Shown here: positions 1 to 20,000 of the stretch, one piece after another
How positions within the stretch are numbered: the first letter of the stretch is position 1
Layout: each line of letters begins with the position of its first letter
IMG/VR virus record: IMGVR_UViG_3300018494_004239
DNA length: 20,000 bases
Origin: an uncultured virus (IMG/VR IMGVR_UViG_3300018494_004239)
Taxonomy: Duplodnaviria; Heunggongvirae; Uroviricota; Caudoviricetes
Reading direction: 5' to 3' (one strand)
Notes under the pieces: generated by a model
What the model saw: the letters and a program-made list of their open reading frames with translations, nothing else
What the model was told of the DNA's origin: nothing
Databases searched by the model: none
Made by a program: the position numbers and the translations under genes

Positions 1-349
1 GAAGCGATGCAACATCAACACCCAACTTCTTTGCAAAAGAAGGGTCTAATGCATGTTCTACATCAATATATGCTGCTACACCACCATTTTTTTGTACTTG
101 TGACACAACAGATTGTGCAATCAAAGATTTACCTGCTGCCTCTGGACCATAAATTTCAACAATTCGTCCACGAGGCAATCCGCCAACTCCAAGTGCAATA
201 TCCAATGTTAAAGAACCAGTAGAAATGGCAGAGACACTCATTTTTTCGTTATCGCCAAGTGCCATAACAGAACCTTTGCCATACTTTTTTTCAATTTGTG
301 CTAATGCGGAATGTAATGCTTTTTCTCTATCAGCGTTCAATGTTTCCAT
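1..349 (-). CDS. recA: RecA recombinase, N-terminal part (runs off the left edge)
   Basis: Not in the ORF track. Manual translation gives [29 protein letters not shown]...[34 protein letters not shown]...[12 protein letters not shown], which has the RecA signature motifs. AAGGAG directly abuts the ATG at 349, so the real start may be the TTG at 340. Confidence 0.97.
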
Positions 350-430
350 CTCCTTATTTTTAGTAATTATAGCATAATTATAACACATTTTGTTCAAAAA
401 AGCAATAGGTAAACAATTAAAGAAAATACA

Positions 431-458
431 AAAAGACGGACAAAAATCCGTCTTATTT
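431..458. terminator. Intrinsic terminator after the zinc-ribbon gene
   Basis: AAGACGGA-caaaaa-TCCGTCTT inverted repeat with flanking A/T tracts. Confidence 0.7.
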
Positions 459-1085
459 GAACAAATGTTTTCTCTTTTTATAATATTTCATTATCAATCT
501 AATTATTAGTATCAATATAAAAGCAATCATATATCCCATTAGGCAAGAGATGACAATCATTATTAAAGGCAATGGAAATGCACTTTCAATTTCTAATATG
601 TCGGATGCACTCCCGTAAAGATAATTGTAAATAAGATATATTGTTATTGCTGTTGCGATACCGATTGAAGTGACAATGGAATATATATTTCTAATTTTGT
701 TTAAAATGTATCCTATTTTTTTCTTTAATAACAAAAACACCAATGTCAATCCATCATATGTAGCAAAGAACAAAAATATGAAACCTAAAAACAAAATATT
801 TTTATATTCATTTGGGTTTGCTAATATATCAATTCCCATCCACAACCAAAACAATGCAATAGTTGAGAGAAATATACAAAACACAATGTGAAATGTCATA
901 GATAATGCAGTTTTTCTTAAGTGTCCGTATGTTCTTCTGTCATATTCTTGGATTGTCATTCCGTTGGGGAGTGGTTTTAGAAATGGGTTGTCTCTTAATC
1001 TTGGATTTGGTTCTATTTCACAACCGCAGTTTTCACATACAAGTGCATCCTGTAAATTCTCAAAATTACAATTTGGACAAATCAT
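453..1085 (-). CDS. Zinc-ribbon domain membrane protein
   Basis: N-terminal CPNC...CENCG pair followed by about 4 hydrophobic segments. AAAGGAG RBS; promoter TTGCAC-17-TATAAT at 1143-1115. Confidence 0.85.
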
Positions 1086-1199
1086 ACTACATCTCCTTTC
1101 TTACAGTAAATATCATTATACCCGAAAAAATATAAAAGTGCAAGTGAAAACAAAATTATTTTTCTTGACTTTTCTTGGAATTTATGATATATTGATTTT

Positions 1200-1348
1200 T
1201 AATGAGTGAAAAACTCACGGCACGAATGCCAAATTATACAAACACATCTTCAGTTATTTAAGTATGGAATTATTTTTACAGAATTACTATGCCCAAAGTA
1301 TAGTTTTTTGTATCAATAATCAAAGTACACTGAAGGTGCTTTTTTATG
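1200..1348 (+). ncRNA. Candidate small structured RNA or attenuator leader
   Basis: Promoter TTGACT-17-TATATT starting at 1165. Long imperfect rod (CATCTTCAGT/ACTGAAGGTG, TACAGAA/TTTTGTA, ACTATGC/GTATAGT) followed by a T-tract. Confidence 0.45.
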
Positions 1349-1400
1349 TCTAAAAAAGTGTCTTCTATACTAAATTAAATAACTTTATGAGGTGATTTGT

Positions 1401-1631
1401 ATGAAAAAAACAAGCATTTACAAAAGTAGTTATGATAACTACGAAATCATTATCAACAAACTTTCGAGATTGCTCGAAAAGAACGGATATGTTCTTATTA
1501 AGAACACAAGAGAAACCCCAAGTTTCAATACCAATCGCAAACACATCGAAAAGGTGATGGGCGATTTAAAATACTCGGAATTGCACGAGTATTTAGAATT
1601 GCTTGGTTACATTCTCGGTGAACAAGAATAA
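1401..1631 (+). CDS. Small hypothetical protein
   Basis: GAGGTG RBS before ATG 1401; ORF is followed directly by a terminator hairpin. Confidence 0.7.
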   Translation: MKKTSIYKSSYDNYEIIINKLSRLLEKNGYVLIKNTRETPSFNTNRKHIEKVMGDLKYSELHEYLELLGYILGEQE

Positions 1632-1635
1632 CAGA

Positions 1636-1661
1636 ATGCCTCCCGAAAGGGAGGTATTTTT
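1636..1661 (+). terminator. Intrinsic terminator
   Basis: ATGCCTCCC-gaaa-GGGAGGTAT followed by TTTT. Confidence 0.85.
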
Positions 1662-1664
1662 CTA

Positions 1665-1693
1665 TTGACAAAAGAACAAAAATGTATTATAAT
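1665..1693 (+). promoter_or_regulatory. Perfect sigma-A promoter directly followed by a terminator hairpin
   Basis: TTGACA (1665-1670)-17-TATAAT (1688-1693). GC-rich hairpin plus T-tract at 1706-1736. Confidence 0.7.
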
Positions 1694-1815
1694 AAAACTG
1701 TTCATACTCGCCGCACCTACGGGGCGGCGGGTTTTTCTATTATAACATAAATTTTCGTTAATAACAAAAGAAATGTTATAATGTAAAAAATATGTTATAA
1801 TAAACAATTAGGTCT

Positions 1816-2409
1816 TCACAACGAAGACCTGATTTCTTTTATTGTTGTTTGTGCGACATCGATTAAATCGCAAATCGTAGTTGAGTTATTTATAACAAAA
1901 TCTGAATTTTCTATGAAAAATTGTTCAGGATATTGAGAATTTAAACGCTTTTCTGCTGCTTCATAAGAAATTTCATCTCTTTCCATTGCTCTCTCAATCA
2001 GTATTTCTCTTGGTGCAATTACGGATACAATTTTGTCACACATCTTGTTTACACCACTTTCAAATAGTTGGGGTGCATCCAATAGAAAGTAAACACAATC
2101 GGTTTCTTTGATTTTGTTTTTGATTTCTTTTGTTACAATTGGAAACATAATTGAGTTTAATAATTGAAGTTTCTCTTTATCGCTAAAAACAATTCCTGCT
2201 AATTTACGACGATTTAGTGTGCCATCGTCTAAAATAATTGATTTGCCAAAATTGTTTTCTAATATTTTTAATACATCTGGGCGAGCAGTTACTTCTCTTG
2301 AAACTCTGTCTGCATTAATAACAAAGAAACCATCTCTTTCAAAAAGGTGTGAAACAGTTGATTTTCCCGCCCCAGATTGCCCTGTAAGACCAATAATGAC
2401 TTTATCCAT
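1816..2409 (-). CDS. coaE: Dephospho-CoA kinase
   Basis: IGLTGQSGAGKSTV P-loop, INAD, LNRRKLAGIVFSD and DAPQLFE motifs; 197 aa; AGGAGG RBS. Confidence 0.95.
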   Translation of the reverse strand: MDKVIIGLTGQSGAGKSTVSHLFERDGFFVINADRVSREVTARPDVLKILENNFGKSIILDDGTLNRRKLAGIVFSDKEKLQLLNSIMFPIVTKEIKNKIKETDCVYFLLDAPQLFESGVNKMCDKIVSVIAPREILIERAMERDEISYEAAEKRLNSQYPEQFFIENSDFVINNSTTICDLIDVAQTTIKEIRSSL

Positions 2410-2427
2410 ATTCGTATACCTCCTAAA

Positions 2428-2820
2428 AGAAAAAAGCGATACAGGCGGTTACACCGTCCATATCGCTTGTACGAGTGCAACACTCGCCTTGCTTATACAT
2501 TTATGTTTATTCTTTATAGGTCTACTACAAGAATTCACAATACCTGGCAATCACTACTACAACGGTCTACATTGCCTTGTGGTTTGCCAATGCATAATCC
2601 AATACGTACGGTCTCCCGCAATATTGCCTTTTCGTTTTCCAGTGTAAAAAACTCCGTCAGAGTCCTTAAGGTGTACATCCTCGTTTCTCTATTTTTCAAA
2701 ACCACTGGTACTTATACTCTCTCGACATTTTTACTGGTTCGCAATTTCAAAATGACTTGTGATGAGAGAATCGTTTATTTAGAAACCACGTGTGCGACCA
2801 CCAGTTTCCTTCTCCGAAGT
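2428..2820 (-). ncRNA. Candidate ~390-nt structured RNA upstream of coaE (family unassigned)
   Basis: Promoter TTGACT-17-TATAAT with extended TG (2855-2827). No credible minus-strand ORF. Multiple helices, and a terminal hairpin AAGCGATA...TATCGCTT plus U-tract at 2468-2425. Confidence 0.7.
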
Positions 2821-2874
2821 ATATATATTATATCATAAAAATATTCGAAAGTCAATAGGTTATTTTGCATAAAG

Positions 2875-2909
2875 AAAGAGAACCGCATTGCGGTTCTCTT
2901 ATCTTTTTT
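2875..2909. terminator. Bidirectional intrinsic terminator
   Basis: AAGAGAACCGCA-t-TGCGGTTCTCTT with flanking A and T tracts. Confidence 0.8.
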
Positions 2910-2919
2910 GTTATGTTGA

Positions 2920-3132
2920 TTAGAAGTCGAAGGATGCAATATCCTCGAATGTAATCTTTTCGGTATATGTGAAGCCGTTAGACGGGTCTTCGCAAGTAAC
3001 CTCAACTACCTCTTCGTCTTCGTCAACGACAAAAGACTTGTTCTGAATACCATTGATGGCACAGATGTTGTCGATGATATCGGCCAACTCCTCTTCAGAA
3101 TATTCAACATTACCAATCATATAGTGTTCCAT
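2920..3132 (-). CDS. Small acidic hypothetical protein
   Basis: GAGGAGG RBS before ATG 3132 (MEHYMIGNVEY...); start lies just after the stop of the upstream gene. Confidence 0.75.
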   Translation of the reverse strand: MEHYMIGNVEYSEEELADIIDNICAINGIQNKSFVVDEDEEVVEVTCEDPSNGFTYTEKITFEDIASFDF

Positions 3133-3133
3133 A

Positions 3134-3439
3134 TTAAACCTCCTCAATATTTGTGAAACCAGTGAATGTTGTGTCGCCAGCGATTTCGACATTGATGTCT
3201 TCGCTGTTTTCGAGAGTTTCTCGAAGTGTCTTGTTCAGGGTTTGTGCGATTTCTGCAATAGCAGATTTGCTGGGGATTTTTGCAGCATTCTCAATGGTAA
3301 GAGTGTTTGTGATTTCTCTTGCTACATAAGGAAGTGCATAATTTCCACAACCGCTAATCTCACCGAGCATCTTTTCGAAAGATTTATCGATGATTTTAAC
3401 TTTTACAGGTGTTACAAATACCAACTCCAAATTATACAT
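3134..3439 (-). CDS. Hypothetical protein
   Basis: 101-aa ORF with AAGGAGG RBS. Confidence 0.8.
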   Translation of the reverse strand: MYNLELVFVTPVKVKIIDKSFEKMLGEISGCGNYALPYVAREITNTLTIENAAKIPSKSAIAEIAQTLNKTLRETLENSEDINVEIAGDTTFTGFTNIEEV

Positions 3440-3510
3440 TTGACATTCCTCCTTTATTTGTTGAATATTTGTAGTTCTTATATTTTAAGTTTTTGTTTAA
3501 TTTTTTTCAA

Positions 3511-3543
3511 AAAAATATGAGCGAGATATTCTCGCTCATATTT
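3511..3543. terminator. Intrinsic terminator
   Basis: AAAATATGAGCGAGA-tat-TCTCGCTCATATTTT perfect inverted repeat. Confidence 0.85.
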
Positions 3544-3556
3544 GTGTTATATATTT

Positions 3557-5983
3557 TTACTTTACAATTTCAAAATACACATAACCGCAAAGGATGATAG
3601 AACTACCGAGTTCTTTCACATCTGTCTGCTTAAGTGCCTTGATAACATCATCAGATTCGAAGTCTTCATAAGTTGCAAGGAACTCAAGAGAAGTATTGGC
3701 CTTTGCATTCTTCTTAATATATGCTTCGAGTTCTGCTTCGGTTGTAAGAGTGCAATCCTTATATTTCGAATATTGAGTGCTGGAACTTACATACTTACCC
3801 TTTTCATCCTGTGTATAGAAAAGTTCATCTTCGAAATAACCAAGGGCAGTAGCAATTTGGTCGGGGTTTTCATACATAAAGTCCTTAATACCAAGAGACT
3901 TCTCGTTGTTTGTGACATCGACTACAAACCATTCGTTACCAATCTTGACCTTATTCCATGCATGAGGGAGATAACCCAACATATCGCCAGTTACCATAAT
4001 GCATTCGACGCCAGCAAGTTCGCATAGATAATCGAAAGTATATGCATAACTTTGACATACGCCGACTTTCTTAACGAGAATGCCATAGGTGGAAAAGGAA
4101 TCACGATATTTATCATCAACCTTCTTGAAGTTGTTCTTTTCGGCATTTTCGAGTGCGGCATCATCATAACTTGTATTTGCTTCAAGGTAACTGTAGATTG
4201 CACGACGCTTTGCGGCATCGTCCATGTCTTTTGTAATAATTGTTTCAATAACCTTTTTGCCTTCTGCCATAATTTCGTTTTGGCGAGAAACCATCTCATC
4301 GACGGTGTATTCGTACTTAACAACGAGTGTCATAGTACCATAGTCATAACCATATTGCTTAACTCCGAGGATGAGGGGGTTTTGATAGATTACTTCACAA
4401 AGGACATCGGTAAGAATAGACCAGTTCTGAATTTCGGGGAATGCTGCGATAGAAATTTCTTCTTTACCAGCAATCATACTGCGAGCAAGATATTCTTCTG
4501 CAGCAGAACTTGCATTAACAACTACACCATCTGCAACCTGCACCGTTTCTTTATTCGCTTCTTCAAGAACCTTTTCGGTATTTTCAACCTGCTGTTCTAC
4601 AACCGTCTTTTCGGTAGAAGGTTCTGGGTCGGGGTTGTCTGGTGTGGAGGGTTCGTCTGGTTTTGCAGGTTCGTCGGGTTCATTAGGTTCGACTGGAGGT
4701 GTCACATCAGCGGGTGGCATAGGAGCAATATCCTTGTCGGAAGTTTTTCCATCATTAACAGTTGGGACATTTGTAGGAGCATTTTGAGGAATATTATTTT
4801 CTACCTCTACAAAACCACCGATTTCGTCAGATGCCTTGTCTTCTGTTTTTACATTTTCTGCACCAGACTTAACTGTTACATAACCGACAATCGAAGTACC
4901 ATCAATACGATAGGTTACTGCTGTACTACCTGCCTTTGTTTCGTAAGTTACACCGTGGGACTTTGTGGTACCATCAACATAAAGAATGTTGACAGTTTGA
5001 GGAAGGTCATCGGCGGAATCATAACTGTTGGCGAGCAAAGATGTGCCTTTTGCAAATTCTGCAGGAAGCGACAAACCATAAGTTGCTACACCAACAGAAA
5101 ACAAGGATTCTTTTCCATCTACAACAGCAGTAACATAGTATTCGCCGTTTACACCTTGGTTCTGATAACTTGTAATATAACCGCCAATAACATCTTCACT
5201 TGCAAGTTTAGATTGACCGCCCTTGCCATCGTTCATCCAATCATTGTAAGAGAATGTGTCTGCACTCACTTCTGCTTCGAGACGAGGGAAGTTACCAACA
5301 TATGCTTCTTCCTTACCCTTTGGAGGAATATTTGTAGTTTCGAGCAATTTGATTACACTTCTCTGATAAATCTTATAAGAGGTCGCTCCTTCAACCTTGG
5401 TCCAAGTGAGGGTAAAATTGCCATCTTTAACTTCGTACCCTACATTGGGAATTTCGGCAGGAGACTTAATAGACATAGGAACAATTACGGGTTCATCCAA
5501 CTTTGTTTCTGTTTCTGCATTAATATCGTAATTGAACTTGATGTAATAAGTGGATACATTGCCCCAAAGGCCTTGTGTTTTGCTGTCTGCAAGAGGTGCC
5601 ATAATCGGTCTTACTTCATAAGTCTTTGGACCAGACGGCATGTAAGAACTTGGAGACCACATAAGTGCTACTTCGCTTTCCTTGAGACACTTTTCGTCAG
5701 TATGAATAGAAAATACATCTCTTTCATTGGTTGGAGTATACTTCAAGGAAATTGCTAACTGCTCATTCGGGTCAAGATTGTAAAGAGGAAGAATCTTACC
5801 CTTGTCAGTTTCGCCATACTTTTGCTTTAACTGTGTAATAGTCATTGTACTTCCGTGGAGAGAAGTTTGACCATTTTCATTGGGTTTCGTGCCTTCTGTG
5901 GGGTCGTTCTTATTCGAAGAACATCCAGCAAACATTCCAAGCACAAGAATGATTGCCAGAATAAGAGATAGTGCCTTTTTCAT
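3557..5983 (-). CDS. Lipoprotein with FN3-like region, Pro-rich linker and C-terminal transglutaminase-like (Cys-His-Asp) domain
   Basis: Signal peptide with lipobox FAGC; LTWTKVEGATSYKIY (FN3-like); PPVEPNEPDEPAKPDEP linker; GVCQSYA, HAWN and VDVT triad motifs. Confidence 0.88.
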   Translation of the reverse strand: MKKALSLILAIILVLGMFAGCSSNKNDPTEGTKPNENGQTSLHGSTMTITQLKQKYGETDKGKILPLYNLDPNEQLAISLKYTPTNERDVFSIHTDEKCLKESEVALMWSPSSYMPSGPKTYEVRPIMAPLADSKTQGLWGNVSTYYIKFNYDINAETETKLDEPVIVPMSIKSPAEIPNVGYEVKDGNFTLTWTKVEGATSYKIYQRSVIKLLETTNIPPKGKEEAYVGNFPRLEAEVSADTFSYNDWMNDGKGGQSKLASEDVIGGYITSYQNQGVNGEYYVTAVVDGKESLFSVGVATYGLSLPAEFAKGTSLLANSYDSADDLPQTVNILYVDGTTKSHGVTYETKAGSTAVTYRIDGTSIVGYVTVKSGAENVKTEDKASDEIGGFVEVENNIPQNAPTNVPTVNDGKTSDKDIAPMPPADVTPPVEPNEPDEPAKPDEPSTPDNPDPEPSTEKTVVEQQVENTEKVLEEANKETVQVADGVVVNASSAAEEYLARSMIAGKEEISIAAFPEIQNWSILTDVLCEVIYQNPLILGVKQYGYDYGTMTLVVKYEYTVDEMVSRQNEIMAEGKKVIETIITKDMDDAAKRRAIYSYLEANTSYDDAALENAEKNNFKKVDDKYRDSFSTYGILVKKVGVCQSYAYTFDYLCELAGVECIMVTGDMLGYLPHAWNKVKIGNEWFVVDVTNNEKSLGIKDFMYENPDQIATALGYFEDELFYTQDEKGKYVSSSTQYSKYKDCTLTTEAELEAYIKKNAKANTSLEFLATYEDFESDDVIKALKQTDVKELGSSIILCGYVYFEIVK

Positions 5984-6046
5984 TAAATTTTCTCCTTTCG
6001 CTATTGCGATTTTTATTTATTTTTCACGACAAGTCGTGTAAAAAAC

Positions 6047-6376
6047 TTATTGCGGAAAATTCTCAATCATTTTAAGTAAGAATTTTCTCATAAAGGCATT
6101 TCGCCTCTGCGGTAAAACAAACTTCTTTTTGCAAATATCATATACAACATCTGGTATATAGGTGTAGTTGTGCATATTTAGGTCTTCCATGATATTTCCT
6201 AAAATTTCTGCACAATCTTTTGCTTCCCATTTGTTGAATGGGATTTCCGTCATGTCTGTAAAGCGCTGTTCAGAAATATAGTCTTCTTCATCGCCATATT
6301 CAATAATAGGACCAAAAAGGTAATGTTTTCTACCCTTTTTGTCTTTTACAACATGCCAATTATCTAAATATTTCAT
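6047..6376 (-). CDS. Hypothetical protein
   Basis: 109-aa ORF with GGAGAGG RBS, in an operon with 6386-7045. Confidence 0.75.
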   Translation of the reverse strand: MKYLDNWHVVKDKKGRKHYLFGPIIEYGDEEDYISEQRFTDMTEIPFNKWEAKDCAEILGNIMEDLNMHNYTYIPDVVYDICKKKFVLPQRRNAFMRKFLLKMIENFPQ

Positions 6377-6385
6377 AACCTCTCC

Positions 6386-7045
6386 TTAACAGGTAAAGTC
6401 TTTGAGTTCGTTTTCAAGATGCTTGATAATGTCGATTACTTCCTCGCAAACAACATTGTCTAACTTATCCATAGGGATTTCAAAATCAATCGAAATATTG
6501 AAGAGTTTTCTTTCGGTATCCTTAAAAGCATCTGAAAGTTTTACATCAAAGTTCTTTGACTTTCTTTGTTCAATAATATCTATAATGCACTTTCTTATAC
6601 GGGTATCGACAAATGTTTTAGCGAAACCGTTGGTGTAGAGCATAGTAGTTTGTTCGGGAGAAGTACCAAAATACTTTTGGAAATCAGAAGACTTCAGTCC
6701 GATTCTTTTTTGAATCATAACCTTGCTTTTTCCACTTCTGTCAATATCCACTTTTGTATTGGCGGGTACATTTTCAACAATAAAGAGAATCGCAGCATCT
6801 TGCATCTCCTTTGCACTTGTGAGATAAAGTTCATAAGAAGAAACGATTTCTGAAAATTCTTCGATACTGACTTTATTGCTTAATGCTGTTTTAACTTTGA
6901 GTGCCTTTTCTTTGATTAAAGATGCTTTGATTGCTTCTCTTACAAAAAGAGGGGTTTTAACATCAAGGTACATCTTGTATGCTTCAATGACCTCTTGACC
7001 GTGTTTATTGATTCCTCTTTCAAAAGTAAATTTTTTCATAAACAT
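6386..7045 (-). CDS. Hypothetical protein
   Basis: 219-aa ORF, AAGGAG RBS, perfect promoter upstream. Confidence 0.85.
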   Translation of the reverse strand: MFMKKFTFERGINKHGQEVIEAYKMYLDVKTPLFVREAIKASLIKEKALKVKTALSNKVSIEEFSEIVSSYELYLTSAKEMQDAAILFIVENVPANTKVDIDRSGKSKVMIQKRIGLKSSDFQKYFGTSPEQTTMLYTNGFAKTFVDTRIRKCIIDIIEQRKSKNFDVKLSDAFKDTERKLFNISIDFEIPMDKLDNVVCEEVIDIIKHLENELKDFTC

Positions 7046-7082
7046 TCTCCTTTTGTTATTCTTAATCCGTTTTTATACTCAT

Positions 7083-7111
7083 ATTATACCATATTCCACT
7101 TGCAATGTCAA
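7083..7111 (-). promoter_or_regulatory. sigma-A promoter
   Basis: TTGACA-17-TATAAT with extended TG. Confidence 0.85.
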
Positions 7112-7169
7112 CACTTTTATAAAAAAATAGTGGCACTTTCGTGCCACTATTGTGTGAGTGCTGTGAGGA

Positions 7170-7883
7170 TTATTCAAAGGAAATTGTGGTAGGAGTTTCC
7201 TCTGCCTTTACGGGAATATGAATAGTGAGAATACCTGCTTCGAGACTCATAGTAGTCTGTGCGAAAAGTGCATTCTCAAATACAAACTTGCGAGTGATAG
7301 TCTCTGCACCAGAGAACTCTTCCTTCGCCTTTACGAAGATTACACCGTCGTCGGTGGACATAGCGGAAACCTTCTGTTCATGTACTGCCTTTACGGTAAT
7401 TTCCTTACCAAGGTAAGAAACAGTAATCTCTTCCTTAACAAAACCAGGAAGCATCATCTTGATGGTGTAATTACCCTTTGCATCGGTATAAACATTGGAT
7501 GCACCGTAGAAACTTGTATGACAAGGAGTTGCGATAGGTCGCTTAACCTTTTCCATATTGTTCTGGTTCTTATCATCGTGGCAATCGCACTTGCAGTTGT
7601 GCTTCTCTTCGTTGGAGTGATTGCAACCGCAGACATCCTTATTGTGAGAATTCATGTCCTTACGAATGGGATTCTGTGCGGGACGAGTGGGATTCTTGTG
7701 AGGAAGGGTGCTATGACCGCAGATAAAACCAGGTCCTACATGGAAAGAACCGCCTTCCTTTTCCGCTTCTGCCATAATAGCATTAGCGGTCTCTTCGCCA
7801 AGCATTGCTGCGAGGAAAGAACCCATTGCCTCCATTGCTTCCATAGCCTCTTCGTCGTGGTTAAAATGTTCGTTATTAGTCAT
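7170..7883 (-). CDS. Hsp20/alpha-crystallin family protein with a long His/Cys-rich N-terminal extension
   Basis: C-terminal YTIKMMLPGFVKEEITV...ITRKFVF...LEAGILTIHIP matches the alpha-crystallin pattern. AGGAGG RBS favours the start MTNNEHF at 7883. Confidence 0.8.
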   Translation of the reverse strand: MTNNEHFNHDEEAMEAMEAMGSFLAAMLGEETANAIMAEAEKEGGSFHVGPGFICGHSTLPHKNPTRPAQNPIRKDMNSHNKDVCGCNHSNEEKHNCKCDCHDDKNQNNMEKVKRPIATPCHTSFYGASNVYTDAKGNYTIKMMLPGFVKEEITVSYLGKEITVKAVHEQKVSAMSTDDGVIFVKAKEEFSGAETITRKFVFENALFAQTTMSLEAGILTIHIPVKAEETPTTISFE

Positions 7884-7920
7884 TGTTTCAATGACCTCCT
7901 TTTCTTTATTTTGTACCTTA

Positions 7921-7998
7921 ATTATACCACACTTCTTCAAGAATGTCAACAGGTATTTTAGTAAAAACATTGACTTTTTGAAAAAAATATTGTATGAT
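7921..7998. promoter_or_regulatory. Back-to-back divergent sigma-A promoters
   Basis: Minus: TTGACA (7949-7944)-17-TATAAT (7926-7921). Plus: TTGACT (7970-7975)-17-TATGAT. Confidence 0.8.
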
Positions 7999-8027
7999 TA
8001 AGTAAATAAAAAGAAGGGAAGAAAAGT

Positions 8028-8297
8028 ATGATTCTGGGTAAAGAATTTGGTAATAAAAAGTTTAATGTTTTATACAAATTAAACGAAATGCAATTGCAAT
8101 ATAGAAAAGAAAAATATGTATCTATTACACAACAAGAACTTGCTGATGTTTGTCATTTGTCAAAGGCAAAGTGCAATGAATATGTGCAATGGTTAATTGA
8201 AAATGGTCTTGTTGTGAACTACGATAATCGAAAAAATAAGTATCAGATTACCGACAAAGGCAAATCTATACTAAAAATAATGAATAAAGAATTCTAA
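8028..8297 (+). CDS. Winged helix-turn-helix DNA-binding protein
   Basis: ITQQELADVCHLSKAKCNEYVQWLIENGLV...YQITDKGK is a typical wHTH pattern. Confidence 0.85.
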   Translation: MILGKEFGNKKFNVLYKLNEMQLQYRKEKYVSITQQELADVCHLSKAKCNEYVQWLIENGLVVNYDNRKNKYQITDKGKSILKIMNKEF

Positions 8298-8312
8298 AAC
8301 AAGGAGAAAAAT

Positions 8313-8915
8313 ATGAAGTTTAGAAATGGTTTTGTAACGAATAGTTCAAGTTCTTCTTTCATCGTTTCTATCAAGATTGAAACAGTAGATGGTAGGGAAA
8401 TTTCTTTCTATGGAAATGGCGGAACACCAGAATGTGGTCGCATTGACTATTTCGAATGTGATGCTGGTATCACGGCAAGTCCTAAAAAGATGGGAAAGGC
8501 AAAAGATGTTGAAGAACTTATTGCAATCCTTACAGAAGGTGTTATTGACTGTAATGAATGGTGCGATGAAAGTCAACATATTAAGATTTTTGAGAAATCT
8601 AATCCTGTTGAATGCGAAACATGGGACGAAGATGGCGAGAGCGAAGGCGTTACATTTGATGCTTATGATTTTGTAAAAGAAATCAGAGAAAAAGTAAAAT
8701 CTATGGACGATATCGCAAAGATTTTTGTATCTGGCGAAGAGGAAAATTATCGTACATATACACAGGAATATACCTATGACAGGGTAAATGATAAATACAC
8801 TGGTTATGTTTTTGGTTGCGAGTTTGAAAAGGATGGTGCAGCTGGCGGTTATGTTTCGATGCCTGACCTTGACGAATGTGAAGTAACTTATGAAGAAGAT
8901 AGCGAGTGGGATTAA
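8313..8915 (+). CDS. Acidic hypothetical protein with N-terminal GFVTNSSSSSF motif
   Basis: AAGGAG RBS; begins MKFRNGFVTNSSSSSFIV; followed by a terminator. Confidence 0.85.
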   Translation: MKFRNGFVTNSSSSSFIVSIKIETVDGREISFYGNGGTPECGRIDYFECDAGITASPKKMGKAKDVEELIAILTEGVIDCNEWCDESQHIKIFEKSNPVECETWDEDGESEGVTFDAYDFVKEIREKVKSMDDIAKIFVSGEEENYRTYTQEYTYDRVNDKYTGYVFGCEFEKDGAAGGYVSMPDLDECEVTYEEDSEWD

Positions 8916-9001
8916 TACGAAAAAATAAGGTCGTTCTTTTTTGAACGACCTTTTCTTGTTGCAAAGTAAAAAACAAATCCGCCCGAAGGCGGATTTCCTC
9001 T

Positions 9002-9078
9002 TGGTCGGGATGACAGGACTCGAACCTGCGGCCTCATGGTCCCAAACCACGCGTTCTTCCAAACTGAACTACATCCCG
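9002..9078 (-). tRNA. tRNA-Pro(UGG)
   Basis: Full cloverleaf CGGGATG...CGTGG-TTTGGGA-CCATG...GGTTCGAGTCC...CATCCCG-ACCA. Own promoter TTGACA-17-TATAAT (9120-9092) and a terminator near 8975-8996. Confidence 0.97.
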
Positions 9079-9190
9079 ATGGAACATTTGTATTATATCA
9101 CATCTTTAAGTATTTGTCAAGTGTTTTTATGAAAATAGTTAAAACTTTTTCCTCCCCGCCACCCCGTGACGGGGAGGATTTGATGTACGA

Positions 9191-9613
9191 TTAGACTTCC
9201 TCTGCCAACTGCTCCTTGATGCGAGCAATGGAATAGTCGTTATGGTCTGCTGCCAGTGCCATACGACGAGCGGCATCTGCAAAGATTGCCTTAACACGGT
9301 CGGAAACTCGCTTGCGGTCCTGATAGTACTGCAGAAGTGCACGGCGCTTTGCATAATACTTACCAGTCTCGAAATCGAAAGCATCAGACTCGTGGCAATG
9401 AGCAACACCACGATAAGTGCCAGCAATCAGCATGGAATTCTGAAGCATTGCACCATCAACGATAAAAGATGCACCAGATGCCTTATTGAGGACATTAAGC
9501 ATCTCTTCTGCAACGATGTCCTTGGGTACATCCAGTACCGCAACTACGACACCCTTCTCTTCGTCCTTATGATAGGTGAAATTCTCCTGCTTCTCGGTAT
9601 CAAACTTATACAT
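9191..9613 (-). CDS. Hypothetical protein
   Basis: 140-aa ORF, AAGGAG RBS, promoter TTGACA-17-TATAAT at 9708-9680. Confidence 0.85.
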   Translation of the reverse strand: MYKFDTEKQENFTYHKDEEKGVVVAVLDVPKDIVAEEMLNVLNKASGASFIVDGAMLQNSMLIAGTYRGVAHCHESDAFDFETGKYYAKRRALLQYYQDRKRVSDRVKAIFADAARRMALAADHNDYSIARIKEQLAEEV

Positions 9614-9792
9614 TTTAATAACTCCTTCTTGAATTAAGATTTTTTCTTTCTCAAACTGTTTCGTTTGATTTGTGGTCTTATTATATCATAGTTGATTCGG
9701 TTTGTCAACTACTTTTTTTCTGAAAATACGAAAAATTTTTGAACTATTTATAAGAAACAAAACACATCCCACGAGGGATGTGTTTTGATTTG

Positions 9793-10386
9793 TTAGATGA
9801 GAATTGCATCCTCATGGAAGATGGTTTGCCCAGCATTTTGCATTACCTGCTCAAAACCGAATTTTCTGCAAAAATCATTTGGAACATTTAACATAAAGTC
9901 TCCGATGTTGAAACAATCGCCATTGTCGGCGAGAACACGCTTGCCATCTTCGGTGGTTACAAATTCTGCACTTGCCTTTTTGATTGCATCTTCCATATCA
10001 AAATTTGCATCCTCGGAGGTTTGACGAAGTAAATACGGAATTACCGTAATGCCATCGGCATTCATATTGGTTGCAAATACATAATGTAGTGCTTTCAAAT
10101 TAGTATCATCGGGTTCTGCAAAGACAGTTCCGTCTTCATAGAACTCAAATTCATTGGCAAGTTCCTTCTTAATGTTTTCTCCGTTGATTTCGTGCAGATG
10201 CTGACGGAAGAACCACGGAGTTTTTAATTCTTCACATTTTGCGATGGCCTTCTGCACATCCTCTCTGTCTGCGAACAGAACAGATGCTGTTTCCTCGATG
10301 AAGGAAAGATAATCGTCGTATGCTTTTTCCTGTGCTTCTTCCGTCAACTCGTAAAAGTTATAAACGGTCATTCTGACTTCTCTCAT
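9793..10386 (-). CDS. Hypothetical protein
   Basis: 197-aa ORF whose start overlaps the upstream stop (TAATG); terminator near 9759-9786. Confidence 0.8.
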   Translation of the reverse strand: MREVRMTVYNFYELTEEAQEKAYDDYLSFIEETASVLFADREDVQKAIAKCEELKTPWFFRQHLHEINGENIKKELANEFEFYEDGTVFAEPDDTNLKALHYVFATNMNADGITVIPYLLRQTSEDANFDMEDAIKKASAEFVTTEDGKRVLADNGDCFNIGDFMLNVPNDFCRKFGFEQVMQNAGQTIFHEDAILI

Positions 10387-11195
10387 TATCCTTCACACTC
10401 CTCATACATTTCGAAAATCTTTTTGATGTGGTTTTTATCCATGCTCTTACCTGCGGTATTGAGCATAAGGAAATATCTCAAAAGTTCTTTCTTGCTGGAC
10501 TTGGAAACCTCTGCAACAGCAATACACTTATCGCAGAACCAGTTCTGGTCTCTTACGGAAAGGTCATTGAAATACTTTCCCTTGTAGGGGAATCGGTTCT
10601 CGTAGTAGTCCAAGATTGCACGCAATCTCTGCTTTCCATCAAGAATTTCATAGAGATATTCGTCGCCGTAATCGTTGTGGACAAAGACGAACTTACCGAT
10701 ATCGATGTTGGAAAAAATGGAATCTACAAGTGCAACCTTGTCTTCCAATGTCCAACAATAATCTCTCTGATATTCGGGGTCCATATCTGTGCCGAAGAAA
10801 TACACATTTCCGAACAGAGAACCCAAACTTCTTTGGGAGAAGGACAGATGGATATTATCGTTCTTGATGAGAGATTCTGTATTGGTGGTCTTGGGACGAA
10901 CATCCATCCACCATGCATATCTCTCTTGTCCATCTTCATAGGTGATAATTTCTTCGTATTTGCCGTTCACATACTGCTTGTTCTTGATTTCGGCAGAATA
11001 CCCCAAGAGGTACAGTTTGCCATCAGCAAGAACTTCCTTGATAAAAACCTTTGCGAGATGACCAATGGCAACTTGGTCACCGACATTGAATCTGTAAGTG
11101 GGTTCGGGAATAAACTTCATTCGAGAAAGCCTATCCTTCAAATTACTTGCGAGAATCTCTTCTCTTGTAGGGGGTGCAGTCTTTTTTCTTGCCAT
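10386..11195 (-). CDS. DUF262 (ParB/Srx-fold, GmrS-like) domain protein with N-terminal extension
   Basis: PEYQRDYCW, LVDSIF, EILDGKQRL and F..LN..GK are the characteristic DUF262 motifs. Confidence 0.85.
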   Translation of the reverse strand: MARKKTAPPTREEILASNLKDRLSRMKFIPEPTYRFNVGDQVAIGHLAKVFIKEVLADGKLYLLGYSAEIKNKQYVNGKYEEIITYEDGQERYAWWMDVRPKTTNTESLIKNDNIHLSFSQRSLGSLFGNVYFFGTDMDPEYQRDYCWTLEDKVALVDSIFSNIDIGKFVFVHNDYGDEYLYEILDGKQRLRAILDYYENRFPYKGKYFNDLSVRDQNWFCDKCIAVAEVSKSSKKELLRYFLMLNTAGKSMDKNHIKKIFEMYEECEG

Positions 11196-11294
11196 AATTA
11201 CTCTCCTTTAATATTTATTAACCTTAATATTCCTCCGAAAATATAAATAAGGTTGTTTTAATATTGTATTATATTGATGGTTTTTTCTCAAGAA

Positions 11295-11519
11295 TTAGTA
11301 GTTTTCAACAATAAACTTGCCTTCTTTAAGTGCTTCCACTGTTTCGTAACCATTGCTGTCTGCAAGAATACCAACCCAATCATCAACTACGATAGGTTCG
11401 ATATATTCGTCTTCGAATGTGATGAGAATTTCATGGTCTGTTTTATTCTCAATAGTTGCGATAAAATCGTAATTTCTTCCTGTTTCCTTCGCCAAAATCA
11501 TTTCATTTTCAAAAATCAT
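11295..11519 (-). CDS. Small acidic hypothetical protein
   Basis: 74-aa ORF with AAAGGA RBS and its own perfect promoter (11579-11551). Confidence 0.75.
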   Translation of the reverse strand: MIFENEMILAKETGRNYDFIATIENKTDHEILITFEDEYIEPIVVDDWVGILADSNGYETVEALKEGKFIVENY

Positions 11520-11550
11520 AATAAAAATCCTTTCCTTGTTTGATATGTTT

Positions 11551-11628
11551 ATTATACCATATTTTTATGGTAATGTCAACTGTTTTTTGCACTTTTGTGT
11601 TGACATTGCGGTGGTTTTGTGGTATAAT
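11551..11628. promoter_or_regulatory. Back-to-back divergent perfect sigma-A promoters
   Basis: Minus TTGACA-17-TATAAT (11579-11551) and plus TTGACA-17-TATAAT (11600-11628), both with extended TG. Confidence 0.85.
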
Positions 11629-11715
11629 AATGGTAGTGGAAAAGAAAGATTTTTTGAAAAGAAAAGTCTTATATGTTAAAATAAAAGAACCAAAATTTTG
11701 AAGGAGGTTTCTCTT

Positions 11716-13674
11716 ATGAAGGAGGATATGATTATCCGACTTAAGGAACTCATCAAACAGGCAAATCATTATAGAGATATGTATTACAACCATAATATAT
11801 CTCTTGTTTCTGATGAAGCATACGATGCTCTTTTTGATGAGATTGTTGAGTTGGAAAAGGAAACGGGTGTTATCCTAAAAAATTCACCTACACAGTCTGT
11901 TGGCTACAAAACTGTCAGCGAATTGCCAAAGTATGTGCATGAAACTCCGTTGCTATCTCTCGATAAGACAAAGTTGGTTGAAGACCTTGTTGCTTTTATG
12001 AATAAGGGCACGACTTATCTTGGCCTTAAATTAGATGGTCTTACTACCGAACTTATCTATGAAAATGGTGAGTTGGTAATGGCATCTACTCGTGGAGATG
12101 GCATTGAAGGTGAAGTCGTTACACATAATGCTTATCATATTGATGGCATTCCTCATAAAATCGGTTATACCGAAAGATTGAGGGTTGTTGGAGAGAGCAT
12201 TATGAGATTGGATGACTTTGAGAAGTACTGCGAGCAGGTCGGCGAAGTTACACCTGTAAGAAATGTCGCTGCGGGTTCAATCCGTCAGTTTTCTTCCGAA
12301 GTTTGTGCACAAAGAAAGTTACTTTTTGTTCCGTTTGCCGTTTTAGACGGTCTTGACCAATACGATTCCAAGGTTGATAAACTCGACCATTTGGTTTCTT
12401 TTGGTTTTGAAAAGAATAATTTGATTGTTTATCCTCAATGTAGCAATCACAGTTATAGTGAAGCGGAAATCCAGAACGGAATTGATTTCCTTGTGGAAAA
12501 GGCAAAAGAACGCCAATGGCCCATTGATGGTTTGGTCCTCGCCTATGATGATGTTGACTATAGCGAAAGTCTTGGGCGAACCGAGCATCATTTCAAAGAT
12601 GGTGTGGCATTTAAGTTTTATGATGAAAAAAAGGAAACTATTTTCCGTGGCATCGAACTAAATCCCACCAGAACTGGAATGGTAAGTTTGACAATCTTGT
12701 TTGATGAGGTTGTCCTTGATGATGCAAAGGTTTCTCGTGCTACGGGGCATAACCTTGATATTATCGAGAAGTTTAAGTTTGGAATTGGAGACAAGATTAC
12801 TGTCTACAAGGCAAATCAAATCATCCCGCAGGTTGCAGAAAATCTGACGAAAAGTGGAACCTATGCTTTGCCTTCGGTGTGTCCTTGCTGCGGTTCTAAA
12901 CTTGTTGCAAAGGCAAAATTGGAAGCACGCTTCCTTTATTGTTCTAACGACCTTTGTTCTGCAAAAATGGTTCGTAGATATAGTCATTTCGCATCTAAAC
13001 CTTGTGCAAATATCGATGGACTTTCCGAATCCACTTTGGAAAAGTTCGTCGAAAAGGGTTGGATTAAGAAAATGTGCGACATTTACAAACTCGAAGACCA
13101 TGCTGCTGAAATTATGGCAATGGAAGGTTTCGGCGAACAATCTTGTAATAATCTTTTGATTGCTATCGAAAAGAGCAGAAAGATTAAACTCGAAAATTAT
13201 CTGACTGGTTTGGGCATTCCTAATGTTGGTAAAAAAACCGCAAAGGATATTTCCAAAGCATTTGGAGGAAATTATCAGAAGTTTATCGATGCTCTCGAAA
13301 ACTATTATGATTTTACAAGAATTGCTGAAATTGGCGACATCATCAATCGTTCTATCCACGAATGGTATCGTGATGCATTCGAGCAGAATTTCATTGAAGG
13401 TCTTTCTGACGAAATGGAATTCGAGGTTGAAGTTGCTATTCAGACTTCTGGTGTATTTAACGGTAAAACATTTGTTGTTACTGGTACACTGCAAAATTAC
13501 ACAAGAGATTCTATCGTTGAAGAAATTGAAAGACTTGGCGGAAAATGCTCGTCTTCTGTTTCTAAAAAGACTGATTATTTGCTTGCTGGAGAAAAGGCAG
13601 GAAGTAAGTTGGAAAAGGCAAAATCTCTTGGTGTTAAAGTAATTACTGAACAAGAATTTGAAGACCTTAAGTAA
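11716..13674 (+). CDS. ligA: NAD-dependent DNA ligase
   Basis: YY...SDEAYD, LLSLDK, KLDG adenylation motif, TRGDG, RNVAAGS, CPCC...C zinc finger, HhH region and C-terminal BRCT. AAGGAGG RBS before ATG 11716. Confidence 0.97.
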   Translation: MKEDMIIRLKELIKQANHYRDMYYNHNISLVSDEAYDALFDEIVELEKETGVILKNSPTQSVGYKTVSELPKYVHETPLLSLDKTKLVEDLVAFMNKGTTYLGLKLDGLTTELIYENGELVMASTRGDGIEGEVVTHNAYHIDGIPHKIGYTERLRVVGESIMRLDDFEKYCEQVGEVTPVRNVAAGSIRQFSSEVCAQRKLLFVPFAVLDGLDQYDSKVDKLDHLVSFGFEKNNLIVYPQCSNHSYSEAEIQNGIDFLVEKAKERQWPIDGLVLAYDDVDYSESLGRTEHHFKDGVAFKFYDEKKETIFRGIELNPTRTGMVSLTILFDEVVLDDAKVSRATGHNLDIIEKFKFGIGDKITVYKANQIIPQVAENLTKSGTYALPSVCPCCGSKLVAKAKLEARFLYCSNDLCSAKMVRRYSHFASKPCANIDGLSESTLEKFVEKGWIKKMCDIYKLEDHAAEIMAMEGFGEQSCNNLLIAIEKSRKIKLENYLTGLGIPNVGKKTAKDISKAFGGNYQKFIDALENYYDFTRIAEIGDIINRSIHEWYRDAFEQNFIEGLSDEMEFEVEVAIQTSGVFNGKTFVVTGTLQNYTRDSIVEEIERLGGKCSSSVSKKTDYLLAGEKAGSKLEKAKSLGVKVITEQEFEDLK

Positions 13675-13782
13675 AAAAGACGACCACTCTCATTTTTGAG
13701 AGTGGTCATTTTTTAATATTTTTTTGATTTTTTTAATATGATTTTTTATAATTATAAAAAATACCCGAAAGGAGCAAAAATA

Positions 13783-14067
13783 ATGGTAGATAAAACTCTT
13801 GTTCTCGGTGTTTCAAAAATTGCCGCAGACAAAATTGACGAGAAATATGGAGATGAAAATCTCGCTGTCGTAATGAAAAACGATGAAGGTAAAAAGACCT
13901 TCATTATCCCAAAAGTAAAAGGCGAAGCAGAGACTGTTGAACTTATGCTTTCGAAAAGAGATTTGAGAGAAATCTCAAAACTCGTAAAAGAGGGAACAGA
14001 TGACGATGGTGTAGAGATTAAACTTCTTGTAATGAGAAAACCACCAATGCCTCCACATGCAGAATAA
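13783..14067 (+). CDS. Hypothetical protein
   Basis: AAAGGAG RBS before ATG 13783; followed by a terminator at about 14070-14104. Confidence 0.75.
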   Translation: MVDKTLVLGVSKIAADKIDEKYGDENLAVVMKNDEGKKTFIIPKVKGEAETVELMLSKRDLREISKLVKEGTDDDGVEIKLLVMRKPPMPPHAE

Positions 14068-14105
14068 ACAAAGAGACCGTGCTGAAGAGCACGGTCTTTC
14101 TTTTG

Positions 14106-15329
14106 TTATTTTATCGGGGTGAATTTTTCAAAAGTCTCAATGTTGCCACCAACAAACAATGCATAATAGAGCGTATTGTTGTCGTTAGAAACACCCAAGA
14201 GCAACTTAATGTTTTGATTGCTATAATTATCTAACGACGGTTGTGGAACAAGTTTGTTGTTGAATAAGATTTTATTTTTACCGAATGTGATATAAAATGG
14301 TTCTGTTGTGTTGTTTTCAGTATCTTTGATTTCAAGCACTTCATAACCTTTACTGTCAATCCAGTCGGAGGTGCAAATACCTTTAAATACTTCACAAACA
14401 CCATCTACATCTTCGCCAAACTTTTTGACAAACTTTTTTCTTTGTTTTTCAAATTCTTTTGTGAATTTATCTACTCTTATATTGTTATGGTTGAAAAACT
14501 GCAACACCATAGAAAGGTCGCTGTTGACAAATGCTTCTTCTTCGTCATCGTACAATTCTGCAATTTCGGTATCGTAGATGAAAAAACGATAGGTATTGTC
14601 GTTAAGAGATTGCCTCATATTTGTGATTTTAAATGGAAGTGTGTTAATTGGTGCATAGGTGAATTCTTCTGCATCAGGGATGTCATCAACAGAATCAATG
14701 CTTTCCATAGGAAGGATAGACGCAAAACCGATATCTTTCTTTTTGGTTTCATAGTTGTGAATAATTCGTTCCCTTACATAAGGTTTGATTTTGTAATAAA
14801 TCTTTTTGCCAAATCTAACGGGAACTTCCATATAATATTCGTATTGTACATCTTTGAACGGGAAAGAAGCGAATGTTCCATCAGGCATCATGTGAATGTG
14901 ATATTGAAGTGTCTCAACCTCCATAATACCAAGCAAAGTACCTTCTAATTTGGAATCAATCAAATGTTGATTGATAGAGTTGCTATTGCTTGCCGCAGAA
15001 AATGCATTTGTATAAGAATTTACACGAGAAGGAGTGTAATTGGACGGATTGCTATGATAACCAGTTGTGCGAGATTGAGAAGCATTCGTTCCAACCGCAT
15101 GAGAAGTGTTTGCACTGGAAGCAGAACTATAACCATAAGCATAACTTTGCTGTGCCGATGCGGAAGCATATGCATTTTGTATATTCGCAGGTGTATTCGC
15201 CAGAGCGGATGCATTCTGCAATACAGAATTGTCGTCAACATTGTTTTTATATTCAATTAAAATTTCGTCTTTGCTGTTTTTGAACATTTTGTCATAAAAA
15301 CCTTTAAACATTTCGTATGCAGAAATCAC
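14106..15329 (-). CDS. Hypothetical protein with N-terminal Ser/Ala/Asn low-complexity region
   Basis: 407-aa ORF directly downstream of the Nudix gene; AGGAG RBS before a GTG start. Confidence 0.8.
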   Translation of the reverse strand: MISAYEMFKGFYDKMFKNSKDEILIEYKNNVDDNSVLQNASALANTPANIQNAYASASAQQSYAYGYSSASSANTSHAVGTNASQSRTTGYHSNPSNYTPSRVNSYTNAFSAASNSNSINQHLIDSKLEGTLLGIMEVETLQYHIHMMPDGTFASFPFKDVQYEYYMEVPVRFGKKIYYKIKPYVRERIIHNYETKKKDIGFASILPMESIDSVDDIPDAEEFTYAPINTLPFKITNMRQSLNDNTYRFFIYDTEIAELYDDEEEAFVNSDLSMVLQFFNHNNIRVDKFTKEFEKQRKKFVKKFGEDVDGVCEVFKGICTSDWIDSKGYEVLEIKDTENNTTEPFYITFGKNKILFNNKLVPQPSLDNYSNQNIKLLLGVSNDNNTLYYALFVGGNIETFEKFTPIK

Positions 15330-15334
15330 TTATC

Positions 15335-15931
15335 TCACTCCTTTATACTTTTAATATATTCTTTGAACAAACCAGAACCAAATAGACTTAATATTACCTG
15401 TGTTCTTGCGGTGCATTCTGGTGAATTAGAAACTATTTTTGCTTCTTCTATTGTTAACCAAACAGGTTCAATTTCTTCCATTTCATCTGTGCTCGGAACA
15501 AAATCTCCATCTTCTACGGTGCAATATACAACGGCGGTTCGTTCGTTGCAAACACCAATTGCACTATATGCTGGTACAAAAGATTTAAGAATTTCTTTAA
15601 TTTTGAGACCTGTTTCTTCAAATAATTCTCGTTTTGCGGATACTACAATATCCTCATCTTTTTCTACAATTCCAGCGGGAAAGTTGAATACTTTGGAATT
15701 GACTGAAAGGCGAAACTCCATATTTACACAAATTGCACTAAAATCTTCTTTGACAGGGATAATAACTACTGCATTAATATTGTTTGTGTTTGGCACATTT
15801 TCTATACAAAGATTTTTATCGTGACTGACAATTTCGTAAATCTTTTTGTTGCCTTTTTTAGTTGTATATTCAAGGTCGTATCTATTAACAAAAGACCCAT
15901 TGTGTATTTTTGTAATTTTATCTAATTGCAT
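15335..15931 (-). CDS. Nudix hydrolase (ADP-ribose pyrophosphatase-like)
   Basis: Nudix box G-IVEKD-E-DIVVSAK-RELFEETGL; GGAGG RBS. Confidence 0.92.
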   Translation of the reverse strand: MQLDKITKIHNGSFVNRYDLEYTTKKGNKKIYEIVSHDKNLCIENVPNTNNINAVVIIPVKEDFSAICVNMEFRLSVNSKVFNFPAGIVEKDEDIVVSAKRELFEETGLKIKEILKSFVPAYSAIGVCNERTAVVYCTVEDGDFVPSTDEMEEIEPVWLTIEEAKIVSNSPECTARTQVILSLFGSGLFKEYIKSIKE

Positions 15932-15953
15932 TGTTATCTACCTCCGCATCATT

Positions 15954-16032
15954 ATTATATCACAAAAAATTTTTAATGTCAACCGATTTTTTGAAAATAA
16001 GTGTTGCATTATTGCTTGAGTTATGGTATAAT
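15954..16032. promoter_or_regulatory. Back-to-back divergent sigma-A promoters
   Basis: Minus TTGACA-17-TATAAT (15982-15954); plus TTGCAT-17-TATAAT (16004-16032). Confidence 0.8.
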
Positions 16033-16065
16033 GAGAGTACAAAAATAGATGGAGGTTGACATACT

Positions 16066-16473
16066 ATGGAAAATGGAAAAGAAAAAGTAGCGGTTGTAAT
16101 CCCGATTAATACAAAACCTGTGGCATCCAATGTTCTCGCTGGCAATCTTGCTTGTGGGCGTCCTGTCGGACTTGAAGTTCGAGTTGAATCTGGTGCTCGT
16201 AAAGCAGAAAATGAGGAAAACATTTATCTTGTAGATACCATTGTACATTGTGGGGCAGACGAAGTTGGTTTTCATGTAAGTGTTGCTGTTCAATCAAGGG
16301 TTTTTGCTCTCGGAGAAGAACAGACTATTTACGAAACAATGAAAAATTCTGTTCGTGACATTTCTTTCCAAATGGCAGAGGATATGATTTTTAAGTTAAG
16401 TGCTATTCACGGCACACCTGTTAAAATCGAACTTCTGAAACATATTCAGGAACAAGAGAACAGTGAGCAATAA
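16066..16473 (+). CDS. Hypothetical protein
   Basis: 135-aa ORF, GGAGG RBS, terminator AATCGGCATC-gttt-GATGCCGATT downstream. Confidence 0.8.
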   Translation: MENGKEKVAVVIPINTKPVASNVLAGNLACGRPVGLEVRVESGARKAENEENIYLVDTIVHCGADEVGFHVSVAVQSRVFALGEEQTIYETMKNSVRDISFQMAEDMIFKLSAIHGTPVKIELLKHIQEQENSEQ

Positions 16474-16560
16474 CATAATCGGCATCGTTTGATGCCGATT
16501 TTTTGCATTTTGTGAAAAAATAGTATATGATTATTTGGAAAAAATAAAGGAGTTGAAGTA

Positions 16561-17973
16561 ATGCGAAAAACAAAAATAGTTTGCACAATTGGTCCTGCAA
16601 GCGATAGTGTTGAAATGTTGAGAAAATTGATGAAAAATGGTATGAATGTTGCCAGACTTAATTTTTCTCACGGTACACACGAAAGTCATCAAAAAACGAT
16701 TGATAATTTCAAAAAGGCACGAGAAATGGTTGGCGTGCCATGTGCTTTATTGCTTGATACAAAAGGTCCAGAAATCAGAATTGGTAAATTCGAGAGTGAC
16801 GAAGGCATTGAGTTATATGCGGGAAATACTTTTTCCTTAACAACAGAAAATATTATCGGGGATGACCGTATTGTCAGTGTAACATATCCCGAACTACATA
16901 CTCAAATTAAAAAAGGGCAAAAAGTTTTAATTGATGACGGTCGTATTGAACTTATCGTTAAATATATTAAAGACAGGGAAATTGTTTGCGATGTTATTGT
17001 TGGTGGAAAGTTAACAAACAACAAGGGCATCAATCTTCCTAAATGTCATATTGAAATGGAATATTTGAGCGAAAAAGATAAAGCAGATATTTTATTTGGC
17101 ATCCAAAACGATATCGATTTTGTCGCCGCATCGTTTGTCCGTAATGTTGATGATGTTATAAAAATAAGAAGATTTTTAGACATTAATGGTGGTAAAAATA
17201 TCAGAATTATTTCCAAAATTGAAAATCTTGAAGGTGTAGAAAACTATGACGAGATTCTTGAAGTATCGGGTGGTATTATGGTTGCTCGTGGGGATATGGG
17301 TGTTGAAGTGGAATATGAAAAAATTCCTGGTATTCAAAAGAATTTTATCAGAAAATGCAGATGTAGTGGTAAGATGGTTATTACTGCAACACAGATGCTC
17401 GAAAGCATGACAGAAAAAACTATGCCAACGAGAGCAGAAATTACAGATGTTGCAAATGCCGTTTTTGATGGTACATCGGCAGTTATGCTATCTGGCGAAA
17501 CCGCCATGGGCAAACATCCAGTACTCGTTGTTCAGACAATGGATAAAATTGTCCGTCAAGCAGAAAAAGATAATGAGGAAATGAAAGAGTTTGTCTATGA
17601 AGTGTCGGAATTTGATAAGACAAATGCAATTTGCGATGCTGCTTGTACTACTGCGAAAGATATTGGCGCTGATGCTATTGTTGCGGTTACTCTTTCTGGT
17701 GAAACTGCAAGACTTGTATCAAAATTCAGACCAAAAGAAATGATTATTGCTGCAACACCTTCTATTAAAACTTATCACCAGTTGGCATTATCTTGGGGTG
17801 TTTGTCCAATTCTTACATCAAAGCAAACATCTGAAAGCACACTTATTGATGATGCTATTTATAGAGCAAAATCTGAAAATATCCTAAAACAGGGAGACAT
17901 TGTAGTTGTTACGGCAGGAGTACCGCTCGATATTTCTGGAACTACAAACTTGTTAAGAATTGTCAATGTATAA
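16561..17973 (+). CDS. pyk: Pyruvate kinase
   Basis: RKTKIVCTIGP, ARLNFSHG, DTKGPEIR, IISKIEN, MVARGDMGVE, ATQMLESM and AVMLSGETA motifs. Confidence 0.98.
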   Translation: MRKTKIVCTIGPASDSVEMLRKLMKNGMNVARLNFSHGTHESHQKTIDNFKKAREMVGVPCALLLDTKGPEIRIGKFESDEGIELYAGNTFSLTTENIIGDDRIVSVTYPELHTQIKKGQKVLIDDGRIELIVKYIKDREIVCDVIVGGKLTNNKGINLPKCHIEMEYLSEKDKADILFGIQNDIDFVAASFVRNVDDVIKIRRFLDINGGKNIRIISKIENLEGVENYDEILEVSGGIMVARGDMGVEVEYEKIPGIQKNFIRKCRCSGKMVITATQMLESMTEKTMPTRAEITDVANAVFDGTSAVMLSGETAMGKHPVLVVQTMDKIVRQAEKDNEEMKEFVYEVSEFDKTNAICDAACTTAKDIGADAIVAVTLSGETARLVSKFRPKEMIIAATPSIKTYHQLALSWGVCPILTSKQTSESTLIDDAIYRAKSENILKQGDIVVVTAGVPLDISGTTNLLRIVNV

Positions 17974-17978
17974 TATAG

Positions 17979-18015
17979 AAAAAAGTCCGTTGAATAATCA
18001 ACGGACTTTTCTTTT
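17979..18015. terminator. Bidirectional terminator shared by pyk and the convergent RNA operon
   Basis: AAAAGTCCGTTGA-ataa-TCAACGGACTTTT. Confidence 0.9.
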
Positions 18016-18375
18016 GGTACAAAAGGTGTGTTGCTACACCAAAGGGTCAGAGGGCACATATGGCATTGTAAGTTAGCTTTTACCGAACATTGCATCGCTT
18101 ACTTAATTCCCAGCGTCTCTCGCGTTTTGGAAACTTACCATATTACACACTACTTGTGGTCTCGCATCACACAGCGCAAGACGCTCCACAGTATTTCAAC
18201 TGCTTCCTAAACTATTGCTGTATTGTGACCGTTCTGCTTTCGTTTCCCTGTAGTTTGTACGGCGACCTCGGTTGGCCTGACCCGCCTTTTCTTGAACTCC
18301 ACGTTGCGCAAATGCAGGTTCTTCTACTCCCCACTCTTTAAAGGATGGCTACTCTTAAGCCTACCTTCCTTTTGT
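18015..18375 (-). ncRNA. 361-nt CCA-ended RNA containing a split mimic of the 23S rRNA uL11-binding domain (H43/H44)
   Basis: The 5' part GGAAGGUAGGCUUAAGAGUAGCCAUCCUUUAAAGAGU and the 3' part GUGUAGCAACACACC align without gaps to E. coli 23S 1054-1090 and 1091-1105. Closing helix ACAAAAGG/CCUUUUGU followed by ACCA. Confidence 0.85.
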
Positions 18376-18440
18376 TGGTGTGCTGGACTGGTATCGACCC
18401 AATCATGCTTTTTCGCGTCTTCCATTTAAACGACAGCACA
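18376..18440 (-). ncRNA. tRNA-like element lacking a normal anticodon arm
   Basis: GUGCUG/CAGCAC-ACCA acceptor, D-arm GUUU-AAAUGGA-AGAC, T-like arm GAUUGG-GUCGAUA-CCAGUC. The anticodon arm is reduced to GC-GAAAAA-GC. Confidence 0.65.
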
Positions 18441-18445
18441 TATTT

Positions 18446-18508
18446 GTTAGAGGCAGGTTGGGGTTTCACCAACACCGAGTTTGTATATCGAACAGTGACT
18501 CCGCCCCT
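18446..18508 (-). ncRNA. Degenerate tRNA-like element (acceptor plus T-like arm, no CCA)
   Basis: GGGGCGG/CUGCCUC 7-bp stem stacked on GUUGG-UGAAACC-CCAAC. Confidence 0.45.
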
Positions 18509-18618
18509 CGATTGCTTCGGGTTAACCACATCTTCGTTCGCGCGATACGGAGATGTTTTCTGCGGGTTATTTAAGCATTTCGCACTCGTCACAATCTCTA
18601 TTTAGGGCTACTGCCTCT

Positions 18619-18736
18619 TGGTGCATCTGGTTGGACTCGAACCAACACCGCAATTGCCAACCTGTCTTGCTTCGATATGACTTCTCGAAGTAGTTACTGG
18701 TATTTACAACCTCGTTTTCCAGCACGATACAGATAC
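18619..18736 (-). ncRNA. 118-nt tRNA-like element with a greatly extended anticodon arm
   Basis: Acceptor GUAUCUG/CAGAUGC-ACCA, D-like arm UCGU-GCUGGAAA-ACGA, canonical T arm GUUGG-UUCGAGU-CCAAC. An ~60-nt hairpin replaces the anticodon arm. Confidence 0.75.
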
Positions 18737-18741
18737 ATAAA

Positions 18742-19012
18742 AATAAAACAGTTTGTGATTTCCGCTATTTCAAGCGCCTGCGATAGTGGTAGATTATATC
18801 CATCATTTACAGCCGAGCAGTCGATACTTGGTGTTTCGCCCAAGTCTAATCTCGTTTTCGGGTTTCATTCGGTTTTCCCGACTCTTTTCCCGTCTCTCTC
18901 CATTCTTAATAAGGAGTCCCACATTTCCTTGCAGTCTCTCTGCAAGTCCTACTTGAAGTCAGTCTACTGTCGAAGCAGATGTTTCATTAAACCCTTTCGG
19001 AACTGTTTTATT
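18742..19012 (-). ncRNA. 271-nt multi-hairpin RNA closed by a perfect 12-bp helix
   Basis: Termini AAUAAAACAGUU/AACUGUUUUAUU. Internal stems CUUGCAG/CUGCAAG, ACUUGG/CCAAGU, UCGG/CCGA and UCUGCU/AGUAGA. Confidence 0.65.
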
Positions 19013-19013
19013 A

Positions 19014-19089
19014 TGGTGCCCGTGGAGGGGCTCGAACCCTCGACACCCAGATTAAAAGTCTGGTGCTCTTCCAACTGAGCTACACGAGC
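19014..19089 (-). tRNA. tRNA-Lys(UUU)
   Basis: GCTCGTG-TA-GCTCAGTTGGAAGAGC-A-CCAGA-CTTTTAA-TCTGG...GGTTCGAGCCC...CACGGGC-ACCA, 76 nt. Confidence 0.97.
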
Positions 19090-19111
19090 ATGTGTCTCAT
19101 TGACTGTCGTT

Positions 19112-19140
19112 ATTATACCACAGATAAACCTTAATGTCAA
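19112..19140 (-). promoter_or_regulatory. Perfect sigma-A promoter of the tRNA-Lys/ncRNA operon
   Basis: TTGACA (19140-19135)-17-TATAAT (19117-19112) with extended TG. Confidence 0.9.
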
Positions 19141-19236
19141 CTACTTTTTCGAAAAAAGTTAAAGAAAAAATGCACAAAATCCAATATAGAAAACATTGAA
19201 AATTGTGCATAGTTTTTAGATGTTTTTGAATAAAAC

Positions 19237-20000
19237 AACATCGCCGCATTCTCGTGACTTTAGTCGTGAGTAAGGCGATGTTTCTTATTATTCTTAAATA
19301 AAAAGGTTGCAATTGTTAAGAAAATATGTTATAATATATCTATCTTAAACAGAAAGGAAGTGCTTATTAAAGAATGAACATAACTACGAGTTATAAGGTT
19401 CAAATTGTTGGTATTAACAAAATGTTAAAACCAACCGTAAATAAATATAGAGAAGCACTCACTTTCTTAATCCCCATTATAAATAATGAGTGGGATAGTA
19501 TTTCTGCACTAAAAGGCAATCGCAAAAATAATTTGGTTGAACATCTTATCCATACGACAAAGGATAATGAGGCAAAATACCCAGAGTTCGACCAATTGTT
19601 TTACAAAATGCCAAGTTACTTTCGTAGAGGAGTCATTGCCGATGCAATCGGCATTGTATCTTCTTATAGAAGCAACTATGAAAATTGGGAAAAGAATGGC
19701 AAGATTGGCAAACCACCAAGATTGCAGACCAAACATTATAGTTGTCCAATTTTCTATAGAGATAATACTTATGAAGAAACGGATAATCCTAACATTGTTA
19801 ATCTAAAACTTTATATTAACAATGATTGGGTTTGGTATCCAGTGCATCTTCGTGCTACGGATATTAAGTATATTCGGAAGTATTGTCAAAATAAAGAGAT
19901 GTCTGCTCCAATTTTGGAGAGAAGATATAATAAATACTATTTGAGATTTGCTTTTACTGAAAAGGTCAAACTGAATGAAGTAAAAGCAGAAAACCAAAAA
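19237..20000 (+). mobile_element. IS200/IS605-family element with no tnpA before tnpB (IS1341-like), left part
   Basis: Subterminal hairpin AACATCGCC-gcatt-CTCGTGAC-ttta-GTCGTGAG-taa-GGCGATGTT (19237-19282) resembles IS200/IS605 ends. It is followed by a promoter (19307-19335) and a TnpB-like ORF. Confidence 0.7.
19374..20000 (+). CDS. tnpB: TnpB-related (IS200/IS605 accessory) protein, N-terminal part, runs off the right edge
   Basis: Not in the ORF track. Open frame MNITTSYKVQI...YREALTFLIPIINNEW...FDQLFYKMPSYFRRGVIADAIGIVSSYRSNYENW...LKLYINNDWVW...SAPILERRYNKYYLRFAF resembles Firmicutes TnpB-related proteins. The RuvC domain would lie beyond the window. Confidence 0.75.
   Translation, partial: MNITTSYKVQIVGINKMLKPTVNKYREALTFLIPIINNEWDSISALKGNRKNNLVEHLIHTTKDNEAKYPEFDQLFYKMPSYFRRGVIADAIGIVSSYRSNYENWEKNGKIGKPPRLQTKHYSCPIFYRDNTYEETDNPNIVNLKLYINNDWVWYPVHLRATDIKYIRKYCQNKEMSAPILERRYNKYYLRFAFTEKVKLNEVKAENQK

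What the first reader, a model, noticed from the sequence alone, without database searches (positions are those of the whole stretch)
18015..18375. Free-standing CCA-ended RNA that rebuilds the ribosomal uL11/GTPase-associated centre, with tertiary-level covariation
Seen: 18369-18333 and 18039-18025 (minus strand) align without gaps to E. coli 23S 1054-1090 and 1091-1105. They are extended by an 8-bp closing helix (ACAAAAGG/CCUUUUGU) and a 3' ACCA, with no other rRNA sequence around them. Changes against E. coli are compensatory: U1058-A1080 to G-C, A1054-U1105 to G-C, A1090-U1101 to U-A. The base triple C1072.C1092-G1099 has switched in concert to U.U-A. U1060/A1088, U1082/A1086, G1071.G1091-C1100, A1067 and A1095 are kept, and position 1061 is A. 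Established knowledge: these are the tertiary contacts of the uL11-binding domain, A1067/A1095 form the thiostrepton and factor-contact site, and U1061A stabilises the fold. Inference: this is a selected rRNA mimic rather than a decayed rRNA fragment. It could bind or sequester uL11, translational GTPases or RelA, or act as a decoy for rRNA-targeting toxins or thiopeptides, and it may be processed like a tRNA through its CCA end.
Basis: partly seen in the sequence, partly recalled or inferred. Interest (0 to 1): 0.93.

Follow-up and report, generated by a model that had tools for sequence, protein, structure and literature searches.

The report
Free-standing copy of ribosome's uL11-binding RNA
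A gut bacterium transcribes, in a small tRNA operon, a 360-base RNA whose two ends rebuild the part of 23S ribosomal RNA that binds protein uL11 and meets the translation GTPases; it belongs to a large, apparently undescribed RNA family otherwise found in phage tRNA clusters.

Summary
Minus strand 18369-18333 and 18039-18025 align without gaps to 23S 1054-1090 and 1091-1105. An 8-bp non-rRNA helix closes them, ACCA and a terminator follow, and no other rRNA is nearby. It is not chance or decay. My scan of viral contigs gave 120 loci (84 unique) with the same design; one of them is a true 23S. Across 73 phage members the closing helix, pair 1058-1080, pair 1092-1099, the base triple 1072:1092-1099 and the stem at the foot of the insert all covary. 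A UUUG linker and a U1090-A1101 pair mark the family. The window has every one of these marks. Its 293-nt insert is homologous to the inserts of a phage sub-class that carries a sarcin-ricin-loop look-alike; the window has lost that motif. RNA-library contigs from three studies cover the RNA unspliced. Corrections: G1058-C1080 is simply the clostridial rRNA state, A1061 is not selected, and the CCA end is not a family trait (5 of 73). Function is untested; I favour an off-ribosome decoy of the uL11/factor site. Rfam and nine literature searches show no description. This scan had already noted the family on phage DNA; this copy sits in bacterial-looking DNA.

The parts
19112..19140 (-). sigma-70-type promoter of the RNA operon (TTGACA, 17 nt, TG-TATAAT)
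   Evidence: 12 of 12 hexamer matches with an extended -10 TG. It is the only strong promoter-like site upstream of the unit.
19014..19089 (-). tRNA-Lys(UUU), first gene of the unit, CCA encoded
   Evidence: ARAGORN; Rfam tRNA, 70.3 bits
18797..18992 (-). second stable RNA of unknown kind ('RNA-2')
   Evidence: whole RNA-library contigs of 195 and 187 nt in X15 and X16 (two studies) cover 18797/18806-18992, and both stop at 18992. The fold has z -2.09, with 1 of 200 shuffles as stable. No Rfam family matches.
18617..18736 (-). tRNA-like element with acceptor, D and T arms, a roughly 50-nt extended anticodon arm and a 3' ACCA
   Evidence: Rfam tRNA 27.4 bits (gathering score 29) over 18622-18736 with a 50-nt insertion. 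Fold. ARAGORN does not call it.
18376..18440 (-). short tRNA-like element (7-bp acceptor, D-like hairpin, T arm with loop GUCGAUA, 3' ACCA) that abuts the mimic
   Evidence: Read from the sequence. The MFE fold gives acceptor plus T arm, z -1.89, with 12 of 200 shuffles as stable. The Rfam tRNA model does not detect it, so this is an inference.
18368..18375 (-). 5' strand of closing helix P1 (ACAAAAGG); takes the place of H42
   Evidence: In L036, A18375>G keeps a G-U pair. The family P1 covaries.
18333..18369 (-). 5' half of the mimic: 23S 1054-1090 (H43 hairpin, junction 1082-1090)
   Evidence: The model R1 partial hit 18308-18375 scores 39.7 bits.
18040..18332 (-). 293-nt inserted domain between 1090 and 1091, ending in the family linker UUUG (18043-18040). 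Helices: foot stem G18332-G18330 with C18044-C18046; 18327-18324 with 18253-18250; 18221-18217 with 18175-18171; 18249-18246 with 18054-18051.
   Evidence: Four fully compensatory pair changes separate the window from L036. The insert is homologous to the inserts of phage loci L050/L085/L065 and L172-L205.
18107..18133 (-). hairpin UUUCC-AAAACGCGAGAGACGCU-GGGAA, positional equivalent of the sarcin-ricin-loop look-alike of the phage sub-class, followed by the conserved UUAAG
   Evidence: The hairpin has the same length, and the flanking stem and GAAUUAAG are kept. Only 7 of 12 core letters match AGUACGAGAGGA, and the bulged-G motif is lost.
18025..18039 (-). 3' half of the mimic: 23S 1091-1105 (H44 hairpin, A1095 at 18035)
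   Evidence: There are 0 differences from L036 over 18039-18019.
18019..18026 (-). 3' strand of closing helix P1 (CCUUUUGU)
18015..18018 (-). ACCA tail
   Evidence: ACCA also ends tRNA-Lys and the two tRNA-like elements. It is not a family trait.
17979..18012 (-). intrinsic terminator, shared back-to-back with pyk
   Evidence: 15 pairs followed by a T run. The differences from L036 lie in the loop only.

Best explanation
What it is. The RNA at about 18375-18015 is a member of a large family of free-standing RNAs, otherwise borne by phages, that rebuild the uL11-binding GTPase-associated centre (GAC) of 23S rRNA (H43, H44, tip of H42). A private closing helix replaces H42. A variable domain is inserted after U1090 through a short stem and a UUUG linker.

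How it is made (mostly inferred). It is the last gene of a strongly promoted, terminator-ended operon: tRNA-Lys, an unknown RNA, two tRNA-like punctuation elements, then the mimic. The tRNA-processing enzymes probably cut it out. The helix-plus-ACCA end probably sets its 3' end.

How it works (inferred, not shown). It folds by itself into the compact GAC tertiary structure and acts away from the ribosome as an imitation of that site. It first captures free uL11, the known tight ligand of the isolated rRNA domain (recalled knowledge). It then offers the uL11/A1067/A1095 docking surface to proteins that normally meet it on the ribosome. In this way it titrates uL11 or a factor that depends on it, such as a translational GTPase or RelA. 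In the phage relatives of this copy a second hairpin imitates the sarcin-ricin loop, which suggests that the whole GTPase docking site is being imitated.
For: Family membership:
- Pattern scan of viral contigs: 120 loci, 84 unique. One (L142) is true 23S, and L128 is a compact mimic without an insert. In the great majority of the rest the sequence diverges from 23S right after AAAGAGU, at 1090, as in the window.
- The window shows P1, the insert foot GGG/CCC, UUUG, U1090-A1101 and U1072:U1092-A1099.

Selection on the fold, in 73 phage members:
- P1 extension positions 1-7 are paired in 57-66 of 73 against about 30 when shuffled (0 of 2000 shuffles reach the observed value).
- Pair 1058-1080 is Watson-Crick in 73 of 73, with 4 pair types.
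- Pair 1092-1099 is paired in 73 of 73.
- The triple 1072:1092-1099 is C:CG 55, U:UA 15, U:UG 2, C:UA 1 (mutual information 0.709 against 0.023; 0 of 5000).
- The first three pairs of the insert foot are paired in 72, 72 and 67 of 73.
- The tool count on 18 members gives 92.1% of cells paired against 67.1% shuffled, and a covariation score of 0.685 against 0.187 shuffled and at most 0.178 with slid partners.
- These tertiary contacts are those of the real GAC (PMC2952862, passages read).

Strain comparison (L036, 95% identical). The module has 2 changes in 64 nt, both pair-preserving. The insert has 19 in 293, and 8 of them form 4 compensatory pairs.

Expression:
- Contigs from RNA libraries of 4 runs (3 studies) lie on 18002-18359.
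- There is no joint across the insert, and no cover on the pyk end or on 18360-18796.

tRNA linkage:
- 52 of 84 phage loci have tRNAs within 600 nt.
- All 133 of those tRNAs are on the mimic's strand.
- In 19 loci a tRNA ends within 11 nt of P1.

Precedent that isolated pieces bind factors. EF-G and IF2 bind a sarcin-ricin-loop oligonucleotide. [quoted passage not shown]

Sarcin-ricin look-alike. It is present in 16 of 16 unique sub-class members that have a findable 3' half.
Against: - No binding or phenotype has been tested. The partner is a guess.
- The window itself has lost the sarcin-ricin motif (7 of 12 letters).
- A1067 is G in 10 of 16 sub-class members, so not every factor or drug contact is kept across the family.
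- The conserved UUUG could pair with A1088-U1090 and alter the junction. I could not decide this.
- My family statistics use rows chosen by a pattern and a regex that fix many positions, and 8 of 84 unique loci were dropped for lack of a regex-matched 3' half. Only the free positions carry weight.
- The covariance model R1 aligned only the window's 5' half (39.7 bits), below the scores it gave to true 23S (52-59 bits). R1 therefore does not separate long-insert members from rRNA.
- RNA contigs stop at 18358/18359, 16 nt short of the predicted 5' end, in three runs. This is unexplained.
- A stoichiometric decoy must be abundant, and contig depths cannot show that.
- The context looks chromosomal and not phage-like, so the phage-benefit logic may not carry over to this copy.
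Confidence: 0.55

Rival explanations
1. Decoy or immunity RNA against agents that attack the GAC (and the sarcin-ricin loop) of the ribosome. Such agents include RNA ADP-ribosyltransferase toxins, rRNA nucleases or glycosidases, and thiopeptides. The free copy would soak up the agent so that the ribosomes are spared.
For: - An interbacterial toxin that ADP-ribosylates H44 at 1095-1098 of the GAC exists (Tre23, PMC8661411, passages read).
- That paper also lists thiopeptides as binders of H43/H44, and VapC, MazF and ricin as agents that attack 23S.
- The family keeps H44 and H43 with their tertiary fold.
- A sub-class adds a sarcin-ricin look-alike.
- A chromosomal-looking copy in a gut bacterium fits an immunity role better than a phage take-over role.
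Against: - No toxin, immunity or thiopeptide gene lies in the window.
- Positions 1096 and 1097 in the H44 loop vary freely, and A1067 is G in 10 of 16 of the sub-class. That would weaken thiopeptide capture.
- A catalytic toxin is hard to titrate with a substrate decoy.
- Nothing has been tested.
Confidence: 0.15
2. The GAC module is only a sturdy, nuclease-resistant folding and processing platform, comparable to a tRNA scaffold. The variable insert is the working part.
For: - Inserts range from 27 to 364 nt (median 139) and fall into 68 unrelated lineages among 75.
- Some inserts have conserved modules of their own. GGUAAGG occurs in 16 of 68 lineages, and one sub-class has a sarcin-ricin look-alike.
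- In the window the insert is a structured RNA under selection (4 compensatory pairs).
Against: - The one element common to all members is the GAC copy, and its tertiary triple covaries.
- Members with almost no insert exist (27 nt in L068, none in L128).
- A generic scaffold would not need to keep rRNA-specific unpaired nucleotides.
Confidence: 0.18
3. An intron or intervening sequence inside a captured piece of rRNA. The 293 nt would be spliced out or cut out to leave a small RNA of about 68 nt.
For: The insert follows a U and ends in G. It sits inside otherwise collinear rRNA-like sequence.
Against: - No group I or II intron, nor any other Rfam family, matches the window or the 20 phage loci tested.
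- RNA-library contigs run unbroken across both borders (18035-18358; 18053-18359), and no joint was seen.
- The borders are a covarying stem plus a conserved UUUG linker, not a P1/P10 guide pairing.
Confidence: 0.03
4. A decayed 23S fragment or a chance look-alike, or a cis-regulatory rRNA mimic that controls a ribosomal-protein gene.
For: - BLAST similarity to 23S alone is at chance level for the space searched.
- The single-sequence fold energy is ordinary.
Against: - The family covaries.
- The closing helix is private, non-rRNA sequence.
- The unit has its own promoter and terminator.
- The RNA is expressed as a discrete species.
- No ribosomal-protein gene lies downstream. The next gene is a convergent pyruvate kinase.
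Confidence: 0.02

Closest known systems
GTPase-associated centre of bacterial 23S rRNA (H42 tip, H43, H44; E. coli 1051-1108; the uL11-binding 'thiostrepton' domain)
   Same: Shared features:
- The same three-way junction.
- The H43 loop with A1067 and the H44 loop with A1095.
- U1060/A1088 and U1082/A1086.
- G1071 with G1091-C1100.
- An isosteric 1072:1092-1099 triple.

The window matches a clostridial 23S at 40 of 52 positions and the family consensus at 44 of 52.
   Different: - It is not part of an rRNA gene.
- H42 is replaced by an 8-bp private helix, so the uL10 site is absent.
- A 293-nt domain is inserted after 1090 with a UUUG linker.
- U1090-A1101 is a Watson-Crick pair, where E. coli has A-U and the clostridial 23S has U opposite U.
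- The RNA ends in ACCA and a terminator.
Phage-borne GAC-mimic RNAs noted earlier in this scan and collected here (for example Pseudomonas phage pf16 between tRNA-Asn and tRNA-Pro; Xanthomonas phage XacN1)
   Same: All family marks are shared: P1, the insert site, the foot stem, the UUUG linker, U1090-A1101, the covarying triple, and linkage to tRNA genes on the same strand.
   Different: - The context here looks like a bacterial chromosome (pyk, ligA, coaE; no phage genes).
- The element directly upstream is a reduced tRNA-like element rather than a tRNA.
- The window has a 3' ACCA, seen within 5 nt of P1 in only 5 of 73 phage members.
- No copy was found in 401 or 151 sampled Clostridia genomes.
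rRNA-mimicking leaders of ribosomal-protein operons (autoregulatory binding sites in mRNA)
   Same: Both are non-ribosomal RNAs that imitate an rRNA protein-binding site.
   Different: The leaders act in cis on an adjacent ribosomal-protein gene and usually copy only the local helix. This RNA is a separate stable RNA with the whole tertiary domain, and no ribosomal-protein gene is nearby.
[quoted passage not shown]
   Same: The proposed logic is the same: a free nucleic-acid copy of a macromolecular docking site binds the protein that normally docks there. Isolated SRL RNA binds EF-G and IF2 (PMC3496166).
   Different: There is no sequence or structural kinship with 6S RNA (what 6S RNA imitates is recalled, not from a call). 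The oligonucleotides are laboratory constructs, whereas this is a natural, conserved gene family. Binding has not been shown here.

Membership tests
Phage-type GAC-mimic RNA family (undescribed; defined operationally) | H43 hairpin and junction 1057-1090 in rRNA-like sequence, diverging from 23S right after AAAGAGU (1090) | tested here: met
   the window matches the scan pattern and diverges at 18332.
Phage-type GAC-mimic RNA family (undescribed; defined operationally) | Private closing helix of about 9 bp in place of H42 | tested here: met
   8 bp, 18375-18368 with 18026-18019. In the family, positions 1-7 of the extension are paired above chance and position 8 is not.
Phage-type GAC-mimic RNA family (undescribed; defined operationally) | Insert entered through a covarying foot stem and left through a UUUG linker before G1091 | tested here: met
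   G18332-G18330 pair with C18044-C18046, and UUUG lies at 18043-18040. The linker is TTTG in 61 of 73 family members.
Phage-type GAC-mimic RNA family (undescribed; defined operationally) | U1090-A1101 pair and an isosteric 1072:1092-1099 triple | tested here: met
   U18333-A18029, and U18351 with U18038-A18031. Family counts are 69 of 73 for the pair and C:CG 55 / U:UA 15 for the triple.
Phage-type GAC-mimic RNA family (undescribed; defined operationally) | Full-length match to the family covariance model R1 | tested here: inconclusive
   The window gives only partial hits of 39.7 and 16 bits, because the model cannot span a 293-nt insert. Long-insert phage members behave alike (L050/L085 41.6 bits), and true 23S scores 52-59 bits.
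Phage-type GAC-mimic RNA family (undescribed; defined operationally) | tRNA genes on the same strand close by | tested here: met
   tRNA-Lys lies in the same unit. A tRNA-like element ends at 18376, next to P1. In the family, 133 of 133 neighbouring tRNAs are on the same strand.
23S rRNA gene or gene fragment | Collinear rRNA sequence beyond the GAC; Rfam LSU match at the gathering score | tested here: not met
   only 1054-1105 is alike, and the LSU model scores 12.9 bits against a gathering score of 50.
tRNA / tRNA-like RNA | Cloverleaf or acceptor-T minihelix with a 3' NCCA | tested here: inconclusive
   No tRNA call at the locus. However, an 8-bp helix is followed by ACCA. In the real GAC, H42 stacks coaxially on H44 (PMC2952862), which would give a minihelix-like stack here.
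Group I intron in rRNA-like exons | Intron core (P3-P8) and a spliced product | tested here: not met
   No Rfam intron match. RNA contigs are unspliced and no joint was seen.
Known large bacterial or phage ncRNAs (ROOL, GOLLD, OLE, raiA, tmRNA, RNase P) | Match to the Rfam model | tested here: not met
   none, even at E up to 10.
Sarcin-ricin-loop mimic (feature of the long-insert phage sub-class) | Bulged-G motif AGUA/GA plus a GNRA tetraloop closed by C-G, in a hairpin at the conserved place in the insert | tested here: not met
   The window hairpin 18133-18107 keeps the C-GAGA-G letters and the flanking stem but not the AGUA/GA motif (7 of 12 letters). Among phage sub-class members, 12 of 16 carry the exact 12-mer.
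Ribosomal-protein autoregulatory leader | Lies in the 5' UTR of a ribosomal-protein gene | tested here: not met
   A terminator follows the RNA and the next gene is a convergent pyruvate kinase.

The most novel reading that the evidence does not exclude
Phages, and at least one gut bacterium, carry a natural 'ribosome in pieces'. It would be a stable RNA that reconstructs the docking site of the translational GTPases away from the ribosome: always the uL11-binding centre and, in a megaphage-related sub-class, the sarcin-ricin loop as well. Cells or phages would use it to capture uL11 together with a GTPase-class factor, RelA, or a ribosome-directed toxin, and so reset translation control or stringent signalling during conflict. 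The window's copy would be a domesticated or immunity version that has dropped the sarcin-ricin part.
Probability: 0.3. Interest if true: 0.93.

Novelty: categorically new. Interest (0 to 1): 0.86.

Why it matters
Free-standing, trans-encoded copies of a functional rRNA domain are not a recognised class of RNA gene. Known rRNA mimics are cis-acting leaders of ribosomal-protein operons.

This family is large: about 120 stretches in IMG/VR for one strict pattern. It sits unannotated in cultured phages (pf16, XacN1, GAP32, fHe-Yen9-03) and in Lak megaphages. Its tertiary base triple covaries, so the uL11-binding fold itself is under selection.

If it titrates uL11, a translational GTPase, RelA or a ribosome-directed toxin, it would be a new way for mobile elements, and here apparently a bacterium, to act on translation.

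It would also give structural biology a natural, self-folding GAC (and GAC plus sarcin-ricin loop) construct.

The window adds three points:
- a bacterial-looking context,
- evidence of expression,
- a link to the sub-class that carries the sarcin-ricin look-alike.

Tried and rejected
Searches and tests that led nowhere:
- Whole-genome look-up: no genome is held.
- RNA homologues beside pyk in 6 related genome loci: none. Nearest two genomes: none.
- 399 sampled Clostridia genomes by BLAST: only the true 23S, tRNAs and chance hits in coding DNA.
- Exact 19-mer in viral contigs: 0.
- The pyk relative at 82% identity (L037) has other genes downstream, so synteny gave only one variant, L036.
- Single-sequence folding: no signal (z -0.08).
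- Covariance model R1: it could not span the 293-nt insert, so it gives no clean score for the window.
- R1 over 151 genomes of the order: only hits of 68-69 nt at 42-52 bits, read as true 23S. A long-insert mimic would give a similar partial hit, so this is weak evidence of absence.
- Sub-class junction pattern: 0 of 401 Clostridia genomes.
- Rfam E-value search of L050 and L065: no LSU hit for either the GAC or the sarcin-ricin look-alike, so no independent support from that tool.
- Window insert against phage inserts by BLAST: only the ends match. The homology showed only in alignment.
- Literature: 9 full-text searches found no description of such RNAs. Subscription journals and bioRxiv supplements were not searched.

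Readings considered and dropped:
- A tmRNA-like reading of 18976-18617 (UUCGAC near an alternative acceptor strand): neither Rfam tmRNA nor ARAGORN supports it.
- A reading of the spliced product as a tRNA: the T loop would have 6 nt and the junction would fall inside the T stem.

Parts of the operon without RNA-contig cover (18360-18796, and the last 16 nt at the 5' end of the mimic) are not evidence of absence.
Full report
**The locus**

The window is low-GC DNA (0.30-0.42 per kb) that carries pyruvate kinase, NAD-dependent DNA ligase and dephospho-CoA kinase.
- The nearest pyruvate kinases are in Clostridia metagenome-assembled genomes, at 59% identity.
- No phage structural family was found in 14 ORFs, and 9 ORFs had no NCBIfam match.
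- The pyruvate kinase has no relative in the viral collection.
- No genome is held for the window.

So the context looks chromosomal, although the contig's origin is not known to me.

Between pyk and the next ORF lies a GC-rich kilobase (0.456) with no long ORF. On the minus strand it begins with a perfect TTGACA-17-TGnTATAAT promoter (19140-19112) and ends with a 15-bp terminator (18012-17979). From 5' to 3' it holds:
- tRNA-Lys(UUU) at 19089-19014;
- an unknown structured RNA;
- a tRNA-like element with a roughly 50-nt extended anticodon arm, 18736-18617 (Rfam tRNA 27.4 bits);
- a spacer;
- a reduced tRNA-like element, 18440-18376 (acceptor, D-like hairpin, T arm, ACCA; this is my reading and Rfam does not support it);
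- directly abutting that element, the RNA in question.

**The observation**

- 18369-18333 corresponds to 23S 1054-1090. It matches E. coli at 27 of 37 and a clostridial 23S at 30 of 37.
- 18039-18025 corresponds to 1091-1105, matching at 9 and 10 of 15.
- The ends pair as ACAAAAGG/CCUUUUGU. Two of these 8 pairs are 1054-1105 and 1055-1104.
- ACCA follows.
- Nothing else in 17900-19200 resembles 23S.
- Rfam offers only a 12.9-bit local match to the GAC segment of an LSU model.

G1058-C1080 and GU at 1089-1090 are the ordinary clostridial rRNA state.

Taken alone, the similarity is not beyond chance. In a search of 399 genomes the 23S hit (E 3.4e-4 per genome) stood beside equally strong chance hits in coding DNA. 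The fold energy is also ordinary (z -0.08).

**The family**

- A degenerate pattern for H43 plus the junction found 120 stretches in the viral collection, 84 of them unique.
- One is a true 23S (L142) and one is a compact copy without an insert (L128).
- In the great majority of the others the rRNA-like sequence stops exactly after AAAGAGU (1090), as in the window.
- It resumes 27-364 nt later (median 139) with UUUG followed by an H44 look-alike and the complement of the 5' flank.
- Eight unique loci had no 3' half that my regex could find, and I dropped them from the counts.

Many positions are fixed by my pattern and regex and say nothing. The free positions are informative. In 73 phage members:
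- The closing helix is paired at seven positions beyond 1054-1105/1055-1104, in 57-66 of 73 against about 30 when shuffled (0 of 2000).
- 1058-1080 is Watson-Crick in 73 of 73, with four pair types.
- 1092-1099 is paired in 73 of 73.
- The tertiary triple 1072:1092-1099 switches in concert: C:CG 55, U:UA 15, U:UG 2, C:UA 1 (mutual information 0.709 against 0.023; 0 of 5000).
- The first three pairs of the insert's foot stem are kept in 72, 72 and 67 of 73, with many pair types.
- U1090-A1101 (69 of 73) and the UUUG linker (61 of 73) are marks that real 23S lacks.

The tool count on an 18-member alignment agrees: 92.1% of cells are paired against 67.1% shuffled, and the covariation score is 0.685 against 0.187 shuffled and at most 0.178 for slid partners.

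The contacts involved (C1072/C1092, C1072-G1099, G1071/G1091, A1090-U1101, H42 stacked on H44) are those described for the real GAC (PMC2952862, passages read).

The window has every mark: P1, foot stem GGG/CCC, UUUG, U-A at 1090-1101 and the U:U-A triple.

A covariance model built from 18 short-insert members scored as follows:

| Target | Score (bits) |
|---|---|
| phage pf16 | 94.8 |
| phage XacN1 | 87.5 |
| 54 of the 84 loci | at least 78 |
| true 23S | 52-59 |
| window (5' half only) | 39.7 |
| long-insert phage members L050/L085 | 41.6 |

The model cannot span long inserts, so for the window this test is inconclusive.

**Linkage to tRNAs**

Of the 84 unique phage loci, 52 have tRNAs within 600 nt. 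All 133 of those tRNAs lie on the mimic's strand. In 19 loci a tRNA ends within 11 nt of the closing helix.

In phage pf16 the RNA fills the unannotated gap between tRNA-Asn and tRNA-Pro. In 12 of the 14 records from the cultured-phage collection that matched, nothing is annotated under the match. One carries a 'hypothetical protein', and two 3-kb Staphylococcus records are probably rRNA.

The window repeats this design with a tRNA-like element in place of the tRNA.

A CCA end is not a family trait (5 of 73 within 5 nt of P1). In this operon, however, tRNA-Lys, both tRNA-like elements and the mimic all end in ACCA after a helix. I therefore think tRNA-type end trimming is used here. That is inference.

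**Selection within the lineage**

A metagenome contig (L036) carries the same pyk (99%) and the RNA at 95% identity. By region:
- The GAC module and P1 have 2 changes in 64 nt: A18375>G gives G-U, and C18348>U gives G-U at 1063-1075.
- The insert has 19 changes in 293 nt. Eight of them are four fully compensatory pairs: 18326/18251, 18325/18252, 18220/18172 and 18217/18175.
- The terminator changes lie in its loop.

The insert is therefore a structured RNA in its own right.

A relative with 82% identical pyk (L037) has other genes at this place. No copy was found in 401 (pattern) or 151 (model) sampled Clostridia genomes. The locus is accessory.

**Expression**

Twenty public runs hold part of the stretch. 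All are animal gut or faeces metagenomes apart from one labelled only 'metagenome' and one small-share freshwater run that I did not lay. I laid four RNA libraries from three studies.
- Whole contigs cover 18053-18359 (X15), 18035-18358 (X17), 18184-18359 (X16) and 18002-18154 (X18).
- They run unbroken across both borders of the insert, and no joint was reported. The unspliced RNA is what accumulates.
- There is no cover on the end of pyk or on 18360-18796. That argues against DNA carry-over, with the caution that contigs cannot prove absence.
- A second RNA, 18797/18806-18992, is covered in two studies, and both contigs stop at 18992.
- Three runs stop at 18358/18359, 16 nt short of the predicted 5' end. 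I cannot explain this.
- One contig runs past the ACCA to 18002.

**The insert and a sarcin-ricin look-alike**

The inserts of the family are mostly unrelated (68 lineages among 75). The window's insert, however, aligns with those of large phage contigs L050/L085 and L065. Shared features are:
- the start GAG-YR-GAAG;
- a helix that covaries GUAG/CUAC, GCGG/CCGC and GUGG/CCAU;
- a long-range AGGG/CCCU helix;
- a hairpin followed by GAAUUAAG.

A pattern for this start found 41 viral loci. They break down as follows:

| Group | Loci |
|---|---|
| no GAC half upstream (chance matches) | 11 |
| duplicates | 9 |
| divergent members without a findable 3' half | 5 |
| unique members with both halves | 16 |

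In all 16 unique members the hairpin is a look-alike of the sarcin-ricin loop:
- 12 have exactly AGUACGAGAGGA, the E. coli 2654-2665 sequence (checked).
- 2 have a GGGA tetraloop.
- 2 have AGUACAAGCGGA.

The flanking stem covaries. In the first collection the motif occurred in 3 of 85 inserts and in 0 of 12,210 nt of reverse-complement control.

All 15 Lak megaphage records hold a related RNA with variant motifs, AUUACGAGAGGA and AUUACAAGAGGA in the two I read.

The window's hairpin (18133-18107) has the same length and keeps the stem and the C-GAGA-G letters. It has lost the bulged-G motif (7 of 12 letters).

So the window is a member of the sub-class without the motif. Whether the motif is a true imitation of the sarcin-ricin loop or a generic S-turn/GNRA module is open.

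**Mechanism**

Shown:
- a conserved, expressed, self-closed copy of the GAC fold;
- linkage to tRNA transcription units.

Inferred:
- It works away from the ribosome by offering that surface.
- The isolated rRNA domain is known to bind uL11 tightly and thiostrepton (recalled).
- Isolated sarcin-ricin RNA binds EF-G and IF2, and the classic 'ribosome-in-pieces' work is cited for both domains (PMC3496166, passages).
- I therefore favour capture of uL11, and with it a factor that docks there (0.55 including the identity claim).

Rivals:
- A decoy for GAC-directed toxins or thiopeptides is a real alternative. Tre23 ADP-ribosylates H44 at 1095-1098 (PMC8661411, passages).
- The GAC module may be a mere scaffold for the insert.
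- Intron, relic and cis-regulator readings are contradicted.

Points against my reading:
- nothing has been tested;
- A1067 is G in 10 of 16 sub-class members;
- 1096 and 1097 vary;
- the UUUG linker could repair with A1088-U1090;
- the bacterial context weakens any phage-centred rationale.

**Novelty**

Rfam 15 has no such family. Nine full-text searches found no description; subscription journals and supplements were not covered. Cultured phage records leave the RNA unannotated.

The scan itself had noted the family on phage DNA. This report adds:
- a bacterial-looking copy;
- expression data;
- family-wide statistics made here;
- the sub-class with the sarcin-ricin look-alike, including Lak megaphages.

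Noticed in passing
window 18797-18992 (-): A second discrete RNA lies in the same operon. Whole RNA-library contigs from two studies cover it and both stop at 18992. The fold has z -2.09. It has no Rfam family and no similarity to the flanks of the phage loci.
   Followed up: partly
window 18617-18736 (-): A tRNA-like gene with acceptor, D and T arms and ACCA, whose anticodon arm is extended by about 50 nt (terminal hairpin CUUCGA/UCGAAG). It scores 27.4 bits on Rfam tRNA, just under the gathering score, and ARAGORN does not call it.
   Followed up: partly
window 18376-18440 (-): A reduced tRNA-like element (7-bp acceptor, D-like hairpin with GG, 2-bp stub instead of an anticodon arm, T arm, ACCA) ends one base before the mimic's closing helix. 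It looks like a processing signal. Together with the other tRNA and tRNA-like elements it punctuates the operon.
   Followed up: partly
L172-L205, L050, L085, L065/L181 (viral contigs); insert positions about 206-223: The long-insert sub-class of the family carries a hairpin identical to the sarcin-ricin loop core (AGUACGAGAGGA) in 12 of 16 unique members, with GNRA or other variants in 4. These RNAs therefore imitate both rRNA elements of the GTPase docking site.
   Followed up: partly
L213 (Lak-B3), L214 (Lak-A1); 15 Lak records: All 15 Lak megaphage records hold a related RNA, with an altered H43 (GGGGUUUUGAGUGCCC or GGGGAGUAGAGUUCCC) and a variant of the sarcin-ricin look-alike (AUUACGAGAGGA / AUUACAAGAGGA). 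My regex found no 3' half within the fetched stretch.
   Followed up: partly
L172-L205: The equivalent of A1067, the thiostrepton and factor contact, is G in 10 of 16 unique members of the sub-class. The window keeps A.
   Followed up: no
L065 719-807 (-): Upstream of the tRNA that precedes the mimic lies an 89-nt element that matches only the tRNA-like domain of tmRNA (Rfam tmRNA 41.2 bits, gathering score 47), with the mRNA-like part missing.
   Followed up: no
inserts of L039, L042, L072, L125, L135 and others: A module CACCCCG-GNRA-like loop-CGGUAAGG recurs in otherwise unrelated inserts; the 7-mer GGTAAGG is in 16 of 68 lineages. A second module, CAGGGGAAGGACAAGU, is shared by L048, L051, L096 and L137, with a near variant in L078.
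   Followed up: no
window 18358-18359: RNA-library contigs of three runs (two studies) end here, inside H43 and 16 nt short of the predicted 5' end, with no loose end. Possible causes are a coverage taper, a nick or a reverse-transcription stop.
   Followed up: no
runs X17 (record 10) and X18 (record 13), laid on window 18332-18366 and 18028-18068: Other RNA contigs share only the GAC 5' half or only the 3' border with the window and then run on into unlike sequence. This suggests that further family members are present in gut RNA libraries, one of them at depth 97.7.
   Followed up: no
window 10386-11195 (-) and 9002-9078 (-): A GmrSD_N-domain gene (a restriction-type defence domain) and a lone tRNA-Pro lie about 8-9 kb from the RNA operon. 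No link to the RNA was examined.
   Followed up: no

Follow-up and report, generated by a model that had tools for sequence, protein, structure and literature searches.

Within the 20,000-nucleotide stretch of DNA analysed here (the window) lies a minus-strand cluster, headed by a tRNA gene, that raises the question of which RNAs it yields and what they might do; the original prediction was that they imitate parts of the translation apparatus. The cluster begins at the sequence TTGACA-17-TATAAT, with a TG before the -10 box, and ends at a hairpin followed by a T run, and both the perfect promoter and the terminator that had been predicted are thus present (Table 1). The terminator is also readable on the plus strand, for the convergent pyk gene. 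Positions 19140-17979 are supported as a single RNA-only promoter-to-terminator unit of ~1.2 kb, and this unit looks constitutively transcribed. The statement that the strand carries no credible ORF holds in part: the minus strand of the cluster contains ORFs of 84, 78, 58 and 52 aa, of which the three longest were scanned and matched no PHROG family. An Rfam scan of 17700-19400 at E <= 10 matched no family except tRNA. The tight packing of the cluster is evident when the letters are read directly: the closing helix of the 271-nt domain starts 1 nt past the CCA of the tRNA-Lys, and the CCA at 18378-18376 directly adjoins the first base of the last module, a copy of the GTPase-associated centre (GAC) of 23S rRNA.

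Table 1. Features of the RNA-only unit, in order of transcription, with their positions in the window.
Feature	Position	Strand	Basis
sigma-70-type promoter, extended -10 (TG)	19112..19140	-	12/12 consensus matches
tRNA-Lys (anticodon UUU), encoded CCA	19014..19089	-	ARAGORN; Rfam tRNA 70.3 bits
self-closed multi-hairpin RNA domain, ~271 nt	18741..19012	-	fold z-score -4.23
tRNA-like module 1	18619..18736	-	Rfam tRNA 27.4 bits, E 0.0045
module 2, four-arm domain closed by 8 bp	18449..18618	-	predicted fold, z -2.07
tRNA-like module 3, mini-cloverleaf	18376..18440	-	predicted fold
GAC copy, 5' half	18333..18375	-	30/35 identity to real 23S rRNA; model R1
expansion arm, 283-nt insert	18044..18332	-	conservation in L028; compensatory changes (RNAalifold)
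GAC copy, 3' half	18019..18043	-	model R1; triple U1072/U1092-A1099
intrinsic terminator, common to convergent pyk	17979..18012	-	15-pair stem and T run

The tRNA-Lys at the head of the cluster is a real one, found both by ARAGORN, which called no tmRNA in the window, and by the Rfam tRNA model. The closed RNA of 271 nt predicted to follow it is also borne out: its 12-bp closing helix pairs 19012-19001 with 18752-18741, and none of 200 shuffles of the 273-nt stretch 18741-19013 folds equally well; the domain has no Rfam match at E <= 10. Module 1, announced as a tRNA-like RNA of 118 nt, has a 7-bp acceptor stem, a D arm, a canonical T arm (UUCGAGU loop) and an ACCA end, and its match to the Rfam tRNA model (18622-18736) agrees with the likeness, although the score falls just below the gathering score of 29 and a long arm of ~50 nt stands where the anticodon loop should be. 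It is absent from the ARAGORN tRNA calls and, by its score and by its want of a 7-nt anticodon loop, does not class as a tRNA. The next part of the cluster had been described as a spacer and two short tRNA-like modules. Here, 18618-18449 is read instead as one module (module 2), closed by AGAGGCAG/CUGCCUCU, with four arms of which the last is a T-arm-like hairpin, and without a CCA; the mini-cloverleaf at 18440-18376 (module 3) stands, with an acceptor stem, a D-like arm, a tiny middle arm, a T-like arm (GUCGAUA loop) and an ACCA end. Given that the tRNA model matches neither module 2 nor module 3 at E <= 10, their tRNA likeness is weak, is backed by no model and is a matter of predicted folds, and a role for either as a substrate of RNase P is, for the same reason, a guess. 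No look-alike of the 271-nt domain or of modules 1-3 was found in ~70 phage loci.

The last module carries the clearest likeness to the translation apparatus. In the ribosome, the GAC of 23S rRNA (the top of H42, H43 and H44) is the binding site of uL11 and of thiostrepton. The two ends of the module rebuild helices H42-H44, and H42, H43, the mini-hairpin 1082-1086, H44 and the 1072/1092-1099 base triple can all be recognised in it. The 5' half comprises the 5' strand of P1/H42 (18375-18368), the H43 hairpin, the junction UUUAAAG and G1087-U1090; the 3' half comprises UUUG, the H44 hairpin (G1091-C1100), ACAC and the 3' strand of P1/H42 (18026-18019). P1, the closing helix formed by these two strands (ACAAAAGG/CCUUUUGU), directly flanks G1055 and C1104, and its counterpart in a homologue from the metagenome locus L028 is UAUUGG/CCAAUA. 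The base triple, reportedly the subject of a 1998 paper, is UUA in the window, where U1072 corresponds to 18351, U1092 to 18038 and A1099 to 18031. Between rRNA positions 1090 and 1091 the 283-nt arm is inserted, closed by GGG/CCC (insert site GAGU-GGG / CCC-UUU). The 86% identity of the 5' half to real 23S rRNA stops after 35 nt, no LSU rRNA match was found in 17700-19400 at E <= 10, and the sequence does not continue as an rRNA gene would. The tRNA-Lys lies 640 nt upstream of the copy in the same unit.

A covariance model, R1, for which 22 viral sequences and no others were used, the window sequence not being among them, matches the window at 18018-18376 on the minus strand with 77.2 bits (E 8e-28) over model positions 1-182 of 182. 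Together with the covariation of the family described below, this score places the proposed mimic of the uL11 domain far beyond chance, and the prediction that the cluster contains an RNA copying a piece of the translation apparatus is confirmed for this module. The expansion arm is 81.6% identical over 244 nt to that of L028, RNAalifold identifies compensatory changes at 12 pairs of the GAC module taken together with its arm, and variants in RNA libraries show compensatory changes at 18069-18073 paired with 18097-18101. A likeness of part of the arm (CGAGAGAC) to the sarcin-ricin loop, noticed by eye, was dropped, the segment folding as a plain 3-bp hairpin with no LSU match.

The GAC copy belongs to a family that is present on 54 viral contigs and in the cultured phages pf16, UNO-G1W1 and GAP32, frequently at a place between two tRNA genes. 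Scans of viral contigs with a motif from the 3' half gave 38 loci, 36 of which also have the 5' half upstream, and a scan anchored in the 5' half gave 27 loci, with a full-length match to the model in all 16 that lie on new contigs (16/16). Model R1 scores 72.5 bits for L028, 128.7 and 124.8 bits for the Pseudomonas phages UNO-G1W1 and pf16, and 81.5 bits for Cronobacter phage GAP32, vs 55.1 bits for true 23S rRNA (42-60 bits over real 23S rRNAs); the Rfam LSU models align to phage family members at the GAC region. The core is nearly fixed and the inserts vary widely in length and sequence, from 26 to 294 nt, with the shortest members at 26, 34 and 39 nt; in one subgroup the inserts end, on the 3' side, with a motif peculiar to that subgroup. 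Same-strand tRNAs occur within 2.5 kb in 20/38 loci, and in ten cases (L033, L034, L041, L044, L046, L050, L053, L068, UNO-G1W1 and pf16) the element lies 1-11 nt from a flanking tRNA. Among the 92/135 neighbouring ORFs scanned, no conserved protein partner and no defence or anti-defence gene was found consistently beside the elements, only assorted phage genes. Five further patterns scanned over viral sequences returned zero loci, and two other loci, L009 and L010, were set aside as chance matches situated in an AT-rich coding frame. Full-text literature searches (subscription journals and bioRxiv supplements lying outside them) found no description of a stand-alone phage or bacterial copy of this rRNA domain, and the family is large, has no Rfam entry and is apparently undescribed.

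Covariation within the family indicates which parts of the fold are maintained. In the family structure test (A4), 92.7% of cells are paired vs 76.3% in shuffles, and 97 cells carry changes on both sides vs 30.7 in shuffles, a level reached in 0/500 shuffles. For P1 the paired cells number 174/196, the shuffle mean being 95 and the maximum 115 (1000 shuffles). Two known tertiary contacts of the rRNA domain, counted over 37 regular members, covary as well: 1072/1092/1099 is CCG in 30, UUA in 6 and UUG in 1, and 1082/1086 is UA in 25, CG in 7, AU in 4 and UU in 1. Given that these contacts covary, the tertiary fold of the GAC copy can be inferred. The same contacts in the rRNA domain are described in the accessible text of PMC2952862, and that of PMC6239185 reports that binding of L11 depends on the tertiary fold of the domain. 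The invariance of H44 in the family is partly imposed by the search patterns used. The two loop tips are variable: at position 1067, 32 of the 37 members have A, 4 have G and 1 has U, and loop 1094-1097 takes 7 forms. Since it is these tips that meet factors and thiostrepton, their variation speaks against a copy that mimics the factor-binding face in full function.

Comparison of the window with a second strain (L027) bears on whether the unit is maintained. In pyk, 92/1413 sites differ, 84 of which are third codon positions (84/471, 18%), whereas the RNA stretch diverges by 2-6%, 3 to 9 times less: 20/357 sites differ in the GAC module, and 49/50 (overlapping bases), 172/176 and 68/69 sites are identical in modules 1, 2 and 3, respectively. 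By this measure every module is kept by purifying selection. The GC content of the RNA stretch is 0.456 vs ~0.35 in its surroundings. Contigs from three RNA libraries, one from each of three studies, fall on 18002-18359 and 18746-18992 and almost none fall on the flanking genes; within the 271-nt domain, two runs cover 18797-18992 and a divergent relative in the third covers 18746-18911. As these libraries consist of assembled contigs, ends and strand cannot be read from them and the uncovered stretch 18423-18706 is uninformative. In two studies the contigs end at 18359 and 18992; at best this hints faintly at RNA ends, and it may reflect breaks in the assembly. Very deep RNA contigs of 31-59 nt at 18332-18369 were rejected as real 23S rRNA of other organisms.

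The phage setting at first assumed for this locus is not upheld, because its neighbours are cellular housekeeping genes: recA, coaE, ligA and pyk lie within 20 kb, all above NCBIfam cut-offs, and no phage hallmark was found among the 10 window ORFs scanned against PHROGs. The RNA-only unit sits in the chromosome of a gut bacterium, an organism found in ruminant and other animal guts; a phage or prophage setting is usual for the family but is no part of its structural definition, and the window is the exception. Searches with blastn against phages and plasmids gave tRNA matches only, among the matches listed, and in the pyk relatives found in genome contigs (the best 59% identical) neither a tRNA nor a comparable RNA follows pyk. 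When 399 and 401 genomes (the class of G001 and the order of G095, respectively) were searched at the DNA level, only T-arm and real-23S matches came up. Over 151 genomes of the phylum, model R1 found no insert-bearing member; its matches, in 47 genomes, are 47-67 nt long, nearly all 63-67 nt, which is the length given by real 23S rRNA.

The reading preferred here, to which a probability of roughly 55% is assigned, is that the unit is an RNA-only operon whose processed GAC copy most likely binds uL11, as a decoy or as an arm-carrying handle. Enzymes of tRNA processing would cleave the precursor at the tRNA and at both tRNA-like modules that end in CCA, presumably RNase P at the 5' ends and the tRNA 3'-end enzymes at the other side. 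Such tRNA punctuation is plausible from the layout and fits the observation that phage family members sit 1-11 nt from flanking tRNAs. Cleavage would set free two large closed domains, the 271-nt domain and the GAC copy. Given that the fold recognised by uL11 is kept, uL11 is the most likely ligand of the copy, which would then bind it off the ribosome; alternatively, the ligand may be another reader of the fold, for example uL10-bL12, or a docking factor or toxin. The copy could then serve as a decoy or, clad in protein, as a handle for the variable arm. It may be proposed more broadly, and more tentatively, that GAC copies are made as free-standing RNAs in phages and in at least one gut bacterium, that these copies, freed by tRNA enzymes, capture uL11 or a stalk-base factor and so retune translation or blunt stress or defence, and that here domestication has brought such a copy into a constitutive operon of RNAs only. 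Candidate targets that dock at the stalk base would include RelA-type alarmone synthetases and ribosome-dependent toxins. If this broader proposal were true, the operon, with its GAC copy, tRNA-shaped RNAs and second ornate RNA, would be a chromosomal 'translation-mimic' RNA toolkit.

Alternatively, the GAC copy might mainly be a compact, nuclease-resistant and perhaps uL11-clad scaffold whose variable insert is the active part, the family then being a carrier of RNA cargo. The wide differences between inserts around a nearly fixed core, the separate motif of one subgroup and, in the window, the similarity of the arm to that of L028 with its compensatory changes would all be expected of a scaffold, but members with the three shortest inserts exist, so the core alone seems enough, and this reading is considered doubtful. 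Takeover of translation had originally been suggested as one possible use of the RNAs, and decoys as another. It is unlikely that the train of tRNA-like RNAs, together with the rRNA copy, serves to decoy tRNA-attacking toxins of the host or of rivals (anticodon nucleases or CCA-modifying toxins) or stalk-base factors. The operon is headed by tRNA-Lys(UUU), a classic anticodon-nuclease target, two tRNA-like modules have CCA ends and the family resides in phage tRNA islands; against this, the locus is chromosomal, with bacterial housekeeping genes around it, the tRNA-like modules lack an anticodon loop that could be cut, and among the neighbouring ORFs scanned defence or anti-defence genes do not recur. 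We know of no toxin that targets H42-H44.

That the unit is a divergent form of a known large ncRNA (GOLLD, ROOL, OLE, tmRNA or YrlA), or else a leader of the kind that precedes ribosomal-protein genes, like the L10 leader, is very improbable. The animal-gut origin of the organism would suit such an RNA, a weak YrlA match (24.7 bits vs a gathering score of 69) lies beside the L028 homologue, and GOLLD and ROOL, too, occur near tRNA islands and in phages, according to the accessible text of PMC5737381 and PMC12286853. Nevertheless, none of the Rfam models of these RNAs matches the window or the phage members at E <= 10, so that the block is not one known large ncRNA, and, as the element is followed by a terminator or by the next tRNA and no ORF follows it, the GAC copy is not a leader. 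The least credible reading is that the modules are decayed relics, a dead tRNA array and a stray piece of 23S rRNA gene, both transcribed accidentally. Pieces resembling tRNAs but without an anticodon, and 35 nt so close to real 23S rRNA, might suggest this, but the reading is, in our view, refuted by the low strain divergence, by the pairing of P1 and by the A4 covariation; the raised GC content and compensatory changes also oppose it, and the rRNA-like part is closed by its own P1 in a covarying family spread over 54 viral contigs.

The significance of the GAC copy lies both in the family and in this member of it. The copy is common and is unannotated in the three cultured phages, and the preferred reading, if true, would give a testable role to an RNA of phage tRNA islands, beside GOLLD, ROOL and the stable RNAs of T4 and T5. 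The GAC domain is a small autonomous fold of which structures have been solved, and thiostrepton is a nanomolar ligand of it. Beyond the phage cases, the window offers a cellular, constitutively promoted copy with signs of expression and purifying selection. It stands as the last cistron of an operon in which tRNA-like modules and another closed domain precede it, and its arm is among the longest in the family; this long conserved arm and the tRNA-shaped companions are possible clues to cargo and processing.

Of the known systems, the closest is the bacterial 23S GTPase-associated centre itself (E. coli 1051-1108), with which the family shares the secondary structure, nearly the same sequence over 1055-1104 and the same covarying tertiary contacts (1072 with 1092-1099; 1082 with 1086). 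Unlike that centre, the family RNA is free-standing, closed by its own covarying helix outside any rRNA gene, carries an arm of 26-294 nt between 1090 and 1091, has an A at position 1101 that pairs with U1090, and varies at the factor-facing loop tips. GOLLD and ROOL, according to PMC5737381 and PMC12286853, are likewise large, ornate RNAs of unknown function. They occur in phages and prophages as well as at some sites outside prophages, frequently close to tRNA islands, with which they may be co-transcribed. They have no sequence or structure match to the present RNA, and copying of an rRNA domain is reported for neither class. The rnaC and rnaD of T4 (species 1 and 2 RNAs) are annotated as small stable RNAs in a tRNA cluster, abutting a tRNA and with tRNA-like 3' parts, but do not belong to the family: R1 scores no higher than 6.9 bits in the T4 region. 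The L10 leader imitates an rRNA protein-binding site, and its model, L10_leader, has no match on the window at E <= 10. For OLE RNA, a pocket for RpsU has been proposed (accessible text of PMC12286853). The GAC copy resembles both in being an RNA that imitates an rRNA protein-binding site; however, leaders mimic the site in part and act in cis on the gene that follows them, whereas the GAC copy is complete and self-closed, with no gene to regulate. If it binds uL11 or a stalk-base factor, it would be the first RNA for which imitation, in trans, of an entire functional rRNA domain has been shown.

The operon stretch spans about 1.1 kb of the minus strand from promoter to terminator, with a GC content of 0.456 against about 0.35 in its surroundings. 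Sequence reading and folds place a row of self-closed modules downstream of the tRNA-Lys: a 271-nt multi-hairpin domain whose 12-bp closure begins 1 nt past the tRNA-Lys CCA (fold z = -4.23); module 1 (118 nt), a tRNA-shaped RNA that has an acceptor arm, a D arm, a canonical T arm and ACCA, with a long arm replacing the anticodon loop; module 2 (170 nt), with a predicted 8-bp closure and T-arm-like hairpin; module 3 (65 nt), a predicted mini-cloverleaf with an ACCA 3' end; and the last module. Module 1 scores 27.4 bits on the Rfam tRNA model, against a gathering score of 29. The original prediction had placed a spacer and two short tRNA-like modules where modules 2 and 3 are read here; neither module reaches the tRNA model, and a tRNA-like label for them therefore rests on predicted folds. 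The whole block does not match one known large ncRNA, which would have spoken against the original prediction: no Rfam family other than tRNA matches the operon stretch, even at E <= 10, there being no match to GOLLD, ROOL, OLE, YrlA, tmRNA or a ribosomal leader. The hairpin directly upstream of the promoter may serve as a terminator, or else as a leader element for the gene at 19374.

Features of the window, of related loci (L-numbers, from metagenome and viral scans) and of cultured phages
Feature	Source	Position	Strand	Remarks
Sigma-70-type promoter	window	19140-19112	minus	perfect consensus, TTGACA-17-TATAAT plus TG
tRNA-Lys(UUU)	window	19089-19014	minus	genuine, CCA encoded; first product
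Last module	window	18375-18019	minus	357 nt; abuts CCA of module 3, reaches terminator
Intrinsic terminator	window	18012-17979	minus	common to operon and convergent pyk
Long GC-rich hairpin, then U-rich run	window	19232-19283	minus	in gap before divergent gene at 19374
GmrSD_N-domain protein and abutting ORF	window	9793-11195	minus	269 aa (Pfam 2.7e-17; phrog_1583 5e-31); ORF family-less, 197 aa
tRNA-Pro(UGG)	window	9002-9078		near GmrSD_N gene
Circularly permuted tRNA-like piece	L028	2779-2878	minus	T arm, acceptor 3' strand, loop, acceptor 5' strand, D arm; YrlA 24.7 bits (weak; gathering score 69), tRNA 23.9 bits (weak)
tRNA-model match, 97 nt	L028	3698-3794	minus	34.3 bits; uncalled by ARAGORN; 'anticodon' hairpin with 3-nt loop, by eye
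Small SRP RNA (bacterial) model match	L053	1772-1869		37.8 bits (gathering score 40); phage array of 24 tRNAs
tRNA-model match, 129 nt	L046	3389-3517		48.9 bits; uncalled by ARAGORN
tRNA, ARAGORN call	L044	3851-3922		four-base anticodon (tttg)
TnpB/OrfB_IS605-type gene	L035	3171-4289		~0.5-0.7 kb or less from element
TnpB/OrfB_IS605-type gene	L048	3030-4169		~0.5-0.7 kb or less from element
Family member	UNO-G1W1			between tRNA-Trp and tRNA-Arg
Family member	pf16			between tRNA-Asn and tRNA-Pro
Family member	GAP32			in unannotated gap

The proposal that the last module mimics the uL11 domain was upheld. The module copies the ribosomal uL11 site, the GTPase-associated centre (GAC) of 23S rRNA, and matches R1, a covariance model of the GAC-copy family, whose members covary at tertiary contacts, at 77.2 bits (E 8e-28). 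Over its first 35 nt the module shares 86% identity with real 23S rRNA, and 23S contigs of other organisms stack very deeply on these nucleotides in RNA runs. A metagenome locus (L028) carries a homologue of the entire module, 78% identical, within a different tRNA array, and RNAalifold on the window, L028 and L027 (a second strain) found 12 pairs with compensatory changes. Scanning viral sequences with the 5' motif brought up two mini versions (138 and 151 nt) that revealed the design: closing helix P1 (the H42 analogue), the H43 hairpin, the junction UUUAAAG and G1087-U1090 are followed by GGG, an insert and CCC-UUU; H44 comes next as the hairpin G(Y)G-UAAU-A(R)C, and ACAC leads into the second strand of P1. 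In contrast to 23S rRNA, the copy is closed by its own helix, has A1101 paired with U1090, and bears an arm between 1090 and 1091 (26-294 nt in the family); the 283-nt arm of the window is conserved with L028 only. The factor-facing loop tips are likewise relaxed in the copy: among 37 regular members, 32 have A at position 1067, 4 have G and 1 has U, and 7 forms of loop 1094-1097 occur. Such a pattern is consistent with selection on the fold and the protein-binding face rather than on translation-GTPase contacts.

R1 was trained on 22 viral sequences (26 with inserts <=140 nt, minus 4 with an extra hairpin), with the window, L027 and L028 kept out. It scores true 23S rRNA at 55.1 bits and, over 151 genomes of the phylum, returned only rRNA-sized matches (47-67 nt, nearly all 63-67 nt). 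In the family alignment A4, 92.7% of cells are paired versus 76.3% in shuffles, and both partners have changed in 97 cells versus 30.7 (0/500 shuffles as high), while slid registers all drop to 37-59% pairing; P1, unconstrained by any search pattern, is paired in 174 of 196 cells (shuffles: mean 95, maximum 115). The most telling test of the fold is the covariation at two tertiary contacts of the rRNA domain. In rRNA, C1072 and C1092 pair, with a C1072-G1099 bond (PMC2952862); positions 1072/1092/1099 are CCG in 30 of the regular members, UUA in 6, including the window, and UUG in 1. The 1082-1086 mini-hairpin, for which E. coli has U-A and H. marismortui has C-G (PMC2952862), is U-A in 25, C-G in 7, A-U in 4 and U-U in 1. 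This count leaves aside 13 of 50 distinct members for irregular spacing or under a filter requiring G at 1055, and the four excluded by that filter alone have, by eye, the same triple. The 3' search pattern left 1072 unspecified and treated Y at 1092 and R at 1099 as separate choices, so it did not impose these correlations; the remaining H44 invariance it did impose in part. The tertiary fold of the rRNA domain is required for uL11 binding (PMC6239185).

The 3'-motif scan identified 38 viral loci, 36 with the 5' half upstream and 1 more cut by a contig end, and the 5'-anchored scan 27, of which 16 lie on new contigs and each match the model over its full length; the family totals 54 viral contigs. 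Unannotated members occur in cultured phages, found by blastn and model in UNO-G1W1, pf16 and GAP32, and by blastn alone in Astolliot, Milchi, Aeromonas 4_4572, XacN1, XaC1 and Pd_22F. A subgroup (L034, L035, L039, L041, L044, L045, L046, L055, L056, L065, L069 and L070) carries CACCCCG-(4-5 nt)-GGUAAGG at the 3' end of the insert, about 10 nt ahead of CCCUUU; this motif is missing from the window's arm. Three members (L078, L082, L083) replace the usual G-C of positions 1055 and 1104 with A-U, a further compensatory change in the innermost P1 pair.

The window is cellular DNA. NCBIfam cut-offs are exceeded by its recA, coaE, ligA and pyk genes, and no phage hallmark genes were found among the window ORFs scanned. 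Metagenomes from the feces and guts of cattle, sheep and other animals contain the sequence. Among species genomes, those with the most similar pyk (identity no higher than 59%) have nothing comparable after that gene. The GmrSD_N protein and its abutting ORF may form a small defence pair.

It could be argued that the modules are decaying relics. However, this is ruled out by comparison with the syntenic L027: the strains differ at 92 of the 1413 pyk sites, and 84 of these are third codon positions, or 18% of all third positions in the gene. With 20 differences in 357 sites for the last module and 1-4 for each of modules 1-3, these modules diverge less than the third positions do. L027 also has compensatory changes at 18326/18325 with 18251/18252. 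Contigs from 3 RNA libraries of 3 studies fall on 18002-18359 and 18746-18992, with the flanking genes almost bare; a DNA run covers all of the region evenly. Because ends and strand are not readable from contigs, these establish presence in RNA libraries only. Divergent variants among them carry compensatory changes between 18069-18073 and 18097-18101 (T>C with A>G, A>T with T>A, G>A with C>T, G>T with C>A, plus-strand reading).

Phage elements are co-oriented with tRNAs at 20 of 38 loci, often at a spacing of 1-11 nt, and it is therefore proposed that RNase P, cutting at the next tRNA, and the enzymes acting on the 3' end of the previous tRNA would generate their ends. The tRNA-Lys and two CCA-ending tRNA-shaped modules of the window hold places matching the phage flanking tRNAs, so that the suggested tRNA punctuation is supported by analogy only. 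Given that no conserved protein neighbour was found (92 of 135 flanking ORFs scanned), the partner of the RNA is probably a host component, for which uL11 is the obvious candidate. As to function, a decoy is ranked ahead of a protein-clad scaffold for the arm, and that ahead of an anti-toxin sponge.

Related tRNA arrays hold further odd RNAs. The permuted piece of L028, just upstream of the homologue, recalls bacterial Y RNAs in its design, and the same array has two small ORFs with good ribosome-binding sites between tRNAs. The L053 match is possibly a phage-borne 4.5S-like RNA, and that of L046 probably a split or insert-bearing tRNA, since it spans 129 nt and is uncalled by ARAGORN.

In ribosomal-protein leaders, the mimicry of rRNA sites is cis-acting and no more than partial. 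No description of a stand-alone copy of the uL11 rRNA domain was found in the full texts searched, and Rfam 15 has no family of this kind. GOLLD and ROOL, sited near tRNA islands (PMC5737381, PMC12286853), share this habit with the GAC-copy family but have neither sequence nor structure in common with it. The T4 stable RNAs rnaC and rnaD, rejected as family members, are a precedent for RNAs in tRNA clusters. New in the window are a cellular, constitutively promoted GAC copy with a long conserved arm and signs of expression and selection, and its accompaniment by tRNA-shaped RNAs and a second closed domain.
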